Sequence record: OL960581 | Direction: 5' to 3' (one strand) | DNA from: Escherichia phage vB_EcoM_SA20RB | Length of the DNA stretch: 64,000 nucleotides | In this document: piece after piece, positions 1-64,000 of the stretch | Layout: the number at the start of each line of letters is the position of its first letter | Numbering within the stretch: the stretch's first letter is position 1 | Program-made: the position numbers and the translations under genes | The notes under the pieces: model-generated | Databases searched by the model: none | The model's input: only the letters and a program-made list of their open reading frames with translations | What the model was told of the DNA's origin: nothing

Positions 1-1
1 C

Positions 2-169
2 TTCCAACCAGTAATGGGATTCAAAACTCGTTACGGTATCGGTATCAACCCATTTGCAGAATCCGCTGCTCAGGCTCCGGCTTCTCGCATCCAGAGCGGT
101 ATGCCTTCTATTCTGAATAGCCTTGGTAAAAACGCTTACTTCCGCCGTGTATATGTTAAAGGTATCTAA
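2..169 (+). CDS. 23: major capsid protein gp23, C-terminal fragment (5-prime end outside window)
   Basis: Frame translates to ...GFKTRYGIGINPFAESAAQAPASRIQSGMPSILNSLGKNAYFRRVYVKGI*, matching the T4 gp23 C-terminus as recalled; followed by a terminator hairpin. Confidence 0.9.
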   Translation, partial: FQPVMGFKTRYGIGINPFAESAAQAPASRIQSGMPSILNSLGKNAYFRRVYVKGI

Positions 170-184
170 TCTTTGACGATTTAA

Positions 185-212
185 GGGACCTTCGGGTCCC
201 TTTAGTTGTTTT
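185..212 (+). terminator. rho-independent terminator hairpin GGGACC-TTCG-GGTCCC plus T-run
   Basis: Perfect 6-bp GC stem with UUCG tetraloop followed by TTTAGTTGTTTTT, directly after the gene 23 stop. Confidence 0.7.
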
Positions 213-218
213 TATGGT

Positions 219-226
219 ATAAATAA
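219..226 (+). promoter_or_regulatory. T4-type late promoter TATAAATA for gene 24
   Basis: Exact TATAAATA 27 nt upstream of the gp24 ATG. Confidence 0.7.
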
Positions 227-252
227 ATCATATAAACCAAAAGGAAAGCGCA

Positions 253-1536
253 ATGGCTAAAATCAACGAACTTCTGCGCGAATCAACCACAACGAATAGC
301 AACTCAATCGGTCGCCCAAATCTCGTTGCTTTGACTCGCGCTACCACTAAATTAATATATTCTGACATTGTAGCAACGCAAAGAACTAATCAACCTGTTG
401 CTGCTTTTTATGGTATCAAATACCTTAACCCAGACAATGAATTTACATTTAAAACTGGTGCTACTTACGCTGGCGAAGCTGGATATGTAGACCGAGAACA
501 AATCACAGAATTAACAGAAGAGTCTAAATTAACTCTCAATAAAGGCGATTTATTCAAATATAATAATATCGTTTATAAAGTATTAGAAGATACACCATTT
601 GCTACCATTGAAGAAAGCGATTTAGAACTAGCTCTTCAGATTGCAATTGTTCTTTTAAAGGTTCGTCTATTTTCTGACGCAGCGTCAACGAGCAAATTTG
701 AAAGCTCTGATAGCGAAATTGCTGATGCTAGATTCCAGATTAATAAATGGCAAACCGCAGTTAAATCTCGTAAACTTAAAACTGGCATTACAGTTGAATT
801 AGCACAAGATTTAGAAGCAAATGGATTCGATGCTCCTAATTTCTTGGAAGATTTGCTTGCAACTGAAATGGCGGATGAAATCAATAAAGATATTCTACAG
901 TCTTTGATTACAGTGTCAAAACGCTATAAAGTTACAGGAATTACTGATACTGGATTCATTGATTTGAGTTATGCATCTGCACCTGAAGCTGGTCGTTCAT
1001 TATACCGAATGGTGTGTGAAATGGTTTCGCATATCCAAAAAGAATCAACTTATACTGCAACGTTCTGTGTTGCTTCAGCTCGTGCCGCTGCGATTCTTGC
1101 TGCATCAGGTTGGTTAAAACATAAACCAGAAGATGATAAATATCTTTCACAAAATGCCTATGGGTTCTTAGCTAATGGTTTACCGCTTTATTGCGATACT
1201 AACAGCCCATTAGATTATGTAATCGTTGGCGTAGTAGAAAATATTGGTGAAAAAGAAATTGTCGGATCAATTTTCTATGCTCCGTATACAGAAGGTCTTG
1301 ACTTAGATGACCCTGAACATGTAGGTGCATTTAAAGTTGTAGTTGATCCAGAAAGTTTGCAGCCATCTATCGGTTTATTGGTTAGATATGCTTTATCTGC
1401 AAATCCTTACACTGTAGCAAAAGACGAAAAAGAAGCAAGAATAATTGATGGTGGAGACATGGATAAAATGGCGGGTCGTTCAGATTTGTCTGTTTTATTA
1501 GGTGTTAAGCTACCAAAAATTATCGTCGATGAATAA
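253..1536 (+). CDS. 24: head vertex protein gp24
   Basis: 427 aa, same length as T4 gp24; sequence recognised; sits directly after gene 23. Confidence 0.95.
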   Translation: MAKINELLRESTTTNSNSIGRPNLVALTRATTKLIYSDIVATQRTNQPVAAFYGIKYLNPDNEFTFKTGATYAGEAGYVDREQITELTEESKLTLNKGDLFKYNNIVYKVLEDTPFATIEESDLELALQIAIVLLKVRLFSDAASTSKFESSDSEIADARFQINKWQTAVKSRKLKTGITVELAQDLEANGFDAPNFLEDLLATEMADEINKDILQSLITVSKRYKVTGITDTGFIDLSYASAPEAGRSLYRMVCEMVSHIQKESTYTATFCVASARAAAILAASGWLKHKPEDDKYLSQNAYGFLANGLPLYCDTNSPLDYVIVGVVENIGEKEIVGSIFYAPYTEGLDLDDPEHVGAFKVVVDPESLQPSIGLLVRYALSANPYTVAKDEKEARIIDGGDMDKMAGRSDLSVLLGVKLPKIIVDE

Positions 1537-1567
1537 AACAAAGGGACCTTTCGGTCCCTTTTTATTT
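1537..1567. terminator. bidirectional terminator hairpin GGGACC-TTTC-GGTCCC between convergent genes 24 and rnlB
   Basis: GC stem flanked by an A-run on one side and a T-run on the other. Confidence 0.7.
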
Positions 1568-2570
1568 AACTTACCAATTCAATCCAAGCCGGGCGAAGTA
1601 CATCTTGTACCATTTTAACTAATTCCTTTTTAATCAAAGAAGGATTATCCGCTTGAGTTAAAGTAATACCTTCACGAGAAGTTTCTTCCAAAATATCTTG
1701 AACAGTTAGTCCCATCACCTTTCCAAAATCCTTCGGACCAATTTCGCCAATTTTAGAAATAACGTTATTTACCCGGTTCAGTGTAACGTAACAAGCTAAA
1801 ATTCCCACCAATTTGTTATCAGCTTCTGACAGTTCAACTTTAGCTTTAATAGGCTTATCAGACTTTTTCTTTTCGCTAAATTTAGAGTTCTTGCATTTAA
1901 TAGCTACACGATTGCCATTAGGCATCCAAGAAGGATAACAAGGTTTCAATACATAACCTTCAGCGGTAAATACTTCGCCTTTTGCTTCGGCATTCCAAAC
2001 GCATTTATTTGCATCAACTAATCCAGCATGGTCTACTGTAAAATTATAATCTTGAACGACAGAATCTAAATCGTTTGGCAATTTAATAAGCTCTTCAAAT
2101 TTACCGCGACCTAAAAGTGGAGCCATTTTAAATTTAAATGTATTACAGAATGATTCCATCATATAATCATCGACATAAGTCACATCACCACTTTCGGTAG
2201 TAACAATAATGTCAAATACATAAAAATCTTTATCGCCATAATCGACATTCTTCTGAATGCCAGGTCCAGCGAATTCGCCAAAGACTTGATAAGATACAAC
2301 CGCTGAAGTTTCCATAATATCTTGTACTGCTTTAATGGAATCAGCATAATTCTTTAGAATAATTTCATACCCAAAGAAATCTTCAGCAGGAAGAATCGGT
2401 CCAGTACGTTTAGCACAAGTTGCTTTATCGCGCTCAATAATCAACGAGAAATTTGTACCATGAATCTTTTCACGAGCTACCCATTCGCCGCCAGTCAATC
2501 CTAGACTGTAAAGTTTTTCAATGAATTTAGAGTTGTAATGATTTTCAAGACTGCTATACTTTTTAAACAT
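1566..2570 (-). CDS. rnlB: RNA ligase 2
   Basis: 334 aa, same length as T4 Rnl2 (gene 24.1); nucleotidyltransferase lysine motif EKIHGTN near the N-terminus. Confidence 0.9.
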
Positions 2571-2579
2571 AATTAATCC

Positions 2580-2858
2580 TCAAAATGTAATTTCTAACCA
2601 ATCACCATCACGCTGATCACTATTGACTTTAAAGCTAAATCCTTCTTTTCTCAGCCAATCACCAATTTCTTCAGTAATCAATTTATCGCGAGCGGTACAA
2701 TAATAACTAAAATATGTTTTACCTTGTTCAGCTGCTTTATTAGCAAGTTCTGAAAAATCTTTAATAAAACACTCTAGCTTAAACTGTTTACTTTTAAGTG
2801 CTTTTTCGCGTAATTGATTAGCAAAAGATTCATTTTCATAAAGATCATACTGTTCCAT
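2580..2858 (-). CDS. hypothetical protein (position of T4 24.2)
   Basis: 92-aa ORF, position conserved relative to rnlB and hoc. Confidence 0.6.
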   Translation of the reverse strand: MEQYDLYENESFANQLREKALKSKQFKLECFIKDFSELANKAAEQGKTYFSYYCTARDKLITEEIGDWLRKEGFSFKVNSDQRDGDWLEITF

Positions 2859-3060
2859 TTTTCACCTTTTTATTAATATGTCTTTTTCTATAGACAACTT
2901 TTTCTCGAGTCTCAAATTTATTCTTAGCAGTCATAGCTCGAGCCCATAATACAGCCACTTCTTTCGCCTGTAAGTTCAATTCACGAGCAATTTCAATGAA
3001 TGACTTTCCAGACTCATGGAGTGTAAACACCACAACCTCAGTTCTCATAATCAATCTCAT
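2845..3060 (-). CDS. hypothetical protein (position of T4 24.3), possible helix-turn-helix
   Basis: 71-aa ORF overlapping the downstream gene by a few codons. Confidence 0.55.
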   Translation of the reverse strand: MRLIMRTEVVVFTLHESGKSFIEIARELNLQAKEVAVLWARAMTAKNKFETREKVVYRKRHINKKVKNGTV

Positions 3061-3117
3061 GTTATCGAGTTGGTGCCATTATATACATCGTTTTCCGATT
3101 GTGTTTTGTGTGCTTTC

Positions 3118-3146
3118 AAAATGAAGAAAGGGGCCGAAGCCCCTGA
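3118..3146 (-). terminator. terminator hairpin GGGGC-CGAA-GCCCC downstream of hoc
   Basis: GC stem and tetraloop followed on the minus strand by TTTCTTCATTTT. Confidence 0.6.
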
Positions 3147-3148
3147 GA

Positions 3149-4567
3149 TTATGGATAGGTATAGATGATACCAGTTTCTAAAGCAGTTTTATGAATGATG
3201 TATCCATTACGTGATTCTTGAACATCAACTTCTGGATAGTCTTTCATCATCTTCTGAAGAGTGTAACGATGCAAGTAGTATTTACTATCTGGATCTTCAG
3301 TTTTCCAATCTTTACCTTCTTCAGTCATTTTTTGGATTTCATCCATAACCCACCAACCGCACCAGATATAAGCTGAAGTACGATGTGGAAGAGGATGAAC
3401 ATAAGGTAATTCACCTTCTGGTTCCGGAGCAACTTTATCAGTTACCTGAACTTGACCTTCTGCTGTGATAGTTTTGCTATCATAATCAGTGGCAGTAACA
3501 GTTGCAGTAACTTCAATAGTTTGACTTCCAATAGATGATGTATCAACGGTGTATACATTAGTTGACCCTTCTACAGGAGAAGAATCTTTCTTCCATGAAT
3601 ACGTAATTTGTGCTTCTTCCGGAGCATCCGTAACATTAGCAGTAAATGTAGCCGAAGCATCTTGCTGAACATTAATAGAAGGAGGAGTCAATGTAACCTG
3701 TGGATTCATTGTCTTCTTATTAACTGTCAATGATACTTCATTAGAAGTAACTTCCTTTTCATTATAATTTTCTGCAGTTACTTGGGCTACGCATTTAATT
3801 CTTTTTACTCCACTTGTAGTTGGAGTATAGTTAAATGTAGAGTTAGTTTCTCCACCAACTTGTGAATCATCTACATACCACTGATACGTGGCAGACGCTC
3901 CATCAGGTTGAGAAGCTAAGGCAGCAGTAAATTGAACCGGGGTTCCAATTACTCCAGCAGCAGGACTAGCAGGAGTTACTGCCAAGGTAGTTGTCTGCGT
4001 CTTTTTATTAACAGTCAGTGACACTTCATTAGAAGTAACTTCCTTTGTATCATAATCTGCCGCGGTTACTTGAGCTACACACTTAATTGTTTTAACTCCG
4101 CTTGTGGAAGGAGTGTAATTGAATGTAGCAGAAGTTGCTTCGCCTACAGGAGAACCGTCAACGTACCATTGATACGTAGCAGTTGCGCCAGATGGCTGTG
4201 AAGCTAAGGCAGCAGTAAATTCAACGGCTGTTCCGATTACTCCTTCTGGAGGACTATTAGGAGTTACAGCTAAGGTAGTTGTTTGTGTCTTATTTTGAAC
4301 TGTGATAGTTATAGTAGCTTCTGCTGTTTCAGCATCAGTATCTGGAACTGGGTTTGTTGCAACTACTTTAATAGTTTTTTGACCGGCAGGTCCTTTTAGT
4401 ACATAACTAAAAGTTGCTTCAGTTCCATCTTGTGGAACATCGTCTACAGTCCAAGCATATGTAATAGGTCCATCTCCAGTTTGACCACTGGGTGTAGCAG
4501 TAAACTGCTGAGTCTGATCTATAACTCCAGTAGGTGTTTTAGGAGTTATATCAACTGTAAAAGCCAT
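3149..4567 (-). CDS. hoc: highly immunogenic outer capsid protein Hoc, with four Ig-like domains
   Basis: 472 aa; recognisable Hoc C-terminal capsid-binding region; two near-identical tandem 96-aa Ig-like modules; T4 Hoc as recalled is 376 aa. Confidence 0.9.
   Translation of the reverse strand: MAFTVDITPKTPTGVIDQTQQFTATPSGQTGDGPITYAWTVDDVPQDGTEATFSYVLKGPAGQKTIKVVATNPVPDTDAETAEATITITVQNKTQTTTLAVTPNSPPEGVIGTAVEFTAALASQPSGATATYQWYVDGSPVGEATSATFNYTPSTSGVKTIKCVAQVTAADYDTKEVTSNEVSLTVNKKTQTTTLAVTPASPAAGVIGTPVQFTAALASQPDGASATYQWYVDDSQVGGETNSTFNYTPTTSGVKRIKCVAQVTAENYNEKEVTSNEVSLTVNKKTMNPQVTLTPPSINVQQDASATFTANVTDAPEEAQITYSWKKDSSPVEGSTNVYTVDTSSIGSQTIEVTATVTATDYDSKTITAEGQVQVTDKVAPEPEGELPYVHPLPHRTSAYIWCGWWVMDEIQKMTEEGKDWKTEDPDSKYYLHRYTLQKMMKDYPEVDVQESRNGYIIHKTALETGIIYTYP
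3719..4294 (-). repeat. tandem duplication of a 288-bp Ig-like domain coding unit inside hoc
   Basis: Protein segments KKTQTTTLAVTPNSP...SNEVSLTVN and KKTQTTTLAVTPASP...SNEVSLTVN are about 85 percent identical; the DNA copies are visibly similar. Confidence 0.85.
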
Positions 4568-4576
4568 AAGTTATCC

Positions 4577-5257
4577 TTATTTTAATGTTACGAAAGAAGA
4601 ATTGCGTGTTTCACGAATTAGAACTGATCCGTCGCGATTAATGTAATAAATTAAGCTAAATAAAGTTTGGTGTGCCAACGCATGTTCAAAACTAGTTGGG
4701 TGAGATTTCCAATCCGGAGTTTCAGCAATCCACTGGTAAATCCACCAAGGAACAGTGCAGAATCCTGGATTTTTTCCAATTAGCTGAAGATTCGGACTAA
4801 AGTTTTCCGGAAGAGTAAATACAGACGGCTTTTCAGATTCAATAATCTCAGCTACAGCCTGTTCGAATTTTTCTTCAACAAAAGGAGTATCTTCAATCAA
4901 AACATCGGTATTTTCAGGAATTTTATCCGTTTCTACTACTTCAATTTTAATGTCAGATTTAACCGGAGAATCAATCAGAAGTGCTGCTTCTGGATTGACT
5001 TCTTCATCGTCATATTTTAACCCCTCTGCAGCATCAGCAGCATTGATTAAGTCTTTAATAGATAACCCATCAGTCTCTGGCATAGGTTCACTAGCGAGCT
5101 TCTGGAGGGCTTCTTCAATATCAACAACGATATTATCAAAAGATTTATTCTTTTTGACCTTTATACCAAACTGTTCAGCATATTCAGCTAATTTAGCCTT
5201 AGCTTCTTTATTATCATCAAGAGCCTTCAGCTCTGCAATATAATCTTTATCTATCAT
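4577..5257 (-). CDS. inh: inhibitor of prohead protease Inh
   Basis: 226 aa, acidic; position between hoc and uvsW as in T4; SD GAGGAAA upstream. Confidence 0.8.
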   Translation of the reverse strand: MIDKDYIAELKALDDNKEAKAKLAEYAEQFGIKVKKNKSFDNIVVDIEEALQKLASEPMPETDGLSIKDLINAADAAEGLKYDDEEVNPEAALLIDSPVKSDIKIEVVETDKIPENTDVLIEDTPFVEEKFEQAVAEIIESEKPSVFTLPENFSPNLQLIGKNPGFCTVPWWIYQWIAETPDWKSHPTSFEHALAHQTLFSLIYYINRDGSVLIRETRNSSFVTLK

Positions 5258-5270
5258 AATATTTCCTCAG

Positions 5271-5278
5271 TATAAATA
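5271..5278 (+). promoter_or_regulatory. late promoter TATAAATA for uvsW
   Basis: Exact TATAAATA about 30 nt upstream of the uvsW ATG. Confidence 0.6.
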
Positions 5279-5307
5279 TAGATATATTTATTACATGGTA
5301 TTTAGAC

Positions 5308-6819
5308 ATGACTGACATTAAAGTACATTTTTATGATTTTAGTCACGTGAGAATTGATTGTGAAGAAAGTACATTTCATGAACTCCGTGATTTCTTTAGC
5401 TTTGAAGCTGATGGGTATCGTTTTAATCCGAAGTACAAATATGGCCACTGGGATGGACGAATCCGTCTTTTAGATTATAATCGTCTTCTTCCATTCGGCT
5501 TAGTCGGACAAATTAAAAAGTTCTGCGATAACTTTGGCTATAAAGCTTGGATTGACCCACAGATTAACGAAAAAGAAGAATTATCAAGAAAAGATTTTGA
5601 TGAATGGCTTTCTAAGTTAGAAATCTATTCAGGAAATAAAAGAATTGAACCACACTGGTATCAAAAAGATGCAGTGTTCGAAGGATTAGTTAATCGTCGT
5701 AGAATTCTTAATCTTCCAACATCCGCAGGTAAATCTTTAATTCAAGCTTTGCTTGCACGTTATTATTTGGAAAATTATGAAGGTAAAATTCTTATCATTG
5801 TTCCAACAACTGCTCTGACAACTCAGATGGCTGATGACTTTGTTGACTATCGTTTATTCAGTCATGCAATGATAAAGAAAATCGGCGGTGGAGCATCAAA
5901 AGATGATAAATATAAAAATGATGCACCGGTAATTGTTGGTACATGGCAAACTGTAGTAAAACAACCAAAAGAATGGTTCTCACAGTTTGGAATGATGATG
6001 AATGATGAATGCCATCTTGCCACAGGAAAAAGTATTTCATCTATCATATCAGGTTTAAATAACTGCATGTTCAAATTCGGTTTGTCTGGTTCATTACGTG
6101 ATGGCAAAGCCAATATCATGCAGTATGTTGGAATGTTTGGTGAAATATTTAAGCCAGTAACGACTTCTAAATTAATGGAAGATGGACAAGTAACTGAGCT
6201 AAAAATTAATAGTATTTTTCTTCGTTATCCTGATGAGTTCACTACTAAATTAAAGGGAAAAACTTACCAAGAAGAAATAAAAATTATTACTGGGCTCAGT
6301 AAAAGAAATAAATGGATCGCTAAATTAGCTATTAAACTTGCGCAAAAAGATGAAAACGCTTTTGTCATGTTTAAGCATGTATCACATGGTAAAGCTATTT
6401 TCGATTTAATTAAAAATGAATACGATAAAGTTTATTACGTATCAGGGGAAGTTGATACCGAAACACGCAACGTAATGAAAACCCTAGCTGAAAACGGTAA
6501 AGGAATAATTATAGTAGCTAGTTATGGTGTATTTTCTACTGGTATTTCAGTTAAAAATCTGCATCACGTTGTTTTAGCACACGGTGTTAAATCTAAAATT
6601 ATTGTATTGCAAACAATAGGTCGCGTATTACGTAAGCATGGTTCTAAAACAATCGCAACGGTCTGGGACCTCATAGATGATTGCGGTGTTAAGCCAAAAT
6701 CTGCTAATACGAAAAAGAAATATGTTCATTTGAACTATCTTTTAAAACACGGCATTGATCGTATTCAGCGATACGCAGATGAAAAATTTAATTACGTAAT
6801 GAAAACAGTTAATTTATAA
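5308..6819 (+). CDS. uvsW: UvsW DNA/RNA helicase (SF2)
   Basis: 503 aa; Walker A PTSAGKS and DECH box; sequence recognised. Confidence 0.95.
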   Translation: MTDIKVHFYDFSHVRIDCEESTFHELRDFFSFEADGYRFNPKYKYGHWDGRIRLLDYNRLLPFGLVGQIKKFCDNFGYKAWIDPQINEKEELSRKDFDEWLSKLEIYSGNKRIEPHWYQKDAVFEGLVNRRRILNLPTSAGKSLIQALLARYYLENYEGKILIIVPTTALTTQMADDFVDYRLFSHAMIKKIGGGASKDDKYKNDAPVIVGTWQTVVKQPKEWFSQFGMMMNDECHLATGKSISSIISGLNNCMFKFGLSGSLRDGKANIMQYVGMFGEIFKPVTTSKLMEDGQVTELKINSIFLRYPDEFTTKLKGKTYQEEIKIITGLSKRNKWIAKLAIKLAQKDENAFVMFKHVSHGKAIFDLIKNEYDKVYYVSGEVDTETRNVMKTLAENGKGIIIVASYGVFSTGISVKNLHHVVLAHGVKSKIIVLQTIGRVLRKHGSKTIATVWDLIDDCGVKPKSANTKKKYVHLNYLLKHGIDRIQRYADEKFNYVMKTVNL

Positions 6820-6832
6820 GGGCTTTGGCCCT

Positions 6833-7075
6833 TTGGAGAAAAAGATGTTACTAGAATTTAAACAATTTCTTTATGAAGCTTCTATTGATGAATTTATGGG
6901 TAAAATTGCCTCTTGTCAAACATTAGAAGGTCTAGAAGAACTTGAAGCTTATTACAAGAAAAGAGTTAAAGAAACTGAATTAAAAGATACTGATGACATC
7001 TCTGTGAGAGATGCTTTGGCAGGAAAAAGAGCTGAATTAGAAGATTCAGACGATGAAGTAGAAGAAAGCTTTTAA
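6833..7075 (+). CDS. uvsW.1: UvsW.1 small acidic protein
   Basis: 80-aa ORF immediately after uvsW with SD GGAG; position as in T4. Confidence 0.7.
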   Translation: MEKKMLLEFKQFLYEASIDEFMGKIASCQTLEGLEELEAYYKKRVKETELKDTDDISVRDALAGKRAELEDSDDEVEESF

Positions 7076-7130
7076 ATTAAAAAAGGCCCAACCAAAAAGG
7101 AAGGGCCAAAACTATAGACTAAAGGTCACA

Positions 7131-7298
7131 CTATAGCAAAAGTTGTGTTTCATTTAATTGTTCTTCCGAACTTTCTGAAACTGGTAGTTCTTTAATGTAA
7201 TTATAACAAGGCCCAGGATGTACAGGACCTTTGTCTGTTTCAACAACCAATGCAGAATCGATTGGAGTTTTACAGACAACACAAATCTTATCTGACAT
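7131..7298 (-). CDS. small Cys-containing protein (position of T4 uvsY.-2)
   Basis: 55-aa ORF read by hand (MSDKICVVCKTPIDSALVVETDKGPVHPGPCYNYIKELPVSESSEEQLNETQLLL); SD GAGGAG 7 nt upstream; late promoter upstream; below the 60-aa cutoff of the ORF track. Confidence 0.55.
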   Translation of the reverse strand: MSDKICVVCKTPIDSALVVETDKGPVHPGPCYNYIKELPVSESSEEQLNETQLLL

Positions 7299-7323
7299 GA
7301 TTGTCTCCTCTAAATTATATATC

Positions 7324-7331
7324 TATTTATA
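7324..7331 (-). promoter_or_regulatory. late promoter TATAAATA (minus strand)
   Basis: Exact TATAAATA on the minus strand 26 nt upstream of the 55-aa ORF. Confidence 0.55.
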
Positions 7332-7551
7332 TAACTCTCATATGCATATCAATGCCCATATCTTTAGAATAAAAATATTCATCAAGATATCCGGCAAATT
7401 TTCCTTTAATATAAAGTACATCTTCACCGCATGGATGGTCGGCCAGGATACGAATATCCTGACGCTTGAGATTATACTTTTTCATTAAGAATTGAATTTC
7501 CGTTTCAAATTCTTCTTCATAATTAAAAGCATCATCAATGCTATATTTCAT
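7327..7551 (-). CDS. hypothetical protein (position of T4 uvsY.-1)
   Basis: 74-aa ORF whose start overlaps the uvsY stop. Confidence 0.6.
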   Translation of the reverse strand: MKYSIDDAFNYEEEFETEIQFLMKKYNLKRQDIRILADHPCGEDVLYIKGKFAGYLDEYFYSKDMGIDMHMRVI

Positions 7552-7964
7552 TATTTTCCAGCCTCAAATGCTCGCATGTCTTGAATATGCTTAATAGCAA
7601 ATCCACGTGATTTAATAGCATCAAGAGCTCCGCTACAGAAATCCAATAAAATTCCCCAATATTGTAATGAAGTATCAACTTTTAAAACATCCTTATCAGC
7701 TGATAGAACTGTCTTCATTTCTGATTTCTCATAACGGTCCATACTAAATTCATCACCATCTCCTCGTCCCGAGTAGTAGTCTAATTTAGCTTTAAGAGCA
7801 ACTTTTTTCTGTGCGTCAATTCTAAGCATTTCCTTTTTAATACTTGAATGCTTATTGAGCCATTTACTATATAACATCACATTATTAGCTGCTTCATACT
7901 GTAATTTAGTCGAATCTATAAACACATCTTTCTTCAATTCTTCTTGAAGATCTTCTAATTTCAT
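7551..7964 (-). CDS. uvsY: UvsY recombination mediator
   Basis: 137 aa, same length as T4 UvsY; sequence recognised. Confidence 0.95.
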   Translation of the reverse strand: MKLEDLQEELKKDVFIDSTKLQYEAANNVMLYSKWLNKHSSIKKEMLRIDAQKKVALKAKLDYYSGRGDGDEFSMDRYEKSEMKTVLSADKDVLKVDTSLQYWGILLDFCSGALDAIKSRGFAIKHIQDMRAFEAGK

Positions 7965-8004
7965 ATTGTTCTCTATTCAATTGTTATTGGATGGACTTAG
8001 ATTC

Positions 8005-8030
8005 ATTATACCACGTTTATACGTGAAGCA
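8005..8030 (-). promoter_or_regulatory. MotA-dependent middle promoter for uvsY
   Basis: Minus strand reads TGCTTCA, 13 nt, TATAAT, about 35 nt upstream of the uvsY ATG. Confidence 0.65.
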
Positions 8031-8429
8031 TTATACTCTGTTACTGGAAGCCAGTTGTAGTTTTATCTGCTCAATATCATCAGGGTTATCGATGACCGAA
8101 AAGCGTATTTCTACTATCAGAGTATAATCATCATAAACTGGTATTACATTAACTGCTAATTTATCAATACGTGGCTCGTAGTTTCTTACTGCGCTTTCAA
8201 TGTTACGCTCAACAGTATCAGCAGTAAGAGGAGTCATATTCTCAAAAAGCTGATCAGATAAATCGCATCCAAATTCTGGGTCAAATGGCCTTGACCCTTT
8301 CCTGGTTGTAATAATTCCTAAAAGACTATTTTTAATTGACCTTAATCCAAGAGATCTGGAAACGTCTTTGTCCCAATCCATTTTCATTTCTGGGTCAATG
8401 TCAGAATAAAGCTTATTAATATTTGCCAT
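8031..8429 (-). CDS. 25: baseplate wedge protein gp25
   Basis: 132 aa, same length as T4 gp25; conserved position. Confidence 0.9.
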   Translation of the reverse strand: MANINKLYSDIDPEMKMDWDKDVSRSLGLRSIKNSLLGIITTRKGSRPFDPEFGCDLSDQLFENMTPLTADTVERNIESAVRNYEPRIDKLAVNVIPVYDDYTLIVEIRFSVIDNPDDIEQIKLQLASSNRV

Positions 8430-9055
8430 TACAATAGCTCAAAGAATTCTTTGAGTCCTCTTATTACATGAGCGTGAGATTTTCCACACTCTGGACACTT
8501 AATTGGAACAGCCAAATAAACAGTAGGCTTTAAAAGCATATCTTTTATAGCTACAATATCTGACTCTGTGATGATAGAATATAAATCTTCCAACTCTTTT
8601 TCATTTAAGTCTTCAATTGGAATGCTTTCACCGTTAGCATGAATCGTTTCTATACATGATACTATCATGTGGGCTATATTTTTATCATCAAAAATTTTAG
8701 GGTAATGGAACTTAATTTTAATGTCACCCAGTGTATACCAGAGGTCTTCTGGTGCATCTATTTGTGTATGTAATAGATTTATATGGGTTGGTATTTCAGT
8801 TCCGCAGGTGCACTTCCAGGAGTTTTCGTGATTAACTTCTCCAAGAGAATGTGCCCATAAATGAATCAATAGTAGTTCTGATTCTTGGCGGTTTAAATCT
8901 TTTGCATTTGTGCATTCTTTGATTAGCTTTTTAACGATCTCTTCTACTGAACCGTTCTTTTTAGCAGTAATAAGTTCTAGATATTCTTTAAGAGTAAATG
9001 CGCGACAGTTGATTATTTTAGAACCAACTCTCACATCAAATTTGTATTCATACAT
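8429..9055 (-). CDS. 26: baseplate hub protein gp26
   Basis: 208 aa as in T4; start/stop overlap with gene 25. Confidence 0.85.
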
Positions 9056-9076
9056 ATTTAGCTCCTTTATTTATCA

Positions 9077-9088
9077 TATTTATAAATA
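9077..9088. promoter_or_regulatory. overlapping divergent late promoters for genes 26 (minus) and 51 (plus)
   Basis: TATTTATAAATA contains TATAAATA on both strands, 22 nt and 18 nt from the two ATGs. Confidence 0.6.
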
Positions 9089-9105
9089 GAATAAAAGGAG
9101 CATCT

Positions 9106-9855
9106 ATGGCAAACATTATTCGTTGTAAATTACCAGATGGTGTTCATCGTTTTAAACCATTTACGGTAGAAGATTATCGAGATTTTTTGTTAGTTCGAAA
9201 CGATATAGAACATCGGTCACCACAAGAACAAAAAGAAATAATTGCTGATTTAATTGCTGATTATTTTGGAGACTATCCGAAGACTTGGCAACCATTTATA
9301 TTTTTGCAGGTATTTGTAGGGTCAATAGGTAAAACTAAAGTACCGGTCACATTTGTATGTCCAAAATGTAAAAAAGAAAAGACAGTTCCATTTGAAATAT
9401 ATCAAAAAGAATTAAAGGAACCTGTTTTTGATGTAGCTAATGTTAAAATTAAATTAAAGTTTCCTTCTGAGTTTTATGAAAATAAAGCAAAGATGATTAC
9501 TGAAAATATTCATTCTGTTCAAGTAGATGAAACATGGTATGATTGGAAGGAAATTAGTGAATCAAGTCAAATAGAACTTGTTGATGCCATCGAGATAGAA
9601 ACATTAGAAAAAATTCTCGATGCAATGAATCCTATTAATTTAACGCTACACATGTCCTGCTGTGATAAGTATGTAAAAAAATACACTGATATAGTAGATG
9701 TGTTTAAGCTATTAGTTAACCCAGATGAGATATTTACTTTTTATCAAATTAATCACACACTCGTAAAAAGTAATTATAGCTTAAATTCAATAATGAAAAT
9801 GATTCCTGCCGAGCGCGGATTCGTATTAAAACTGATTGAGAAGGATAAACAATAA
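9106..9855 (+). CDS. 51: baseplate hub assembly protein gp51
   Basis: 249 aa as in T4. Confidence 0.85.
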
Positions 9856-11030
9856 TGAGTATGTTGCAACGCCCAGGATATCCAAATCTCAGCGTTAAAT
9901 TATTTGATAGCTACGACGCTTGGAGTAATAATAGATTTGTTGAATTAGCTGCTACTATTACCACATTAACTATGCGGGATTCTCTTTATGGCCGAAATGA
10001 AGGAATGCTGCAGTTTTATGATTCTAAAAATATCCATACAAAAATGGATGGAAATGAAATAATTCAGATTTCTGTAGCTAATGCAAACGATATTAATAAT
10101 GTTAAAACACGAATTTATGGATGTAAGCATTTTTCCGTGTCAGTAGATTCAAAGGGTGATAACATCATTGCTATTGAATTGGGAACTATTCATTCTATAG
10201 AAAATCTTAAATTTGGCAGACCGTTTTTCCCTGATGCAGGTGAATCTATAAAGGAAATGCTTGGCGTCATTTATCAAGATCGCACATTATTAACTCCAGC
10301 GATAAATGCTATAAATGCTTATGTTCCTGATATTCCGTGGACTAGCACATTTGAAAACTATTTGTCGTATGTCAGAGAAGTTGCTCTAGCTGTAGGAAGT
10401 GACAAATTTGTGTTTGTGTGGCAAGACATCATGGGAGTTAACATGATGGACTATGATATGATGATAAATCAAGAACCGTATCCAATGATTGTCGGTGAGC
10501 CATCTTTAATAGGCCAATTCATCCAAGAATTAAAATATCCATTAGCATATGATTTCGTTTGGTTGACTAAATCGAATCCTCACAAACGTGACCCAATGAA
10601 AAACGCTACTATCTATGCGCATTCATTTTTAGATTCTTCATTGCCAATGATTACTACAGGAAAGGGCGAAAACTCTATTGTAGTGTCAAGGTCAGGTGCT
10701 TATTCTGAAATGACTTATAGGAATGGATATGAAGAAGCTATTCGTCTTCAAACTATGGCACAATACGATGGCTATGCTAAATGTTCTACTGTCGGTAATT
10801 TTAACTTGACTCCTGGCGTTAAAATTATTTTTAATGATAGTAAAAACCAATTTAAAACAGAATTTTACGTTGATGAAGTTATCCATGAATTATCTAATAA
10901 TAATTCAGTAACTCATTTATATATGTTCACTAATGCAACGAAACTGGAAACAATAGACCCAGTTAAGGTTAAAAATGAATTTAAATCTGATACTACCACT
11001 GAAGAAAGTAGTTCTTCCAATAAGCAATAA
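9855..11030 (+). CDS. 27: baseplate hub protein gp27
   Basis: 391 aa as in T4. Confidence 0.9.
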
Positions 11031-11508
11031 AGAAGTTTCTATTCCTAAAATGGGTCTTAAACATTATAACATTTTAAAAGATGTTAAAGGTCCTGATGAA
11101 AATTTAAAACTTCTTATTGATTCTATTTGCCCGAATTTATCACCAGCAGAAGTTGATTTCGTTTCCATTCATTTATTGGAATTTAATGGAAAGATTAAAT
11201 CTCGTAAAGAAATAGATGGTTATACTTATGACATTAATGATGTTTATGTATGCCAAAGATTAGAATTTCAATACCAAGGAAATACATTTTATTTTAGACC
11301 TCCTGGAAAATTTGAACAATTTTTAACGGTGAGCGATATGTTATCCAAATGCTTGCTTAAGGTCAATGATGAAGTTAAAGAAATTAATTTTCTTGAGATG
11401 CCAGCATTCGTTTTAAAATGGGCAAATGATATTTTTACAACTTTAGCAATTCCTGGCCCTAATGGTCCAATAACCGGAATTGGCAATATTATTGGATTAT
11501 TTGAATGA
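10975..11508 (+). CDS. 28: baseplate hub distal subunit gp28
   Basis: 177 aa as in T4; overlaps the gene 27 3-prime end. Confidence 0.8.
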
Positions 11509-13277
11509 AAAAGCCACAAGAAATGCAAACGATGCGTAGAAAAGTTATTTCAGATAATAAACCAACACAGGAAGCAGCTAAATCCGCTTCTAACACTTTA
11601 TCTGGACTTAACGATATATCTACGAAATTGGATGATGCTCAAGCTGCTTCTGAATTAATTGCTCAAACTGTCGAAGAAAAATCGAATGAAATAATTGGAG
11701 CAATTGACAATGTAGAAAGCGCAGTGAGTGATACTACTGCTGGTTCTGAGTTAATTGCTGAAACTGTCGAAATTGGCAATAATATTAATAAAGAAATCGG
11801 TGAATCGCTCGGAAGTAAATTAGATAAATTAACAAGTTTACTCGAGCAAAAAATCCAGACAGCCGGAATTCAACAAACAGGAACTAGTTTAGCTACGGTT
11901 GAAAGCGCTATTCCTGTTAAAGTTGTTGAGGACGATACAGCTGAATCTGTGGGTCCTTTATTACCGGCTCCTGAAGCAGTTAATAATGATCCTGATGCTG
12001 ATTTTTTCCCTACCCCTCAGCCAGTTGAACCTAAACAAGAATCGCCAGAAGAAAAACAGAAAAAAGACGCATTTAACTTAAAATTATCTCAAGCTTTAGA
12101 TAAATTAACAAAGACTGTTGATTTTGGATTTAAGAAATCTATTTCAATTACTGATAAAATATCAAGCATGTTATTTAAGTATACCGTCAGTGCTGCTATT
12201 GAAGCCGCTAAAATGACTGCAATGATATTGGCTGTTGTTGTTGGAATAGATCTGCTGATGGTTCATTTCAAATATTGGTCAGATAAATTTTCGCAGGCTT
12301 GGGATTTGTTTAGTTCAAACTTTACTAAATTCTCTAGCGAAACCGGAACATGGGGTCCTTTATTACAGAGCATCTTTAGTTCTATTGATGAAATTAAAAA
12401 ATTCTGGGAAGAGGGAGATTGGGGCGGTTTGACGGTAGCTATTGTAGAAGGGCTTGGAAAGGTTCTTTATAATTTAGGAGAACTTATTCAGCTTGGAATG
12501 GCTAAATTATCTGCTGCAATTCTTCGAGTCATTCCTGGCATGAAGGATACCGCTGATGAAGTAGAAGGAAGAGCACTAGAAAATTTCCAAAATTCTACTG
12601 GAGCATCTCTCAATAAAGAAGACCAGGAAAAAGTTGCAAATTATCAAGATAAACGAATGAACGGAGACCTTGGTCCGATAGCAAAAGGATTAGATAAAAT
12701 TGCTAATTGGAAAACTCGTGCATCTAACTGGATTCGTGGCGTTGATAATAAAGAAGCACTAACTACCGACGAAGAACGCGCAGCAGAAGAAGAAAAATTA
12801 AAGCAACTTTCACCAGAAGAAAGAAAAAATGCTTTAATGAAGGCTAATGAAGCCCGGGCCGCGATGATTCGTTTTGAAAAATATGCTGATTCAGCTGATA
12901 TGAGTAAAGACTCAACGGTTAAATCAGTTGAAGCTGCCTATGAAGACCTTAAAAAACGGATGGATGACCCGGATTTAAATAATTCACCGGCAGTTAAAAA
13001 AGAACTTGCTGCTAGATTTTCTAAAATTGATGCTACTTATCAAGAGCTCAAGAAAAATCAGCCTAATGCCAAACCTGAAACTTCTGCTAAATCGCCAGAA
13101 GCAAAACAAGTCCAGGTAATAGAAAAGAACAAAGCACAGCAAGCTCCTGTTCAACAAGCATCTCCTTCAATCAATAATACTAATAATGTTATTAAGAAAA
13201 ATACTGTCGTTCATAATATGACACCCGTAACGAGCACGACTGCTCCTGGTGTATTTGATGCGACCGGAGTTAATTAA
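11505..13277 (+). CDS. 29: tail tube tape-measure / baseplate hub protein gp29
   Basis: 590 aa as in T4. Confidence 0.9.
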   Translation: MKKPQEMQTMRRKVISDNKPTQEAAKSASNTLSGLNDISTKLDDAQAASELIAQTVEEKSNEIIGAIDNVESAVSDTTAGSELIAETVEIGNNINKEIGESLGSKLDKLTSLLEQKIQTAGIQQTGTSLATVESAIPVKVVEDDTAESVGPLLPAPEAVNNDPDADFFPTPQPVEPKQESPEEKQKKDAFNLKLSQALDKLTKTVDFGFKKSISITDKISSMLFKYTVSAAIEAAKMTAMILAVVVGIDLLMVHFKYWSDKFSQAWDLFSSNFTKFSSETGTWGPLLQSIFSSIDEIKKFWEEGDWGGLTVAIVEGLGKVLYNLGELIQLGMAKLSAAILRVIPGMKDTADEVEGRALENFQNSTGASLNKEDQEKVANYQDKRMNGDLGPIAKGLDKIANWKTRASNWIRGVDNKEALTTDEERAAEEEKLKQLSPEERKNALMKANEARAAMIRFEKYADSADMSKDSTVKSVEAAYEDLKKRMDDPDLNNSPAVKKELAARFSKIDATYQELKKNQPNAKPETSAKSPEAKQVQVIEKNKAQQAPVQQASPSINNTNNVIKKNTVVHNMTPVTSTTAPGVFDATGVN

Positions 13278-13285
13278 GGAATAAT

Positions 13286-14380
13286 ATGGCAATTGTTAAA
13301 GAAATAACTGCTGATTTAATTAAAAAGTCCGGTGAGAAAATTTCAGCCGGACAGAGTACTAAATCAGAAGTAGCAACTAAAACATACACTGCCCAGTTTC
13401 CAACTGGGCGTGCTAGTGGTAATGACACTACAGGGGACTTCCAGGTAACAGATCTATATAAGAATGGATTATTATTTACTGCATACAATATGTCATCTAG
13501 GGATTCTGGAAGTCTTAGATCGATGAGATCTAACTACTCTTCTTCATCTTCGAGTATTTTAAGTACAGCTAGAAACACTATTAGTAGTACAGTATCAAAA
13601 CTATCAAATGGATTAATATCAAACAATAATTCAGGAACAATAAGTAAAGCTCCTGTGGCAAATATTCTTTTGCCGAGATCTAAATCTGATGTTGATACAT
13701 CATCACACCGATTTAATGATGTTCAAGAAAGTCTTATCAGCAGAGGCGGAGGTACTGCTACTGGCGTGTTAAGTAATATTGCTTCAACTGCAGTATTTGG
13801 TGCGCTAGAAAGTATAACACAAGGTATAATGGCTGATAATAATGAACAGATTTATACGACAGCCAGAAGTATGTATGGCGGTGCTGAGAATAGAACTAAA
13901 GTGTTTACATGGGATTTGACTCCACGTTCAACAGAAGATTTAATGGCTATTATTAATATCTATCAATATTTTAACTATTTTTCTTATGGTGAAACGGGCA
14001 AATCTCAATATGCTGCTGAAATAAAGGGGTATTTGGATGATTGGTATCGTTCTACGTTAATTGAACCTTTATCTCCGGAAGACGCAGCTAAAAATAAAAC
14101 GCTATTTGAGAAAATGACATCGAGTTTAACTAACGTTCTAGTAGTTTCAAACCCGACAATTTGGATGGTGAAAAACTTTGGTGCAACATCTAAGTTTGAT
14201 GGAAAAACGGAAATATTTGGCCCATGCCAAATACAGAGCATCAGATTTGATAAAACACCTAATGGTAACTTTAACGGATTAGCTATTGCTCCAAACCTCC
14301 CTAGTACATTTACTCTTGAGATTACTATGAGAGAAATTATCACGTTAAACCGTGCTTCTTTATATGCGGGGACTTTTTAA
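13286..14380 (+). CDS. 48: baseplate tail-tube junction protein gp48
   Basis: 364 aa as in T4. Confidence 0.9.
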   Translation: MAIVKEITADLIKKSGEKISAGQSTKSEVATKTYTAQFPTGRASGNDTTGDFQVTDLYKNGLLFTAYNMSSRDSGSLRSMRSNYSSSSSSILSTARNTISSTVSKLSNGLISNNNSGTISKAPVANILLPRSKSDVDTSSHRFNDVQESLISRGGGTATGVLSNIASTAVFGALESITQGIMADNNEQIYTTARSMYGGAENRTKVFTWDLTPRSTEDLMAIINIYQYFNYFSYGETGKSQYAAEIKGYLDDWYRSTLIEPLSPEDAAKNKTLFEKMTSSLTNVLVVSNPTIWMVKNFGATSKFDGKTEIFGPCQIQSIRFDKTPNGNFNGLAIAPNLPSTFTLEITMREIITLNRASLYAGTF

Positions 14381-15345
14381 TGTATTCTTTAGAGGAATTT
14401 AATAATCAAGCAATAAACGCAGATTTCCAACGTAATAATATGTTTAGCTGCGTTTTTGCGACAACTCCATCAACTAAAAGCTCTTCGTTGATAAGTTCAA
14501 TTAGCAACTTTTCTTATAATAACTTGGGTCTAAATTCAGATTGGTTAGGATTGACTCAAGGCGATATTAATCAGGGAATTACCACGCTAATTACTGCTGG
14601 CACACAAAAACTGATAAGAAAATCAGGGGTTAGTAAATATCTTATTGGTGCCATGAGTCAACGCACAGTTCAAAGTTTATTGGGCTCATTTACAGTTGGT
14701 ACATATTTAATTGACTTCTTTAACATGGCATATAACTCATCTGGATTGATGATATATTCTGTAAAAATGCCAGAGAATAGATTATCCTATGAAACTGACT
14801 GGAACTATAATTCTCCTAATATTCGTATAACTGGGAGAGAATTAGACCCTTTGGTTATTTCATTTAGAATGGATTCAGAAGCTTGTAACTATCGTGCAAT
14901 GCAAGACTGGGTTAACGCTGTTCAAGACCCAGTAACTGGATTGCGTGCTTTGCCACAAGATGTCGAGGCAGATATTCAGGTTAATCTTCATGCTCGTAAT
15001 GGATTACCTCATACTGCGGTGATGTTCACTGGATGCATTCCAGTGTCAGTGAGCGCTCCTGAGTTATCATATGATGGAGATAACCAAATAACTACATTTG
15101 ATGTTACTTTTGCGTATAGAGTCATGCAGGCTGGGTCGGTTGATAGACAAGCTGCGCTTGAATGGCTTGAATCTGCTGCTATAAACGGTATTCAAAGCGT
15201 TCTTGGAAATAGTGGAGGTGTTACTGGACTATCTAATTCGCTTTCACGACTTAGTAGATTAGGAGGAACTGCTGGAAGCATTTCAAACATTAATACTATG
15301 ACGGGAATTGTCAACTCGCAAAGTAAAATATTAGGAGCAATATAA
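14380..15345 (+). CDS. 54: baseplate tail-tube initiator gp54
   Basis: 321 aa (T4 about 320). Confidence 0.9.
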   Translation: MYSLEEFNNQAINADFQRNNMFSCVFATTPSTKSSSLISSISNFSYNNLGLNSDWLGLTQGDINQGITTLITAGTQKLIRKSGVSKYLIGAMSQRTVQSLLGSFTVGTYLIDFFNMAYNSSGLMIYSVKMPENRLSYETDWNYNSPNIRITGRELDPLVISFRMDSEACNYRAMQDWVNAVQDPVTGLRALPQDVEADIQVNLHARNGLPHTAVMFTGCIPVSVSAPELSYDGDNQITTFDVTFAYRVMQAGSVDRQAALEWLESAAINGIQSVLGNSGGVTGLSNSLSRLSRLGGTAGSISNINTMTGIVNSQSKILGAI

Positions 15346-15349
15346 CAAT

Positions 15350-15378
15350 GGGGACCTTTCGGTCCCCATATTTTTATT
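15350..15378 (+). terminator. terminator hairpin GGGGACC-TTTC-GGTCCCC after gene 54
   Basis: 7-bp GC stem followed by ATATTTTTATTT. Confidence 0.7.
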
Positions 15379-15664
15379 TACGGAATGAAATAAAAGCAGC
15401 AACTGAAGCAACTAAACTGTCTTCAATATAAACTTCAATTTTTACCGGAGCTTCTGACTCAAATTTACCTGTTACTACACCTTGGAAAATGCTTTCAGTC
15501 TGTTCTGGCTTTGAAAAATTTTCAGAAGGAAAAATTCCGAACTTTTTATCTGTTCCAAAAATTTTGATAAATTCATCGTAAACCGCTTCATTAAAAGCAT
15601 TATCAGCAGGAATAACGCCTTCAACTACGAGTTCTTGACCTAAAAAGCGCAAAGAAGATTTCAT
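15374..15664 (-). CDS. hypothetical protein (alt-distal ORF)
   Basis: 96-aa ORF; SD AGGA; early promoter immediately upstream. Confidence 0.6.
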   Translation of the reverse strand: MKSSLRFLGQELVVEGVIPADNAFNEAVYDEFIKIFGTDKKFGIFPSENFSKPEQTESIFQGVVTGKFESEAPVKIEVYIEDSLVASVAAFISFRK

Positions 15665-15695
15665 TTTGTGTTCCTCATGTTATATCAGTAAGTCT

Positions 15696-15725
15696 ACTAT
15701 AACACAACATGAGGGACTTGTAAAC
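15696..15725 (-). promoter_or_regulatory. T4-type early promoter
   Basis: Minus strand reads GTTTACA, 17 nt, TATAGT. Confidence 0.6.
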
Positions 15726-17782
15726 TACATCTTGAACTTTTTAGACATTCCGTTGATGTTAACCAAAGAAGCTAAGATTTGAGAAACTTCGTTTTCCTCT
15801 TCTTTTGATTCTTCTACAAGGAATTGGTTAAATCCAGTCATTGGACGAACTTCACCAGTTTCCATCAGATGATCGCCATCATATACCGATTCTTCTAATT
15901 GTTCAGAAGGAGGAACGATTGTGCCTTCGATTAGATACTTGTTATAAGCAGTTTCTTTCATCATGTACGTGCTTACTTTATTAATCTTCAACAAAATTCC
16001 ACGCGGTAAAATAACTTCAGCTTCTGATGGAAATCCTGATAAATGACCTGGAACGATAACTTTAATTCGCTCAGCTCCTTTTATTACCATACCTACGCTA
16101 GTTTCAGCATCTTCATTAGCATATGCAGAATGACTACCCATATGCATTAAATCTTCAGCATCAACGGAACCTTCTCCTTCACCAGAAAATACTGCACCGG
16201 AATCATCTAGAGCCATATAGTTTTTACCATGCTCACCGAAGATATTTGGTTTAAGCGATGTTGATACGAAGTTCTTGAAATAGAACATTTTATTTTCAAT
16301 ATTATGACGTAAAGTTTTAAAGGTAACTTCTTGTCCACGGTAAAGTGTAGTTCCTGGAGGAAGAACTGATCCTTTGGCAAAGGCAGAATCCATTGTCTCG
16401 ATGTGTTTAATAGCTCGTTCCATGTATTCTTCACGGGTAGAATCTGGTTTACCCAAGAGGAACGAGTTCATTTCAACATATGAATCTGCACAATAATCTT
16501 CAATTACATCAGACTCAGCCTGAGTCAGTCCTTTTGGAGTTACTTCGGTGCTTGCGTATTCATATGCCTGAGCAGCAGATTCATTAATCAATTTATAAAT
16601 GCTATTCATGACAAATTGAATAATAGCTACTTTTTCGTCTGGCGTGGCTTTAGAACCTTTAACTAAATCATTGATAATTTTCTTAATAACATCAAAGCTA
16701 TTAGAAATATTAATGTCAGCGAGATCGCTTAAAATTTTATCAGTTTTATAATCAAAAAATTCTTTATTCTTTAAATATTCTTTAGAACCTTGATATGTTA
16801 TATCGCTCTGCAGCTTGATAGATGGATCACGTAAACGTGCATGGGCCAATGCAATATGATTTCGGAAGCTTTCTAGTTCATAATCGTTAGATTTAAAACG
16901 AGAAGCACTTCTCATACCACCGATAGCTCCTTTGCCGAAGTTTGAACCAATCTGAATAACACCAGAGTTCATTGGTCCTTCTGCTTTATATACCGGAACT
17001 TTAGATTCAAACTCTTGATATTTCTTGGCAGCGAAGCTATCACCCTGAAGTGAAGCATCGACAGTAGAATATTGAGCTTGTGCTGCTAATCGACGACTAA
17101 TTTTAGTTTTCTGAATAACAGCTTGATCCGTGCGCTTATCATTTTCTAAAGCAATAGAAGCAGCAACAGCAACAGCTTTAGGAACAGCATTACCTGTTTT
17201 AACATCTACATAAACATCACCAACCTTTGATTCAACTTTTGTGAATAACTCAGTTGAAATAGGAGGTACACCTGGAATGTCTTCTAAATTGGCATTTTTA
17301 CGGTAAACCATAATATATGCATACTTTTTATCATAATCCCAAATTTCCTTTAAAAGAACATATCGACCTGCTCCTTTAGTACGTACTAAACGGTCAGCAA
17401 TAACTTGCATTTGACGAGCAGCGCCATTTGTTTTACTTTTTAGTACGCGGAATAGGCATGCGTCAATTTTATACTGTTTCATTGTTTGAAGAGCAGTATC
17501 AAAAACCGCATTAATGACACCAATTGGATTTCCACCCAAGTTTTTAAGTTTAACGAGCGATAGTTTCTCATTGACACCTATCATTACGATATGCATCATT
17601 TTATCGCCTGGCTTAACGTTTTTATTTGTATCACCGCCAGAGGTGTATGTACAAAATCTAAATCCAGGAAGCACACTTTCTTCGCCGGCTTGAATAGCAA
17701 AAATTTGAGGTATTTTATGCTTAGGATTTAAGTTAACAACCGGCGCCGAAGCGCCGTCAAATAATTCTGTAATAAGTTCCAT
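15725..17782 (-). CDS. Alt-family ADP-ribosyltransferase paralogue (possibly the ORF called alt.-2 in T4-type genomes)
   Basis: 685 aa; N-terminus MELITELFD... shared with the adjacent Alt; C-terminal region with an R...STS...E ART-like signature. Confidence 0.8.
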   Translation of the reverse strand: MELITELFDGASAPVVNLNPKHKIPQIFAIQAGEESVLPGFRFCTYTSGGDTNKNVKPGDKMMHIVMIGVNEKLSLVKLKNLGGNPIGVINAVFDTALQTMKQYKIDACLFRVLKSKTNGAARQMQVIADRLVRTKGAGRYVLLKEIWDYDKKYAYIMVYRKNANLEDIPGVPPISTELFTKVESKVGDVYVDVKTGNAVPKAVAVAASIALENDKRTDQAVIQKTKISRRLAAQAQYSTVDASLQGDSFAAKKYQEFESKVPVYKAEGPMNSGVIQIGSNFGKGAIGGMRSASRFKSNDYELESFRNHIALAHARLRDPSIKLQSDITYQGSKEYLKNKEFFDYKTDKILSDLADINISNSFDVIKKIINDLVKGSKATPDEKVAIIQFVMNSIYKLINESAAQAYEYASTEVTPKGLTQAESDVIEDYCADSYVEMNSFLLGKPDSTREEYMERAIKHIETMDSAFAKGSVLPPGTTLYRGQEVTFKTLRHNIENKMFYFKNFVSTSLKPNIFGEHGKNYMALDDSGAVFSGEGEGSVDAEDLMHMGSHSAYANEDAETSVGMVIKGAERIKVIVPGHLSGFPSEAEVILPRGILLKINKVSTYMMKETAYNKYLIEGTIVPPSEQLEESVYDGDHLMETGEVRPMTGFNQFLVEESKEEENEVSQILASLVNINGMSKKFKM

Positions 17783-17785
17783 GAT

Positions 17786-19882
17786 TTATCCTTGAACGAA
17801 CTTGTAAGGCATGTTTGCAATATCTATGCAAGATGCAATAATTCCAAGAGATGATTCTACTTTTTGTTTAACATTTGATGAAACAAATGATGCAAAGTCA
17901 ACTCTGTCTTCTATTTCAATATCACCTGTCATTGCAACTACTTCACCAGTTTCCATTAGACGGTCACCGTCATAAATTACTGATTCGGTGAGTTCTTCCG
18001 TAGTCATAACTTCAGCTTGAATGAGTTTTGTATTATTAGATGTTGTTCCGTCATTATTAGAAGCATCAGTTATTTTATTAACTTTGACCATCAATCCGCG
18101 TGGTAGAATTACTTCAGCTTCTGTTGCTATTCCTAGACTTCCTGGATATACAACATTAACTTTATGAGCTCCATCAATTGCCCATCCTATTTGAACTTTA
18201 ACGTATTCAGGATTTTCTTTATACGCTCTTATTTCGTTTGGATTAATAGTTATTCCTTCTTCATTTTTATCAACTGTCAATTCATTACGAGCTTCTGGTT
18301 CTAAAAGACCAATACCAGCATGTGTAATTCCAAAACGTCCAAAAATGATAGGAGTTAAAGAAGTAGATACAAAATTTCTGAAATAGAACACTTTATTTTT
18401 AACTAGTGCTTCGTATATAGGAGCAGTCATGCTTTGAGCACGATAAACTGTAATGCCTTCTGGTATACGATCACCATTTTCAAAAGCTGAATCTAAGTTA
18501 TTTATAGCAGATTCAATTTCTTTTTCACTCATTACATCATATCGTTCTGGATTGTAACGACCCAAAAGAAGATTATTGATGTCAGTATATCCTGAACCAC
18601 AATACTCTCTAATGCCGCGCTTTTGTGATGGAGTATATTTAGAACCATCACGGGCAATAGTAATATCAATCATTGGACCTGCACCAATTCCAGAAAAGCT
18701 ATAAATCATTCTTTTAAGGAATTTAGTTTTTGCTGCGTTCCAGGAATTTTTAGTTATTTCTTCCCAGACTTCATCTGGCTGCCCTTTACGAGTTTTATTA
18801 TGTTTATCAAGCCAATTATCTTTATATTCTTCAAAGAATTGATTAACAGCTGCTGCGTATTTCTCTAAACATTTTATTGAAGTAGTTGGTTCATTTTTAA
18901 TCGCATTAAGAATTACATCTTTAATTTTTTCAGAAACTTCATTAACCTCACTTTTTGAAAAGAATTTATAATCATAGTGAAGTTCATTTGCAGTTCCTTC
19001 AGCAATAATTTTTGCTGTCTTTGTTTTAGAAGCTAATGAATTAATTCCAAGCTTCATTTCTTCTGCTTCGGGAATTAAAGGAGCGGTAGCAGGTTTATTG
19101 AAATTAGCTGCGGTAGATTCATACTTCTGGAATAATTCACTTTCAAATCTAGAAGATTCTAATGATTGACTTTGCGCAATTGCTCTACGGGAAATTTTAA
19201 CTTTAACGATTACAGCTTGGTCAGAACGTTTATCATTTTCTTGCGCAATAGATGCAGCAATTGCCTCATTTTTAGTTACTTGAGCTCCAGTATCTTTATT
19301 GATATAAACATCACCAACCTTCGATTCAACTTTAGTAAAGAGCTCGGTACTAATTTCCGGAACTCCTGGAATGTCTTCTAGTGATACATTTTTGCGATGT
19401 ATAAGAATATATGCATACTTTTTATCGTAATCCCAAAGTTCCTTAAGAAGGACGTATCTGCCGCCTGAGCGACTACGGATAAGTCTATCAGCAATAAGTT
19501 GAATTTGACGAGCTTGACCAGCAGTTTTAGACTTAAGAATACGGAGCATGCAGGCATCAATTTTATACTGACGCATCGTCTGCATCGCAACAGTAAAAAC
19601 TGAATTGATGTAATTAATTGGGCTTGGACCGAGACCTTTTAATTTAGCAATTGAACCTTTAGCAGTTAATGTAAAAGGAACAATATGCATCATTTTATCG
19701 CCCATTTTTAAATCGCGATTAGTATCACCTCCAGATGTATAGGTACATAAACGAAAGCCTGGTTGTTCAATTGCGTCATCAACATGAACTGAAAAAATTT
19801 GCGGTATTTTCTTCTTTGGATTTAAGTTTGTAATCGGAAGAGTAGTATCTTCGTCAAATAATTCTGTAATGAGTTCCATCAT
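17786..19882 (-). CDS. alt: Alt ADP-ribosyltransferase (packaged head protein)
   Basis: 698-aa ORF (697 if the second Met is used); adjacent to gene 30 as in T4; late promoter upstream. Confidence 0.85.
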   Translation of the reverse strand: MMELITELFDEDTTLPITNLNPKKKIPQIFSVHVDDAIEQPGFRLCTYTSGGDTNRDLKMGDKMMHIVPFTLTAKGSIAKLKGLGPSPINYINSVFTVAMQTMRQYKIDACMLRILKSKTAGQARQIQLIADRLIRSRSGGRYVLLKELWDYDKKYAYILIHRKNVSLEDIPGVPEISTELFTKVESKVGDVYINKDTGAQVTKNEAIAASIAQENDKRSDQAVIVKVKISRRAIAQSQSLESSRFESELFQKYESTAANFNKPATAPLIPEAEEMKLGINSLASKTKTAKIIAEGTANELHYDYKFFSKSEVNEVSEKIKDVILNAIKNEPTTSIKCLEKYAAAVNQFFEEYKDNWLDKHNKTRKGQPDEVWEEITKNSWNAAKTKFLKRMIYSFSGIGAGPMIDITIARDGSKYTPSQKRGIREYCGSGYTDINNLLLGRYNPERYDVMSEKEIESAINNLDSAFENGDRIPEGITVYRAQSMTAPIYEALVKNKVFYFRNFVSTSLTPIIFGRFGITHAGIGLLEPEARNELTVDKNEEGITINPNEIRAYKENPEYVKVQIGWAIDGAHKVNVVYPGSLGIATEAEVILPRGLMVKVNKITDASNNDGTTSNNTKLIQAEVMTTEELTESVIYDGDRLMETGEVVAMTGDIEIEDRVDFASFVSSNVKQKVESSLGIIASCIDIANMPYKFVQG

Positions 19883-19902
19883 ATCCTCTCTAGTGTTTAT
19901 TC

Positions 19903-19910
19903 TATTTATA
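19903..19910 (-). promoter_or_regulatory. late promoter TATAAATA for alt
   Basis: Exact TATAAATA on the minus strand about 20 nt upstream of the alt ATG. Confidence 0.6.
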
Positions 19911-19931
19911 AAATTAAAGGCCCGAAGGCCT

Positions 19932-20120
19932 TTAATAATCTATTGGTAAGAGAGTACGATATATTTCAAACTTTGGACCTTTTTCGTAGGCATCAAATGT
20001 TTCTGTAAATTTATTATAAGCATATGCATCTATAAATTCAATCATAATTTGTGATACAGAAGTAGAAACATCTCCACCTTCTTTTTGAGCAACGACAATT
20101 GTTTCTAAGTAAGCTTTCAT
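19932..20120 (-). CDS. hypothetical protein
   Basis: 62-aa ORF whose start overlaps the gene 30 stop. Confidence 0.5.
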   Translation of the reverse strand: MKAYLETIVVAQKEGGDVSTSVSQIMIEFIDAYAYNKFTETFDAYEKGPKFEIYRTLLPIDY

Positions 20121-21580
20121 AGACCAGTTACCTCATGAAAATCACCAAATACATCCTCGAATGTATTAGCTTTAGTTTTATCTTCACGTAAACGAATCGC
20201 AATCGGAAGAAATAATTTAACGTAATCAGTGCGGCCATCAGATTTTAGCCAACCGTTGCATTCGCACTCTAGAATTTTTCCAATATAATAATTTTGGTTT
20301 TCCATAATGCGAGTACGGTCAAGTTCATGTGATTTTACACCGGCTTTATCTTTTAAGCCTGAACCAGCATTTACTTTAATTTTTCCACACTCTGATTCAA
20401 GAATAAATCCACCTGCTTTAGTAGGGTCTTTACGGTGAGGATAAATTCCTACAATTTTTAAATCAACATCAATTACTTCTTTAAATTTATAGAGATTTTT
20501 TGAACGAGCATTTTCCCACAATCCATCGGTATTTTTGAGAATAATACCTTCAAGACCTTGGTCAATATATTTTTTATAAATTACCTTAGCTTCATCTAGG
20601 TTATTTACTACCTGGTTTTCAATTAAAATTACTTTATCATATCCTGATGTCATTTGTTCTAGTTTAGAAAAACGTACATCATATTTTAAACGAAACGCCG
20701 GAAGACCGTATATTTCTACCAACGGGACATAATCCCAGACCTGAAACTTCATGCATTTGGCTTCTTTTTCGGAAATGGTTCCTTTTAAGGATTTATTGGC
20801 GATTCCATTAGAAGTAGTACGAGATTCCGCTACTTCGGCGAATTCTTTAGCTTTACTAATTTCAGGATAAGCATCAAAAAGAAAATCTAGGCCTTCTGGT
20901 TCCTTTTTAACTTGCTCATGGTATACCAATTCGCCATCAATTAACACACCTTCTGGATGAATCTGGCGGGCTTCAGCAGTCATTTTGATTAACTCTTCCT
21001 TAAGAAGATCTAATCCTAGATATTCATTACCAGCTCGTGATAAAAGACGAACATCATCTAATTCATCACCTCGAACTTCAGCAAAACACCGAGCTCCATC
21101 TGCTTTTAGCTGTGCAAAAGCTGGAAACTTGATATTCTTACTAATGCCTTTTTCATCATAAGAACTTGCCAGCATTTGAGGTTGTTCAGGAATTAAACCT
21201 GGCCAAACTTTGTTTGCAATAGATACTGAAGCACCGCATTCAAGGTCTCGCATCATAACTCGACGCAAAACTTCAACATCATCCTTTTTACCATCAGTGA
21301 TATATCCAGTTAATTCCTCAATTGCAGCATTTCCAGTCAATTTCCGAGTAGCTAACGTGAATTCAATGAAGTCAAGCATATCGGTAATAGTCAGCATTCC
21401 AAAACTCTGGGTAGCAATACCAGGTTTAGGCCATTTCTTTATATAATACTGTAACCCACGAGAATAAGTCAGACGATATACCCGTTTAAGCAATTCATTA
21501 TCTTTATTCTTTTCAAGAATTGCTTGCTTCTGCTTAGTTGATCCAATAGATGCTATTTCATTCAGAATTTTAAGAATCAT
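20117..21580 (-). CDS. 30: ATP-dependent DNA ligase gp30
   Basis: 487 aa as in T4; KxDG adenylation motif (LKADGAR). Confidence 0.95.
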   Translation of the reverse strand: MILKILNEIASIGSTKQKQAILEKNKDNELLKRVYRLTYSRGLQYYIKKWPKPGIATQSFGMLTITDMLDFIEFTLATRKLTGNAAIEELTGYITDGKKDDVEVLRRVMMRDLECGASVSIANKVWPGLIPEQPQMLASSYDEKGISKNIKFPAFAQLKADGARCFAEVRGDELDDVRLLSRAGNEYLGLDLLKEELIKMTAEARQIHPEGVLIDGELVYHEQVKKEPEGLDFLFDAYPEISKAKEFAEVAESRTTSNGIANKSLKGTISEKEAKCMKFQVWDYVPLVEIYGLPAFRLKYDVRFSKLEQMTSGYDKVILIENQVVNNLDEAKVIYKKYIDQGLEGIILKNTDGLWENARSKNLYKFKEVIDVDLKIVGIYPHRKDPTKAGGFILESECGKIKVNAGSGLKDKAGVKSHELDRTRIMENQNYYIGKILECECNGWLKSDGRTDYVKLFLPIAIRLREDKTKANTFEDVFGDFHEVTGL

Positions 21581-21846
21581 TGTTCATCCTTCAGAGTTTG
21601 ATTTACAGCTCTATTATAAATCAATTCATCATTAAGCTCAGGCAAAGACTTATGATATGTAGTTCTAACTTTATTTCCTTGCATCCAGTGCTTGACATAA
21701 ATGAAACCTTGCTCTACACATTTTTTAAAAATTCGTTCGTCTTTTTGAGCTCGGAATTCTGGATTGCATCTAAAAAATTGATTTACGTGACCGTAATCAC
21801 GTGTAGTATTACCTTCATTTTCATAAATAGTGTGAACGACAAACAT
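21577..21846 (-). CDS. hypothetical protein (30.1 position)
   Basis: 89-aa ORF overlapping its neighbours by 4 nt. Confidence 0.55.
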   Translation of the reverse strand: MFVVHTIYENEGNTTRDYGHVNQFFRCNPEFRAQKDERIFKKCVEQGFIYVKHWMQGNKVRTTYHKSLPELNDELIYNRAVNQTLKDEQ

Positions 21847-22709
21847 TAGAATGCTCCTTGGAAAATATTATCACCACTAGTAAATCTATTAAAATACCCT
21901 GCATCGCCAGGCTTGGTATAACTCCACGTATGGAATGGATTCATATGATATGGGTGTGTATAATATGGATTATATGGATGTGTATAATATGGATTATACG
22001 GATTAAATCCAGGAGTTCTCCAGGTAGTGTTCCAACGAAAAGAATCGTTTTTAACCATCTTCTCAATTACATCTTTTATAGCTTTTTCACTATCAAAACT
22101 TTCTTTATTTTCCTTTGGTGAAAAAAGCTTATTTTCTATATCATTCCATGTATAAACTCGCTGTGCAGTTTTTGGAATTTTATCACGCTCTCCTCGAGCC
22201 ATCCAATAAACCGGAACATTTAATATTTCACTCGCATGGTCGCAGTGGTGAGCGAGATCGTCAATATAACAAATTACGTTATATTTCTCTTTTGCCTTTT
22301 TGAATAACTCTTCTTTTGAAGAATCATGACCACACATCATTACTTCTGAGAAGGCACCAGGAAAAAGAGCATTCAAATTAAATTGACGATTCAACAGAGC
22401 GTCAATAGAATCACCCAATGCTGTAACAGCTACAAAATTATAATCTTCTTTTAATTTGTTAATTACACACAGGGCATCTTTATACGGAGACAAATAACGA
22501 ATAAAATCTGAACGATTGTATTTTTCAATTAACTTGACACCAAGTTCTTCATCACAATTAAAGAGTTTACCTGGAGAAATAAATTTCTCATCTTGGATCA
22601 TTTTTAAAATATGTTCTAACGGAAGATTATATTTCTGAGCAAAATAAGGAAGGCCTGATTGCCAGCTTAAACATACTCCATCAATATCAGTCAAAATAGT
22701 TGGCTTCAT
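21846..22709 (-). CDS. HAD-like hydrolase with a C-terminal Pro/Tyr-rich repeat (30.2 position)
   Basis: 287 aa; N-terminal DIDGV motif typical of HAD phosphatases; C-terminal NPYNPYYTHPYNPYYTHPY. Confidence 0.65.
   Translation of the reverse strand: MKPTILTDIDGVCLSWQSGLPYFAQKYNLPLEHILKMIQDEKFISPGKLFNCDEELGVKLIEKYNRSDFIRYLSPYKDALCVINKLKEDYNFVAVTALGDSIDALLNRQFNLNALFPGAFSEVMMCGHDSSKEELFKKAKEKYNVICYIDDLAHHCDHASEILNVPVYWMARGERDKIPKTAQRVYTWNDIENKLFSPKENKESFDSEKAIKDVIEKMVKNDSFRWNTTWRTPGFNPYNPYYTHPYNPYYTHPYHMNPFHTWSYTKPGDAGYFNRFTSGDNIFQGAF
21955..22002 (-). repeat. 24-bp tandem repeat (2 copies) encoding NPYYTHPY
   Basis: TGTGTATAATATGGATTATA recurs with a 24-bp period. Confidence 0.7.
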
Positions 22710-23170
22710 AGAGAGTCTCTTAATAGGTTTAACACATCAATAAATTCAGCTTCGGTTAGTATTGTATCATCTTTTGTTAGACCACTAGCCATGCTATGCT
22801 TCAAAACTTTTCCTTTCGAGGCTTGTAATGCATTGCGAAATCCCTTGTTTTGGATCGCTGCTTCAAAATATGCATTTGTGTATAATTCTTTCCATGCTTC
22901 GGAATATCTTGAAAACGGAGTTCCAAGCCAGAACAACGTGCCACGGTCCTGAGCTCTTGCATAAGACCTTCCAGCTTGTTGGGCGGCAAGCCCGGATAAC
23001 CCAAATATACGACGCTGTTGTTCAACATTTTTCACCTTGCACCCTTGGAGGAATCCTTCAAGACCTCCAAATTGAATACCATCCATAACGAAAGGCCATT
23101 TGGCGAAATTACTTAATGCACATGATGGCCACCTAAAATTGCTTCTAATCTCTAACTCAGACATTTTCAA
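22706..23170 (-). CDS. hypothetical protein (30.3 position)
   Basis: 154-aa ORF. Confidence 0.6.
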   Translation of the reverse strand: MKMSELEIRSNFRWPSCALSNFAKWPFVMDGIQFGGLEGFLQGCKVKNVEQQRRIFGLSGLAAQQAGRSYARAQDRGTLFWLGTPFSRYSEAWKELYTNAYFEAAIQNKGFRNALQASKGKVLKHSMASGLTKDDTILTEAEFIDVLNLLRDSL

Positions 23171-23363
23171 TGCTTATAATTTCAACATCAGCCCAATGAC
23201 CATAGCAAGGAAGACGAAATTCAACTGGCCAGTTAGGGTCCTTTTCTAATATAATAGACTTAACTTGTGGTTCTTCATGTTCATCTGTATACGGATTTTT
23301 ATCTGTTACTTTATATGTGACCTTAATGTACTGAATTCCAAAAATCTTATTAATTATATTCAT
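23157..23363 (-). CDS. hypothetical protein
   Basis: 68-aa ORF. Confidence 0.5.
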   Translation of the reverse strand: MNIINKIFGIQYIKVTYKVTDKNPYTDEHEEPQVKSIILEKDPNWPVEFRLPCYGHWADVEIISIENV

Positions 23364-23557
23364 ACTAATTCCTTTAATCCATAGATAGGAGATAATTCAT
23401 CACCCATACGAAGGTCTTCATTTCCATCTACCCAGGAAACAATATAAGCATCTTTTACTTGAACATCTCCCAATTTAAATGCAGGTAAAACCTTAGAAAT
23501 TAATCCAGGTATACCAATTCCCTTTAATTCAACAGTTTGACCTAAAAAGAATTTCAT
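23360..23557 (-). CDS. hypothetical protein
   Basis: 65-aa ORF. Confidence 0.5.
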   Translation of the reverse strand: MKFFLGQTVELKGIGIPGLISKVLPAFKLGDVQVKDAYIVSWVDGNEDLRMGDELSPIYGLKELV

Positions 23558-23844
23558 TAGAACCTCATCTGAAAACCATGCGATTTAACATTACCACCAC
23601 CAATATCAGAGATATTAATTTCGCGCGCAATTGAAGGGTCAATGTCAATTTCGCGATTGAGTTTAGTGATAGCTAAAGTATCACGCCCATTTACAGTACG
23701 GAACTCTAAAGGGCAGACTACATTAACGTAGTTTTTAATTGATTCACTGGTAGGTTGCAAATGAGCAGGAAGGTCTTTAGGTGCCTTAGAGAAAACCACT
23801 TCACAGAAATTTTTGCGGGTATCAAAATAAGTAGTCATAAACAT
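23557..23844 (-). CDS. hypothetical protein
   Basis: 95-aa ORF; SD GAGGA. Confidence 0.55.
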   Translation of the reverse strand: MFMTTYFDTRKNFCEVVFSKAPKDLPAHLQPTSESIKNYVNVVCPLEFRTVNGRDTLAITKLNREIDIDPSIAREINISDIGGGNVKSHGFQMRF

Positions 23845-23861
23845 AGTATTTTCCTCAGTAA

Positions 23862-23888
23862 GGGGCCGAAGCCCCTCATTTTTATTTT
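23862..23888. terminator. GC-rich tetraloop hairpin GGGGC-CGAA-GCCCC in an intergenic gap
   Basis: Hairpin between two minus-strand ORFs; the T-run is on the plus strand, so its role on the coding strand is unclear. Confidence 0.4.
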
Positions 23889-24252
23889 AAATATCAAATT
23901 CGTTAAGAACTACATCAAAGATCGCTTCAAGATGCTCAGGTTTAGCTCTGTTACTCAGAATATGACGAATCCAAGTTTTAACCAGAAGCTTACGATTGAC
24001 GCCATTCCAGCAAGGATGAGTACCTAAATCGCGTTGACGGAAATCATCATCTAATGCGATTTTAAAAGAAGAACCTTCTTTCGTGATTGAAACCGTGATG
24101 CCATTTTCAAATCGCATATAAACGTAGTTAGGAGTCATATACTGTTCAATTTCGCATACTGATCCATTTTGATGTTTCCAAAGGCAGATAGTATCAATAG
24201 AACCTGCAATACCATTAGAAACATATTTACGTTCAAAGTTGATGTAGTTCAT
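23887..24252 (-). CDS. hypothetical protein
   Basis: 121-aa ORF; early promoter upstream. Confidence 0.6.
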   Translation of the reverse strand: MNYINFERKYVSNGIAGSIDTICLWKHQNGSVCEIEQYMTPNYVYMRFENGITVSITKEGSSFKIALDDDFRQRDLGTHPCWNGVNRKLLVKTWIRHILSNRAKPEHLEAIFDVVLNEFDI

Positions 24253-24289
24253 TTTTATTCTCCGAGATGTTTAATTGCGGTACAGGTAT

Positions 24290-24318
24290 ATAATATCATA
24301 TCCTGTACCAAAGTAAAC
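24290..24318 (-). promoter_or_regulatory. T4-type early promoter
   Basis: Minus strand reads GTTTAC, 17 nt, TATTAT. Confidence 0.55.
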
Positions 24319-24320
24319 AA

Positions 24321-24653
24321 TTATTTTACTACTTTCCAATGTTGCATGTCAAGTTTACCAACTTTTTTCATCTTCTCAATTAAGCGTTCGGCACGTTGGC
24401 GGGCTGTAACATAATACCATTCACCCAATTCATTTTGTTCAATTTTTCCAACGATTACTGTATTCAATTCATAAATCCAACCAGTAAAGAAATTATGAAC
24501 TTGAATTGTAAAGGTGAAATCTGTTCCCATACCTTCTGTTGTTTCTACTTCAATAATATCACCTTCAACTGCCATTAAGAACCACATAGTTTCATCATAT
24601 TTACCATTGAAGCATTTAGTTTTAACTGTAGCGTTCAGATTAATCGTTTTCAT
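24321..24653 (-). CDS. hypothetical protein
   Basis: 110-aa ORF; early promoter upstream. Confidence 0.6.
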   Translation of the reverse strand: MKTINLNATVKTKCFNGKYDETMWFLMAVEGDIIEVETTEGMGTDFTFTIQVHNFFTGWIYELNTVIVGKIEQNELGEWYYVTARQRAERLIEKMKKVGKLDMQHWKVVK

Positions 24654-24680
24654 TTTATTCTCCTTTGTTTGTGTAAGATA

Positions 24681-24710
24681 ATACTATCACAAAGGAACTA
24701 TACTGTAAAC
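24681..24710 (-). promoter_or_regulatory. T4-type early promoter
   Basis: Minus strand reads GTTTACA, 17 nt, TAGTAT. Confidence 0.55.
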
Positions 24711-24723
24711 AACTTTATGCAAT

Positions 24724-24758
24724 CTTTGGAAAATAAAAAAGGACTCCCGAAGGAGTCC
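24724..24758 (-). terminator. terminator hairpin GGACTCC-CGAA-GGAGTCC plus T-run
   Basis: 7-bp stem followed on the minus strand by TTTTTTATTTT, directly after the upstream ORF stop. Confidence 0.65.
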
Positions 24759-24763
24759 TCAAC

Positions 24764-24982
24764 TTATGCTTTCTGCTTACCAAAACGAGAAGCATCATCT
24801 CGAAGAACCGCACGTGCTCGGCGCATGATCTTCTCAACAGTTTGATTGATACGAGAGTTCGACCCACGCTTGTAACCAGCGCGTTTAGAATCACCAACTT
24901 TCTTTTCAACTGCTTTCTTTGCTTTAGCTTGTTTTGCCATTATAAATTCTCTTTTAAATGAAAATGCAGGACTTATTGGCAT
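24764..24982 (-). CDS. small highly basic protein (start may be the internal Met at 24940)
   Basis: 72-aa ORF; the MAKQAKAKKAVEKK... portion is Lys/Arg-rich. Confidence 0.5.
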   Translation of the reverse strand: MPISPAFSFKREFIMAKQAKAKKAVEKKVGDSKRAGYKRGSNSRINQTVEKIMRRARAVLRDDASRFGKQKA

Positions 24983-25134
24983 TGCCTGCGAAAGCCCTCA
25001 AGGGGTACTTAGGTTTTGAATATTTACCGACAGGATAACCATAAACCTCGTCAACATTCAAGAGGTACACCGTAAAACAAAGTTCGACGGCTCCTCGTTT
25101 TAACTTCACACTAAGGCAGTGACTCTCCAATAAA

Positions 25135-25383
25135 TTACTTCAGTGTTACCACAAAGTGACGAACTGCTTTTCGTGCAGCAGAAGCCAGAGGCTTAGCATA
25201 CTTAAGTTCATCTTTTTCCTGAAGCTCAGCGGCTAATGCAGTTTGAGCAGGATTCAGATGTTTGAAATAACGCAGGATTTCAAGAGCTTCGGCTTCAACA
25301 TCAATAGATGCGCCATAGTTTTCGTGACCATTATTCCATGCGTTTCGTTGCAGTTCAAGAGCGTGTTGTAATTGTTTAATCAT
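25135..25383 (-). CDS. rIII: rIII lysis-inhibition accessory protein
   Basis: 82 aa as in T4; position between 30.x and 31. Confidence 0.8.
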   Translation of the reverse strand: MIKQLQHALELQRNAWNNGHENYGASIDVEAEALEILRYFKHLNPAQTALAAELQEKDELKYAKPLASAARKAVRHFVVTLK

Positions 25384-25522
25384 TTAAAAATTCTCGTTAG
25401 AGATTAAAACTCGGTAGTCACGTTCTTCTGAATTTCATCTTCTTTCGACAGATCTCTCAGTTGTAGACTACCACATAGAATTGTTCGGTTAACTTATTAT
25501 TCCGACACCCAATTCATATTAT

Positions 25523-25530
25523 TATTTATA
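25523..25530 (-). promoter_or_regulatory. late promoter TATAAATA downstream of 31, upstream of rIII
   Basis: Exact TATAAATA on the minus strand immediately after the gene 31 stop. Confidence 0.5.
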
Positions 25531-25866
25531 TCACTTATAAAGACACGGAATAGCTTTATAGTGACAGGTTACGAATTTTTGTTTAATTTCTTTTGGCTGC
25601 TTAAGACCCAGAGCTACAAAAGGATGAGGAACGTTTCGAATTTGACCAACTGGAAGAGAAGTCAAATCACCAACTTCGCAGAAACCTTCAGGAACATCAG
25701 GACCAACAGAGTGAACTACACACAGTTCAGGAACTTCACCTTGGACACGTTTACCAATAATAAGTCCTGATTCTGTAACTTCTTCATCACCGGCTTGTGC
25801 AGGTTCAGAAACTAAAATAACATATTCACCGACAGCACGAATTGGTAGCTGTTGTACTTCAGACAT
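25531..25866 (-). CDS. 31: co-chaperonin gp31 (GroES analogue)
   Basis: 111 aa as in T4; sequence recognised. Confidence 0.95.
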
Positions 25867-25896
25867 CGTTTTTCCTTTTTGTTAACAGATGAATTA

Positions 25897-25921
25897 ATAA
25901 TAACAAATAATTCTTAAAGCA
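25897..25921 (-). promoter_or_regulatory. MotA-dependent middle promoter for gene 31
   Basis: Minus strand reads TGCTTTA, 12 nt, TATTAT, about 30 nt upstream of the ATG. Confidence 0.55.
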
Positions 25922-25922
25922 T

Positions 25923-26231
25923 TTATTTACCAATAAATTGAAGCAAATGCTCAACTTTCATGCCATTAACGGAAATCAATTTGTCAATAGAAAAACCTCG
26001 CCATGCACCGAGCTCAACATCAAATACCGGAATCATATCAGTAGATTCTTTCCGAGTAGATTCAGTCAATTTACCAGTTTGCATGGTTGGCATAAAGTCT
26101 GCATCACGAGTGCCTTTCATGGTACGAATAGTACCATCAGACTTTTCAAAAACCACGTTTGAAATACCCATGGACAATTTAGTTTTCAAAATTTCACGAA
26201 TTGCTACTTTCTGTTCAGTTGTCAATTTCAT
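25923..26231 (-). CDS. hypothetical protein (31.1 position)
   Basis: 102-aa ORF. Confidence 0.6.
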   Translation of the reverse strand: MKLTTEQKVAIREILKTKLSMGISNVVFEKSDGTIRTMKGTRDADFMPTMQTGKLTESTRKESTDMIPVFDVELGAWRGFSIDKLISVNGMKVEHLLQFIGK

Positions 26232-26468
26232 TTATTTACCTATTACAGTTTTAATATGGGTTGTTCCACGTTCTTTAAGAGTGGAAAGCAACTTTTGGCA
26301 TTTTTCTAAATCAGATTTCCAACTATACGGCCTATCAATACAAACCCATTCTGACTTATAATACTGTTTCCATTTAGAGAAAAAATACTTCTTATACTCT
26401 ACAGCAAATGAAATGTTCTCGTTAGAATAAGAACTAATTGCTGTGAGCTGTACCAAACGAAATTTCAT
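26232..26468 (-). CDS. hypothetical protein (31.2 position)
   Basis: 78-aa ORF. Confidence 0.55.
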   Translation of the reverse strand: MKFRLVQLTAISSYSNENISFAVEYKKYFFSKWKQYYKSEWVCIDRPYSWKSDLEKCQKLLSTLKERGTTHIKTVIGK

Positions 26469-27049
26469 TATTCACCACAGAATTCGTTGATATTTTCCCA
26501 ATTTAACTTATTCAAGTTTTTCTTAGGAACATTAAACACTTCAATACCTGCATTTCGCAGAATATCATCCCAGCCAGGTTTATTCTTATCGTATGTTTCG
26601 CAATAAACCAGTTTTTTAATTCCAGATTGAGCTATGGCTTTTGCACAATCCGGACAAGGAGAAAGTGTTACATACATAGTAGCACCTTCAATTGAAGAAC
26701 CATTTCGCGCAGCAAACAAAATCGCATTTAGTTCAGCATGAATTTCATTTTTAGACGACCACTCAGAGTGAGCACTACGATGTTCTTTCGCCAAGACAAA
26801 ACGATCAGTTGAACCAAATGATACACATTCAGGCTTATGACCTTGAATAATAGTATGTTTAGGCTTATTTAGCAACCAACCTTGCTCAACAGCATAATCG
26901 CAGCAATTCACACCCCCGGCAGGTGAACCATTATATCCGGTAGAAATAATACGTCCATTCTTTTCAATTACCGCTCCTACCTTCCAGGAGCAACATTTTG
27001 ATTCTTGTGATACTAAATATGCAATTTGAAGTACTGTACTCGCTTTCAT
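26468..27049 (-). CDS. cd: dCMP deaminase
   Basis: 193 aa as in T4; zinc-binding HAE and PCxxC motifs. Confidence 0.95.
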   Translation of the reverse strand: MKASTVLQIAYLVSQESKCCSWKVGAVIEKNGRIISTGYNGSPAGGVNCCDYAVEQGWLLNKPKHTIIQGHKPECVSFGSTDRFVLAKEHRSAHSEWSSKNEIHAELNAILFAARNGSSIEGATMYVTLSPCPDCAKAIAQSGIKKLVYCETYDKNKPGWDDILRNAGIEVFNVPKKNLNKLNWENINEFCGE

Positions 27050-27384
27050 TTCATAATCACCAGATAAGCAGATTTAGCAGTTTCAACACGATAAATTTCG
27101 TGACGAAGTTTAGTTATACTTTTAATAACAGAACTAATTATATTCTGCCCATCTTTAAAGCGGTTTTTCTTATCAATAAAAATTGCACCAACCATCTTTT
27201 TGTGAAGCTCAACAGGATACTTCGTCACAATAATAGCATCATACACAGAAGGATGAATACTGTTCACCAGAGTATCGTTCATTAAAGTTATTCTAATGAA
27301 CTGTGCTGTTTCAGAATCAAGCGCTCTATGATCGCCAGTATCATTTTCAAGACAATTATCAATTATATCAGTTAAATTCATCAT
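27046..27384 (-). CDS. hypothetical protein (cd.1 position)
   Basis: 112-aa ORF. Confidence 0.55.
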   Translation of the reverse strand: MMNLTDIIDNCLENDTGDHRALDSETAQFIRITLMNDTLVNSIHPSVYDAIIVTKYPVELHKKMVGAIFIDKKNRFKDGQNIISSVIKSITKLRHEIYRVETAKSAYLVIMK

Positions 27385-27617
27385 AGTACGCCATACACCC
27401 TTTGTGCTTCAACTAATCCATCAAAATCCAGTTTAAGATGTGTTATTTGGTCACCATCACCTGGATTCACAATTACTAATACTGAACGAGGAGTTTCGGT
27501 AATAACACGAACCGATGTTTCAGGAAATCGTTCAGAAACCTTATTTACCAATTCCTGAGCAAATAGTTTAACTTTTTCTTGGAATTCTTTAGTAGTAATT
27601 GGTTTTTCACTTAGCAT
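27381..27617 (-). CDS. hypothetical protein (cd.2 position)
   Basis: 78-aa ORF. Confidence 0.55.
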   Translation of the reverse strand: MLSEKPITTKEFQEKVKLFAQELVNKVSERFPETSVRVITETPRSVLVIVNPGDGDQITHLKLDFDGLVEAQRVYGVL

Positions 27618-28138
27618 GTTGATCCCAGCTCCTTACTTTCAACGTTTTTAACTAATTTGACAGAAACTAATTCGGCATCTTGGGTAATCATTACCGGGCC
27701 TTCTTCATACTCTTCAAGATATTCTAGAGCTTTCTTTTTAGCTTCTTCCTTCGTATCAGTTTGAGCATAGATATAAAACATACAACCAGTAATACCTACT
27801 ACTTTCCACTTAATTTCTTTATCAGTTTTAATTTCAAATTTACTGATAGAGTCATCTTTTTGAACTTCTTCGAAAAAATAATATTCTGACATATAAGTAA
27901 TTGAAAATAGCGGGCTTTCTTTATAAGATTCGCCCATTACATCAACAGCTTTATACCAGCAATCGTCAATTTCGCGTTTAATGCTAATAACATTTTTCGC
28001 AGGATCTATTTTTACTTTAAATGAATTTTCCCCAATAAACTGAGCAATTCGTTTATTAGCCCCACAAGTTTCATTAAAAATATCTTTATATCCAGCTTTA
28101 AAGCGATAAACCTTATCTTCTTCAAACCATTCGCTCAT
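27611..28138 (-). CDS. hypothetical protein (cd.3 position)
   Basis: 175-aa ORF; early promoter upstream. Confidence 0.6.
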   Translation of the reverse strand: MSEWFEEDKVYRFKAGYKDIFNETCGANKRIAQFIGENSFKVKIDPAKNVISIKREIDDCWYKAVDVMGESYKESPLFSITYMSEYYFFEEVQKDDSISKFEIKTDKEIKWKVVGITGCMFYIYAQTDTKEEAKKKALEYLEEYEEGPVMITQDAELVSVKLVKNVESKELGSTC

Positions 28139-28168
28139 TTCAATTTCCTCATTTGTTTTGGTAGAGCT

Positions 28169-28198
28169 ATAATATCACAACTCTACCGTAAAGTAAAC
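28169..28198 (-). promoter_or_regulatory. T4-type early promoter
   Basis: Minus strand reads GTTTAC, 17-18 nt, TATTAT. Confidence 0.5.
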
Positions 28199-28200
28199 TA

Positions 28201-28476
28201 TTAAATTGCTTTGAATTCTGATGTCTGTGATTCAAAGCGAATATCGCCTTTGATGACTAGCTCAGCATCAAGACCGAATACGACAATAATATGAGCAGAA
28301 CCTGGATACAGAGTAATTGCAATAGAATCCACCTGGTCTGGAAGCAAAGTATTCAATACATGAGTCACTTGAGCATGAATTCGAAGCTCAGCTGCATTAT
28401 CAAGCTTTTCAAACATATTATTAGCAATAATTTGGCTAAACACTACTTCTACGATTTTAGAATAAGTTGGAAACAT
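28201..28476 (-). CDS. hypothetical protein (cd.4 position)
   Basis: 91-aa ORF. Confidence 0.55.
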   Translation of the reverse strand: MFPTYSKIVEVVFSQIIANNMFEKLDNAAELRIHAQVTHVLNTLLPDQVDSIAITLYPGSAHIIVVFGLDAELVIKGDIRFESQTSEFKAI

Positions 28477-28478
28477 AT

Positions 28479-28679
28479 TTACCTCACATAATTTTCTTCA
28501 AGCCAATCAATAACATCCAACGCATTATCAAAAGTTGAACCATCTACTTTATCTTCTGTTTCATAATCAAGAACATCTAAGCCTACTCTTCCATCAACAA
28601 TAGGCCATAAACAAAATAGATATTTCTTTTCTTTTTCAATTTTATCACAAAGTCGATAAATCTTTTCTATGTTATTCAT
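28479..28679 (-). CDS. hypothetical protein (cd.5 position)
   Basis: 66-aa ORF. Confidence 0.5.
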   Translation of the reverse strand: MNNIEKIYRLCDKIEKEKKYLFCLWPIVDGRVGLDVLDYETEDKVDGSTFDNALDVIDWLEENYVR

Positions 28680-28868
28680 AAGTTTTCCATGGTAAAGGCA
28701 GTTTAGTTTTCTTTACTGTTAGTTCAACATCAGGATTCTTTTCTCTTAATTTAAGGCATTCCTCCCAAGCTCTGATTTCACTAGTGAATACACAAAATTG
28801 TCCATTACTAGTACCAACTAAACCACTATTTACAATAACAATAGACCAAGTTTCATGATGCCACGCCA

Positions 28869-28869
<1 letters not shown>
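28672..28869 (-). CDS. hypothetical protein
   Basis: 65-aa ORF. Confidence 0.5.
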
Positions 28870-30072
<1,203 letters not shown>

Positions 30073-30076
<4 letters not shown>

Positions 30077-30309
30077 TTATTTTTCTCAACTAATGATTGA
30101 ATATAATCATGCAGGTCTTTAGATGCTTTACCCCACTTATTTTGATATTCATTTTTAAGATTAGCACGTGATTGAGCTAATAAAACATCATTGGTTGGAG
30201 GTAAAGATTCTAATCGTTGAATCTGGCGTCCATAAATCATTGCAGCCATCTCGGATTCATAAATCAATCCTTTGAGATGTTCAAATTGATGCCATGAAAT
30301 CATTTGCAT
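30073..30309 (-). CDS. hypothetical protein
   Basis: 78-aa ORF. Confidence 0.5.
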
Positions 30310-30599
30310 TTATCCTCTTTTAACTCTTGGCGATAATAACATATCATAGTTTTTTGGTCATGTACATATCGTTTTACATCATTAAGCCAAATACGAAATT
30401 CCTGGGAATCTTCGAATGGCATACCGACCCAAGCTTTACCATCAATAACTTTAACTTGCCAGGATAGTTTAGCTTCATCATATGACTTTATCTGCACAGG
30501 CCAATTAGGATGAACTGTTTCTTTCTTTACTTCTAGAGGCTTTGTCGAACAACCAACTAGAAGACCAATAGATAATATTACTGCTGATAGTTTAATCAT
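30300..30599 (-). CDS. outer-membrane lipoprotein, likely o-spanin (position of T4 pseT.2)
   Basis: 99 aa; signal peptide with lipobox LLVGC; translationally coupled to the upstream TM/coiled-coil ORF. Confidence 0.7.
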   Translation of the reverse strand: MIKLSAVILSIGLLVGCSTKPLEVKKETVHPNWPVQIKSYDEAKLSWQVKVIDGKAWVGMPFEDSQEFRIWLNDVKRYVHDQKTMICYYRQELKEDKCK

Positions 30600-30949
30600 T
30601 TAGAAAGGTCCTGGATGTCTTCTGCGAACTTGTTGAAGGAGTTGTTGATTTGTTTTTCAACCAATCCTGGCTTATGAGCCACCACATCCGCCTTCTTTGC
30701 GTCTTTGCGCAGTTTTTCATTTTCACGCTCAATAGCAGCAATTGCCTCACGATTTTTATTATTCATCGCATCAATATAATTATACTGAATTCGCAAATTA
30801 TCTAATGCTAAAGCGTTTTCATTGGCCGTTTTTGTAATTTCTACAACAGACGTTTCTAATCTTTCAATTTTACTTTTTAAAATTAAAGAAGTTCCGCCCA
30901 ATGCAATTACAATTAATAGCAAGCCTGCTGTCGTATTACTTAATTGCAT
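30596..30949 (-). CDS. N-terminal TM plus coiled-coil protein, likely i-spanin (position of T4 pseT.3)
   Basis: 117 aa; hydrophobic N-terminal segment then a charged helical region; ATGA overlap with the lipoprotein ORF. Confidence 0.7.
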   Translation of the reverse strand: MQLSNTTAGLLLIVIALGGTSLILKSKIERLETSVVEITKTANENALALDNLRIQYNYIDAMNNKNREAIAAIERENEKLRKDAKKADVVAHKPGLVEKQINNSFNKFAEDIQDLSK

Positions 30950-31446
30950 AAAGTTTTAATAACCTCTATAATATCGTCTTGAGAAAGACCGTTAATTAAA
31001 ATATGATGTTCAGCAGGAGATTTAGAAATTTTAAAGCATGCCTCAACATCTTCTGCCATATCCGATGCGCTACGATTTGGATTACTGATTCCAAGACGAT
31101 GTTTTCCCGTCAAAGGATTAACGATGATGTAGCATTTACAATTATTGATATGAACATTAGGTTGAGTCTGATTAATGAACACATCACAATCATATTTCGC
31201 AAGCTGATTTTCTAAAAAGACTTTCATCTCCTCAACTGCATCAGGAAGCATATCACGGGCTTGCTCAAGACGACGATTTCGATATTCTTTAATGGTCGTT
31301 TTCCGCTTGACTTGCTTAGCTAAATCTTTCTTAAGATCGGTGATATATCCAACTCGACGATTTCCTTTAAATACAGAAATCCCATCTGTAGTATCACCGT
31401 ATGCTTCAACGACCATCTCAGTAGTAATAAGCTGCAAATCCATCAT
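30940..31446 (-). CDS. alc: Alc, inhibitor of host transcription on cytosine-containing DNA
   Basis: 168-aa ORF (167 from the second Met, as in T4); sequence recognised. Confidence 0.85.
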   Translation of the reverse strand: MMDLQLITTEMVVEAYGDTTDGISVFKGNRRVGYITDLKKDLAKQVKRKTTIKEYRNRRLEQARDMLPDAVEEMKVFLENQLAKYDCDVFINQTQPNVHINNCKCYIIVNPLTGKHRLGISNPNRSASDMAEDVEACFKISKSPAEHHILINGLSQDDIIEVIKTLCN

Positions 31447-31474
31447 AAAGTCCTCATGTTATGTCAGTAAAATT

Positions 31475-31504
31475 ACTATAACACAACACGAGGGACTTGT
31501 AAAC
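31475..31504 (-). promoter_or_regulatory. T4-type early promoter, near-identical to the copy at 15696-15725
   Basis: Minus strand reads GTTTACA, 17 nt, TATAGT; the spacer differs from the other copy at one position. Confidence 0.6.
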
Positions 31505-31507
31505 AGC

Positions 31508-33095
<1,588 letters not shown>

Positions 33096-33122
33096 AATAA
33101 AATGGGCCTTGCGGCCCACTCC
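33096..33122 (-). promoter_or_regulatory. structured ribosome-binding site: hairpin between the SD and the denA start codon
   Basis: Minus strand reads TAA-GGAG-TGGGCCGCAAGGCCCA-TTTTATT-ATG; the 5-bp GC hairpin would bring the SD to a normal distance from the ATG. Confidence 0.45.
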
Positions 33123-34292
33123 TTAAAAATATTTTTTAAAACTCATCATAACTTTATCATCAACATCATTATCAATCTGTGCTACAAGGTAAGATGACAG
33201 TTCTACTTCTTGTGGCGCGGATTGAACATTATCAGAATTAAGATATTCACGAATCCAAGGATACGGGTGTTTAACCGGAGCATCGGTAATTGGGCATGGA
33301 AGACCGCACTGTTTCATACGAGATACAGTTAAGTAATCAATAAAGCTCCACATGCTATTTGTATTTAATCCAGGAACATCACCATCTTTAAATAAATGAA
33401 CTGCCCAGTCTTTTTCTTGACGGTTAACTTCCATGAAAATATCAACTGCTTCTTGTTCACACTCTTGGGTGATTTTAACCCATTCATCACCATCAGTGCC
33501 AAGTTGAAGTTGACGAATAATATATTGGGTGCCTTTAAGGTGAAGCTGCTCATCACGTGCAATGAACTTCATAATCTTGGCATTACCTTCCATGATTTCC
33601 ATGTTCTTATGGAAGTTAAAGGTACATGCGAAAGATACATAAAAACGAATAGCTTCCAATGCGTTGATTACGTGCAGGCAGAGGTAAAGAGATTTCATTA
33701 GTGCTCGTTTAGTACATTCAACAACTTTGCCTAACTCTTCTTTACGAAATCCTTCTGATAAAATTCCTTCATAATCTTCAACCGCATTCTGATATTCACG
33801 AGTCTTAACTAGAACATCATCATAATAGCGACCGATAGATTCAGCACGTTTCATGATAGCTTCATCTAGTACAATCTCATCAAATACCTTCGATGGATCA
33901 GTATAAAGATTTCGCATGATATGAGTATATGAACGACTGTGAATAGTTTCACTAAAAGTCCATGTAGCAACCCATGTATCAAGACTTGGGTCTGAAATTA
34001 ATGACATAAGTACAGCAGACGGTGCACGACCCTGAATGCTATCTAGAAGTGATTGATACTTCAAGTTATTAGTAAAAATATCTTGCTGATACTGAGGAAG
34101 CTTGTTAAATTGTGCAGCATCCATCATCAAGTTTACTTCTTCAGGACGCCAGAAAAATGATAATTGCTTTTCGGTTAAATCTTCAAAAACTTTATGGCGT
34201 TGAATATCATAACGCGCAATACCAAGACCTGAACCGAAGAACATAGGTTCTTTTAAAACATCAACTGGATTTGTATTAAAAACTGTGCTCAT
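33123..34292 (-). CDS. nrdB: ribonucleotide reductase beta subunit (uninterrupted, no intron)
   Basis: 389 aa continuous ORF; T4 NrdB as recalled is 388 aa. Confidence 0.95.
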   Translation of the reverse strand: MSTVFNTNPVDVLKEPMFFGSGLGIARYDIQRHKVFEDLTEKQLSFFWRPEEVNLMMDAAQFNKLPQYQQDIFTNNLKYQSLLDSIQGRAPSAVLMSLISDPSLDTWVATWTFSETIHSRSYTHIMRNLYTDPSKVFDEIVLDEAIMKRAESIGRYYDDVLVKTREYQNAVEDYEGILSEGFRKEELGKVVECTKRALMKSLYLCLHVINALEAIRFYVSFACTFNFHKNMEIMEGNAKIMKFIARDEQLHLKGTQYIIRQLQLGTDGDEWVKITQECEQEAVDIFMEVNRQEKDWAVHLFKDGDVPGLNTNSMWSFIDYLTVSRMKQCGLPCPITDAPVKHPYPWIREYLNSDNVQSAPQEVELSSYLVAQIDNDVDDKVMMSFKKYF

Positions 34293-34343
34293 AAATTTTC
34301 CGCTTAGTTAATAGATAGTGACTCGTCCGTGAGTCAAATTATA

Positions 34344-36608
34344 TCATAATTTACAGGATGAACAATCTTCAGCTTTTGGAGTTTCTATTTCATAATCATC
34401 AGTACCAGAACCGTCGCGAGTATTATGATAATAGAAATTTTTTCCGCCAAAATACCAAAAGTACAAAAGGTCATCAATCATTATTGACATTGGAACCTTT
34501 CCTTTTGGAAAAATCTGCGGGTCATAATATGTATTCGCTGAAGCTGATTGACATACCCATTTCAGCATAATAGCTACCTGCGTAAGATAAGGTTTATTAC
34601 CTTTCTTAGCTAATTTCCATGTATAATCATATAGGTCTATGTTATGTTCAATATTGGGCACGACTTGATTAAAGGAACCCTCTTTTGATTCTTTAACAGA
34701 GACTGGTCCACGTGGAGGCTCGATACCGTTTGTACTGTTAGAAACTTGGGAAGATGACTCACATGGCATAAGTGCTGATAATGTGCTATTACGGATGCCA
34801 AAGAGCTTAAGGTCTTCCCGCAGCGACGACCAGTCACAAACGTATTTTGGAGCTGCGATTTGGTCAATCTTTTTATTGTACCAGTCGATAGGTAATTCGC
34901 CTCGAGACCAACGAGTGTCTGAATAATATTCGCAAGGTCCTTTTTCTTTGGCGAGCTTAATGGATGCTTTAATGAGTCCATACTGTAATCTCTCAAATAG
35001 TTCATGTGTTAAATCGTTAGCATCTTCATAAGAAGCAAAGTTACTTGCCAACCAAGCTGCATAGTTAGTAACACCTACACCAAGATTTCGACGCTTTTTA
35101 GCCTTTTCTGCTTCAGGAACTGGATATCCTTGGTAATCCAAAAGATTATCAAGAGCACGAACTTGGACTTCTGCTAATTCATTAATTTTATCTTGGTCTT
35201 GCCAATCGAAGTTATCTAACACAAATGCAGATAACGTGCACAATCCAATTTCAGCATCAGGACTATTCACATCATTTGTTGGAATAGCAATTTCACAGCA
35301 CAAGTTACTCTGACGAATAGGTGCCTTTTCACGAATAAATGGAGTATAGTTATTCGTATTATCAATGAACTGTACATAAATCCTTGCTGTTCCTGATCGT
35401 TCAGTCATGAGCAATTCAAACAGTTCACGGGCTTTAATACGCTTTTTGCGAATATTAGGGTCTTTTTCTGCGGCTTCATACAATTCACGGAAACGGTCTT
35501 GGTCTTTAAAATAAGAATAATAAAGCTCGCCACCCATTTCGTGTGGACTGAACAAAGTAATGTAGTCGTTCTTTCCGAATCGTTCCATCATCAAATCATT
35601 CAGTTGAACGCCATAATCCATATGACGGATACGGTTTTCTTCTACGCCTTTGTTATTTTTCAAAACGAGAAGATTTTCAACTTCCAAATGCCAAATAGGA
35701 TAATAAGCAGTAGCAGCGCCGCCACGAATTCCGCCTTGTGAACATGATTTAACAGCAGTCTGAAAATGTTTCCAAAAAGGAATAACGCCAGTATGACGCA
35801 CTTCACCTGTGCCAATCTTAGAACCTTCAGCACGAATCATACCAACGTTAATGCCAATTCCAGCTCGTTTAGAAATATACTCAACAATTGAAGCAGAAGC
35901 CTTATTGATAGACTTCAGCGAATCACCTGCTTCAATAACAACGCATGAACTAAACTGTCGAGTTGGAGTACGACAACCAGCCATAATAGGAGTTGGCAAT
36001 GAAATCTGTCGAGTAGATACTGCTTCATAAAAACGGATAACGTGTTTTAATCTATCAACAGGTTCATCTTGATGCAATGCCATTCCAATAGTCATAAATG
36101 CAAACTGTGGAGTTTCATAAATTTGACCAGTGGTTTTATCTTTAACTAGATATTTTTCTTTTAATTGCATCGCCCCGGAATAAGTAAATTCCATATCCCG
36201 CTCATGCTTAATTTTTGATTCTAAAAATGTAATTTCTTCGGCAGAATATTTTGACAACAATTCAGGGTCGTATTTACCTTCATTTACACAGTAAGAAATA
36301 TGATCAATAAATGAACGTGGTTCATACTGCCCATAAACATGCTTACGAAGAGCGAACATTAAACAGCGTGCAGCTACATATTGATAATCAGGCTCTTCAA
36401 CTGAAATAGAATTCGCAGCAGCCTTAATGACAATGGTTTGAATGTCATCAGTTGTCATTCCATCACGGAGATATGATTTAATATTTTCATATAATTCATA
36501 AGGATCTACAGATGTTCCTTCAGCTGCCCAAGATAAAACTTTAATAATTTTTTGCGGGTCAAAGCTCTGAGAAACACCACTACTTTTGATAACATTAATT
36601 AATTGCAT
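34344..36608 (-). CDS. nrdA: ribonucleotide reductase alpha subunit
   Basis: 754 aa as in T4. Confidence 0.95.
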   Translation of the reverse strand: MQLINVIKSSGVSQSFDPQKIIKVLSWAAEGTSVDPYELYENIKSYLRDGMTTDDIQTIVIKAAANSISVEEPDYQYVAARCLMFALRKHVYGQYEPRSFIDHISYCVNEGKYDPELLSKYSAEEITFLESKIKHERDMEFTYSGAMQLKEKYLVKDKTTGQIYETPQFAFMTIGMALHQDEPVDRLKHVIRFYEAVSTRQISLPTPIMAGCRTPTRQFSSCVVIEAGDSLKSINKASASIVEYISKRAGIGINVGMIRAEGSKIGTGEVRHTGVIPFWKHFQTAVKSCSQGGIRGGAATAYYPIWHLEVENLLVLKNNKGVEENRIRHMDYGVQLNDLMMERFGKNDYITLFSPHEMGGELYYSYFKDQDRFRELYEAAEKDPNIRKKRIKARELFELLMTERSGTARIYVQFIDNTNNYTPFIREKAPIRQSNLCCEIAIPTNDVNSPDAEIGLCTLSAFVLDNFDWQDQDKINELAEVQVRALDNLLDYQGYPVPEAEKAKKRRNLGVGVTNYAAWLASNFASYEDANDLTHELFERLQYGLIKASIKLAKEKGPCEYYSDTRWSRGELPIDWYNKKIDQIAAPKYVCDWSSLREDLKLFGIRNSTLSALMPCESSSQVSNSTNGIEPPRGPVSVKESKEGSFNQVVPNIEHNIDLYDYTWKLAKKGNKPYLTQVAIMLKWVCQSASANTYYDPQIFPKGKVPMSIMIDDLLYFWYFGGKNFYYHNTRDGSGTDDYEIETPKAEDCSSCKL

Positions 36609-36925
36609 AAGTCCTCAACTTGAAAATCGTCTTTAAACAATCGGTTAACTATATGAGCTATTATATCACCATGACACGGCTTTGGTTTACATGTGCATCC
36701 TAGCCTCATTCCACGTAAAGGCTCTAAATGTGCTTTAGTTATTTCTCCGGATTTAATTCGACGTATAAAATCTTTTTTGAATAATTCAATGGCAGCCTCC
36801 CGGCTGCCAGCATCTTTACCGACGTAATTTCCCCAAAATGTACCACGGTGAATATTAACATCAAAGTCGGATTTATATTTATTCACTACCCGGCATAGAC
36901 GGCCCGCGCGGTAATAGTTCGTCAT
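36599..36925 (-). CDS. conserved hypothetical protein with a GCxCxPxPCHGD motif (nrdA.1 position)
   Basis: 108-aa ORF; Cys/His motif [20 protein letters not shown]. Confidence 0.6.
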
Positions 36926-37154
36926 ATTGTTTTTCCGTTAAAACAGTAATATCATAATAACAATCTGAAGAAGTTTTAACTGTAGAAATTTTATTGTCAA
37001 AATACTCACGAGTCATTTTATGAGTATAATATTTTTTGCCATAAATGATAATAGGCTGTTCTGGTCCTGGAACTTCTAACTCGCTTGGATTAGGAAGTGT
37101 AAAAAGAACGACACCAGAAGTATCCTTAAATCGTAAAATCATATATCCTCTCAA
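36879..37154 (-). CDS. hypothetical protein (nrdA.2 position)
   Basis: 91-aa ORF. Confidence 0.55.
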
Positions 37155-37165
37155 TTAAATTAAAA

Positions 37166-38026
37166 TTACACCGCCATCTTTCCTTTCAAGACACCATGGG
37201 ACTGATAATCTTTGAGAACGAAATCTCGTGCTGTCATATATTCAGTTAACCAATACATTTGAGTTTCAGTATCGCATTGACTGAATCCATTAGGCCAATT
37301 AATACTAAGTTTGCATAGATCCATAGGAGTTCTATTTAATATCTCTTTGCATTGCTCAATATGGTTAGAATAAATGTGTGTATTACCACCCGAGAATACC
37401 AAATCGCCCGGAACTAGTTCACACATGTCAGCAACAATATGTAAAAGAGCAGCATAACTCGCGATGTTAAATGGAAGACCGAGGAAAACATCTACCGAAC
37501 GTTGATACCATTGTAGGTCAAGGTATCCGTTACGCACATTAAACTGATAGAACATATGACAAGGTGGTAATGCCATCTGCTTGAGTTCAGCTGGATTCCA
37601 TGCCGACACAATTTGACGTCTATCATTGGGAAATGTTTTAATACGATTAACAACTTCTACAATTTGATCTACACCACCAAAATCACGCCACTGTTTTCCG
37701 TAAATTGGACCAAGTTCACCGCTATGATAACCTAAGTCTTTGGCCTGGTTTTCGTAGTTTTCATCCCAAATTGTTTTTCCTGCAATTAAAGATCCATGAG
37801 TACGTTGACGTAAATCATTTACGTTAGTACTTCCTGATAAGAACCACAATAACTCAGAAATACATGCATTCCAGGCGAGCTTCTTAGTTGTTACTGCAGG
37901 AAAACCTTTAGTTAAATCCCAGCGTAATTTAGTACCGAACAAAGCAATTGTTCCTGTGCCTGTTCGGTCATCAGTTTCATAGCCGTTTTCAAAAATGTCT
38001 TTAATTAAATCTTGGTATTGTTTCAT
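37166..38026 (-). CDS. td: thymidylate synthase (uninterrupted, no group I intron)
   Basis: 286 aa continuous ORF, same length as the spliced T4 Td; catalytic motif PPCH. Confidence 0.95.
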   Translation of the reverse strand: MKQYQDLIKDIFENGYETDDRTGTGTIALFGTKLRWDLTKGFPAVTTKKLAWNACISELLWFLSGSTNVNDLRQRTHGSLIAGKTIWDENYENQAKDLGYHSGELGPIYGKQWRDFGGVDQIVEVVNRIKTFPNDRRQIVSAWNPAELKQMALPPCHMFYQFNVRNGYLDLQWYQRSVDVFLGLPFNIASYAALLHIVADMCELVPGDLVFSGGNTHIYSNHIEQCKEILNRTPMDLCKLSINWPNGFSQCDTETQMYWLTEYMTARDFVLKDYQSHGVLKGKMAV

Positions 38027-38070
38027 TTAGTACCTTATATAAATTATAATACATTTTATGAAGCTAATAA

Positions 38071-38418
38071 TTAATACGGTTTAGCATCAAATTTTCTTTC
38101 AATTTCAGGCGTAAAATACAATTCTTTACCACGCTTGGAAAAGCGACCAATAATATGATAATTATTCTCATCAAACGTGATATTGCCGATATCCATAGCT
38201 TTCAACCAAATATCGATATTTCTGTCAAGCTTTATATCAAAATTCCAATACGGAGAACTATTACCGAAAATACTACAAGCGGATTCAGTGAAACAACTGC
38301 TATAAATCTTGTCTTTAGGAACTACTAATTGATAGACGCCTTTAATAAACTGAGGACCCTGCCAATTTGGTTGTTTCGCGTCTTTTTCTAATAGAATAGG
38401 GTAATAATTAAAATTCAT
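38071..38418 (-). CDS. hypothetical protein in a frd-td insertion
   Basis: 115-aa ORF occupying a 411-bp gap between frd and td; no motif recognised by eye. Confidence 0.6.
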   Translation of the reverse strand: MNFNYYPILLEKDAKQPNWQGPQFIKGVYQLVVPKDKIYSSCFTESACSIFGNSSPYWNFDIKLDRNIDIWLKAMDIGNITFDENNYHIIGRFSKRGKELYFTPEIERKFDAKPY

Positions 38419-38437
38419 ATTTTCCGCCAGTGTTATT

Positions 38438-39260
<823 letters not shown>

Positions 39261-39264
<4 letters not shown>

Positions 39265-39503
39265 TTTAATTCCTCAATATAAAATATGTCAGACGGTTCA
39301 ATATAATTGTTAGAGCGTTGGCCATGATAATTATAAATGCAAAAGTAAAATTTATTTTTAAATTTATTTCGCACTAAAGAAACCGTATAGTAATCACCAT
39401 TTAAGGTTTGAACGACAAATAAATTATCATAATAAGTTAGATTTTTGTAGATATCAGCAATATCTATGTCTTCCCCAACCTTAAGCAAATTTAGTGTTTT
39501 CAC
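39261..39503 (-). CDS. hypothetical protein
   Basis: 80-aa ORF. Confidence 0.55.
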
Positions 39504-39512
39504 TATATTTCC

Positions 39513-39755
39513 TCAGACAGACTTTTTCACAATTTTCCAATCAGCTTTAAACTGATCAACGTCAGAATGGTAAATCCAGAATCCTGCGCTTTCTCCATCC
39601 TCATAAAGAGGGCATCCATCGCATTCATCTTCCCATCCCATATCACGCAAAAGACGTTCAGCTTTTTCAACAAGTTCAGAATCTTTACCGATGATATTAA
39701 AATACCATTTACCCCTAACTTCTGAATCTTTAATGCTCTGACGTTGTAATCTCAT
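39513..39755 (-). CDS. hypothetical protein
   Basis: 80-aa ORF; early promoter upstream. Confidence 0.55.
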   Translation of the reverse strand: MRLQRQSIKDSEVRGKWYFNIIGKDSELVEKAERLLRDMGWEDECDGCPLYEDGESAGFWIYHSDVDQFKADWKIVKKSV

Positions 39756-39780
39756 TTTATTCTCCTTAGTTGATAGGGTA

Positions 39781-39810
39781 ATAGTATCACACTACTACCC
39801 TTCTGTAAAC
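39781..39810 (-). promoter_or_regulatory. T4-type early promoter
   Basis: Minus strand reads GTTTACA, 17 nt, TACTAT. Confidence 0.55.
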
Positions 39811-40187
39811 TACTTTTTGAAAGTTTTTCGCAAAAGTTCAATGATTTCATCTACATTGTTTTCGTCAACAATGCAATGAATTTTTGTTACGCCAGAAACC
39901 TTGTCTTCGACTTCATCTTCAGAAGTCGGTTCTTTATACTCACGAAAACAATGAAATTCATCTTCGCAAATTTCTAAAAGTCTATCTTTGAGATAAAAAT
40001 GCTTTCCATTTGCACATTCAATGTGTTTTACTGCTTTGTATCCATTGGCGACGGAAACTTCTTTAACTTCAAACCATCCGCCATTATCTCGAATAGCTTT
40101 AACTATTGATGAATTAGAACGTGGGCTATAATTAATAAATGTATCAATAAGTCTTGGAACAAGTTCATACTTTTTGCCAATATACAT
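39810..40187 (-). CDS. hypothetical protein
   Basis: 125-aa ORF. Confidence 0.6.
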   Translation of the reverse strand: MYIGKKYELVPRLIDTFINYSPRSNSSIVKAIRDNGGWFEVKEVSVANGYKAVKHIECANGKHFYLKDRLLEICEDEFHCFREYKEPTSEDEVEDKVSGVTKIHCIVDENNVDEIIELLRKTFKK

Positions 40188-40231
40188 TACGTTTTCCTCA
40201 TTTTAACGGGGCTGTAATAGCCCCCTGATAA

Positions 40232-40462
40232 TTATTGTTCAATCAATCCCATGTAAAATTCTGCGTCTTCAGAATCCATGCCGTCACAATACTCATTAGC
40301 CATAAAGCGGGTGAGGTCTTCAAGAGGACCTTCAATGACAATAGAAAAATTGCAATAATTGGGATCATCGTGAATACTTGTGATACTAAGTTCAGGATAA
40401 CGATTACGAATAATTTCTTCAATATATTCAAAATCAACGATGTCAATATCAACTTTAGCCAT
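40232..40462 (-). CDS. hypothetical acidic protein
   Basis: ORF track gives 40232..40483; the internal Met (MAKVDIDIV) is preceded by SD AAAGAGGAAA, so the shorter form is preferred. Confidence 0.5.
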
Positions 40463-40505
40463 ATTATTTTCCTCTTTAATCATCAGCAGTATTGCCGATA
40501 GTTGT

Positions 40506-40535
40506 ATAGTACCACGGAAGAACAGGGATGTAAAC
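40506..40535 (-). promoter_or_regulatory. T4-type early promoter
   Basis: Minus strand reads GTTTACA, 17 nt, TACTAT, with an AT-rich upstream element. Confidence 0.6.
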
Positions 40536-40551
40536 AGTTTTGTGAAAAAAT

Positions 40552-40585
40552 TTTTGAAATAAAAAAGGGGACCTCTAGGGTCCCC
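40552..40585 (-). terminator. terminator hairpin GGGGACC-TCTA-GGGTCCCC downstream of gene 32
   Basis: GC stem followed on the minus strand by TTTTTTATTTC. Confidence 0.7.
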
Positions 40586-40607
40586 AATTAATTAGTAATA
40601 TAATCTA

Positions 40608-41516
40608 TTAAAGGTCATTCAAAAGGTCATCCAGGTCCGTGTCATCAGCACTAGATGAACTGCCAGAGCTTGAGCTCATAAAATCATCTTCAGTTTTTGT
40701 TTTGAAGTCATCAACATTAAATGCATCCAAATCATCAGCAACTTTATCAGCTTTCTTAGCGGCAGTCGCTGCGGCACCACCCATAGCAGCAGTTCCCATA
40801 ACTTGACTGAACTTAGTGCTCAGTTCTTCAAACGATTTGAATTTATCTTTAGAAGTCATTTCAGAAAGGTCAACCATTTGTTCGAACAGTTCTTTCTGGA
40901 AAGATTCATCATCAATGTTTGGAATCGCAGATTGATTCAGGAATTTAGATTCGTCGTAGTTACTAAAACCAGAAACTTGTTTAACTTTCAGTACAAAGTT
41001 AGCACCTTCCCACGGACAAGTTACATCAACCGGAGTTTCACCCATTTCAACATCAACTGCAATCATTGCATTGATTTTATCCCAGATTTTCTTACCGAAA
41101 CGGTATTTAAATACTTTACCTTCATTTTCTGGAGCAGCTGGGTCTTTTACAACAAGAATGTTAGCCCAGTAAGAAGTTTTACGTTTAACAAGACCGTACT
41201 CTTTATTGTCAGTGTTATACAAATCATTTTTACTGATGTACTGACATACTGGACAAGAATCGTAATCACCGTAGGTAGATGAGCATGTTTCGATATACCA
41301 TTTACCATTTTTCTTGAAACCGTGATTTACAAGAAGTGCAAATGGTGCTTGTTCATCATTTTTAGACGGAAGAAAACGAATTACTGCTTGACCGTTACCC
41401 GCATTATCGAGTTTCAGTTTCCACTCGCCTTTATCTTCAGAAGAAAAACCACCTTTATTTCCAGCCAGTTTAGCCATTTGTGCAGCGAGTTCAGCAGTAG
41501 ATTTACGTTTAAACAT
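40608..41516 (-). CDS. 32: single-stranded DNA-binding protein gp32
   Basis: 302 aa (T4 301); sequence recognised, including the acidic C-terminal tail. Confidence 0.95.
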
Positions 41517-41553
41517 TTTTATTTCCTTTTTAATTTAATTTAATTTAATTAAC
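41517..41553 (-). promoter_or_regulatory. gene 32 translational operator (AT-rich repeated UUAAA region)
   Basis: Minus strand reads GTTAATTAAATTAAATTAAATTAAAAAGGAAATAAAA-ATG, matching the known gp32 autoregulatory binding region. Confidence 0.6.
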
Positions 41554-41576
41554 AGTTGGTGCTATGACACTTTACC

Positions 41577-42209
41577 TCATAGCTGGCATAATTCGCAATA
41601 CTCTGGGTCTTCGAGAGGTATCCAACCTGAGTTGAAATACTTTACCATCGATTTAGCAGTTGTATCAGTTATATTTATATTACCTTTAACTCTTCGCCAT
41701 CCAGGAGTTTTACCGTACAGATTAGAGGATAATAATAACACATAATTCTCGTAAGCAATATGAGATAATTTCCAAGACTCTATATTAGCTCGTGATGTTT
41801 TCCAAGGTCTAAAATCGTCACGGTTCATATAATTAGCCAATCTCATATGCTCTCTAACTTCCGGGTCTTTGGCTGGATGAGTTTCACCACTCACACCAAA
41901 TCCACCACCAGCATATACCAGATTAAAATAGTCTGGATTATCTCTGGCATTTACTTCAAGTTGGTATTTTCGTTCTGCTTCAATAACATCCAAGTCATCA
42001 TCAATTTGAATTATTTTAACGCTCGGTTTTTGAAGCATTAGCGCATTCAAAAATCTTTTTTGTTTACATGAGCTCCAGTATTCCTTTCCGGAAGAGTCAT
42101 ATATTATTCCGTTCTCAAATGAGCAATTTAATTTACTACCGATATAGTAGTATGGCGGAGTCTTATTTTTGACACGGTCTTCAAATGTAAACCAATATAC
42201 TATATTCAT
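41577..42209 (-). mobile_element. free-standing GIY-YIG homing-endonuclease-like gene between 32 and 59 (segG-like)
   Basis: 210-aa ORF; N-terminal GIY-YIG-like motif IVYWFTF...YYYIGSK; occupies the position of T4 segG. Confidence 0.7.
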
Positions 42210-42210
42210 A

Positions 42211-42864
42211 TTAATACTTGCAAGATTTCACAGTTTCAATGAAAACACTTTTGGCTTTCTGTGAATCAATATTTAAAATTTTTCTATAAGCTTTTAACTT
42301 TATAGAATAATTATTCCAGACTAAATTATCAGTCTGTTCATCATGTTTATCGATTATATTTAAAAACGAATCAAGCAAGATAAACGTCTCAAACGAAATT
42401 ATATTCGATTGAAGTAGTTTAAAAATATAACTTGATTGAACTTTTGGATTATATTCAAAAATTTCTTTAAAAGCAGAAACTTCAACTTTTTTACTAAAAT
42501 AATAAATGTTGCGAATATCTTCTTCAAACTTAAATTTAATTTGCTTTAAGCGTCCGATATATTCACGATAAAACACAAGTGCATCAGCGTCAGAGATGTC
42601 ACCAATCCAAGCATCTTGGTTAGCAACAAGATTGCTTATAAAGATTAAAGCAAGTTCCTTTAATTTATATTTTTCTGATAACTTCTGGAAAAAATACTTA
42701 TCCCTTCGCTTTTGATAAGCGGCATCAGACACCCGCATGCACCAATTATACTTAATTACATCATACTTTCCATTCATATGTTGTTTTATCATTAAGTATA
42801 ATTTATAAACTGATTTACCATCAATGTATCTTTCACCACCAGCAGGCATGCGGAGTTTAATCAT
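42211..42864 (-). CDS. 59: helicase loader gp59
   Basis: 217 aa as in T4. Confidence 0.9.
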   Translation of the reverse strand: MIKLRMPAGGERYIDGKSVYKLYLMIKQHMNGKYDVIKYNWCMRVSDAAYQKRRDKYFFQKLSEKYKLKELALIFISNLVANQDAWIGDISDADALVFYREYIGRLKQIKFKFEEDIRNIYYFSKKVEVSAFKEIFEYNPKVQSSYIFKLLQSNIISFETFILLDSFLNIIDKHDEQTDNLVWNNYSIKLKAYRKILNIDSQKAKSVFIETVKSCKY

Positions 42865-43199
42865 AGTAGAAAATCTAATGTATTAGTTTTTTCACAACGA
42901 ACAACAGAAGGACGTAAAAGATTTTCGTCGATAGCTTCTGACTGAATTTTTTCAATTATACCCGAAGGAATAAATTTAGCAAATTGAGTTTCAGGAATAG
43001 AATTTTCTTCTAAGAATGCTGTTGTAGCTTCAAGATAACTCATTCCAAACTCTTCTACCATTTTTTCAATAATAAATCCATTTTCTTGACGGTCAAGAAG
43101 CTTTGCTATTTCATCCTTTTCTTTCTTAATTGAAAGTTCTTTTTCTGAAAGACCGGTCTCATCGACCGGACGAATATCATTTAGAGAAAACTGTGTCAT
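42861..43199 (-). CDS. 33: late transcription co-activator gp33
   Basis: 112 aa from MTQFSLNDI (T4 length); the ORF track extends 3 codons upstream. Confidence 0.85.
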   Translation of the reverse strand: MTQFSLNDIRPVDETGLSEKELSIKKEKDEIAKLLDRQENGFIIEKMVEEFGMSYLEATTAFLEENSIPETQFAKFIPSGIIEKIQSEAIDENLLRPSVVRCEKTNTLDFLL

Positions 43200-43446
43200 A
43201 AAGTTCAACTACCTCTTCAGTTTCAGCTTCAAACACATCACGGTTATCTTTATGATACAAAGCTAATAGACGATTAAACATCTTACCATCAACGCCAAGT
43301 TCATCTTTGGCACGAATTCGAATATCTTTAATCAATTCATTATAACCAGAAATTTTCAGTTTATGGTCAGATGCTTCTTTAATAAATTTAGCTAAGTCTT
43401 CGCCATGGATAGCTTCATCAAATTCAACCATTTCTTTTTTAGCCAT
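43177..43446 (-). CDS. dsbA: dsDNA-binding protein DsbA
   Basis: 89 aa as in T4; position between rnh and 33. Confidence 0.8.
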   Translation of the reverse strand: MAKKEMVEFDEAIHGEDLAKFIKEASDHKLKISGYNELIKDIRIRAKDELGVDGKMFNRLLALYHKDNRDVFEAETEEVVELYDTVFSK

Positions 43447-43454
43447 TATTCACC

Positions 43455-44372
43455 TCAAAATTCATTAATGCTATTAGTTAATTTAGAAAGACCCGCTTTT
43501 ACAAAATATGAATAAATTTTGCCGCGCGGTGGTAATTTATATGAATTATAGTAATTCACAATGTTTGAAGCAATATTATCAGGAATATAATCAAAATCAA
43601 TTAGAACTAAATTTTCTTTATACCGATTATATTCAGATTCAGTGAGAAGCACCTTAGCTTGCTCACGGTCATTAGCAATAGCTTCAACAATAGAGGTTTT
43701 CATTGAAGGAGTTCGTTCACCTTCAACTCTGGTAAACCAAAAGTCAGATCGTACTTTAACTGAAGCAACGTTATCCTTTTTGTCACCTTTAAGGATTTTA
43801 GTCATACAGTCAATTTCAGCAGAACCGCTTTTAATTTTAACCCATTTCTTGTGCATCGGTGACCATTGCTTAACATTTGGGTATTTGTGAAGTTGAGTAA
43901 AGTCACCATCCGATGAAATGATTAAAATCTTATGTCCTTCTAAAGAGAACTTTTTAACAAGAACAGCAATATGGTCATCTGCTTCATACTTATCAATATC
44001 CATAACAATGTATGGCATATAAGCTTTCAATTCATCTATAACTTTATGACTGGATTCAAAATAACCTTCCCAGTCCCAAGTAGATTCTTCTCGTGCTTTT
44101 CCACGGTTTTTCTTATAATAATAAGCAAAATCACGACGCCAGTATCCAGATTTCGCGTTATCAATACACAGTACAATTTTAGTGTATCCAAGAGTTTTTG
44201 CTTTTTTGACATTAAACTTAATTGAGTTCAATATCAAATGACGAACCATTGATAAATTAATTTTTTCTTTATCTGGGAAGTTTACCAAAGCAGTTGAAAG
44301 CGCAATTTGACTAAAGTCAATTAAGCAGATTCCTTCTTTGTAATCTTCATCCAGCATCATTTCTAAATCCAT
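43455..44372 (-). CDS. rnh: RNase H (5-prime to 3-prime exonuclease, FEN family)
   Basis: 305 aa from MDLEMMLDE (T4 length); the ORF track extends 5 codons upstream. Confidence 0.9.
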   Translation of the reverse strand: MDLEMMLDEDYKEGICLIDFSQIALSTALVNFPDKEKINLSMVRHLILNSIKFNVKKAKTLGYTKIVLCIDNAKSGYWRRDFAYYYKKNRGKAREESTWDWEGYFESSHKVIDELKAYMPYIVMDIDKYEADDHIAVLVKKFSLEGHKILIISSDGDFTQLHKYPNVKQWSPMHKKWVKIKSGSAEIDCMTKILKGDKKDNVASVKVRSDFWFTRVEGERTPSMKTSIVEAIANDREQAKVLLTESEYNRYKENLVLIDFDYIPDNIASNIVNYYNSYKLPPRGKIYSYFVKAGLSKLTNSINEF

Positions 44373-44434
44373 ATGAACCTCGTTCAATTAGTGAGATTTC
44401 TATTATATACCATCCGAATCTTAAAGTAAACAAG

Positions 44435-44442
44435 TATAAATA
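44435..44442 (+). promoter_or_regulatory. late promoter TATAAATA for gene 34
   Basis: Exact TATAAATA 35 nt upstream of the gp34 ATG, in the divergent rnh/34 intergenic region. Confidence 0.65.
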
Positions 44443-44476
44443 CTTATTATTGAAAACACAATAGGAGCCCGGGAGA

Positions 44477-47400
44477 ATGGCCGAGATTAAAAGAAAGTTC
44501 AGAGCAGAAGACGGTCTGGACGCAGGTGGCGATAAAATAATCAACGTAGCTTTAGCTGATCGTACCGTAGGAACTGACGGTGTTAACGTTGATTACCTAA
44601 TTCAAGAAAACACAGTTCAACAATATGATCCAACTCGTGGATATTTAAAAGATTTTGTAATCATTTATGATAACCGCTTTTGGGCTGCTATAAATGATAT
44701 TCCAAAACCAGCAGGAACTTTTAATAGTGGACGCTGGAGAGCATTGCGTACTGATGCTAACTGGATTACAGTTTCATATGGTTCATATCAATTAAAATCC
44801 GGTGAAGCTATTTCGGTTAACACTGCAGCTGGTAATGATATTACGTTTACTTTACCATCTTCCCCAATTGACGGTGATACTATCGTTCTCCAAGATATTG
44901 GAGGAAAACCTGGAGTTAACCAAGTTTTAATTGTAGCTCCAGTGCAAAGTATTGTAAACTTCAGAGGTGAACAAGTACGTTCAGTACTAATGACTCATCC
45001 AAAGTCACAGCTAGTTTTAATTTTTAGTAATCGTCTGTGGCAAATGTATGTAGCTGATTATAGTAGAGAAGCTGTAGTTGTAACACCAGCGAATACTTAT
45101 CAAGCACAATCCAACGATTTTATCGTACGTAGATTTACTTCTGCTGCACCGATAAATATTAAACTTCCGAGATTTGCTAATCACGGCGATATTATTAATT
45201 TCGTCGATTTGGATAAATTAAACCCTCTTTATCATACAATTGTTACTACATATGATGAAACGACATCAGTACAAGAAGATGGAACTCATTCCATTGAAGG
45301 CCGTACATCGATTGACGGTTTCTTGATGTTTGATGATAATGAGAAATTATGGAGATTGTTTGACGGGGACAGTAAAGCACGTTTACGTATCATAACAACT
45401 AATTCAAACATTCGTCCAAATGAAGAAGTTATGGTATTTGGTGCGAATAATGGAACAACTCAAACGATTGAGCTTCAGCTTCCAACTAATATTTCTGTTG
45501 GTGATACTGTTAAAATTTCCATGAATTACATGAGAAAAGGACAAACGGTTAAAATCAAAGCTGCCGGTGAAGATAAAATTGCTTCTTCAGTTCAATTGCT
45601 GCAATTCCCAAAACGTTCAGAATATCCACCTGAAGCTGAATGGGTGACTGTCCAAGAATTAGTTTTTAACGGTGAAACTAATTATGTTCCAGTTTTACAA
45701 CTTGCTTATATAGAAGATTCTGATGGAAAATACTGGGTTGTACAGCAAAACGTTCCAACTGTAGAAAGAGTTGATTCTTTAAATGATTCTACTAGAGCAA
45801 GATTAGGCGTGATTGCTTTAGCTACACAAGCGCAAGCTAATGTCGATTTAGAAAATTCTCCGCAAAAAGAATTAGCAATTACTCCAGAAACATTAGCTAA
45901 CCGTACTGCTACAGAAACTCGTAGAGGTATCGCAAGAATAGCAACCACTGCTCAAGTAAATCAGAACACCACATTCTCTTTTGCTGATGATATTATCATC
46001 ACTCCTAAAAAGCTGAATGAAAGAACTGCTACAGAAACTCGTAGAGGTGTTGCTGAAATTGCTACGCAACAGGAAACTAATGCAGGTACTGATGATACTG
46101 CAATCATCACTCCTAAAAAGCTTCAAGCTCGTCAGGGTTCTGAATCATTATCTGGTATTGTAACCTTTGTATCTACCGCAGGAGCTACTCCAGCTTCTAG
46201 TCGTGAATTAAATGGTACAAACGTTTATAATAAAAACACTAATAATTTAGTTGTTTCGCCTAAAGCTCTGGATCAGTATAAAGCTACTCCAACACAGCAA
46301 GGTGCAGTAATTTTAGCAGTTGAAAGCGAAGTAATTGCTGGACAGAGTCAAGAAGGATGGGCAAATGCGGTTGTAACACCAGAAACGTTACATAAAAAGA
46401 CATCAACTGATGGAAGAATTGGTTTAATTGAAATTGCTACGCAAAGTGAAGTTAATACAGGAACTGATTATACTCGTGCAGTCACTCCTAAAACTTTAAA
46501 TGACCGTAAAGCAACTGAAAGTTTAAGTGGTATAGCTGAAATTGCTACGCAAGTTGAATTCGACGCAGGCGTCGACGATACTCGTATCTCTACACCATTA
46601 AAAATTAAAACTAGATTTAATAGTACTGATCGTACTTCTGTTGTTGCTCTATCTGGATTAGTTGAATCAGGAACTCTCTGGGACCATTATACCCTTAATA
46701 TTCTTGAAGCAAATGAGACACAGCGTGGTACACTTCGTGTAGCTACACAAGTTGAAGCTGCTGCAGGAACATTAGATAATGTTTTAATAACTCCTAAAAA
46801 GCTTTTAGGTACTAAATCTACCGAATCGCAGGAAGGTGTTATTAAAGTTGCAACTCAGTCTGAAACTGTAACTGGAACGTCAGCAAATACTGCTGTATCT
46901 CCAAAAAATTTAAAATGGATTGTACAGAGTGAACCTACTTGGGCAGCTACTACTGCGATAAGAGGCTTTGTTAAAACTTCATCTGGCTCAATTACATTCG
47001 TTGGTAATGATACAGCTGGTTCAACGCAGGACTTAGAGTTATATGAGAAAAATAGCTATGCAGTATCACCATATGAATTAAACCGTGTATTAGCAAATTA
47101 TTTGCCATTAAAAGCAAAAGCTGCTGACGCAAATTTATTGGATGGTCTAGATTCATCCCAGTTCATTCGTAGGGATATTGCACAGACTGTTAATGGTTCA
47201 CTAACCTTAACCCAACAAACGAATCTGAGTGCCCCTCTTGTATCATCTAGTACTGCTACGTTTGGCGGATCAGTTTCGGCAAACAGCACATTAACTATTT
47301 CTAATACTGGAACGGCAACTCGTCTGATTTTTGAGAAAGGACCTCAAACTGGAACTAACCCAGTACAGACGATGACTATCAGAGTTTGGGGAAATCAGTT

Positions 47401-48346
47401 TGGTGGCGGTTCAGATACAACACGTTCTACTGTATTTGAAGTTGGTGATGAAACGTCTAATCACTTTTATTCTCAACGCAATAAAGCTGGGAATATAACG
47501 TTTAGTATCAATGGTACTGTAATGCCAATAAATGTTAATGCTTCGGGTTCTTTGAATGCGAACGGCGTTGCAACATTTGGTAGCTCAGTTACAGCAAATG
47601 GTGAATTCATCAGCAAGTCTGCAAATGCTTTCAGAGCAATAAACGGTGATTATGGATTCTTTATTCGTAATGATGCTGCTAACACCTATTTTATGCTTAC
47701 TGCATCGGGTGATCAGACTGGCGGATTTAATGGATTACGTCCTTTAGCTATTAATAATGCATCTGGTCAAGTAACGATTGGTGAAAGCTTAATCATTGCC
47801 AAAGGTGCTACTATAAATTCAGGTGGTTTAACTGTTAACTCGAGAATTCGTTCTCAAGGTACTAAAACATCTGACCTATACACCCGTGCGCCAACATCTG
47901 ATACTGTAGGATTCTGGTCAATTGACATTAATGATTCAGCTACTTATAACCAGTTCCCGGGTTATTTTAAAATGGTTGAAAAAACTAATGAAGTGACTGG
48001 ACTTCCATACTTAGAACGTGGCGAAGAAGTTAAATCTCCTGGTACATTAACTCAGTTTGGTAACACACTTGATTCGCTTTACCAAGATTGGATTACTTAT
48101 CCAACGACTCCAGAAGCGCGCACCACTCGCTGGACACGCACATGGCAGAAAACCAAAAACTCCTGGTCAAGTTTTGTTCAGGTATTTGATGGAGGTAACC
48201 CTCCTCAACCATCTGATATTGGTGCTTTACCATCTGATAATGCTACAATGGGGAATCTTACTATTCGTGATTTCTTACGAATTGGTAATGTTCGCATTAT
48301 TCCTGACCCAGTGAATAAAACGGTTAAATTTGAATGGGTTGAATAA
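44477..48346 (+). CDS. 34: long tail fibre proximal subunit gp34
   Basis: 1289 aa as in T4; internal tandem repeats of the ATQ..GT..T.ITPKKL type. Confidence 0.95.
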   Translation: MAEIKRKFRAEDGLDAGGDKIINVALADRTVGTDGVNVDYLIQENTVQQYDPTRGYLKDFVIIYDNRFWAAINDIPKPAGTFNSGRWRALRTDANWITVSYGSYQLKSGEAISVNTAAGNDITFTLPSSPIDGDTIVLQDIGGKPGVNQVLIVAPVQSIVNFRGEQVRSVLMTHPKSQLVLIFSNRLWQMYVADYSREAVVVTPANTYQAQSNDFIVRRFTSAAPINIKLPRFANHGDIINFVDLDKLNPLYHTIVTTYDETTSVQEDGTHSIEGRTSIDGFLMFDDNEKLWRLFDGDSKARLRIITTNSNIRPNEEVMVFGANNGTTQTIELQLPTNISVGDTVKISMNYMRKGQTVKIKAAGEDKIASSVQLLQFPKRSEYPPEAEWVTVQELVFNGETNYVPVLQLAYIEDSDGKYWVVQQNVPTVERVDSLNDSTRARLGVIALATQAQANVDLENSPQKELAITPETLANRTATETRRGIARIATTAQVNQNTTFSFADDIIITPKKLNERTATETRRGVAEIATQQETNAGTDDTAIITPKKLQARQGSESLSGIVTFVSTAGATPASSRELNGTNVYNKNTNNLVVSPKALDQYKATPTQQGAVILAVESEVIAGQSQEGWANAVVTPETLHKKTSTDGRIGLIEIATQSEVNTGTDYTRAVTPKTLNDRKATESLSGIAEIATQVEFDAGVDDTRISTPLKIKTRFNSTDRTSVVALSGLVESGTLWDHYTLNILEANETQRGTLRVATQVEAAAGTLDNVLITPKKLLGTKSTESQEGVIKVATQSETVTGTSANTAVSPKNLKWIVQSEPTWAATTAIRGFVKTSSGSITFVGNDTAGSTQDLELYEKNSYAVSPYELNRVLANYLPLKAKAADANLLDGLDSSQFIRRDIAQTVNGSLTLTQQTNLSAPLVSSSTATFGGSVSANSTLTISNTGTATRLIFEKGPQTGTNPVQTMTIRVWGNQFGGGSDTTRSTVFEVGDETSNHFYSQRNKAGNITFSINGTVMPINVNASGSLNANGVATFGSSVTANGEFISKSANAFRAINGDYGFFIRNDAANTYFMLTASGDQTGGFNGLRPLAINNASGQVTIGESLIIAKGATINSGGLTVNSRIRSQGTKTSDLYTRAPTSDTVGFWSIDINDSATYNQFPGYFKMVEKTNEVTGLPYLERGEEVKSPGTLTQFGNTLDSLYQDWITYPTTPEARTTRWTRTWQKTKNSWSSFVQVFDGGNPPQPSDIGALPSDNATMGNLTIRDFLRIGNVRIIPDPVNKTVKFEWVE
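45840..46920 (+). repeat. intragenic tandem repeat motifs in gene 34 (about eight copies of a 35-45-aa unit)
   Basis: Reiterated TETRRG(I/V)A(R/E)IAT...TPKKL units; they generate the spurious antisense ORFs in the track. Confidence 0.7.
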
Positions 48347-48354
48347 GAGGTATT

Positions 48355-49470
48355 ATGGAAAAATTTATGGCAGAGTTTGGACAAGGATATGTCCAAACGC
48401 CATTTTTATCGGAAAGTAATTCAGTAAGATACAAAATAAGTATAGCGGGTTCTTGCCCGCTTTCTACAGCAGGACCATACGTTAAATTTCAGGATAATCC
48501 TGTCGGAAATCAAACATTTAGCGCAGGTCTTCATTTAAGAGTTTTTGATCCTTCCACCGGAGCATTAGTTGATAGTAAGTCATATGCTTTTTCGACTTCA
48601 AATGATACTACATCAGCTGCTTTTGTTAGTTTCATGAATTCTTTGACGAATAATAGACTTGTTGCTATATTAACTAACGGAAAGGTTAATTTTCCTCCTG
48701 AAGTAGTATCTTGGCTAAGAGCCGCAGGAACGTCTGCTTTTCCATCTGATTCTATATTGTCAAGATTCGACGTATCATATGCTGCTTTTTACACTTCTTC
48801 TAAAAGAGCTATTGCATTAGAGCATGTTAAATTAAGTAATAGAAAAAGCACAGATGATTATCAAACTATTTTAGATGTTGTATTTGACAGTTTAGAAGAC
48901 GTTGGAGCTACCGGATTTCCAAGAAGAACGTATGAAAGCGTTGATCAATTTATGTCGGCAGTTGGCGGAACTAATAATGAAATTGCGCGATTGCCAACTT
49001 CAGCTGCCATAAGTAAATTATCTGACTATAATTTAATTCCTGGTGATGTTCTTTATCTTAAAGCTCAGTTATATGCTGATGCCGATTTACTTGCGCTTGG
49101 AACTACAAATATATCTATCCGTTTTTATAATGCATCGAATGGATATATTTCTTCAACACAAGCTGAGTTTACCGGACAAGCTGGGTCTTGGGAATTAAAG
49201 GAAGATTATGTAGTTGTTCCAGAAAATGCAGTAGGATTTACGATATACGCACAAAGAACTGCACAAGCCGGTCAAGGTGGCATGAGAAATTTAAGCTTTT
49301 CTGAAGTGTCAAGAAATGGAGGTATTTCGAAACCTGCTGAATTTGGCGTCAATGGTATTCGTGTTAATTATATCTGTGAATCTGCTTCACCTCCGGATAT
49401 AATGGTACTTCCTACGCAAGCATCGTCTAAAACTGGTAAAGTGTTTGGGCAAGAATTTAGAGAAGTATAA
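48355..49470 (+). CDS. 35: long tail fibre hinge connector gp35
   Basis: 371 aa (T4 372). Confidence 0.9.
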   Translation: MEKFMAEFGQGYVQTPFLSESNSVRYKISIAGSCPLSTAGPYVKFQDNPVGNQTFSAGLHLRVFDPSTGALVDSKSYAFSTSNDTTSAAFVSFMNSLTNNRLVAILTNGKVNFPPEVVSWLRAAGTSAFPSDSILSRFDVSYAAFYTSSKRAIALEHVKLSNRKSTDDYQTILDVVFDSLEDVGATGFPRRTYESVDQFMSAVGGTNNEIARLPTSAAISKLSDYNLIPGDVLYLKAQLYADADLLALGTTNISIRFYNASNGYISSTQAEFTGQAGSWELKEDYVVVPENAVGFTIYAQRTAQAGQGGMRNLSFSEVSRNGGISKPAEFGVNGIRVNYICESASPPDIMVLPTQASSKTGKVFGQEFREV

Positions 49471-49475
49471 ATTGA

Positions 49476-49503
49476 GGGAGCCTTCGGGTTCCCTTTTTCT
49501 TTA
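49476..49503 (+). terminator. terminator hairpin GGGAGCC-TTCG-GGTTCCC after gene 35
   Basis: GC stem with UUCG loop followed by TTTTTCTTTAT. Confidence 0.65.
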
Positions 49504-49509
49504 TAAATA
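49502..49509 (+). promoter_or_regulatory. late promoter TATAAATA for gene 36
   Basis: Exact TATAAATA 24 nt upstream of the gp36 ATG. Confidence 0.65.
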
Positions 49510-49532
49510 CTATTAAAATAAAGGGGCATACA

Positions 49533-50192
49533 ATGGCTGATTTAAAAGTAGGTTCAACAACCGGAGGCTCTGTCATTTGGCATCAAGGAAATTTTCCATT
49601 GAATCCAGCCGGTGACGATGTACTCTATAAATCATTTAAAATATATTCAGAATATAATAAACCACAAGCTGCTGATAACGATTTCGTTTCTAAAGCTAAT
49701 GGCGGTATTTATCTAAACCGAGTTACCTTTAACCAGGGTATTCAAGTCCCGGGAGCTGGCAATGGTCTGACCGGGATGTTTGTTGGGCCAGGTGATGGAG
49801 CAACTTATGATAATGTTAACCTTGATATAATATCTTGGTATGGTATCGGATTTAAATCATCTCAAGGAACAGGACCTAGGACAATTGTTTTTAACGTTCG
49901 TGACGGTGAAATTTCGGCCCGTGGTAATATAAATTCACAGCGTCAGGTGCGAGCCGAAGCCGCAGCGCCCATTGCCGCAAATGACCTTACTAGAAAGGAC
50001 TATGTTGATGGAGCAATAAATACTGTTACGGCAAATGCGAACTCTAGAGTGTTACGATCTGGCGATACTATGACGGGTAACTTAACCGCACCAAACTTTT
50101 TCTCGCAGAATCCTGCATCTCAACCTTCACACGTTCCGCGATTTGACCAAATCGTAATTAAGGATTCTGTTCAAGATTTCGGCTATTATTAA
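49533..50192 (+). CDS. 36: long tail fibre distal connector gp36
   Basis: 219 aa (T4 221). Confidence 0.9.
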   Translation: MADLKVGSTTGGSVIWHQGNFPLNPAGDDVLYKSFKIYSEYNKPQAADNDFVSKANGGIYLNRVTFNQGIQVPGAGNGLTGMFVGPGDGATYDNVNLDIISWYGIGFKSSQGTGPRTIVFNVRDGEISARGNINSQRQVRAEAAAPIAANDLTRKDYVDGAINTVTANANSRVLRSGDTMTGNLTAPNFFSQNPASQPSHVPRFDQIVIKDSVQDFGYY

Positions 50193-50200
50193 GAGGACTT

Positions 50201-53200
50201 ATGGCTACTTTAAAACAAATACAATTTAAAAGAAGCAAAACCGCAGGTGCACGTCCTGCTGCTTCAGTATTAGCCGAAGGTGAATTGGCTATAAACTTAA
50301 AAGATAGAACACTTTTTACTAAAGATGATTCAGGAAATATCATTGATTTAAGCATTTCCACTGGCGGTAATATCAGTGGAAATATCACTCAAACTGGTGA
50401 TTATTTACAAAATGGAACATATAATCTTAATGGAAACCAGTTTGTTTATGCAGGAAAATATATTGAATTTTTACCTAAAACTGCTGGTAATGGTGCTTGG
50501 GCAAACCAACATAAAAATAAAGCTCCTATCTTTACCGATTTGAGTTCAACTACTTCTACTTCAGAATACCATCCGCTAATTAAACAACGCTATAAAGATG
50601 GAACTTTTTCTGTTGGTACGTTAGTAAATGAAGGAAGTTTTAAAATTCAATATATCAATGAATCTGGTGATTCAAAATATTGGACTTTTAATCGAAACGG
50701 TAGTTTTATTGTAGATAATGGCAGTATTGAAGTCCGTGCAGGTAATATTTCGGCTTCAGGTAATATTAACTCGGCAACTGGATTTGTTTCTGCACCGCGC
50801 GTCAATACAAAAAATATTAACCTGAGTTCTAAAACCTTTATACCGAATAATGACACGGGTTATGACATTGTTTCTTTACCTACTTGGATTTATAATCCAC
50901 CAGCAGATGGTTCTGACCGTGATACAAACGGATTGAACTACATGCGTAAAATGCGGGCTTCAAATACTTCTAGCATTTTCCATGAAATAGTTGACTGTCG
51001 TTCGGGAAAGCCGCAAGAAATTTCTTGGTGGACCGGCGTAGGACCTTCGTCTTTCCAGTGGGCGTTTGATACCTCTGGACGTATTACCGCAGGTAAATCT
51101 ATTTCAGTAGGTCTTCCTGATAATGGTACAAATGGGCGTTATCCTTTAGAGTCTGCCATTTCCATTGGTATTGCAATTGGCGATAACGATACTGGTATTA
51201 AATGGGTCCGTGATGGCGTTTATGACCTGATGGCTAACGGTATTTCATCCGCTACCATTTTGAATAATGGTATTAATAGTACTAAAAAATTGATGGTTGG
51301 TTATAGCCGTGATTCCGGCTCTACTTGGGATTTCCCAAATAACAACCAGGCAATGTTTACTGCGCGTACCGATGTTGATGGTAATAATAACGGCGATGGT
51401 CAGACTCATATCGGTTATAGCAGCAATTCTAAAATGTATCACTATTTCCGTGGCACAGGTCGTATGTCTGTTAGCATGGGCGATGGACTTCTTGTTGAGC
51501 CAGGTATTTTAGATATTAAAACTGGGTCTAATAGAGTTGCTATTAGAGCAGATGGTACATTTGACTCAACCCAACGTATTTCAATGCGCACTGGGTTATT
51601 TTTATCAGGTGATGACAATACCAATGCTCTGTCATTTAAAGCGCCTACAGGTGTTGACGGGACAAAAACCATTAACTGGGATGCAGGTACTCGTAATGGT
51701 CAGAATAAAAATACTGTAACCATTAAAGCGTGGGGTAACTCATTTAACTCAAATCCGGGTAATAGAGAAACTGTATTCGAAGTTTCAGATTCACAAGGTT
51801 ATTATTTCTACGCTCAACGTACTAATCCTGCGCCAGGTCAAACAGTAGGTCCGGTTAACTTTAAATTTAACGGAACTGTCGAAACAGGCCATATCATAGG
51901 CCTTGGTAATATAAGTGCCTCTGGTACAGGTTCTTTTGGTGGCAATGTTACCATGTCTAATGGTTTGTTTGTTCAAGGTGGTTCTTCTATTACTGGACAG
52001 GTAAAAATTGGTGGAACAGCTGATGCATTAAGAATTTGGAATGCTGAATATGGTGCTATTTTCCGCCGTTCGGAAAGTAATCTTTATATTATCCCGACTC
52101 CTAAAGGTGCCGGAGAATCAGGCGGTATAAGTAATCTTAGACCATTGATAATAGAACTGAACACCGGCACAGTTAAAATGTCGCATGATGTTCATTTAGG
52201 AGATTCTGGATCTGGTACAGGATTATTACAAGTAAGTAATAGTCTTAAAACTATTAAAATGATATGTCCAGTAACTATTAATGAACGTAATGCAGCGCTT
52301 ACTTTAGATTCTCCTTCATCTTCTTCTGCTAATTATTTGCAGGGTTCTAAAGCTGGAACTAGATCGTGGTATGTTGGTCTTGGTGGTGCTGGAAATGATT
52401 TATCACTTTATAGCCAATCTTATGGACATGGTCTTGTTATAAGTGATAATTTCACGTCAATCACTAAACCTCTTAAAGTCGGAAATGCCCAACTAGGAAC
52501 TGACGGTAATATTACCAACGGTTCAGGAAACTTTGCCAACTTAAATACCACGTTAAATCGTAAAGTTAATTCTGGATTTATTACTTACGGTTCAACTGCT
52601 GGATGGTATAAGTTTGCAACAGTAACAATGCCACAATCTACTTCGACAGTCTTCTTTAAAATAGTTGGAGGTTCTGGATTTAATAGCGGATTATTCACCC
52701 AATGTAATATTGCTGAAATTGTTTTACGTACTAGTAATGAAAGACCTGCTGACTTAAATGCTGTATTATACACAAGAACATCTGGAATGTATAGCGCAGC
52801 ATTTAGAAATATTTCAGTTAACAATGTCTCTGGAAATACATATGACATTTATGTTTATGCTGGAACATATTGTAATCAACTAGTTTGTGAGTGGTCATGT
52901 ACCGAAAATGCTACTGTTAGTGTTATTGGTATTAACTCATCTACCCAATCACCGGTGGATGCTCTTCCAGATACAGCAGTCGATGGGCAAGTTGCTAATG
53001 TTCTTAATAATTTAGTTGATCGTGGCAAAGTTAAGCGCTTCGAAGCTGATTCTGAAATAGCTATTAATAATCAAACCGGTATTCGTATCAGAAGCAACAG
53101 CGATAAAACTGGTTCTGTTGCTACAATGCTACGAAATGATGGCGGTAGTTTTTATATTCTATTTACAGATAAAAATGCCACCGATGGCGCAGCAACCGTT

Positions 53201-54010
53201 AATGGTGATTGGAATAGTAAACGTCCTTTTGCAATTAACTTAACAACCGGCGAAGTGCTAATGAATAACGGCATAGCTGTTCGCAGCGCTGCTTTATTCT
53301 ATAATAGTATAAATGTCAAAGATAACGGTTCTATTAACTTTGATAAGTCTGGTGCTAACCCAAGAAATATGAGAATATTTCATGCTGGCGATGCTTCTCG
53401 TGGTAACCGTATTGAAATTGCAGATGAAACTAACTATATTGCTTACTTTGAAAAAGCTCCAGGTGGAGCTAACCGCTTTGTAGTAAATAATGCTACTGTA
53501 GCTGGTGTTAATCAAATGAATTCATTTGGTATTAACATCAATAACGCACTTGGTGGAAATAGTATAGCATTTGGTGATAATGATACTGGAATTAAACAAT
53601 CCGGCGACGGACTTCTTGATATTATTACTAACGCCGCACGCCGAATGAGATTCCAGACGGGTGACACTTATTCTGACATGAATATAAATGCCCCAAACGT
53701 TTATATTCGTTCTGATATTCGTTTGAAATCTAATTTCAGACCTATTGAAAATGCTCTTGAAAAGGTTGAACAGCTTGATGGTTTAATCTATGATAAAGCT
53801 GACTATATAGGTGGTGAAATTGTTCAGACTGAAGCGGGTATTGTGGCTCAAACACTGCAAGACGTTTTACCAGAAGCAGTTCGTGAAGTTGAAGACATTA
53901 AGGGTAATAAAATACTCACTGTTTCTTCTCAATCCCAGATTGCTCTTCTAGTTGAAGCTGTGAAAACACTTTCTTCTCGTGTAAAAGAACTTGAATCTAA
54001 ACTTATGTAA
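50201..54010 (+). CDS. 37: long tail fibre distal subunit gp37 (T2-type, with a C-terminal intramolecular chaperone domain)
   Basis: 1269 aa (T4 1026); C-terminal 99 aa starts with SDIRLKSNF, typical of auto-cleaving chaperone domains; a mid-region segment is homologous to gp34. Confidence 0.9.
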   Translation: MATLKQIQFKRSKTAGARPAASVLAEGELAINLKDRTLFTKDDSGNIIDLSISTGGNISGNITQTGDYLQNGTYNLNGNQFVYAGKYIEFLPKTAGNGAWANQHKNKAPIFTDLSSTTSTSEYHPLIKQRYKDGTFSVGTLVNEGSFKIQYINESGDSKYWTFNRNGSFIVDNGSIEVRAGNISASGNINSATGFVSAPRVNTKNINLSSKTFIPNNDTGYDIVSLPTWIYNPPADGSDRDTNGLNYMRKMRASNTSSIFHEIVDCRSGKPQEISWWTGVGPSSFQWAFDTSGRITAGKSISVGLPDNGTNGRYPLESAISIGIAIGDNDTGIKWVRDGVYDLMANGISSATILNNGINSTKKLMVGYSRDSGSTWDFPNNNQAMFTARTDVDGNNNGDGQTHIGYSSNSKMYHYFRGTGRMSVSMGDGLLVEPGILDIKTGSNRVAIRADGTFDSTQRISMRTGLFLSGDDNTNALSFKAPTGVDGTKTINWDAGTRNGQNKNTVTIKAWGNSFNSNPGNRETVFEVSDSQGYYFYAQRTNPAPGQTVGPVNFKFNGTVETGHIIGLGNISASGTGSFGGNVTMSNGLFVQGGSSITGQVKIGGTADALRIWNAEYGAIFRRSESNLYIIPTPKGAGESGGISNLRPLIIELNTGTVKMSHDVHLGDSGSGTGLLQVSNSLKTIKMICPVTINERNAALTLDSPSSSSANYLQGSKAGTRSWYVGLGGAGNDLSLYSQSYGHGLVISDNFTSITKPLKVGNAQLGTDGNITNGSGNFANLNTTLNRKVNSGFITYGSTAGWYKFATVTMPQSTSTVFFKIVGGSGFNSGLFTQCNIAEIVLRTSNERPADLNAVLYTRTSGMYSAAFRNISVNNVSGNTYDIYVYAGTYCNQLVCEWSCTENATVSVIGINSSTQSPVDALPDTAVDGQVANVLNNLVDRGKVKRFEADSEIAINNQTGIRIRSNSDKTGSVATMLRNDGGSFYILFTDKNATDGAATVNGDWNSKRPFAINLTTGEVLMNNGIAVRSAALFYNSINVKDNGSINFDKSGANPRNMRIFHAGDASRGNRIEIADETNYIAYFEKAPGGANRFVVNNATVAGVNQMNSFGININNALGGNSIAFGDNDTGIKQSGDGLLDIITNAARRMRFQTGDTYSDMNINAPNVYIRSDIRLKSNFRPIENALEKVEQLDGLIYDKADYIGGEIVQTEAGIVAQTLQDVLPEAVREVEDIKGNKILTVSSQSQIALLVEAVKTLSSRVKELESKLM
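53711..54007 (+). other. gp37 C-terminal intramolecular chaperone / autoproteolysis domain
   Basis: Motif SDIRLKSNFRPIENALEKVEQLDGLIYDK followed by a helical tail; this family is removed from mature fibres in T2-type phages. Confidence 0.7.
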
Positions 54011-54011
54011 A

Positions 54012-54029
54012 AGAGGGCTTCGGCCCTCT
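54012..54029 (+). other. RNA hairpin AGAGGGC-TTCG-GCCCTCT between genes 37 and 38
   Basis: 7-bp stem with UUCG loop immediately before the gene 38 SD AAGGA. Confidence 0.5.
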
Positions 54030-54040
54030 AAGGATTTTTA

Positions 54041-54832
54041 ATGGCAATTGTAGGTGTTCCTGGCTGGATTGGTGAATCTGCCGTAAATGAAACTGGACAA
54101 CGCTGGATGGATGCTGCGATGAAAGCAGTTCGTGTTTCAGTTCCTGGTTGGATGAGCTCAATGGCTGGACAATCTAAAGAAGTATATTACAGTATTGGTG
54201 CTAGCAATTCTTATAATAAAGACACACTAATAAATTGGATAAAAGCCCAAGGAAGTACTCCTGTTGTTATTACAATTACAGGCAATATCGTTTCTTCATC
54301 GACAGGTCAACCATGCTTAGATTTTCCTAGCTCATTAACTAATGCATACGTTACCTTAAATATTAATAGCGGGGTTCATGTATTAGGTCGGGGAGGAAAT
54401 GGCGGAAGTAACTCTGCCGGTGGAGCAGGCGGAACTGCAATAAATAACGGAATTGGAACTCGTTTAAGAATAAACAATAATGGTATTATCGGTGGTGGTG
54501 GTGGCGGGGGCGCTGGTGCTAGATATCATCCTTTCCCCCAAATGGATATGATATTTGGTGGCGGCGGCGGTCGTCCATTTGGTGCAGCAGGTGCAGCAGG
54601 CGGCGGCGCAGCGGCAGCATCTGCCGCTACAATTTCTGCTCCTGGTAAAGGCACTGTTTCTGGGGTTCACCATGGAGGAGATGGTGGAGATTTGGGGGCT
54701 GCGGGCAAATCTTCATATATTCAAGGTGGTACTGGAGGAACTGTTCACTCGGGTGGCGCAGCAGGTAAAGCTGTTACTGGTAATGCTCCAACTTGGACTA
54801 AAGTTGGTACAATATATGGTGCAAGAGTATAA
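54041..54832 (+). CDS. 38: tail fibre tip adhesin gp38 (T2-type, glycine-rich motifs)
   Basis: 263 aa (T4 gp38 chaperone is 183 aa; T2 adhesin about 262); C-terminal half has poly-Gly blocks (GGGGGGG, GGGGG, GGG) separating variable segments. Confidence 0.85.
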   Translation: MAIVGVPGWIGESAVNETGQRWMDAAMKAVRVSVPGWMSSMAGQSKEVYYSIGASNSYNKDTLINWIKAQGSTPVVITITGNIVSSSTGQPCLDFPSSLTNAYVTLNINSGVHVLGRGGNGGSNSAGGAGGTAINNGIGTRLRINNNGIIGGGGGGGAGARYHPFPQMDMIFGGGGGRPFGAAGAAGGGAAAASAATISAPGKGTVSGVHHGGDGGDLGAAGKSSYIQGGTGGTVHSGGAAGKAVTGNAPTWTKVGTIYGARV

Positions 54833-54863
54833 TTTTGAATAAATATCCTTAAAAGGAGGGTCT

Positions 54864-55520
54864 ATGGCAGCACCTAGAATATCATTTTCGCCCTCTGATA
54901 TTCTGTTTGGTGTTCTAGATCGCTTGTTCAAAGATAACGCTACCGGGAAAGTTCTTGCTTCCCGGGTAGCTGTCGTAATTCTTTTGTTTATAATGGCGAT
55001 TGTTTGGTATAGGGGAGATAGTTTCTTTGAGTACTATAAGCAATCAAAGTATGAAACATACAGTGAAATTATTGAAAAGGAAAGAAATGCACGCTTTGAA
55101 TCTGTCGCCCTGGAACAACTCCAGATAGTTCATATATCATCTGAGGCAGACTTTAGTGCGGTGTATTCTTTCCGCCCTAAAAACTTAAACTATTTTGTTG
55201 ATATTATAGCATATGAAGGAAAATTACCTTCAACAATAAGTGAAAAATCACTTGGAGGATATCCTGTTGATAAAACTATGGATGAATATGCAGTTCATTT
55301 AAATGGACGTCATTATTATTCCAACTCAAAATTTGCTTTTTTACCAACCAAAAAGCCTACTCCCGAAATAAATTACATGTACAGTTGTCCATATTTCAAT
55401 TTGGATAATATCTATGCTGGAACAATAACCATGTACTGGTATAGAAATGATCATATAAGTAATGACCGCCTTGAATCAATATGTGCTCAGGCGGCCAGAA
55501 TATTAGGAAGGGCTAAATAA
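54864..55520 (+). CDS. t: holin T
   Basis: 218 aa as in T4; sequence recognised; single N-terminal TM. Confidence 0.95.
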   Translation: MAAPRISFSPSDILFGVLDRLFKDNATGKVLASRVAVVILLFIMAIVWYRGDSFFEYYKQSKYETYSEIIEKERNARFESVALEQLQIVHISSEADFSAVYSFRPKNLNYFVDIIAYEGKLPSTISEKSLGGYPVDKTMDEYAVHLNGRHYYSNSKFAFLPTKKPTPEINYMYSCPYFNLDNIYAGTITMYWYRNDHISNDRLESICAQAARILGRAK

Positions 55521-55793
55521 TTATTTGTTCGTATACATCTCTAGATATCGATATACACCCTCAAAACCCTCGTTGAATTCGTCGATGAGGGTTTTCTTAT
55601 CTTCTTGAGTTAATTCAGAAACAATTTTACGGAATGAATTCTGATTTAATTTTCTACCTTCATGCGTTACTCCAATCTCATTCAGAAATGCAATAAAATT
55701 AGCACGATTCTCAACAATATCTTCTCTGGAAAATTTAATCAAAATAGACGCAACAGTAATAATTTCACGAACTGTATCAATATTTTTATTCAT
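55521..55793 (-). CDS. asiA: anti-sigma-70 factor AsiA
   Basis: 90 aa as in T4; sequence recognised. Confidence 0.95.
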   Translation of the reverse strand: MNKNIDTVREIITVASILIKFSREDIVENRANFIAFLNEIGVTHEGRKLNQNSFRKIVSELTQEDKKTLIDEFNEGFEGVYRYLEMYTNK

Positions 55794-55805
55794 TAACTAT
55801 ACCAC

Positions 55806-55958
55806 TCAATTAGTTGACTTTATTATAATATCATCAGACGCTTGATTTGTAAACTGGTCTGTGTTATTTTCTTCAAAAATTTTTTCTACGAATTCCTTGA
55901 ACGACTCACGTTCCTGAGCTACATTATGCTCGATTACTTTTTCAAGATTATGACTCAT
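55806..55958 (-). CDS. small acidic hypothetical protein
   Basis: 50-aa ORF read by hand; its ATG overlaps the arn stop (ATGA); only a weak SD. Confidence 0.4.
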   Translation of the reverse strand: MSHNLEKVIEHNVAQERESFKEFVEKIFEENNTDQFTNQASDDIIIKSTN

Positions 55959-56233
55959 TCGAAATAATCTTCAATTTCATAATCAAGGACATAAATCATT
56001 ATAGTTTTTAATACATCATCAATACTTTTTCCTGGAGCTGGAATTACGTAAAAATATCCCGCCTTTGAGGTATCTTTATAAGTTCCAACCAAGAAATCAT
56101 TATTCTCGAGATGTAGTTCTTCAACTAATTCATTAACAATTGAGTGGTATAAATTTGGTAGAAACTTATATAGCTTTTCTAGAATATCAATTTTGATTGT
56201 GTATTGAACCACAGATTGAGAATCAATAATCAT
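55955..56233 (-). CDS. arn: Arn, anti-restriction inhibitor of McrBC
   Basis: 92 aa as in T4; position between asiA and motA. Confidence 0.8.
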   Translation of the reverse strand: MIIDSQSVVQYTIKIDILEKLYKFLPNLYHSIVNELVEELHLENNDFLVGTYKDTSKAGYFYVIPAPGKSIDDVLKTIMIYVLDYEIEDYFE

Positions 56234-56316
56234 AGACCTTCCCCTTATGTTTCTGTTTGCGATTAGATTCTTTAAACGCTTTCTTCTTATCCTTATGAAC
56301 AGAAGCTTTATTAAAA

Positions 56317-56535
56317 TTATGTTTTGCGACTAAATTGTTCATAGTGCTGAATTACCTCTCTCAAACATTTGCATGTGAATGAAAACTTTTTAGCTACACC
56401 ACATTCAAATATATGTTCTCTTAAATCACGTGTGTCAGTATATCCCATCTCAACAATAAAATGTCGTATTAGATTTTTATCTTTATCATTGAGAGAATTA
56501 AAATAATCGGATTTTGAATTAATTTCCCTGGCCAA
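56317..56535 (-). CDS. hypothetical Cys-containing protein
   Basis: 72-aa ORF. Confidence 0.5.
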   Translation of the reverse strand: MAREINSKSDYFNSLNDKDKNLIRHFIVEMGYTDTRDLREHIFECGVAKKFSFTCKCLREVIQHYEQFSRKT

Positions 56536-56815
56536 ATTGAATAACCTTTAGTTGACGTTTTAGTTCTTTTATCATTTCTTCGTTCATCGCAATATAAAGA
56601 TCGCGTAAAGCAGGTTTTAACATGTCATTTATTATAGAACTAAATGGACATACATAATCTTTTCCTACAAGCTTTTTAGTGAATTCCATATCGCAGAACT
56701 TAAATCCCGGTTCATTGGCATAAATTCCCCAATTAGTTGACATCATTTTATTAGCATATTCCAGTGCCTGGATTTGATTCATAATTCCATCAATTTGAAA
56801 CTTTTTAATATTCAT
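56519..56815 (-). CDS. hypothetical protein
   Basis: 98-aa ORF. Confidence 0.55.
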   Translation of the reverse strand: MNIKKFQIDGIMNQIQALEYANKMMSTNWGIYANEPGFKFCDMEFTKKLVGKDYVCPFSSIINDMLKPALRDLYIAMNEEMIKELKRQLKVIQFGQGN

Positions 56816-57276
56816 TAGTAAAGGTCCTCAGAGTAAAGTTCTTTTTCACTACCACCGCGTTCAATACGTACTTGTCCGGCGTAAGTTGCAATAATCATTG
56901 CTTCTTCACGTGTCCAATAATTACTATATTGGTCAATAAACCCTTGGTCATCATCACAAACTTGCTGAGTAACTAATTGAGGTTTAACTACATCTAAAAC
57001 TTCTGCCATATCTTTAGAATAATGACGAGCACCTGGAATAACAAGAGTTCGTCCATCTTTTAATTTAAAACGGTTGGCTGCGCAAACAATTCGTCGTTGA
57101 TACTTTTGGTTTTCGTCCCAATATGCGGTTTGCCAACAGATTTCAGGAACTTCTGCAAGAATATCTTCTTCTGTGCATTTATAACCATGTGCTTTAAATT
57201 TTTCAACAAGACTTTCTGGAGTTTCACGAGATAAAGGCACATTCAGCATTTTTAAACGATTAATAAATGGGTTCAT
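56815..57276 (-). CDS. hypothetical protein
   Basis: 153-aa ORF. Confidence 0.6.
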
Positions 57277-57602
57277 TTAAACCATCCTTTAATACGCTGC
57301 CACAAAGTTTTCTGTTGAGCTTTGTTAACACCAATTGAGCGAATAACTGGTTGAGATTCCTGGAATTCTTTATAATCAGCAAGGTAAATTTCGTAAGCTG
57401 AATCCGTAAAGGAACTTATCGCTGCCATGAAATTATTGCGAATACCTACTGGAGCATCTTTACTTTCACGAATAATCATGTATTTACCAGTCTTAATCTT
57501 TACAATAGTTCCAAGATAAGCTCCGTGGTACCAGATGTCCCACCCCTCTTGAGTGGGTTCTGCACAACGACGAAGTTCATTGATAATTTCTAACTTGTTC
57601 AT
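57273..57602 (-). CDS. hypothetical protein
   Basis: 109-aa ORF. Confidence 0.55.
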
Positions 57603-57612
57603 TATTTATTCC

Positions 57613-58248
57613 TCACAGTTCAGATGCTACGGTGATTACTGCTTCAATGTTTTCTGCCGAGCGTTTAATGTCAAGATACACATTACCGTTTTTAGCGATT
57701 TTACATGACATTCCGATATCAGTAAATTTCTGAATATGGTGTTCCATCATTTTGTATCCAAAAATTCGCATATTTCCATTGTTATTAATTTCAAAATTGC
57801 GAATTCCGTGAGTGCGTTTTTCTAAAATAGCAAGATAGTTACTGCGGTAAGTTTCAACCTTTTTAAGAACAAATCCATTTTCATCTAAAAGTTTTAACAT
57901 GAAGTCTTTATCTTCTTCCATATCGGAAGTAATCTCACGAGCTTTACGAGTTGCTCGTTTTTTCAGCAGTTCAGGAGCGTTTTCCTGTGCGTATAAAGTT
58001 GCTGCATTTGAAATAATATCCTGAGCTTCACCCGTAATGATTAATCCATCACCAGATTTCTCTACCAGGCCTTTTTTAATCAATACACCAATATTACTAT
58101 TAACTACTGCATTACCTAAATCTGGATGCACCTCACGAACTTCTGCAGCTGTAATGAAATCTTTCTTAGCAATGGTAATTAAAATCGCAGCAGTTTTTTC
58201 ATTCAGAACATCGTTAGAAGCTTTGATGATGTAAGTTACTTTAGACAT
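57613..58248 (-). CDS. motA: MotA middle-transcription activator
   Basis: 211 aa as in T4; sequence recognised. Confidence 0.95.
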   Translation of the reverse strand: MSKVTYIIKASNDVLNEKTAAILITIAKKDFITAAEVREVHPDLGNAVVNSNIGVLIKKGLVEKSGDGLIITGEAQDIISNAATLYAQENAPELLKKRATRKAREITSDMEEDKDFMLKLLDENGFVLKKVETYRSNYLAILEKRTHGIRNFEINNNGNMRIFGYKMMEHHIQKFTDIGMSCKIAKNGNVYLDIKRSAENIEAVITVASEL

Positions 58249-58289
58249 TTTCTAATCTCCGTAATTCTGTATCAGTAGTTGATAGTTGT

Positions 58290-58319
58290 ATAGTACCACA
58301 GTATGCTTTGGTTGTAAAC
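58290..58319 (-). promoter_or_regulatory. T4-type early promoter for motA
   Basis: Minus strand reads GTTTACA, 17 nt, TACTAT, preceded by an AT-rich UP-like element. Confidence 0.65.
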
Positions 58320-58340
58320 CGTTTTGTGAAAAAATTTTTG

Positions 58341-58369
58341 AAATAAAAAGGGAGAGCCTCGGCTCTCCC
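58341..58369 (-). terminator. terminator hairpin GGGAGAGC-CTCG-GCTCTCCC
   Basis: 8-bp stem followed on the minus strand by TTTTTATTTC. Confidence 0.7.
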
Positions 58370-58374
58370 TAAAA

Positions 58375-58524
58375 TTACTGCATGACTGTGATAACTGTCA
58401 TGATAACACGTTGAATTCCGAATGCAAGAAGACCTCCTGCTACGGCTGGAACAACACCTAACCCCGCCAGTAAAATGCCACCAGATACTAATGCAGCGCT
58501 TGTAATACCAATGAATGGACTCAT
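58375..58524 (-). CDS. small hydrophobic membrane protein
   Basis: 49-aa ORF read by hand (MSPFIGITSAALVSGGILLAGLGVVPAVAGGLLAFGIQRVIMTVITVMQ); SD GAGGAAA; ATG overlaps the gene 52 stop. Confidence 0.55.
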   Translation of the reverse strand: MSPFIGITSAALVSGGILLAGLGVVPAVAGGLLAFGIQRVIMTVITVMQ

Positions 58525-59849
58525 TTGATTTCCTCTAAATCTTTGGTGTATTCAGTAACTACATCAGTAGTTTTCCAATATTCGTTTTCTTCTTTTTTGG
58601 CTTTAGCTTCTTCAGCAAGTTTCTTCGCTTCATCGGAAGTCATATGAAAAATATTCATTCCGACTAGTTTATCAACATAAGAAGAATACATCTCAATTTT
58701 AGAAAGTTCTTCGGTCAGTTCTTTACGAGTTTTACCCTGCACAACAATTTCACCTGAAATTACTTTCTTAATGAAATGTGCCTTGGCAAAGGCTAAACGA
58801 AATGCTGATTCAGTTTCTTTGATTTTGTTATCAATTCGTTTTTGGACATAAGTTTTACGAACTTCAACGAAGTCTTTAATTAAATCAACTACGTTATCGT
58901 AAACTTGTAACTTTCCTTTCTCGTTGATGATTGTAATATTTTGGGAACGACGCTCAATCAACCCGAAGTCTTTCATGATTTTTGCATGGCGTTCTTCTTC
59001 GTTATCGCTCAAAGAATATTCTTTGCGGAATTTAACTTTAAAGCCAAAACCATGCTCACCGCAAGCATCATCCCACGTAATGAAGCCTTTATCTTCAAGC
59101 GGGTCTAAGATTTTACTCACATAAGTTTCACGATCATACTTATACGGAATCTCAGTGATATGCATTTGAGTTCGTGAAGTAAACTTGTACGTTCCACGAA
59201 TTTCATATTGACCGTCAATTTCAACGACTTCACCGCGAAATTCTGGGAATTCTACCTTCGGTTTAGTTACTTTCTTTCCTTGAAGAGCTTGCAATACAGC
59301 TTTCTTGACAGAAGAAACACTATGAGGAAGAATGTAAGTTGCATAACCAGTTGCAATACCGGAAACACCATTAAGAAGAACAGTAGGAATAATAGGCAAA
59401 TAGAAAGCAGGCGGAATGTGTTCTTTATCTTGATGTACCGGAGCATATTCAGTATCTTTATATACGTTATAGAAATTTTTACTTACACGAGCAAAAATAT
59501 AACGACTTGCTGCTGCTTTTTGGACGGTACGAGAACCAAAGTTTCCTTGACCATCTAACAGAGGGAAGTTATTATTCCAAGTATTAGCCATCAAAGCCCC
59601 CGCATCTTGTGCAGAGTTTTCACCATGATGATATCCAAGGTCAGCTACACCACCTGCAATAGAAGCAAGTTTGTGAAACTTATCTTTATTTCCTCGCGCC
59701 AAATCAAGAGCTCGAGCAATAACAAATCGTTGAACTGGCTTAAATCCATCAATCATATTTGGAATAGCACGATTTTCAACCGTGTACATAGCATAAGCCA
59801 ATGCTTCATTATCAATGATACTTTTTAAATCGCGATTATTCAGTTGCAT
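58521..59849 (-). CDS. 52: DNA topoisomerase II medium subunit gp52
   Basis: 442 aa as in T4; GyrA-like N-terminal region. Confidence 0.95.
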   Translation of the reverse strand: MQLNNRDLKSIIDNEALAYAMYTVENRAIPNMIDGFKPVQRFVIARALDLARGNKDKFHKLASIAGGVADLGYHHGENSAQDAGALMANTWNNNFPLLDGQGNFGSRTVQKAAASRYIFARVSKNFYNVYKDTEYAPVHQDKEHIPPAFYLPIIPTVLLNGVSGIATGYATYILPHSVSSVKKAVLQALQGKKVTKPKVEFPEFRGEVVEIDGQYEIRGTYKFTSRTQMHITEIPYKYDRETYVSKILDPLEDKGFITWDDACGEHGFGFKVKFRKEYSLSDNEEERHAKIMKDFGLIERRSQNITIINEKGKLQVYDNVVDLIKDFVEVRKTYVQKRIDNKIKETESAFRLAFAKAHFIKKVISGEIVVQGKTRKELTEELSKIEMYSSYVDKLVGMNIFHMTSDEAKKLAEEAKAKKEENEYWKTTDVVTEYTKDLEEIK

Positions 59850-59986
59850 AAATTTACCATACTAGTGAATGTAGTGCCATAATAACATCAGAAATGAAAA
59901 GCACGACTTGAATTAATCCGAACATTACTCCATAATATAGTGCTACTAATAAAGTAGCAAGGGCTAATGAATAGCCCAAGATTTTC

Positions 59987-60145
59987 TTAATCATTAGTAG
60001 ATAACAACACAAATGTTAAATATGCACACATACCCTGGGCTAAAGCTTGCGAAAACACGCTGCTGGCATCAATACAGATAGTTAAAACACATGCTACTAT
60101 CCAACAAATAAATGAAATAACTCCTAATAATTTTGCGATATTCAT
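59987..60145 (-). CDS. small membrane protein, possibly Ac (acriflavine-sensitivity protein)
   Basis: 51-aa hydrophobic ORF read by hand (MNIAKLLGVISFICWIVACVLTICIDASSVFSQALAQGMCAYLTFVLLSTND); strong SD GAGGAAAA; sits between stp and 52; the ac identity is from recalled T4 gene order only. Confidence 0.5.
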   Translation of the reverse strand: MNIAKLLGVISFICWIVACVLTICIDASSVFSQALAQGMCAYLTFVLLSTND

Positions 60146-60155
60146 ATTTTCCTCA

Positions 60156-60233
60156 CTAGCGTCCGAAGATGCCTTTAGTTTTAAGATTGTTACGATAGAA
60201 CTGCATTACATGTTCGTTATGAAAATTACTCAT
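60156..60233 (-). CDS. stp: Stp peptide (suppressor of pseT; modulator of the host PrrC anticodon nuclease)
   Basis: 25-aa [28 protein letters not shown], matching T4 Stp as recalled (26 aa); ATG overlaps the ndd stop. Confidence 0.8.
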
Positions 60234-60688
60234 TAGTATGCCTGCAAAACAAATTTAAAGTTATCAGCCAACATACGGTTCATTTCTTCAAGTGTTTGAT
60301 ACTCAGAATGATGATTACGAGTAAACGCCAAAGCTAACTGACCTTTTCCAAATCCCGTCGTCAGAGGTTTCATCTTAGAAGCAGGTAGATAAAATACCGT
60401 GTATGGAACATTGTTATTTGCAATAGTACGCGCGAGCTGAGACCGACGTTGACGAATATGACTTAGAACTGCACTAAATCCTTGCTTAGAACGCTGATTA
60501 CCTACATAAAATCGCGCAGATACGCACGGACTATCAAATGGACCACCAAATTTGCTCACTAAAAAGTAAAATCCAGGGTTAGATAAAATGTCTTTATGCG
60601 GAGTTCCAAAAACCCATTCACCGCCCTTGATTGTACCAATAACAGTTGCGCCTGCATTATTCAGATCAGTAACAGTCATGTATTTCAT
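60233..60688 (-). CDS. ndd: nucleoid disruption protein Ndd
   Basis: 151 aa from MKYMTVTDL, preceded by SD GAGGAAA; the ORF track extends 16 codons upstream. Confidence 0.85.
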
Positions 60689-60748
60689 ATTGATTTCCTC
60701 TAAATTATTTTCTACTCCAAGGCCGCATGAATACACACGGCCAATAAA

Positions 60749-60964
60749 TTAATCGTCGCAGTCGACGCTCAATTCCCAGAACTCTTCTACGGTATAAGTT
60801 TCAGTATCATTTTCAATACAGAAACGTTCATTACTGTTATTTGCTAAAGTAGCGTTAACTGTCATTTTCTCGCTAGTGCTCTTAAGAGGAGAAATACGAA
60901 TTAACTGATCACCATTATCTAAACAGAAAATTTCACCAACTTTTACATCTTTAAAAATTTTCAT
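60749..60964 (-). CDS. hypothetical protein
   Basis: 71-aa ORF. Confidence 0.5.
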   Translation of the reverse strand: MKIFKDVKVGEIFCLDNGDQLIRISPLKSTSEKMTVNATLANNSNERFCIENDTETYTVEEFWELSVDCDD

Positions 60965-61079
60965 AATTCACCTCAAGGAGTATAAAATCCAAATGCAGTT
61001 GTTGACCATCCCATCCAATATGGGATATTTGCGCCAATGTAAAATACAAGAATATAAAACCAAATGCTTAGTAAATTCA

Positions 61080-61298
61080 TTATTTTACACCATTCCAAAT
61101 TGTTTCAACCACAGATTTCAAACCATTTTGGTGAATATCCATTCCGACAACTGCCATCAAATAAATTCCAACTACAACTGAACCCAAGGCGAAAATCAGC
61201 ATGAAAATGAATAAAGCCGGAAAAATATTATCGAAAAACCATTCAATAAATGTAAAAGCACTGCGTTTACGCTTCATATTTTCCTCACATAAATCCAA
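61080..61298 (-). CDS. small membrane protein (start may be the internal MKRKR Met)
   Basis: 72-aa ORF with one strongly hydrophobic segment. Confidence 0.5.
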   Translation of the reverse strand: MDLCEENMKRKRSAFTFIEWFFDNIFPALFIFMLIFALGSVVVGIYLMAVVGMDIHQNGLKSVVETIWNGVK

Positions 61299-61398
61299 AG
61301 TAAGCGTTTAATATATCAATCATTAAAACGATTGGGAATATACTCAAAACTACTAGTATTATAACTACATTCCATATAGCTTTAACAATCTTTTTCAT
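61285..61398 (-). CDS. small membrane protein
   Basis: 37-aa form MKKIVKAIWNVVIILVVLSIFPIVLMIDILNAYFGFM with SD GGAGG; the 82-aa track ORF would run through the early promoter upstream. Confidence 0.45.
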   Translation of the reverse strand: MKKIVKAIWNVVIILVVLSIFPIVLMIDILNAYFGFM

Positions 61399-61426
61399 TT
61401 TCTGTTCCTCCGTAGTTGATAGGATA

Positions 61427-61456
61427 ATAATACCACAGAGGAACAGTCTTGTAAAC
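61427..61456 (-). promoter_or_regulatory. T4-type early promoter
   Basis: Minus strand reads GTTTACA, 17 nt, TATTAT. Confidence 0.55.
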
Positions 61457-61641
61457 AACTTTTTTAAAAATATTCGTAATAAATGTGAATACCAACTACT
61501 ACCGCTGAAACTTGTGCAACCCACCACGCACAAGCAATAAGTACAGAATTCAAAATTTTCATAATAACCTCATCACAAAAGTAAATGTTAAACAAATTAA
61601 TGGAATACTAATTAACCAAACGAAACACCACCATAATGAAC

Positions 61642-61914
61642 TCATAGTTCAATCTCAGCGATTTTCATTTCATTACTATTAATAGCCGCTTTAAGACTAT
61701 TTGAAAGAATTACATTCCAGTGGTCATTCATATGACCATTAACTAAGCGTGTAATTTCTTCGGGAGTTGAAAAATAAGGCGTATCAGACTCCCAATGCGA
61801 TAGTCCCAAGCGAGTATAAATCATACCTTCATCATCGCTAGAATATTCAACTGACACAAACTCATCAGTTATTTTATGTTTAGCGTAATAAAATTTAAAT
61901 TTCATTTTACTCAA
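61642..61914 (-). CDS. hypothetical protein
   Basis: 90-aa ORF. Confidence 0.55.
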   Translation of the reverse strand: MSKMKFKFYYAKHKITDEFVSVEYSSDDEGMIYTRLGLSHWESDTPYFSTPEEITRLVNGHMNDHWNVILSNSLKAAINSNEMKIAEIEL

Positions 61915-62117
61915 TAATCCGCTAAAAGATCGACGATTGCATCACGAAGACACTTATTCGCAATACGTTTAAGAGCAATTTCAGTTTCTGGAGCATTTTG
62001 AATAATCATTGAATTCAATTCAGCCTCAGCAAACTGAAGTTCTTTAACTAATTCAGCTTTATATTTTCCTTGCCCTTTCTTAGCTTTTGCTCGTTTTAAT
62101 TCAGCTGTAGTAAACAT
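61911..62117 (-). CDS. hypothetical protein
   Basis: 68-aa form from MFTTAELKR with SD GGAGAA; the longer track ORF would overlap the early promoter and denB. Confidence 0.5.
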   Translation of the reverse strand: MFTTAELKRAKAKKGQGKYKAELVKELQFAEAELNSMIIQNAPETEIALKRIANKCLRDAIVDLLADY

Positions 62118-62151
62118 TTTATTCTCCAAATCCGTATCAGTTGATAGTTGT

Positions 62152-62181
62152 ATAGTACCACGGTCCTTGTGGTATGTAAAC
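62152..62181 (-). promoter_or_regulatory. T4-type early promoter
   Basis: Minus strand reads GTTTACA, 17 nt, TACTAT. Confidence 0.6.
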
Positions 62182-62197
62182 CGTTTTGTGAAAATTT

Positions 62198-62755
62198 TTA
62201 AATGGAAAGATACCATCCGTTGTAGTTGCTTTTTCTTACAACCTTACGAAGGTCTTCTCTGTCACCGATGAACTTCGGAGTGTACTGGATGACACCTGGA
62301 TGAATTTCTTTAGTGTTGAATATAATTATACAGTCAGCGACCTGATGATTCAGAATGGGCCCTAGATTTATTCCAGAACCATATGGATACTCTCCGCTGC
62401 ATCCGGTTGTTACCGAAATCCAACGTGAGTCAGTTTGATGTGTCTTAACTTCTACACGAAGCCCACAGTATTTTGGATGCGCCAATACATCCCATGCATA
62501 TGTGTACGGATCATCGACATCTTCTTGACCTTTGTTAACATACCCGCTCAGCCAATCTGCTACAAAAAACTCTGCGTACACAGCGATACGGCATCTTTCG
62601 ATAACTTCTGCCTTATCCTGATTCGGATTTTGTTTTAAAGAGTATCTTGCTGTATCAGCAATTTTGACCTTCATTTCACTAGTCAAGTCACTGTTCGATA
62701 GAGTAAATGTCGGAATCTGAAATAGTCTCTGTAACCCAGGATTCGTTTTCTGCAT
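62198..62755 (-). CDS. denB: endonuclease IV (position of T4 denB)
   Basis: 185 aa, same length as T4 DenB; adjacent to rIIB as in T4. Confidence 0.65.
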   Translation of the reverse strand: MQKTNPGLQRLFQIPTFTLSNSDLTSEMKVKIADTARYSLKQNPNQDKAEVIERCRIAVYAEFFVADWLSGYVNKGQEDVDDPYTYAWDVLAHPKYCGLRVEVKTHQTDSRWISVTTGCSGEYPYGSGINLGPILNHQVADCIIIFNTKEIHPGVIQYTPKFIGDREDLRKVVRKSNYNGWYLSI

Positions 62756-62811
62756 TTAAACTTTCCTTTATGTCGGAATCACTGATATTCATATAAATCA
62801 TAATTTCTCTT

Positions 62812-62836
62812 AAAACAAAAGGGCCGAAGCCCTTTA
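62812..62836. terminator. hairpin GGGC-CGAA-GCCC flanked by A-run and T-run
   Basis: Short GC stem with GAAG/CGAA loop between two minus-strand ORFs. Confidence 0.5.
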
Positions 62837-62838
62837 TT

Positions 62839-63033
62839 TTACTTGAATTGTGCAATTCTTTTCTCTAGACATTCAGCATAAGATTTCATTGAGATAAACT
62901 GCGAAAGTAGCAGTTCTTGCTCAACTGCACTAACCGTTAGAAACTTTGTGCTTTCTAAAAATTTACTCAGTGCATTAATTTTGAGCATTAATTGATCGTA
63001 TTCTTCTTTTACTCGTGCTTGATAACCTAACAT
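62839..63033 (-). CDS. hypothetical protein
   Basis: 64-aa ORF with SD AAGGA. Confidence 0.5.
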   Translation of the reverse strand: MLGYQARVKEEYDQLMLKINALSKFLESTKFLTVSAVEQELLLSQFISMKSYAECLEKRIAQFK

Positions 63034-63049
63034 AATTTTCCTTAGTTAA

Positions 63050-63061
63050 GGGCCGAAGCCC
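63050..63061 (-). other. RNA hairpin GGGC-CGAA-GCCC between rIIB and the downstream ORF
   Basis: Same hairpin sequence as at 62821-62832; lies just upstream of the SD of the next ORF. Confidence 0.45.
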
Positions 63062-64000
63062 TTATTTAAATTGTTCAGTAACGTCTTCAACTACTTCGTA
63101 TTGGCAGGTACGCATTTTAGCATCGTTGTAATCAATCGGAATTGATACTACATCGCGTGGATGTACTTTAACTTTTACAACTCGGCTGGTTGAACCACCG
63201 AAGTGACGAATATAAGATTTAGAACACACATGCAGACCACGAGAACAAGTTTGTGTATCATCGTCATTCACACGAGTACGCGGCATTTTAACTACTTTAC
63301 CCGGACTGTTATCAAAGGTGTTTGAGTGACAGTCAAAGTAATTGCTGCGAACTACTTTCCAAGCATAGAAGTAACCATCTTCTGTAATTTCAATATCGTT
63401 TGCTACCAAGAAATCAAAGAGTCGAGATACCGCTTTTTGGCTTGGGTTTTCCAGCAGATTTTCCAAGAACGGAAAATAAAATTCAAAGTTTTCGCCTTTT
63501 TCCATCGAGTCAAGAATACGATCAACCAAACCAGACCGCAATTCGATATTTTGATAGAACAAGCTTCCACCTTCAATTCGAACATCACCGGAAATATATT
63601 TTTCAACAGCACGGCGAACATTAATTTTTTGTGCAGCTTCTTCCAGCTTATCCGCTACAAGCAGATTAAGAATTTCCTGGAAGTTTAAATGAGTATTAGG
63701 AGTTGCGTTATAAGTTACGCCGTCAACAGTAATTGAAATGAATTTTTTAGATGCATTCCAAATAATGTCAGATTTAGCAACTGGAGCAATAGCTACATCG
63801 CTCTTAACTTCAACTGTAATGTCACCGCTAATGGCAACTTTGGAGCGTTCAGCTTCTTCAGCATTTTTCAAAACACGACGGATTGTGTCCACCGATACAT
63901 CTTTCCAATAAGCCAATTCCTGTTGGGTATAATTACCGCTTGAATACAGTTTAACAATTTCAGCTTGTTCGTTTTTGGTCAGGCATTTAATATTGTACAT
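63062..64000 (-). CDS. rIIB: rIIB protein
   Basis: 312 aa as in T4; sequence recognised; the start codon is the last 3 bases of the window. Confidence 0.9.
   Translation of the reverse strand: MYNIKCLTKNEQAEIVKLYSSGNYTQQELAYWKDVSVDTIRRVLKNAEEAERSKVAISGDITVEVKSDVAIAPVAKSDIIWNASKKFISITVDGVTYNATPNTHLNFQEILNLLVADKLEEAAQKINVRRAVEKYISGDVRIEGGSLFYQNIELRSGLVDRILDSMEKGENFEFYFPFLENLLENPSQKAVSRLFDFLVANDIEITEDGYFYAWKVVRSNYFDCHSNTFDNSPGKVVKMPRTRVNDDDTQTCSRGLHVCSKSYIRHFGGSTSRVVKVKVHPRDVVSIPIDYNDAKMRTCQYEVVEDVTEQFK

Follow-up and report, generated by a model that had tools for sequence, protein, structure and literature searches.

The hoc locus

The 64,000 nt stretch of Escherichia phage vB_EcoM_SA20RB that was analysed (sequence record OL960581; hereafter the window) is DNA of a Tequatrovirus (T4-like) phage, and the gene described here is hoc. 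The features of the locus are collected in Table 1. T4 Hoc (376 aa, PDB 5vf3_Z) matched the window protein by phmmer with an E value of 2e-216, which upholds the gene assignment given in the preliminary description, and phage records that are 94–97% identical to the window gene annotate it as 'Hoc-like head decoration'. The upstream neighbour, inh, is annotated next to hoc in T4-like records too, and small ORFs as well as an RNA-ligase-like gene lie downstream. Compared with the annotated loci of T4, RB32 and other phages, the genome position uvsW / inh / hoc / 24.3 / 24.2 / rnlB is kept in the window.

A segE-type homing endonuclease gene adjoins inh in T4, Pu-Krd-SF7 and P922 (within positions 1–480 of the fetched loci). 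In the window (5258–5307) and at most of the other loci, uvsW directly adjoins inh and the segE-type gene is missing; this mobile endonuclease gene beside hoc is polymorphic for presence or absence.

A consensus scan detected a terminator-like structure just past the hoc stop codon, and phage G50 has an annotated terminator at the corresponding position. Upstream of hoc and of inh, the minus strand has no exact match to the T4 late promoter (TATAAATA); the sole exact match nearby is on the plus strand (5271–5278), beside uvsW. Transcription of hoc presumably proceeds as in T4.

Table 1. Features of the hoc locus and domains of the encoded protein (window coordinates).
Feature	Position	Strand	Basis or remarks
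uvsW-like helicase gene, beyond inh	5308–6819	plus	ORF
inh (inhibitor of prohead protease), 226 aa, 9 nt from hoc	4577–5257	minus	ORF
hoc, highly immunogenic outer capsid (head decoration) protein, 472 aa	3149–4567	minus	ORF and phmmer
Ig-like domain 1 (D1), aa 1–92	4292–4567	minus	Aligns to T4 Hoc 1–92; beta-sandwich model, pLDDT ~87–93
Domain 2 (D2) module A, aa 93–188, copy absent from T4	4004–4291	minus	Repeat tools; module identities
D2 module B, aa 189–284, counterpart of T4 domain 2	3716–4003	minus	91% nt identity to T4 D2
Ig-like domain 3 (D3), aa 285–380	3428–3715	minus	Aligns to T4 Hoc 189–284; model pLDDT ~90
C-terminal capsid-binding domain, aa 381–472, and stop codon	3149–3427	minus	Near-identical to T4 Hoc 285–376
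Terminator-like GC hairpin followed by T-run, 5 nt past hoc stop codon	3129–3144	minus	Consensus scan
RNA-ligase-like gene, downstream of hoc	1566–2570		ORF

Domain architecture of the window Hoc

The phmmer alignment with T4 Hoc falls into two pieces, in which residues 1–103 of the window protein correspond to T4 residues 1–103 and residues 189–472 to T4 residues 93–376. Exactly one unit of 96 aa is therefore extra in the window protein, and this accounts for the lengths of 472 and 376 aa that had been contrasted in the preliminary description. The same description had proposed four Ig-like domains plus a capsid-binding domain, and the Pfam matches, the structural model, the Foldseek search and the T4 alignment all agree with that arrangement.

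Among Pfam families, PKD, PKD_3, PKD_4 and BiPBP_C scored above their cut-offs in the window Hoc, and Ig families were near theirs. The PKD match covers residues 197–267 (module B), while Ig_3 and I-set match residues 289–373 (domain 3). An HMM of the two D2 modules weakly detects D1 (29.6 bits) and D3. The AlphaFold2 model, based on 34 homologues, has a mean pLDDT of 84.7 and folds residues 1–376 into four beta-sandwich domains (pLDDT ~90), with low confidence in the C-terminal domain. That domain is almost invariant among the 34 homologues, and residues 381–472 align end to end, with few substitutions, with 285–376 of T4 Hoc, whose capsid-binding domain lies at about 281–376. When the model was compared with the PDB by Foldseek, the best matches were four-Ig-domain fragments, e.g., Dscam1 Ig1–4 and ICAM-5 D1–D4 (E ~1e-13).

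The T4 protein (376 aa; PDB 5vf3, 8t1x and others; model in Fokine et al. 2023, PMC10385173) is the nearest well-described counterpart. Its gene, like that of the window, lies between inh and 24.3/rnlB, but the protein has three Ig-like domains where the window Hoc has four, with module A placed between D1 and the T4-like D2. A much smaller repeat was also noted within domain 3: a 12 nt mini-tandem (CAGTGGCAGTAA; 2.1 copies, 3487–3511) encodes the stretch VTATVTAT, and a related 22 nt motif recurs in module A (4048–4069).

Comparison of modules A and B

The two D2 modules form a tandem repeat that was recovered by two repeat-finding tools. Tandem Repeats Finder reported one array at 3711–4291 (period 288, 2.0 copies, 78% matches, 0% indels, score 726), and a second search paired 3711–3998 with 3999–4286 at 78% identity. 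A match this strong over 288 nt, in frame and without gaps, is far beyond what chance would give. The preliminary description had placed the repeat at 3719–4294, a few bases off the measured module limits, and had correctly seen two consecutive 96 aa modules that are alike at the DNA level (78.1% identity). Its value of about 85% for protein identity is slightly high: the modules are similar, and 77 of their 96 residues (80.2%) are identical.

Modules A and B differ at 63 of 288 nt positions, giving 34 synonymous and 19 non-synonymous codon differences. Their longest in-register exact match is 24 nt, so homologous exchange between the two should be infrequent. Fifteen of the 19 amino acid differences fall outside the predicted strands (Fisher p = 0.0015), i.e., the modules have a conserved scaffold and differing loops. 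By the Nei–Gojobori method, dN between A and B is 0.12 and dS ~0.96 (pS 0.54). The resulting dN/dS of ~0.13 indicates that both modules are under purifying selection, and the Hoc encoded in the window is intact, its additional Ig-like module being maintained by selection.

Copy number of D2 modules among T4-like phages

A blastn search of phage records with module A alone returned 890 copies in 616 records. In a sample of 60 records spread evenly through the 616, copy number was one in 36, two in 22, three in a single record (ECML-123-2) and four in another (slur14), and the blastn count agreed with the sequence at all 11 loci that were fetched. Roughly 40% of sequenced hoc-bearing T4-like phages thus carry at least one 'extra' module, and the extra domain is not a novelty of this phage. 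Within Tequatrovirus, the range is one to four modules, corresponding to proteins of 376, 472, 568 and 664 aa.

Among the best 120 representatives from a search of 5.8 billion proteins, 80 were of 376 aa, 29 of 472 aa and 8 of 568–570 aa. Dozens of 472 aa clusters are public, some of them comprising 58–167 member sequences. Many named phages have a hoc gene of 1419 nt that matches the whole window gene, near full length, at 94–97% identity; the best match in the phage collection reaches 97.1%, and none is identical to the window hoc. The 472 aa proteins of Pu-Krd-SF5, Pu-Krd-SF6, Pu-Krd-SF7, KFS-EC3, IME340, PP01 and SHFML-11 have the same A-B arrangement as the window, with 94–97% DNA identity over the gene, and the 472 aa Tequatrovirus Hoc proteins differ from that of the window by point differences only. 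Longer versions are found in slur14 (664 aa, four D2 modules) and in UGKSEcP1 and ECML-123-2 (568 aa, three modules); these share the conserved C-terminal anchor with the window protein but have other numbers and types of module.

Several individual loci deserve mention. The slur14 protein (CUL03335.1; fetched locus L001, 1215–3209) is the longest Tequatrovirus Hoc seen and has six Ig-like domains in total. In ECML-123-2 (OL631480.1; L002, 1220–2926), the intact three-module hoc ORF was left unannotated in the deposited record. The 32 kb record MG010123.1, named 'Staphylococcus phage SAJK-IND', contains a two-module T4-like hoc at 18685–20103 that is 94% identical to that of the window, and is probably a mislabelled or contaminated record. 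In T2 (PV648363.1; L007, 1358–2347), the hoc region consists of three short CDSs, each annotated 'Hoc-like head decoration protein', and looks like a pseudogene.

Module types and their order

The relationships between modules were examined using a DNA identity matrix and a neighbour-joining tree of 23 D2 modules from 12 phages. In both, modules group by type (A, B or C) and not by phage. Type A is first in every array that has one, and the single copies of RB32, P922 and ST0 are also A-like. Types B and B' include the second copies of the window, Pu-Krd-SF7, O157 typing phage 7, phiD1, ECML-123-2 and Pu-Krd-SF4, and, at other positions, the single copy of T4 and copy 3 of slur14. A further type, B'', is represented by copy 2 of slur14 and copy 1 of Pu-Krd-SF4. 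Type C comprises copy 2 of pSs-1, copy 3 of ECML-123-2 and copy 4 of slur14.

At the DNA level, the arrays can be written as A-B (the window, Pu-Krd-SF7 and O157 typing phage 7), A-B' (phiD1), A-C (pSs-1), A-B'-C (ECML-123-2) and A-B''-B'-C (slur14), with B''-B' in Pu-Krd-SF4, which has no A, and B' alone in T4. A rough nearest-reference typing of 121 representative proteins indicated that 39 of 40 multi-copy arrays begin with a module of type A. For single-copy modules, protein-level clustering and nearest-reference assignment disagree because these modules are mosaics, and informative sites at the DNA level were therefore used instead.

Chimeric single-copy alleles and probable contraction of the array

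The genomes nearest to the window across its first 25 kb are those of IME339 (98.0%) and G50 (97.9%), and both have a single-copy hoc. At the 63 sites that distinguish A from B, the single module of G50 has 51 A-states in a row and then 8 B-states in a row. The single modules of P922, RB32 and IME339 also change once, at a significant breakpoint, from A-like sequence on the left to B-like sequence on the right (max-chi-square permutation tests, p = 0.0002–0.0014). A-type 3' ends were seen only in the first-position modules of arrays. A hybrid with an A-type 5' part and a B-type 3' part is the expected product of an unequal crossover that removes one unit from an A-B array, and the chimeric alleles therefore support recurrent contraction of the hoc array with differing breakpoints. 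At the G50 breakpoint, A and B of the window have 5 nt of identity, so the array from which the G50 module derived probably differed from that of the window.

The single module of T4 is B'-type almost throughout, with an A-like 3' patch that is common to all B' modules, and from its sequence the one-module form of T4 may be either ancestral or a deletion derivative.

Evidence of recent expansion was sought by comparing internal copies, and among 40 multi-copy Hoc representatives there was none with internal copies of more than 85% protein identity. The preliminary description had regarded the repeat as a hotspot for both expansion and contraction; contraction is supported by the chimeric alleles of the nearest relatives, and expansion found no support in this set (0 of 40). 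A smaller event was noted in the G50 Hoc (QBO65049.1; L014, 1169–2329), a protein of 386 aa with a 10 aa in-frame tandem insertion (DNEKEVTSNE) close to where its D2 module ends, which is a second, smaller repeat event at the same place.

Age and origin of the two-module array

The window hoc very probably carries an A-B array of old paralogous 96 aa 'domain 2' modules that was not made recently in this lineage. The array would have been inherited, or gained by homologous recombination with another T4-like phage. Within Tequatrovirus, the one to four modules of an array would keep the same order of types, with A leading, B-types next and C last, and copy number would change mainly by unequal homologous recombination between modules, leaving chimeric modules behind.

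If, in a mixed infection, divergent single-copy hoc alleles, one A-type and one B-type, had undergone out-of-register recombination, then a two-module gene would also have arisen, and the single-copy genes would be the parents and the arrays the products. T4-like phages recombine very actively, and single-copy genes that are mostly A-like (RB32, P922) or mostly B-like (T4) both exist. However, the A-like single copies (G50, P922, RB32 and IME339) end in B-type sequence, as expected of deletion products, and A-type 3' ends were seen only in the leading modules of arrays. Such a fusion would also need a crossover between D2 and either D1 or D3, which share little DNA similarity, and the A-B-C order of three- and four-module arrays is more easily explained by loss from an ordered array. 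An origin by fusion of single-copy alleles is, on this evidence, unlikely.

The preliminary description had considered the extra domain to be recently duplicated, i.e., that domain 2 was copied in place in this phage lineage and the copies have barely diverged. A repeat whose units adjoin perfectly and in frame, with no indels, together with the single copy in T4, could be read in this way, but the divergence of the modules makes a recent duplication very improbable. Against the A/B dS of ~0.96, with its 34 synonymous and 19 non-synonymous codon differences, the D1, D3 and C-terminal domains of the window differ from those of 11 other T4-like phages by a dS of only 0.06–0.36. Each module is also closer to modules of the same type in other phages than to its own neighbour, the very outcome that the preliminary description had named as counting against its reading. 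Module A is 96% identical in nucleotide sequence to copy 1 of Pu-Krd-SF7 and 78% to T4 D2, and module B is 98% identical to copy 2 of Pu-Krd-SF7; overall, same-type modules of other phages are 83–96% identical to A and 88–98% identical to B, compared to 78% between A and B. Many independently isolated phages have the same A-B arrangement, and internal copies are at most 85% identical in protein sequence in every multi-copy Hoc compared. By these sequence comparisons, A and B are old paralogues. The high dS between them could partly stem from import of a module from a more divergent lineage, in which case the copies would still not be recent.

Tandem repeats are a classic cause of collapsed or expanded assemblies, but the chance that the two-copy state of the window, or the chimeric single-copy state of its relatives, is an artefact of mis-assembly is negligible, since 63 of the 288 positions distinguish A from B and no in-register exact match exceeds 24 nt (making collapse or expansion unlikely), the two-copy form is present in hundreds of independent records, and the one-copy form of T4 is experimentally established, structures of the 376 aa chain having been solved.

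Functional context and significance

Hoc attaches as a monomer to the middle of each gp23* hexamer; its C-terminal domain binds the capsid, and the Ig-like domains extend from there as a roughly linear fibre (PMC10385173). Hoc homologues keep the C-terminal anchor and have from 1 to 10 Ig-like domains, the four-domain fibre of T4 being ~180 Å long (PMC10385173). The 10-Ig-domain Hoc of Serratia phage Muldoon (PMC10385173) follows the same design principle as the window protein and is more distant from it in sequence. The Hoc of phiPNJ-9, which is without domain 3 (PMC11853027), similarly combines a conserved anchor with variable Ig beads, and is again more distant in sequence. The position of the monomer at the hexamer centre, its dispensability for growth and its binding to mucin glycans or bacterial surfaces have been established only in T4 and a few related phages (PMC10385173, PMC11150434, PMC11853027).

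Scaled from the 180 Å of the four-domain T4 fibre (PMC10385173), the additional module would lengthen the fibre of the window Hoc by about one Ig domain, roughly 40–45 Å, and would carry D1 farther out from the shell. A second D2 surface, with other loops and an SLT motif, would be gained as well. In phiPNJ-9, domain 2 of Hoc binds MUC2 through S183, L184 and T185 (PMC11853027), and the window Hoc has an SLT motif at residues 183–185 and another at 279–281, one in each D2 module. In the T4-like, four-domain Hoc of phiPNJ-6, MUC2 is bound by domain 1 and not by domain 2 (PMC11150434), so any contribution of D2 would depend on context.

The two-module Hoc is an ordinary, widely sequenced and already known variant. 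With the 472 aa architecture present in hundreds of phage genomes, and variation in Ig number already published, the finding is of little importance for the window itself. No paper on D2 copy-number variation within Tequatrovirus was found in the literature searched, although absence there is not proof of absence. What is mildly new is that the paralogous modules (A, B and C) form an ordered set and that chimeric deletion alleles accompany it; no description of this was found in the same literature.

For the genus, the 376 aa Hoc of T4 is a poor default, both in engineering by Hoc display and in the interpretation of mucus adherence. The A, B and C types and the chimeric deletion alleles provide natural material on whether adhesion depends on fibre length or module type, and hoc length is a cheap typing marker for therapeutic T4-like phages. 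It is possible, if rather doubtful, that the D2 array of hoc is a standing, selected polymorphism, in which one to four ordered modules, differing mainly in their loops, are shuffled by unequal recombination; the searched literature contained no paper on module shuffling as an axis of adaptation in Tequatrovirus. If this were true, module shuffling would adapt the capsid fibre, in its length, valency and glycan specificity, to different surfaces, whether mucosal or bacterial.

Follow-up and report, generated by a model that had tools for sequence, protein, structure and literature searches.

The question raised by this locus is why two early promoters of a T4-like phage, 15.8 kb apart and serving different genes, should resemble each other not only in their hexamers but throughout spacer and leader. 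The DNA analysed (hereafter the window) is a stretch of 64,000 nucleotides of Escherichia phage vB_EcoM_SA20RB (OL960581), a Tequatrovirus and close T4 relative, for which a 1-kb query around the copy A region returned 499 phage records at 90–99 % identity. A preliminary description had put the match between the two segments at about 48 of 54 positions and had it cover the −35, the spacer, the −10, and the leader. Pairwise alignment gives 49 identical positions out of 54 between copy A (15725..15672) and copy B (31504..31451), both on the minus strand, and the identity is indeed not confined to the hexamers but runs from the first G of GTTTACA to GAGGA. This 54-nt block breaks off sharply at both ends, and the flanks are unrelated. 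Written 5' to 3' on the minus strand, copy A reads GTTTACA-AGTCCCTCATGTTGTGT-TATAGT-AGACTTACTGATATAACATGAGGA and copy B GTTTACA-AGTCCCTCGTGTTGTGT-TATAGT-AATTTTACTGACATAACATGAGGA; the layout common to both comprises GTTTACA, a 17-nt spacer of the form AGTCCCTC(A/G)TGTTGTGT, TATAGT, and a 24-nt leader with ACATGAGGA at its end. The features of the two loci are listed below.

15670..15725, minus strand: cassette copy A, consisting of promoter, hairpin, and ribosome-binding site; the block in common with copy B is 15725..15672
15719..15725, minus strand: copy A −35, GTTTACA, which overlaps the alt stop codon TAG by its first G
15702..15718, minus strand: copy A spacer, AGTCCCTCATGTTGTGT, 17 nt, mostly the 5' arm of the hairpin (anti-Shine–Dalgarno); the TGT at its 3' end is the extended −10 TGn
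15696..15701, minus strand: copy A −10, TATAGT, in the upper hairpin
15689, minus strand: predicted transcription start of copy A (from the consensus), an A 7 nt past the −10
15670..15690, minus strand: copy A hairpin 3' arm, containing the Shine–Dalgarno sequence GAGG at 15673-15676
15374..15664, minus strand: alt.-3 (96 aa, Pfam DUF5498), the counterpart of T4 alt.-3 and the gene served by copy A
15725..17782, minus strand: alt, RNA polymerase ADP-ribosyltransferase, upstream of copy A; its transcripts would read through copy A
31448..31504, minus strand: cassette copy B, consisting of promoter, hairpin, and ribosome-binding site; the block in common with copy A is 31504..31451
31498..31504, minus strand: copy B −35, GTTTACA, 3 nt past the rnlA stop codon TAA
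31481..31497, minus strand: copy B spacer, AGTCCCTCGTGTTGTGT, 17 nt, the 5' arm of the hairpin (anti-Shine–Dalgarno); its AAGTCC is complementary to GGACTT in the alc leader
31475..31480, minus strand: copy B −10 hexamer, TATAGT
31468, minus strand: predicted transcription start of copy B (from the consensus)
31448..31469, minus strand: copy B hairpin 3' arm, containing the Shine–Dalgarno sequence GAGG at 31452-31455
30940..31446, minus strand: alc (Pfam ALC), inhibitor of host transcription and the gene served by copy B
31508..32668, minus strand: rnlA (gene 63), RNA ligase 1, upstream of copy B; its transcripts would read through copy B

The alt.-3 and alc proteins show a weak likeness at their N termini (ELVVEG vs EMVVEA).

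Both copies fit the T4-type early σ70 promoter (GTTTACA, 17-nt spacer, TGT-TATAGT), scoring 10 out of 12 with TG before the −10, and an A-rich stretch lies upstream of the −35 in both cassettes. T4 itself presumably lists early promoters at alc as well as at alt.-3. The early “uber” promoters of T4 combine an UP element, the −35 GTTTAC, TGn, and the −10 (PMC2988021), and the two copies match this pattern including the A-rich upstream region. What the consensus leaves unexplained are the first 12–13 spacer bases and the leader, and it is precisely these parts that carry the pairing described below as well as the additional identity between copies A and B.

Chance similarity of the copies could be ruled out. 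A 31-nt pattern encompassing −35, spacer, and −10 with up to 3 mismatches found exactly copies A and B (0.00 expected from shuffles), spacer-only and leader-only pattern searches of the window likewise returned just these two loci, and when the window's 12 early promoters of the GTTTAC type were compared pairwise, the alc/alt.-3 pair (49/55) stood well apart from the runner-up pair (38/55) and the median (26.5). The claim that likeness among the remaining early promoters is limited to the hexamers does not hold in this form, as the promoters located at frd.3, motA, and ndd.6 resemble one another at 80–85 % over 73–128 nt, though none approaches the alc/alt.-3 pair. Another set of related cassettes occupies the 30.8 and ndd.4 positions. 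Homologous genes behind the repeat are ruled out as well, DUF5498 and ALC being unrelated Pfam families and the DNA flanks unalignable.

In T4, the alc and alt.-3 cassettes are both present and identical to each other at 54 of 55 positions, and a 69-nt cassette query found two match sites each in about 500 Tequatrovirus records. Both loci were read by sequence in seven genomes or samples, i. e., T4, the window, and five IMG/VR sets. (The IMG/VR searches with the alc and alt.-3 proteins returned close Tequatrovirus relatives only and are thus informative on strain variation, not on covariation.) Given the two sites in some 500 records and their confirmation in the seven sets, the duplication is older than the radiation of Tequatrovirus. 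Divergence between copies A and B (2–11 %) is of the same order as that among strains, and variants at one locus were not mirrored at the other locus of the same genome in any of the seven sets. There is therefore no sign of continuing homogenisation, and ongoing gene conversion between the copies is unsupported. Of the recent recombination that had been proposed for the pair, the copying itself finds support, in that an alc-type cassette appears to have replaced the alt.-3 promoter (see below), while “recent” has to be dropped for an event that predates the radiation of the genus.

The suggestion of an additional shared regulatory feature is supported as well: the first 13 bases of the spacer, AGTCCCTCRTGTT, are the reverse complement of the part of the leader that includes the Shine–Dalgarno sequence, AACATGAGGA (followed by CT in alc), and the conserved spacer is accordingly the 5' arm of a predicted hairpin, the 3' arm of which is the Shine–Dalgarno region. 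This inverted repeat between spacer and leader does not figure in the preliminary description. RNA from the −35 to the ATG is predicted to fold into a hairpin of 17–23 bp with −21 to −27 kcal/mol in both copies, with the −10 hexamer and the predicted start situated in its upper part. In 81-nt contexts of both copies, taken from the window and from T4, the minimum free energy lay between −23 and −27 kcal/mol (z-scores between −4.4 and −5.5), a stability matched by 0 of 200 shuffles; the hairpin is furthermore retained in all strain variants (−15 to −26 kcal/mol). A known RNA family was rejected, since Rfam gave no family at gathering score anywhere in the window.

The significance of this fold lies in the difference between the two kinds of RNA that may carry the ribosome-binding site. 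In the read-through RNA, GAGG is paired in both the predicted minimum-energy and centroid structures, and opening the region from −15 to +3 around the start codon would cost 9–19.5 kcal/mol (about 19 for copies A and B). For RNA from the embedded promoter, the corresponding cost is only 0.7–4.6 kcal/mol (2–4 for copies A and B), compared to 3.5–7.4 kcal/mol for cassettes without a hairpin, including the alt.-3 orthologues from elsewhere. The predicted +1 falls beyond the whole 5' arm, so that the promoter's own transcript, which at copy A should begin with ACTGATATAACA, would be devoid of the masking strand.

Evidence that the pairing as such is maintained comes from alc, for which the rnlA–alc junction was read in 16 further lineages (one genome each). 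Spacer-to-Shine–Dalgarno pairing was found in nine genera, namely Tequatro-, Gelderland-, Karam-, Jiaoda-, Braga-, Dhaka-, Winkler-, Kagamiyama-, and Kanagawavirus (again one genome each), in which 12–17 spacer bases pair with a Shine–Dalgarno-containing 3' arm that ends 4–8 nt before the ATG; in the eight genera other than Tequatrovirus, the anti-Shine–Dalgarno arm follows directly after GTTTACA. In most genera the −35 directly adjoins the stop codon of the preceding gene or overlaps with it (TAGTTTACA), and in several orthologues the Shine–Dalgarno sequence is GGAG. The arm sequences themselves differ between genera, for example, TCTCCGTTTAGTT with AACTAAACGGAGA, TCCTCATCAG with CTGATGAGGA, and AACCTCTCATTTT with AAAATGAGAGGTT. 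Spacer–leader duplexes nevertheless reach a mean of −17.9 kcal/mol with their own partner vs −9.6 kcal/mol across genera; in both directions, the own partner ranked first in 8 of 9 cases, and none of 100,000 permutations attained the observed mean. A covariance model was built from five alc orthologues and the remainder aligned to it. In the resulting alignment of 10 orthologues, 94.4 % of the cells are paired and 10 of 13 pairs have changed on both sides, compared to 69 ± 4 % (maximum 83 %) after whole-arm swaps between alc sequences; as the alignment was fitted to the model, these figures are biased towards structure. Plain MAFFT with RNAalifold on the 10 leaders, by contrast, yielded 9 pairs and −1.5 kcal/mol, a low result that is due to the arms shifting register between genera. 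Differing arms with kept spacer-to-Shine–Dalgarno pairing are covariation at alc.

The arrangement is not universal. Pairing of spacer and Shine–Dalgarno sequence is absent from Mosigvirus alc, which has a palindrome inside the spacer instead, and only weak in Marfavirus, while in Gaprivervirus an extra small ORF lies between rnlA and alc and the arrangement is not present (one genome each). At alc of a Providencia phage the hairpin is present with the Shine–Dalgarno sequence outside it, and in Acinetobacter, Aeromonas, and Cronobacter phages the alc arrangement is absent. It must therefore be dispensable. For the Jiaodavirus alc cassette, a second blastn match exists; it does not lie within KPN6 1-50000.

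The strands of the repeat are not equivalent in Tequatrovirus, where the sense strand is stabler than the antisense strand via G–U pairs (−24.4 vs −15.4 kcal/mol; gap of 4–9 kcal/mol). Stems outside this genus have few G–U pairs, are nearly all Watson–Crick, and lack such asymmetry, so for those genera an RNA and a DNA reading are indistinguishable on this count. Long loops disfavour cruciform extrusion, and the 20–30 nt found here would be unfavourable in this respect.

At alt.-3, the picture across genera is different. Eight genera (Gapriver-, Dhaka-, Mosig-, Marfa-, Kanagawa-, Gelderland-, Kagamiyama-, and Jiaodavirus) carry a promoter of another type, in which GTTTAC is followed by a small palindrome within the spacer, for example, CCACAAGGATGTGG, and the leader reads ...CA(A)CATGAGGAA... 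and does not pair with the spacer by way of its Shine–Dalgarno sequence. The alc hairpin is found in other genera and the alt.-3 promoters there differ, which makes the cassette presumably ancestral at alc and secondary at alt.-3. Consistent with this direction, the outer arm AAGTCC complements GGACTT of alc, not GGAACA of alt.-3, and the native alt.-3 leader (ACATGAGGAAC...) takes over at the very point where the shared block stops. Most likely, a patch of about 55 bp comprising the alc cassette was copied onto alt.-3 in the ancestor of Tequatrovirus; GTTTACA and ACATGAGGA, as short stretches of homology, are the probable sites of the recombination. A reverse conversion in Mosigvirus, with an alt.-3-type promoter copied onto alc, is only suggestive. 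In T2 and in one metagenomic alt.-3 locus (L009), AGTCCCTCG has changed to AGTTCCTTA; the arm thereby becomes AGTTCCTTATGTT, which pairs without interruption with GAGGAAC of alt.-3 (−24 to −26 kcal/mol), and a C–A mismatch is removed. This suggests repair, in the T2 lineage, of a mismatch made by the transfer and thus selection for the pairing at alt.-3, too.

Taken at face value, these observations fit a cassette that joins an early promoter, an anti-Shine–Dalgarno spacer, and a leader with the Shine–Dalgarno sequence, and we regard it as reasonably probable, on the strength of the predicted structures and their covariation, that it ties the translation of alc and alt.-3 to their own promoter. 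Read-through RNA (from rnlA into alc and from alt into alt.-3) would hold both arms, fold, and bury the ribosome-binding site, and both genes would be poorly translated from such transcripts. RNA from the embedded promoter, in turn, would start in the loop or upper part of the hairpin, lack the 5' arm, and present an open ribosome-binding site, and probably only this RNA would be translated. Translation of alc and alt.-3 would hence be linked to an immediate-early promoter and, with it, to the opening minutes of infection, whatever transcription arrives from upstream. Mapped T4 middle promoters lie upstream of alc (PnrdA, PnrdB, and PI-TevIII) and of alt.-3 (P30; PMC2988021, Table 1), and read-through into both cassettes is therefore to be expected. 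With a spacer that masks the Shine–Dalgarno sequence, no protein factor would be needed to make translation depend on the promoter from which an RNA originates, and the prediction can be tested directly by a few point mutations at spacer positions that are not read by RNA polymerase. Against this reading, it is hard to see what the phage would gain from restricting the synthesis of Alc to the immediate-early phase. The point is of wider relevance as T4 is a founding model of gene regulation in which the confinement of early expression to the first minutes is only partly understood, with RegB accounting for some of it and early-promoter shut-off still awaiting an explanation.

The closest relatives in terms of function are the T4 genes e, soc, 49, and I-TevI, for which RNA initiated upstream folds into a helix over the Shine–Dalgarno sequence or AUG and an internal late promoter is present (PMC3014915). 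As in these cases, the promoters of alc and alt.-3 lie in or after the 5' arm and would give rise to a short RNA without this arm (with translation predicted in the case of alc and alt.-3), and related phages keep equivalent structures, as seen for alc. The differences are twofold. The 5' arm at alc and alt.-3 is the −35/−10 spacer itself, and the internal promoter is an early σ70 promoter and not the late promoter TATAAATA that delays translation of e, soc, 49, and I-TevI to the late phase; TATAAATA is absent from both cassettes, which resemble this class in function but fall outside the described set. With an early instead of a late internal promoter, the predicted outcome is inverted to immediate-early translation only, and the temporal direction would be opposite to the classic case of gene e. 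Outside phages, IS10 and IS50 are reportedly shielded from read-through into their transposase genes by fold-back inhibition, an effect attributed to work of Davis, Simons and Kleckner in 1985 and of Krebs and Reznikoff in 1986. The principle is alike, with transcripts from outside pairing their own upstream sequence with the ribosome-binding site and only RNA from the element's own promoter being translated, but these are transposable elements, not phage early genes, and there is no sequence relationship. The phage promoters are thus well studied, and the masking principle as well as the cassette concept (see below) are known already; our literature search found no earlier account of a hairpin at the alc or alt.-3 promoter and no description of an early promoter that uses its own spacer as anti-Shine–Dalgarno arm, as kept at alc in nine genera.

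The most serious alternative is provided by the PeSLs, mobile cassettes of T4-type phages that have been interpreted both as terminators or attenuators and as sites of recombination (PMC2839356; PMC4122927). Like the alc and alt.-3 cassettes, they are repeated intergenic units of 60–100 bp that lead from an upstream stop codon via an early promoter and stem-loop to a Shine–Dalgarno sequence and ATG, are common to unrelated genes, and occur at the boundaries of indels and gene replacements. The present cassettes occur in repeated copies, their −35 borders on the upstream stop codon, and their hairpin extends over spacer, −10, and +1. An indel boundary is found at alt.-3, too: 19 nt upstream of the −35 is the point from which the window is homologous to T4 (and to a subset of other phages), and T4 carries alt.-1 and alt.-2 there, the window neither. 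It is thus conceivable that the stem-loop mainly terminates or attenuates transcription from upstream, with the pairing of the Shine–Dalgarno sequence being incidental. Such a role has been proposed for the PeSLs of RB49 and phi1. In PeSLs, the stem-loop of an early promoter is situated between −35 and −10 or extends over the −10, and one PeSL stem-loop cut expression of a downstream lacZ about as much as rrnB T1 (PMC2839356). In the window itself, at the 30.7, cd.2, and frd.1 positions, the spacer pairs with the −10/+1 region and leaves the Shine–Dalgarno sequence untouched, and masking of the latter is therefore not the sole possible role of such hairpins; with leaders as short as 22–25 nt, a hairpin across −10 and +1 may furthermore reach the Shine–Dalgarno sequence partly by geometry. 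On the other hand, PeSL stem-loops are located upstream of, in, or just past the promoter, with the Shine–Dalgarno sequence as a separate 3' module (for the PST/T4 pair, the stem-loop is drawn just upstream), whereas at alc and alt.-3 the Shine–Dalgarno sequence is the 3' arm, and in alc it has stayed in this arm across nine genera despite the turnover of the arms. A classic intrinsic terminator is not supported, as scans for a stem with T-run were negative at both cassettes and no T-run follows either stem, although termination of a kind that needs no T-run may occur. Efficient termination would presumably also be costly, because the T4 annotation shows no obvious promoter between alc and pseT from which the downstream genes pseT.3 to pseT could be transcribed separately. 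An insulator with incidental pairing is thus a rather unlikely explanation in our view, with the qualification that insulation and masking of the ribosome-binding site are not mutually exclusive.

Considerably less probable is a primary role in RNA processing or coupling, in which the hairpin on read-through RNA would keep RegB or RNase E from cleaving the Shine–Dalgarno region, lend stability to the upstream message at its 3' end, or couple translation of alc to that of rnlA. Structure does guard GGAG sites against RegB (PMC3014915), and GGAG is the Shine–Dalgarno sequence of the several orthologues mentioned above, but that of Tequatrovirus is GAGG. As for coupling, the stop codon at or in the −35 lies 6–11 nt from the 5' arm, and a terminating ribosome might therefore open the base of the stem, which would also count against the proposed masking; judged from ribosome geometry, however, the stem starts 8–10 nt past the stop codon and outside the point of unwinding. 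RegB protection and translational coupling are possible as minor roles besides the proposed masking. Marginally weaker still, and in our estimate quite improbable, is a pure relic of recombination, in which a patch of gene conversion alone would account for the identity of the copies and the inverted repeat would be functionless. The unrelated flanks, the short motifs GTTTACA and ACATGAGGA that bound the block, and a divergence between copies similar to that between strains would all be accommodated, but not the alc hairpin that was kept in nine genera with compensatory changes, the mending of the alt.-3 mismatch in the T2 lineage, or the fold z-scores. A DNA-level element, be it a site for a dimeric protein (e. 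g., a factor for early-promoter shut-off) or a promoter-modulating cruciform, appears least credible of all, even though shut-off of T4 early promoters still lacks an explanation (PMC2988021, PMC3014915) and stems outside Tequatrovirus are equally stable on both strands, for the arms covary rather than stay constant, which speaks for structure and against a sequence-specific operator, and in Tequatrovirus the G–U pairs together with G/A and C/T polymorphisms keep the pairing in sense-strand RNA only.

Masking of the ribosome-binding site by the promoter spacer may conceivably extend beyond alc and alt.-3. Pairing of the spacer with the Shine–Dalgarno sequence was also found at the 30.8 position (24710) and the ndd.4 position (61456) and, in part, at the frd.3 position (40535). 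That such pairing is a general design of T4-like phages, and that a sizeable fraction of early genes is translated only from RNA of their own promoters, is a tentative proposal that we consider somewhat doubtful at present. If it were true as a general rule, it would help to explain the rapid shut-off of early protein synthesis and also why promoter, leader, and Shine–Dalgarno sequence travel as one cassette between unrelated genes in T4-like genomes. Across all 12 window promoters, own spacer–leader duplexes averaged −12.1 kcal/mol vs −7.2 kcal/mol for mismatched ones, a mean reached by 0 of 20,000 permutations; at the ndd.6 position, a palindrome resides inside the spacer.

Pairing between the -35/-10 spacer of an early promoter and the Shine-Dalgarno (SD) region downstream of it, which is the layout of the cassettes before alt.-3 and alc, also occurs at other early promoters of the window. 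These are named here by the corresponding T4 gene location and are given together with further hairpin-bearing promoters.

Early promoters with spacer-based pairing in the window
24651-24710, minus strand: 30.8 position, spacer pairs with its own SD region
61390-61456, minus strand: ndd.4 position, spacer pairs with its own SD region
40460-40535, minus strand: frd.3 position, only partial pairing of the spacer with its own SD region
24318 (G of GTTTAC), minus strand: 30.7 position, GTTTAC promoter with strong hairpin
28198 (G of GTTTAC), minus strand: cd.2 position, GTTTAC promoter with strong hairpin
39810 (G of GTTTAC), minus strand: frd.1 position, GTTTAC promoter with strong hairpin
62181, minus strand: ndd.6 position, CAC-AAGGA-n-GTG palindrome inside the spacer

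At the 30.8 position, the spacer TTCCTTTGT pairs with ACAAAGGAG of the SD region (-12 kcal/mol), and at the ndd.4 position CTGTTCCTCTGT pairs with ACGGAGGAACAG (-23 kcal/mol); a covariance model derived from the leaders of alc picks up both promoters as well. In the hairpins at the 30.7, cd.2, and frd.1 positions (-16 to -19 kcal/mol), the spacer is base-paired to the -10/+1 region and the SD stays unpaired, a layout similar to that of the promoter-early stem-loop (PeSL) cassettes of the RB49 type. A second recurring promoter type carries a small palindrome within the spacer, of the form CAC-AAGGA-n-GTG (e.g., TACCACAAGGACCGTGGTA), and is represented in the window at the ndd.6 position and, among the loci compared from other phages, at L025-L031, L033, and L039:27137; it is kept at alt.-3 in eight genera and is also present at alc in Mosigvirus. 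Extended similarity is seen among the minus-strand promoters at the frd.3 (40535), motA (58319), and ndd.6 (62181) positions, which are 80-85% alike over 73-128 nt, that is, far past the hexamers and including GTGGTACTATACAACTATCAAC, which spans -10 and +1.

A homology breakpoint precedes the -35 of alt.-3 by 19 nt (about 15744), and in a subset of phages the match to the query starts only there. In T4, a partial duplication of alt, comprising alt.-1 and alt.-2, separates alt from alt.-3, whereas in the window alt directly adjoins the alt.-3 promoter. At the cd.2 (28198) and ndd.6 (62181) positions, both on the minus strand, T4 homology stops about 60-70 nt past the -35, and the downstream ORFs (175 and 68 codons, respectively) are unlike the T4 genes found there; these are gene replacements immediately downstream of a conserved promoter cassette.

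In Shigella phage JK42 (Mosigvirus), a small ORF near ndd is preceded by a leader near-identical to the Tequatrovirus alt.-3 leader (TATAGTAGTCCTACTGAAACATGAGGAACACAAAATG), which makes this the third type of locus with such a leader; the spacer here differs from the Tequatrovirus alt.-3 spacer and pairs with the +1 region. The combination of an alt.-3-like leader with a different spacer suggests that leader and SD modules move between unrelated genes and between genera. In Jiaodavirus genomes (e.g., H223-H229), the alc cassette likewise has two blastn matches in each genome, the second of which does not lie within 1-50000 of KPN6.

The N-terminal coding stretches behind the two cassettes were compared by sequence alignment:

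15590-15664, minus strand: alt.-3
31370-31446, minus strand: alc

The short likeness between Alt.-3 and Alc (LGQELVVEGV versus TTEMVVEAYG; DNA GTnGTTGAAG) is probably due to chance.

Phage VR7 (Gaprivervirus; L015, 188-504) encodes an additional small ORF between rnlA and alc that is annotated as alc-like, preceded by a GC-rich hairpin with a T-rich stretch after it, overlapping a GTGTACA box; in a second hairpin, the SD of this ORF is paired with sequence downstream of the -10. In the window, the intergenic region where genes 54 and alt.-3 converge holds a GC-rich hairpin (ATGGGGACC...GGTCCCCAT, 15348-15369); this hairpin is terminator-like on both strands in a terminator scan, with a clear T-run (ATTTTTATTT) after the stem on the plus strand only.

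Follow-up and report, generated by a model that had tools for sequence, protein, structure and literature searches.

The window analyzed here, a stretch of 64,000 nucleotides from Escherichia phage vB_EcoM_SA20RB (OL960581), carries two Alt-type open reading frames, both on the minus strand (as are all features below unless stated otherwise) and separated in the ORF list by 3 nt. The first, altB (17786..19882), is by synteny the positional ortholog of T4 alt and adjoins alt.1 and the DNA ligase gene; the second, altA (15725..17782, 685 aa), is a second full-length Alt paralog. An earlier note, made from the letters and their reading frames alone, had placed adjacent ORFs of 685 and 698 aa here, and both were found where it put them. 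Translation of altB begins at an ATGATG pair, identical in T4, giving 698 aa when the first ATG (19882) is the start and 697 aa for the second (19879), which the T4 RefSeq and Ge15 annotations use; the choice barely matters, since T4 Alt loses its first 6–7 residues. Comparison of the ORFs with T4 gave the order gp29-48-54 / alt.-3 / alt / alt.1 / 30, which is the T4 order. The final gene ahead of the convergent gp54 is an alt.-3 homolog (15374..15664; 96 aa, DUF5498), recognized by its ORF, Pfam match and T4 synteny; it is a neighbour of the Alt pair, and its position does not imply that it belongs to the pair functionally.

Expression signals

Upstream of altB lies a T4-type late promoter, TATAAATA (19903..19910), positioned 13 nt 5' of the altB ribosome-binding site GAGAGG (19885..19890), which is followed by ATGATG and is annotated at the equivalent place in Ge15. 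This promoter, which the earlier note had assigned to the gene on the ligase side, is indeed present on the minus strand ahead of altB, and is conserved in all 8 phages compared (the window phage, T4, T2, AR1, RB9, phiD1, OE5505 and Ge15). Just 5' of it, a GC-rich hairpin with a T run, AAAGGCC-TTCG-GGCCTTT (19916..19933), read from the sequence, resembles a terminator and overlaps the alt.1 stop codon; Ge15 and OE5505 annotate a terminator at the equivalent place. The altB-altA junction (17783..17793) consists of an AAGGA ribosome-binding site within the end of altB (also annotated in Ge15 as that of altA), a TAA stop, a 3-nt spacer and the altA ATG. Our search between the two genes found neither a promoter nor a minus-strand terminator, and the only minus-strand terminator-like site downstream of the late promoter is a bidirectional hairpin (15348..15369, no strand assigned) between alt.-3 and gp54. 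The 3-nt spacing and the lack of a terminator suggest that altA is probably co-transcribed with altB from the late promoter. The late-expression context of the Alt family, with baseplate and ligase neighbours, is seen for the pair in both promoter and gene order.

A second TATAAATA (18499-18506, minus) falls inside altB, 717 nt 5' of altA, where it codes for A-I-N-N. We considered it as a separate late promoter of altA and judged this unlikely on several grounds: firstly, it is lost in RB9 by a synonymous change; secondly, it is absent from T4-type alleles; thirdly, the motif occurs 11 times in the window against 9.3 expected, no excess over chance. The internal match is probably a coding coincidence; such a site could give rise to a separate altA transcript.

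Relatedness of the two copies

BLASTP aligns altA and altB at 41% identity (E 2e-162), a similarity that chance would not produce. Computed in 40-column alignment blocks, identity is 55–75% per block (~67% overall) up to about residue 238, 12–20% in the middle (residues 240–440), 30–45% in the ADP-ribosyltransferase (ART) domain, with 30–42% in the ART core, and 20–50% in the tail. This pairwise profile matches the earlier note, in which the first ~220 residues are conserved and the middle diverges, and the MELITELFD N-terminus it reported is present in both proteins. The conserved N-terminal domain (aa 1–238) spans 17069..17782 in altA and 19166..19879 in altB, and contains ITE-6 in each.

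Residues 1–238 of altB are 99% identical to T4 Alt, and its tail 92%, while its ART domain is 62% and its middle 31% identical; the protein is 15 residues longer than T4 Alt. In a sliding window, DNA identity between altB and T4 alt drops from 0.97 to ~0.4 at ~19160–19190 and is back to 0.98 by ~17905, delimiting an allelic cassette (17905..19190) that is strongly unlike T4 alt and lies between flanks of 97–100% identical DNA. Two altB allele classes occur among the 8 phages: the window altB is of the T2 type, and the T4 allele differs from that of most relatives, T2 among them.

Family, fold and catalytic residues

Both proteins match Pfam PF03496 (ADPrib_exo_Tox) above its gathering cutoff of 23.4 bits (altA, E 2.7e-20, 73 bits; altB, E 1.1e-37, 129.7 bits), and both cover end to end the 674-position profile of PHROG 802, 'Alt-like RNA polymerase ADP-ribosyltransferase' (altA residues 1–685, E 3e-255; altB residues 1–696, E 6e-272). 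Precomputed annotation assigns the Pfam pair PF26846 and PF03496 to homologs; an NCBIfam search with four proteins returned no family for any of them. The full Alt-family architecture of N-terminal domain, middle, ART domain and C-terminal tail is found in altA and altB alike.

The catalytic ART domain, delimited in altA by the Pfam stretch and motifs (aa 416–620; 15923..16537) and in altB by Pfam, motifs and alignment (17999..18748), contains YRGQ/YRAQ, FVSTSL and E-A-E-VILPRG in both copies, the first two being the motifs from which an ART-like C-terminal domain had been proposed. The catalytic residues of altA are R482 (16337-16339), the Ser-Thr-Ser S507-T-S509 (S507 at 16262-16264) and the E-x-E motif E587-A-E589 (16016-16024); those of altB, in 697-aa numbering, are R480 (18440-18442), S505-T-S507 (S505 at 18365-18367) and E587-A-E589 (18113-18121). 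Alignment with T4 Alt, ModA and ModB shows no variation in the R, S and E-x-E of either copy, and neither copy lacks any part of the R-S-E triad; the residues of altA are likewise unchanged in 22 homologs, which are 42–90% identical to it. The second Glu of E-x-E aligns with the residue mutated in T4 Alt E577A and ModA E165A, changes that abolish activity (PMC11404850).

A sequence search of solved structures gave no match to altA at E <= 0.01, and we therefore tested its fold by way of a predicted model. The AlphaFold model of altA has a pLDDT of 74, rising to 85.5 in the N-terminal domain, of which residues 1–9 are disordered. In a Foldseek search run with the altA model alone, the ART domain matched Vis, Certhrax, C3bot, CDTa and VIP2 at E 1e-5 to 1e-7. 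Pfam, PHROG 802, the catalytic residues and the altA fold agree with the Alt-family ART identity first read from the two genes, and the assignment of altA and altB to the R-S-E (C3/VIP2/Alt) mono-ADP-ribosyltransferase clade is supported.

altA across relatives

Intact, full-length altA is found in at least 401 deposited phage records, T2 included, and the two-gene arrangement is already known as the common, annotated state in Tequatrovirus, usually as "Alt-like" twice. Among 7 closely related genomes, the dN/dS of altA is ~0.04 at a dS of ~0.18, and lies between 0.03 and 0.07 in all four regions. Judged by these substitution rates, altA is under strong purifying selection. A decaying pseudogene, which we also considered, is ruled out by the dN/dS together with the intactness of the gene.

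In DNA sequence, T4 alt.-1/alt.-2 and the opening ~350 nt of altA share 96% identity; in T4 the reading frame is broken by the loss of 1 nt, and a 1691-bp deletion has taken the remainder of the gene. PHROGs 23015 and 15247 match altA residues 1–56 and 62–117, where T4 alt.-1 and alt.-2 align, and a 9-bp direct repeat, CTAAAAAGT, stands at the two ends of the T4 deletion (upstream copy, 17435..17443; downstream copy, 15736..15744). An alt duplication is how alt.-1/alt.-2 are treated both in the T4 annotation and by Nolan et al. 2006 (PMC1524935). Whereas the T4 annotation sees in them an old duplication of the first part of alt, comparison at the DNA level shows alt.-1/alt.-2 as a truncated remnant of a full-length paralog, altA.

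The loss of altA by deletion in T4 and 90 other records makes it dispensable, at least on laboratory hosts. One might accordingly see in altA a redundant duplicate heading for loss, a second dose of one activity with no distinct role: T4 and those ~90 records are fully viable with only a frameshifted remnant bearing the 1691-bp deletion, and T4 alt itself is non-essential (PMC9026906). We consider this unlikely, however, as at least 401 records have the gene at full length, its dN/dS (~0.04 at dS ~0.18) is unexpected for a gene drifting to loss, and copies with 41% identity are not simple dosage copies.

Prohead-protease motifs and probable packaging

T4 Alt is synthesized late and packaged into the head (PMC5512222), and undergoes cleavage at two sites, ITE-6 and LTE-619 (PMC5694885). 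The Alt family is marked by two motifs for the T4 prohead protease (gp21), ITE-6 and an LxE some 63 residues from the C-terminus; these occur at aligned positions in the two copies, the LxE lying near residue 631, and the N-terminus that the earlier note had taken as the processed region agrees with the published T4 cleavage. In altA, the E6 codon (17765-17767) and E631, in the motif Q-L-E-E|S (15890..15892) that aligns with T4 LTE-619, are each invariant in the 22 homologs; in altB, E632 lies in the motif L-T-E|S (17984..17986), identical to the LTE-619 site of T4 Alt. Residues 632–685 of altA would be a putative C-terminal propeptide, and the low-confidence ends of the altA model (residues 1–10 and 630–685) fall where the two propeptides of T4 Alt have been mapped.

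The conserved gene context of the Alt family agrees with the late synthesis and head packaging of T4 Alt, and we infer that altA, too, is packaged in virions and injected. In the searchable literature we found neither an activity assay nor a mutant phenotype for altA, nor its detection by virion proteomics, nor virion proteomics of any two-copy phage; on the function, virion detection or name of a second copy, we found a passing remark in Nolan et al. 2006 (PMC1524935) alone. Our literature searches thus gave no direct packaging evidence for altA, and the protein might be made late yet stay out of the virion, acting in the producing cell or as a structural or scaffold-associated protein with a secondary ART activity. 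We hold this to be quite improbable: the Alt N-terminal domain is complete in altA, both gp21 cleavage motifs stand at aligned positions, all the catalytic residues are retained, and the family gene context agrees with T4 Alt late synthesis and head packaging (PMC5512222).

Proposed mechanism and host targets

We consider it likely that the products of this locus are a pair of functional Alt-type paralogs, both mono-ADP-ribosyltransferases, that follow one shared plan and are made late, packaged, injected and probably directed at different targets. The plan would begin with a short N-terminal propeptide, whose end is at ITE-6, and continue with a conserved N-terminal domain of ~230 residues, a variable helical middle, a C3/VIP2-like R-S-ExE catalytic domain and a C-terminal propeptide following LxE. 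Late in infection, a single transcript from TATAAATA (19903-19910) would span altB and then altA. Translation of altA would start 3 nt past the altB stop and use a ribosome-binding site of its own. Both proteins would be retained in the head, enter with the DNA at the next infection and, inside the cell, use NAD+ for arginine ADP-ribosylation of host proteins before phage gene expression. The enzymatic activity of altA and altB is predicted from their sequences; data on NAD-dependent ADP-ribosyl transfer come from T4 Alt (PMC2988021, PMC11404850).

T4 Alt, whose function is described in PMC2988021 and PMC10286901, modifies Arg265 of RNA polymerase alpha (PMC2988021), further RNA polymerase subunits, proteins of translation and metabolism, and the MazF toxin. 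T4 Alt is itself promiscuous, and divergence of the middle region is no proof of different substrates. Modification of RNA polymerase alpha Arg265 is known for T4 Alt only; since neither altA nor altB resembles T4 Alt closely in the middle and ART domain, it is not to be assumed for either. Between altA and altB, the middle and ART domain are only 12–45% identical, and on this basis the two most likely recognize different sets of host substrates.

Classically, T4 Alt and the toxins C3, VIP2, iota and CDTa are protein ARTs with specificity for arginine or asparagine. That the main substrates of one or both enzymes are not proteins (but nucleic acids or small molecules), or that they attach NAD-capped RNA, rather than modifying RNA polymerase, is highly implausible: ModB, of the same R-S-E clade, does transfer NAD-capped RNA to proteins (10.1101/2021.06.04.446905), and the altA ART domain finds its best structural match in the Vis toxin, whose structure was determined in complex with the small molecule agmatine (4xzk), but the E-x-E motif and the closest relatives point to protein ARTs, and the sequence gives no specific pointer to another substrate.

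We tentatively suggest that the alt locus of T-even phages might serve as an arsenal of injected enzymes, with two slots and polymorphic cassettes. Its near-invariant N-terminal head-targeting domain and the conserved propeptide at the C-terminus would provide the flanks for recombination, the 'middle + ART' cargo would be swapped or lost, and each cargo type would reach different host proteins, possibly defence toxins (compare T4 Alt and MazF). Three cargo types were encountered: altA, T2-type altB and T4-type altB. In other myoviruses, the Alt N-terminal fold also appears joined to unrelated effector domains and would then be a general delivery module; a Pfam scan of proteins with the N-terminal domain alone in common (P0200, P0218, P0226, P0220) found no domains.

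For genome annotation, these results are routine, as many deposited relatives have both genes annotated, correctly, as Alt-like ARTs and the window altA is one more member of an ortholog group already deposited; the biological point is modest but real. T4 has no functional altA and carries an atypical altB allele, so that knowledge of "Alt" covers only one of at least three natural enzymes that would enter the cell as infection begins. Were the arsenal proposal true, T4 would be a natural altA knock-out, and decades of T4 work would describe one of three Alt enzymes. If the copies differ in substrates, they could play a role in host range or in countering host defences.

Comparison with known systems

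The closest known system is T4 Alt (gpalt, NP_049811), a head-packaged and injected protein. Its gene and altB occupy the same slot (gp54, alt.-3, ..., alt, alt.1, ligase) and share the same late promoter, identical ITE-6 and LTE motifs and the same R-S-ExE residues, but in its middle and ART domain altB represents another allele. altA shares the full architecture of T4 Alt at 41–43% identity, but is a distinct paralog that is not functional in T4 today; its position, between alt and alt.-3, is held there by alt.-1 and alt.-2 (NP_049810, NP_049809), fragments in contrast to the intact altA. The altA orthologs T2 T2_202, RB9 'alt.-2', AR1_201, phiD1 g200 and Ge15 WZE64511 have 94–100% protein identity per region, and the Tequatrovirus orthologs agree with the window altA in length and position, without substantive difference.

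More distantly, T4 ModA and ModB belong to the same R-S-ExE clade, and their R, S, E and E align with those of altA. Unlike altA, however, they are early, non-packaged, single-domain proteins of ~200 aa, encoded at another locus, without the N-terminal domain, middle or propeptides, and only 17–20% identical to altA over the aligned ART-region segment. Vis, Certhrax, C3bot, CDTa, the iota-like toxins and VIP2 have the same catalytic fold and motif set as altA (target-normalised TM-score up to 0.67), but these C3-like and binary toxins are 13–22% identical to it in sequence and are not head proteins; they are secreted bacterial toxins with another route of delivery.

Two tandem alt genes in a T4-like setting

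The window belongs to a T4-like Tequatrovirus. Across the 4.9 kb that hold the alt pair, it shares 98% identity with Shigella phage KRT47, IME339, Shfl2, ime09 and many more; this query was matched by 543 phage records, with at least 80% of it covered in 376. The plus strand carries gp29, gp48 and gp54, and the minus strand alt.-3, two long ORFs, alt.1, the DNA ligase gene (gene 30) and 30.1, a gene order that is exactly T4's. Also on the minus strand, a 30.2-like ORF (21846–22709) has a short tandem peptide repeat, NPYNPYYTHPYNPYYTHPY, in its C-terminal part.

The two long ORFs are altA (15725–17782, minus strand; 685 amino acids) and altB (17786–19882, minus strand; 698 amino acids from the first ATG, 697 from the second). 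altB begins with ATGATG at 19877–19882, a double start also found in T4, and the second ATG is the annotated start in RefSeq T4 and Ge15, which gives 697 amino acids for the window's altB. Papers differ by one in their residue numbers (ITE-6 and LTE-619 as against E577) because of this double start: the literature uses both Alt numberings, and the "E577" of T4 Alt (PMC11404850) is E576 if the second ATG is taken as residue 1.

An earlier note, made from the sequence alone, had described adjacent Alt-family genes of 685 and 698 codons whose products share a near-identical start and diverge in the middle, with the motifs YRGQ/YRAQ and FVSTSL, and with a late promoter beside the ligase-side gene. 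Both ORFs lie at the coordinates it claimed, and the quoted motifs are present. Block-wise identity is 55–75% across residues 1–238, as against 12–20% across 240–440, followed by 30–42% in the catalytic core and 20–50% in the tail, and TATAAATA stands before altB on the minus strand, at 19910..19903. Every particular of the observation is thereby confirmed. The tandem pair is also already in public annotation ("Alt-like RNA polymerase ADP-ribosyltransferase", twice, in many RefSeq records) and in the literature, alt paralogs adjoining alt having been seen in several T4-like phages by Nolan et al. 2006 (PMC1524935). The remaining interest lies in the function of altA, the T2-type versus T4-type altB cassette and a clean reconstruction of T4's altA loss, none of which will surprise a T4 specialist.

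Family membership and catalytic residues

BLASTP aligned the altA and altB proteins at 41% identity (E 2e-162). Both score well over the threshold for Pfam ADPrib_exo_Tox (PF03496), match PHROG 802 ("Alt-like RNA polymerase ADP-ribosyltransferase") end to end and contain the motif E-A-E-VILPRG. In an alignment with T4 Alt, ModA and ModB, the Arg of Y-R-G/A/S, the leading Ser of S-T-S and the two Glu of E-x-E were among the invariant columns, so that the catalytic R-S-E residues are kept in both copies: R482, S507 and E587/E589 in altA, and R480, S505 and E587/E589 in altB (697-residue numbering). Absence of these residues from one copy, which the earlier note would have taken as refutation, is thus not seen. 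In the catalytically inactive mutants T4 Alt E577A and ModA E165A (PMC11404850), it is the second Glu of E-x-E that has been replaced; in the ModA sequence the motif reads EQE, and E165 is indeed its second Glu.

An AlphaFold2 model of altA, built with 22 homologs as input, reached a mean pLDDT of 74, and Foldseek matched its C-terminal domain to Vis toxin, Certhrax, C3 exoenzymes, CDTa, iota-like toxins and VIP2 (E 1e-5 to 1e-7). A full HMMER scan over 1.84 billion representative proteins returned only 114 clusters at E ≤ 0.001, of which 57 passed E ≤ 1e-30. The matched proteins are mostly 600–710 amino acids long, and many align in two separate stretches, the N-domain (residues 1–238) and the ADP-ribosyltransferase (ART) domain, with an unalignable middle. 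As judged from these alignments, the Alt family is narrow, with a variable centre. Four database proteins in the scan (P0200, P0218, P0220 and P0226) matched the Alt N-domain only, at query residues of about 10–167; no Pfam-recognisable domain was found in them outside this region, and they may be fusions of the N-domain to some cargo.

altA and its loss in T4

By position and alignment, altB is the ortholog of T4 alt, and altA is the intact form of T4 alt.-1 plus alt.-2, whose products align near-identically to altA residues 1–55 and 62–117. T4 DNA is 96% identical to the window from the end of altB through the initial ~350 nt of altA; within this remnant, the frame is split by a single-base deletion in an A run. 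Directly after the remnant, T4 resumes with the final 20 nt of altA and runs on into alt.-3, at 95% identity. The two alignment blocks share a 9-nt overlap, CTAAAAAGT, which occurs on the minus strand of the window at 17435–17443 and 15736–15744, and in the T4 locus (L001) at 4105–4113. Since this sequence stands at both block ends, the 1691 bp of altA missing from T4 were deleted between two 9-bp direct repeats. In the T4 annotation, alt.-1/alt.-2 are "an old duplication of the first part of gene alt"; contrary to that wording, the alignments identify them as what truncation has left of a full-length paralog. A 101-nt probe of the T4 deletion junction was fully covered in 91 phage records, and at least 80% of 1338 nt specific to altA was covered in at least 401, including T2, RB9, RB33, AR1 and phiD1; thus, the two-gene arrangement is the common state and T4 belongs to a minority.

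The altA reading frame was unbroken in all seven phages compared (the window, Ge15, T2, AR1, RB9, phiD1 and OE5505). Pairwise Nei-Gojobori dN/dS in this sample was 0.036 for the N-domain, 0.068 for the middle, 0.030 for the ART domain and 0.036 for the tail, at a mean dS of about 0.18. Every part of altA, its poorly conserved middle included, is under strong purifying selection.

Expression signals

The late promoter TATAAATA at 19903–19910 (minus strand) is kept in 8/8 phages compared. A GC hairpin with a T run precedes it, and GAGAGG and then the ATGATG start follow. Three nucleotides separate the altB stop from the altA start, the ribosome-binding site being AAGGA, and the sole terminator-like minus-strand site downstream is a bidirectional hairpin at 15348–15369, past alt.-3. 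Co-transcription of altA and altB is the simplest reading of this layout. A second exact TATAAATA inside altB (18499–18506, minus strand), 717 nt upstream of altA, could serve altA as a minor late promoter. Ge15, T2 and phiD1 share it; a synonymous change removes it from RB9, T4-type alleles are without it, it spells the codons A-I-N-N, and the motif occurs across the window at chance level. We consider this internal site probably coincidental, with low confidence.

The 60-nt spacer between altA and alt.-3 (15665–15724, minus strand), whose sequence is also conserved in T4, contains a sigma-70 or T4-early-like promoter match at 15724..15696 (TTTACA, 17 nt, TATAGT, with TG upstream). It also contains a strong hairpin (dG -24.7 kcal/mol, z -4.45); the 3' arm of this hairpin pairs with the alt.-3 ribosome-binding site GAGG. 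Given this promoter match and hairpin, alt.-3 may have its own promoter and translation under structural control.

Proposed processing, packaging and action

In T4 heads, mass spectrometry placed the gp21 cuts in Alt after ITE-6 and after LTE-619, with the loss of 63 C-terminal residues (PMC5694885; cleavage reviewed in PMC9026906). The corresponding motifs are ITE-6 and LTE-632 in altB, and ITE-6 and Q-L-E-E631|S, at the position aligned to the LTE site, in altA, where E6 and E631 do not vary across 22 homologs. The putative C-terminal propeptides are altA 632–685 (15728–15889) and altB 633–697 (17789–17983), both on the minus strand. Just past the C-terminal cleavage site, within the stretch that T4 Alt loses, lies the block Y-D-G-D-x-L-M-E-T-G-E, of which Y, D, G, D, E, G and E are invariant in the 22 homologs; this invariance suggests that the C-terminal propeptide has a role in its own right, for instance in binding the core or in holding the enzyme inactive until maturation. 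Confidence in the altA model drops exactly at residues 1–10 and 630–685, the pattern expected of flexible propeptides. Motifs, invariance and model ends together support, short of proof, the packaging and processing of altA in the manner of Alt.

About 40 copies of T4 Alt are carried per head and injected with the DNA; the enzyme ADP-ribosylates many proteins, among them one RNA polymerase alpha subunit at Arg265, and boosts some early promoters about two-fold (PMC2988021; PMC9026906). MazF is also modified and inactivated by T4 Alt (PMC10286901). By analogy, the altA and altB proteins would be made late, packaged in the head, cut at both ends and active at once on injection. The N-domain and propeptides would serve in assembly, and the variable middle and ART domain in substrate choice. 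Because identity in the middle and ART domain is 12–45%, altA and altB likely have different targets.

altB allele classes

altB occurs in two allele classes, a T2-type of 697 amino acids (the window, T2, RB9, phiD1 and Ge15) and a T4-type of 682–685 (T4, AR1 and OE5505). Between them, identity is 99% in the N-domain and 91–94% in the tail, versus 31% in the middle and 62% in the ART domain. The allelic stretch spans about 17905–19190: a DNA identity of 0.97 drops to about 0.4 over some 60 nt near 19160–19190, and recovers at the other end between about 18115 and 17905. The sharp left breakpoint suggests that the alleles arose by cassette replacement, through recombination within the conserved flanks. 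Each class is under purifying selection within itself (T2-type dN/dS: ART domain 0.014, middle 0.107). AR1 and OE5505 carry an intact altA alongside a T4-type altB, and the two slots therefore assort independently. Compared with the biochemically characterised T4 Alt, the window's altB is a different enzyme in the presumed substrate-recognition part.

What the first reader, a model, noticed from the sequence alone, without database searches (positions are those of the whole stretch)
21846..22709. 30.2-position protein combines a HAD-type phosphatase motif with a tandem NPYYTHPY repeat
The N-terminus has the DxDG(V/T) signature of HAD phosphohydrolases, while the C-terminal 60 residues are Pro/Tyr/His-rich with two exact 8-residue repeats encoded by a 24-bp tandem DNA repeat (21955-22002). 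The repeat could vary in copy number and may form a metal- or protein-binding tail.
Basis: partly seen in the sequence, partly recalled or inferred. Interest (0 to 1): 0.35.

Follow-up and report, generated by a model that had tools for sequence, protein, structure and literature searches.

The report
T4 gp30.2: HAD phosphatase, repeat-variable tail
This gene is the T4-phage 30.2 orthologue: a well-conserved but never-assayed enzyme of the HAD phosphatase type, most like 5'-nucleotidases, carrying a floppy aromatic/proline-rich tail in which an 8-residue unit occurs in one, two or three copies in different phage isolates. It is a tidy but fairly ordinary finding.

Summary
ORF 21846-22709 (-) encodes a 287-aa protein, the orthologue of T4 gp30.2 in a Tequatrovirus.

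**HAD domain.** Residues 1-195 form a HAD-superfamily phosphatase domain:
- All four catalytic motifs are conserved across the family (D8/D10 and K132 invariant; T96 and the motif-IV Asp nearly so).
- The AlphaFold model has pLDDT >90 here.
- The 50 top-ranked PDB fold matches listed are HAD-superfamily folds.
- The query itself misses every Pfam model. Relatives retrieved at E~1e-20 pass Pfam's NT5C (5'(3')-deoxyribonucleotidase) threshold, so it is a divergent NT5C-like enzyme.

**Repeat.** NPYYTHPY x2 is real. The 24-bp units lie at 21948-21995, 7 nt from the stated coordinates, and match at 23/24 bases. Copy number varies as predicted: one unit in phage D5505, two in this window and about 50 listed records, three in BYEP01.

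**Tail.** It is predicted disordered, is indel-prone, and evolves about 8-fold faster than the enzyme domain (pN/pS 0.32 vs 0.04). Most family members lack a tail. His positions are not conserved, so metal binding is unsupported.

**Context.** The upstream overlapping gene 30.3 is the published anti-DarT NADAR enzyme AdfN.

No experimental function is known for gp30.2. Interest is modest.

The parts
21846..22709 (-). Gene 30.2 orthologue, 287 codons plus stop. It encodes an NT5C-like HAD phosphatase with a C-terminal extension.
   Evidence: ORF list; phrog_420 at E=1.6e-89; annotated as gp30.2 in T4T and RB69.
22125..22709 (-). HAD phosphatase domain, residues 1-195. Motif I is D8-x-D10-G-V, motif II T96, motif III K132 and motif IV D150-D151. 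A helical C1-type cap spans roughly residues 16-86.
   Evidence: Conserved motif columns; pLDDT >90 and alternating strand/helix pattern; Foldseek HAD hits; pN/pS 0.04.
22038..22124 (-). Linker plus amphipathic helix, residues 196-224. The helix at 207-220 is predicted with pLDDT about 89.
   Evidence: An equivalent charged helix is present in most tail-bearing homologues. pN/pS 0.19.
21849..22037 (-). Aromatic/Pro-rich tail, residues 225-287, predicted to be disordered. It contains the TWRTPG anchor and six [NH]P[YF] motifs.
   Evidence: pLDDT <50 over most of residues 225-287; composition; pN/pS 0.32; multiple in-frame indels among alleles.
21948..21995 (-). Two tandem 24-bp units (AATCCATATTATACACAYCCATAT) encoding NPYYTHPY twice. 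This is the copy-number-variable element.
   Evidence: Alleles with 1, 2 and 3 units occur in D5505, the window and BYEP01.
21846..21875 (-). Last 9 codons plus the stop codon. This stretch is nearly invariant at the nucleotide level, carries the AAGGAG Shine-Dalgarno sequence, and overlaps the gene 30.1 start in TAATG.
   Evidence: pS is 0.05 here against 0.17-0.24 elsewhere in the gene.
22706..22709 (-). ATGA overlap between the stop of gene 30.3 (adfN) and the start of gene 30.2.

Best explanation
The ORF is the Tequatrovirus orthologue of T4 gp30.2. Residues 1-195 are a capped (C1-type) HAD-superfamily phosphomonoesterase. By analogy with the superfamily, catalysis is inferred to use Mg2+, with D8 as nucleophile, D10 as general acid/base, T96 and K132 binding the phosphoryl group, and D150/D151 binding the metal. 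The family is a divergent, phage-specific branch of the NT5C (5'(3')-deoxyribonucleotidase) type. The most likely substrate is therefore a small phosphorylated molecule, probably a (deoxy)nucleoside monophosphate. This is inferred and has not been shown. Residues 196-287 are a lineage-specific extension: a short amphipathic helix followed by a disordered, aromatic/Pro-rich tail. The tail evolves fast by replication slippage or unequal recombination between short AATCCATAT-type direct repeats. The NPYYTHPY doubling is one recent in-frame 24-bp duplication within an allelic series of 1, 2 or 3 units. The tail is under weak purifying selection and keeps a TWRTPG anchor, so it most likely acts as a flexible tether or short-linear-motif carrier. 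The repeat number probably has little or only modulatory effect. The extreme 3' end of the gene is constrained at the DNA level because it carries the ribosome-binding site and start codon of gene 30.1.
For: HAD fold:
- The catalytic motifs are conserved in 60 close homologues (D8, D10, K132, D150, D151 invariant; T96 >=90%). In 62 distant homologues D8, D10 and K132 stay invariant and a motif-IV Asp is >=90% conserved.
- The AF2 model has pLDDT >90 for residues 1-195.
- The 50 Foldseek PDB matches listed are HAD-superfamily folds at probability 1.00. They include 3bwv (TMt 0.67-0.71), cdN 2jao/4yih (rmsd 4.3-4.6) and mdN.
- BFVD matches are gp30.2 orthologues, then phage '5' nucleotidase' and HAD proteins.

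NT5C link:
- The best PDB sequence hit of the family profile is a 5'(3')-deoxyribonucleotidase, aligned through 'DGVL.D(F/W).SGL'.
- NT5C is the most frequent Pfam hit among members: 12/60 and 17/62 with best E=4e-10.
- P0215, P0239 and P0242 pass the NT5C gathering score over the full model. The gp30.2 profile retrieves them at E about 1e-19 to 1e-20.
- A profile of distant members hits the yeast pyrimidine nucleotidase SDT1/SSM1 and 3bwv.

Cap: six helices lie between motif I and motif II.

Tail:
- pLDDT is <50 over most of residues 225-287.
- Only 7 of 96 distant representatives have a long extension, against 60 of 99 close relatives.
- pN/pS is 0.32 in the tail against 0.04 in the enzyme domain.
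- In-frame indels of 24, 15, 6, 6 and 3 nt cluster in the repeat-rich stretch.
- Alleles with 1, 2 and 3 units exist.

3' end: the last 30 nt are nearly invariant and include AAGGAG and TAATG.
Against: - The query itself reaches no Pfam, NCBIfam or PDB sequence threshold, so the NT5C assignment is transitive.
- Foldseek E-values for non-nucleotidase HADs (cis-epoxysuccinate hydrolase, dehalogenases, YfnB) are as good as for the nucleotidases. Fold alone therefore does not fix the substrate.
- No enzymatic or genetic data for gp30.2 were found in the searchable literature.
- A dNMP phosphatase seems counter-productive for a phage that salvages host dNMPs (my own knowledge of T4 nucleotide metabolism).
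- Disorder is inferred only from low pLDDT with a heterogeneous alignment.
- A pN/pS below 1 in the tail could partly reflect nucleotide-level constraints.
Confidence: 0.72

Rival explanations
1. gp30.2 is a functional partner of the upstream, overlapping gene 30.3. That gene is AdfN, a NADAR DNA ADP-ribosylglycohydrolase that counters DarTG1. gp30.2 might dephosphorylate ADP-ribose breakdown products, or it might be the 'additional T-even protein' that AdfN appears to need.
For: - The 30.3 stop and the 30.2 start overlap in ATGA.
- 30.3 lies directly upstream of 30.2 in Tequatrovirus, RB69, UGJNEcP4 and Acinetobacter phages.
- gp30.3 is NADAR-like by my own tests and by experiment (PMC11825919).
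- That paper reports that AdfN fails outside T-even infection and suggests a missing phage protein.
- RB69, which AdfN-T4 rescues, has an intact 30.2.
- Coupling of ADPr-releasing enzymes to phosphatases, including HAD 5'-nucleotidases, is described in PMC9503650.
- The two genes occur in nearly the same set of phage genera.
Against: - No 30.3-family gene lies next to the HAD gene in the Klebsiella, Erwinia, Salmonella, Yersinia phiR1-RT and Shewanella phages examined.
- Both genes are simply widespread in T4-like genomes, whose gene order is conserved in general.
- NADAR chemistry leaves no terminal phosphate for a HAD enzyme to remove, and ADP-ribose needs a Nudix step first.
- adfN alone in trans rescues RB69.
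Confidence: 0.08
2. gp30.2 is a nucleic-acid end-processing phosphatase, for example a DNA 3'-phosphatase, that prepares nicks for the adjacent DNA ligase.
For: In all eight phage lineages examined the gene sits zero or one small gene upstream of the ATP-dependent DNA ligase. There is a faint match to the polynucleotide kinase/phosphatase family phrog_415 at E=0.0018. PNKP phosphatase domains appear among the weaker viral fold matches.
Against: The model has a roughly 70-residue helical C1 cap over the active site. By established HAD classification (Burroughs et al. 2006, from memory), such a cap goes with small-molecule substrates, whereas macromolecule-acting HADs such as PNKP are capless. 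T4-like phages already encode PseT/PNKP nearby. The significant sequence links are to NT5C, not PNKP. Gene order in T4-like genomes is conserved in general.
Confidence: 0.07
3. The tail has no function of its own. It is tolerated low-complexity read-through sequence, and the repeat is neutral slippage noise. The reading frame is kept only so that ribosomes terminate at the TAATG and reinitiate on gene 30.1.
For: Most family members lack a tail. Tails of different lineages are unrelated in sequence. pN/pS rises 8-fold relative to the enzyme domain, and indels are frequent. The C-terminal motif GIEYLxxQPT, conserved in many genera, is degraded in this allele to GDAGYFNRFT. The 3' end is constrained at the DNA level.
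Against: pN/pS of 0.32 is still well below 1. TWRTPG and the preceding helix are retained across Tequatrovirus and Mosigvirus. Tails of similar architecture (helix, then a W/Y/P-rich segment, then a terminal motif) recur in many lineages. UGJNEcP4 keeps 30.1 without any tail, so coupling to 30.1 does not require one.
Confidence: 0.25
4. The His-containing octapeptide repeat is a metal-binding module, analogous to the prion octarepeat, whose capacity scales with copy number.
For: There is one His per 8-residue unit, with aromatic neighbours. The number of units varies.
Against: His is only 6% of the tail. The His positions are not conserved among sister alleles: THPY becomes THSH, HMNPFH becomes QMHPFH or QTHPFQ, and T4 lacks the unit. 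No Cys, Asp or Glu cluster is present. More distant tails are Trp/Pro-rich with few His.
Confidence: 0.04

Closest known systems
5'(3')-deoxyribonucleotidases of the NT5C family (Pfam PF06941; human/mouse cdN and mdN, S. epidermidis 3bwv)
   Same: Both have the HAD Rossmannoid core with a DxDGV motif I, a Thr motif II, a Lys motif III and a DD motif IV. Both have a helical C1 cap inserted right after motif I. An aromatic residue sits 8 positions after the nucleophile, W16 here and Phe in cdN. Domain size is about 190-200 aa. The NT5C enzymes give the best target-normalised TM-scores and the lowest rmsd among PDB hits. Bridging relatives pass the Pfam threshold.
   Different: The query does not reach the NT5C model at E<=1. 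Sequence identity to the structural matches is 13-18%. Family-specific invariant residues (S18, Y64, S67, Y76, D78, R108, N111) are not features I can tie to NT5C. The 92-residue C-terminal extension is absent from NT5C enzymes. No activity has been measured.
Yeast SDT1/SSM1 pyrimidine 5'-nucleotidase and related HAD subfamily IA nucleotide phosphatases
   Same: The profile of distant gp30.2-family members hits 3nuq, 3onn and 3opx at E=3e-5 to 8e-5 over the motif III-IV region.
   Different: The match covers only about 60 residues, and the caps are not alignable by sequence.
T4 PseT polynucleotide kinase/3'-phosphatase (HAD domain)
   Same: It is a HAD phosphatase encoded in the same genome type, with the same DxD chemistry. 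There is a faint phrog_415 match.
   Different: gp30.2 has no kinase domain and has a large cap. PNKP's phosphatase is capless and acts on polynucleotide ends (my own knowledge).
T4 gp30.2 itself (279 aa cluster representative P0001; 278 aa in T4T)
   Same: It is the orthologue, in the same position and with 91% identity.
   Different: T4 has NPYNPYHPYQTHPFQTW with no NPYYTHPY unit, and it keeps the GIEYLYNRPT motif that is degraded in the window allele.

Membership tests
HAD superfamily (phosphatase branch) | Motif I, DxDx[TV], with a nucleophile Asp and an Asp at +2 | tested here: met
   D8-I-D10-G-V. D8 and D10 are invariant in 60 close and 62 distant homologues.
HAD superfamily (phosphatase branch) | Motif II Ser/Thr, motif III Lys/Arg and motif IV acidic pair, in the canonical order | tested here: met
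   T96 is >=90% conserved. K132 is invariant in both alignments. D150-D151 are invariant in the close set, and a motif-IV Asp is >=90% conserved in the distant set.
HAD superfamily (phosphatase branch) | Rossmannoid alpha/beta core fold | tested here: met
   The AF2 model has pLDDT >90 over residues 1-195. The 50 listed Foldseek PDB matches are HAD-superfamily folds at probability 1.00, and 100 hits have E<=1e-3.
HAD superfamily (phosphatase branch) | Mg2+-dependent phosphoryl-transfer activity | not testable with these tools
   This needs an enzyme assay.
NT5C 5'(3')-deoxyribonucleotidase family (PF06941) | Score above Pfam's gathering threshold (24.8 bits) | tested here: not met
   The query gives no hit at E<=1. 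Relatives P0215, P0239 and P0242 score 34.6, 32.1 and 29.0 bits, and the gp30.2 profile matches them at E about 1e-19 to 1e-20. The query is therefore homologous to the family but is not a member by Pfam's criterion.
NT5C 5'(3')-deoxyribonucleotidase family (PF06941) | Alpha-helical C1 cap between motifs I and II, and close structural similarity to cdN/mdN | tested here: met
   Helices at 16-26, 32-40, 46-49, 54-65, 68-72 and 77-86 lie between strand 4-7 and strand 91-96. TMt is 0.61-0.71 and rmsd 4.3-5.3 to 3bwv, 2jao, 4yih, 1q92 and 6g2l.
NT5C 5'(3')-deoxyribonucleotidase family (PF06941) | Hydrolysis of 5'- or 3'-(deoxy)nucleoside monophosphates | not testable with these tools
   No assay data were found.
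PNKP-type polynucleotide 3'-phosphatase | Capless HAD domain fused to a P-loop kinase | tested here: not met
   There is no kinase domain, a large cap is present, and the only link is a faint phrog_415 match at E=0.0018.
Copy-number-variable tandem repeat (slippage-prone coding minisatellite) | Head-to-tail units of near-identical DNA, with alleles that differ by whole units among close relatives | tested here: met
   TRF period 24 with 93% matches. Alleles of 1, 2 and 3 units sit in otherwise near-identical tails of D5505, the window and BYEP01.
Metal-binding His octarepeat (prion-like) | His, and its ligand context, conserved in every unit and across alleles | tested here: not met
   His is replaced by Q, N, S or Y in sister alleles, and the unit is absent in T4 and RB69.

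The most novel reading that the evidence does not exclude
gp30.2 is the unidentified 'additional T-even protein' that the anti-DarT NADAR enzyme AdfN (gp30.3) needs in order to work. Alternatively, it completes an ADP-ribose clean-up pathway downstream of AdfN. In this reading its fast-evolving aromatic tail would act as the tether to AdfN or to the replication machinery.
Probability: 0.07. Interest if true: 0.7.

Novelty: new member of a known kind. Interest (0 to 1): 0.3.

Why it matters
gp30.2 is conserved in about 1,450 sequenced T4-like phages, yet it has no experimentally known function and is labelled 'hypothetical protein' in most records. Placing it firmly as a catalytically intact, NT5C-like HAD phosphatase gives a concrete assay to run in the best-studied phage model. 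Its position, overlapping the recently characterised anti-DarT gene adfN and just upstream of DNA ligase, suggests two cheap genetic tests. The 1/2/3-copy repeat series is a small natural experiment on slippage-driven evolution of a disordered tail. None of this overturns current understanding.

Tried and rejected
1. Promoter idea. Each unit junction (CCATAT|AATCC) creates a TATAAT on the coding strand. However, sigma-70-like sites in 21400-22900 occur at chance frequency (8 found against 7.1 +/- 2.8 expected), and TATAAT is not enriched in the window (108 against 98 +/- 11). Rejected.

2. phiR1-RT extension. By eye, the 110-aa C-terminal extension of the Yersinia phage phiR1-RT homologue (P0066) looked like gp30.1. 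BLASTP finds nothing (E=6.2). Rejected.

3. Tail versus 30.1. I asked whether tail presence tracks presence of gene 30.1 (DUF3045). It does not. UGJNEcP4 has 30.1 but no tail, and Klebsiella and Erwinia phages have tails but a different small downstream ORF.

4. Direct sequence searches of the query against Pfam, NCBIfam and the PDB gave nothing significant. Only family profiles, transitive links and structure gave signal.

5. Literature searches for gp30.2, Y12B_BPT4, DUF3045 and phage HAD deoxyribonucleotidases returned nothing relevant. The T4 genome review (PMC150520) is not held.

6. Antisense and alternative-frame ORFs over the repeat (21858-22121 on +, 21941-22066 on -) have no support beyond being open. 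I did not pursue them.

7. Genome context of the NT5C-passing bridging relatives gave only short metagenomic contigs, which were uninformative.
Full report
**What is in the sequence.** The minus-strand ORF at 21846..22709 encodes 287 aa beginning MKPTILTDIDGVCLSW. The peptide NPYYTHPY occurs twice in tandem at residues 239-254. Tandem Repeats Finder reports a 24-nt period at 21948-22003, with 2.3 copies, 93% matches and score 98. The two complete units are 21972-21995 and 21948-21971. They differ at one synonymous base, CAT versus CAC. Everything else is as described. Residues 225-287 are 13% Pro, 14% Tyr, 6% His, 11% Asn, 13% Thr, 10% Phe and 5% Trp, with no Glu, Leu, Val or Cys. This is the only stretch of its kind in any long ORF of the window.

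**Identity and context.** The 1.6-kb region is 99.2% identical to Shigella phage vb_GEC_SH_GT and matches 674 Tequatrovirus-type records. Pfam identifies the neighbouring genes as DNA ligase (gene 30), DUF3045 (30.1), Phage_30_3 (30.3), Gp30_7 and 30_8. The T4T and RB69 records label the orthologue 30.2. Genes 30.3, 30.2, 30.1, 30 and alt.1 form a chain of overlapping stop and start codons: ATGA at 22706-22709, TAATG at 21846, ATGA at 21577-21580 and again at 20117-20120.

**Is it a HAD enzyme?** The single sequence finds nothing significant in Pfam, NCBIfam or the PDB. In PHROGs it falls in phrog_420, 'unknown function'. Evidence appears at the family level:
- In an alignment of 60 homologues, D8, D10, K132, D150 and D151 are invariant and T96 is at least 90% conserved. 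These are the four HAD motifs in canonical order.
- In 62 much more distant relatives, D8, D10 and K132 remain invariant and a motif-IV Asp is at least 90% conserved.
- The AlphaFold2 model built from that alignment has pLDDT above 90 over residues 1-195. It shows an alternating strand/helix core and six helices (residues 16-86) inserted between motif I and motif II, which is a C1-type cap.
- Foldseek against the PDB gives 100 hits at E<=1e-3. The 50 listed are HAD-superfamily folds at probability 1.00.
- Against viral models, it finds gp30.2 orthologues and then phage proteins named 5'-nucleotidase or HAD.

**Which kind of HAD?**
- The family profile's best PDB sequence hit is mouse cytosolic 5'(3')-deoxyribonucleotidase at E=0.11. 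The alignment runs through 'DGVL.D(F/W).SGL' and places the invariant W16 opposite a Phe of cdN. From memory, the equivalent Phe in mdN lines the base pocket. I treat that as a lead only.
- NT5C is the commonest Pfam match among family members: 12/60 and 17/62, with best E=4e-10.
- An exhaustive profile search found 1330 cluster representatives at E<=1e-3, nearly all 190-220 aa long.
- Three of those representatives (P0215, P0239, P0242; profile E about 1e-19 to 1e-20) pass Pfam's curated NT5C threshold over the whole model, at 34.6, 32.1 and 29.0 bits against 24.8.
- A profile of distant members also hits the yeast pyrimidine nucleotidase SDT1/SSM1 and the S. epidermidis deoxyribonucleotidase-like protein 3bwv.
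- Among PDB folds, the deoxyribonucleotidases give the highest target-normalised TM-scores (0.61-0.71) and the lowest rmsd (4.3-5.3 A).

I conclude that gp30.2 is a divergent, phage-specific branch of NT5C-like nucleotidases. It is homologous to the family, but it is not a member by Pfam's own criterion, and no substrate has been demonstrated. Other HADs (epoxysuccinate hydrolase, dehalogenases, YfnB) score equally well by Foldseek E-value, so the fold alone does not fix the substrate. Some GenBank records already call this gene '5'-3' deoxyribonucleotidase', 'HAD-like hydrolase', '5' nucleotidase' or 'putative phosphatase'. The annotation is therefore not new.

**The repeat and the tail.**
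- Phage D5505 has one NPYYTHPY unit in a tail otherwise identical to the window's (279 aa).
- The window, Shfl2 and about 50 of the 60 records listed have two units.
- RPN226 has two units plus an extra NPY (290 aa).
- BYEP01 has three units (295 aa). It was found with a synthetic 3-copy probe and then read directly.
- T4 itself has NPYNPYHPYQTHPFQTW and no such unit.

A DNA alignment of eight alleles shows further independent in-frame indels of 15, 6, 6 and 3 nt in the same AATCCATAT-rich stretch. This fits slippage or unequal recombination between short direct repeats.

Pooled Nei-Gojobori estimates over 14 alleles give pN/pS of 0.04 for the enzyme domain, 0.19 for the linker and helix, and 0.32 for the tail. 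The tail is therefore relaxed about 8-fold but is not neutral. The last nine codons show no amino-acid change and also suppressed synonymous change (pS 0.05). They contain the AAGGAG ribosome-binding site and the TAATG junction of gene 30.1, so this conservation is best explained at the DNA level.

The model gives pLDDT below 50 over most of residues 225-287, but about 89 for a helix at 207-220. Across the family, long extensions occur in 60 of 99 close (enterobacterial T4-like) relatives but only 7 of 96 distant representatives. They fall into several unrelated types with different terminal motifs. The GxGIEYLxxQPT motif shared by T4 and many Klebsiella or Enterobacter phages is degraded in the window allele to GDAGYFNRFT. 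The TWRTPG anchor is shared even with RB69. His positions are not conserved among alleles, which argues against a dedicated metal site. Protein binding remains possible but untested.

**Surroundings.**
- In all eight phage lineages examined, the HAD gene lies zero or one small gene upstream of the ATP-dependent DNA ligase.
- Tail presence does not track presence of gene 30.1.
- One metagenomic contig carries a single ORF that fuses the HAD domain to a genuine DUF3045 domain (39% identical to gp30.1, E=5e-17). This is a single 1.4-kb contig, so it is weak evidence of a functional link.

The upstream overlapping gene 30.3 reminded me of NADAR/YbiA proteins. I tested this. A homologue (P0263) carries both PF08010 and PF08719. 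The family profile hits E. coli YbiA at E=3e-4. The AF2 model's only credible fold matches are YbiA and two NADAR structures.

The literature then showed that this is already known. gp30.3 is AdfN, a NADAR DNA ADP-ribosylglycohydrolase that neutralises DarTG1 (PMC11825919). That paper mentions 30.2 only in a figure legend. [quoted passage not shown] A survey of viral NAD/ADPr systems notes frequent coupling of ADPr-releasing hydrolases to phosphatases, including HAD 5'-nucleotidases (PMC9503650).

gp30.2 is thus a positional candidate for that helper, and RB69, which AdfN-T4 rescues, has an intact copy. The evidence is thin, however. The HAD gene and NADAR homologues are both simply widespread in T4-like phages (1456 and 1510 records). 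No 30.3-family gene is adjacent to the HAD gene in the Klebsiella, Erwinia, Salmonella, phiR1-RT and Shewanella phages examined. NADAR chemistry also leaves no phosphate for a HAD enzyme to remove. I give this reading about 7%.

**Verdict.** The gene is an orthologue of a long-catalogued but unassayed T4 ORF: a catalytically intact, NT5C-like HAD phosphatase with a fast-evolving, probably disordered aromatic/Pro-rich tail. A 24-bp unit in that tail exists in 1-3 copies among isolates. It is a new (divergent) member of a known kind. Interest is modest. The main value is a clear biochemical assay for a widely conserved T4 gene and a cheap test of a possible link to AdfN.

Noticed in passing
window 22706-23170 (-): Gene 30.3, whose stop overlaps the 30.2 start, is NADAR/YbiA-like. 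Homologue P0263 carries PF08010 plus PF08719. The family profile hits YbiA (2b3w) at E=3e-4. The AF2 model matches only YbiA and NADAR structures. The literature confirms it is AdfN, the anti-DarTG1 DNA ADP-ribosylglycohydrolase (PMC11825919).
   Followed up: yes
window 20117-23170 (-): Five consecutive genes (30.3, 30.2, 30.1, 30/ligase, alt.1) are linked by overlapping stop and start codons: ATGA, TAATG, ATGA, ATGA. This suggests translational coupling along the whole block.
   Followed up: partly
L021 234-1142 (Logan contig SRR21148734_3542831): A single ORF fuses a tail-less gp30.2-type HAD domain to a genuine DUF3045 (gp30.1) domain (E=8e-15 to Pfam; 39% identity to the window's gp30.1). 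It is seen on only one 1.4-kb contig, so it could be a real fusion or a lost stop codon or sequencing error.
   Followed up: partly
window 21880-21885 region; L011, L013, L014, L016: There is a second small slippage polymorphism near the C-terminus. A 6-nt TAGTGG duplication gives TSGSGDNIF in Shfl2, VEc74, vB_Eco_EL and T2, against TSGDNIF in the window.
   Followed up: partly
L019 434-701 (Escherichia phage vB_EcoM-RPN226): Gene 30.1 is annotated as two short overlapping CDSs in this phage, which suggests a frameshift or disruption of DUF3045 in the same isolate that carries the 2+NPY tail allele.
   Followed up: no
window 22801-23028 (-): A 75-codon ORF lies in an alternative frame inside gene 30.3. 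It corresponds in position to the T4 annotation 30.3' ('internal translation in a different reading frame within gene 30.3').
   Followed up: no
P0151 (591 aa), P0204 (660 aa), P0103 (430 aa), P0145 (365 aa): A few distant family members carry the HAD domain as part of much longer proteins. P0151 and P0204 have long N-terminal regions, and P0103 and P0145 have long C-terminal regions. None of these regions has a Pfam match at E<=1e-3.
   Followed up: no
window 17786-19882 (-): The Alt-type RNA polymerase ADP-ribosyltransferase (698 aa) lies two genes beyond ligase. The block therefore holds an ADP-ribosyltransferase, an ADP-ribosylglycohydrolase (AdfN) and the HAD phosphatase within 5.4 kb.
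   Followed up: no
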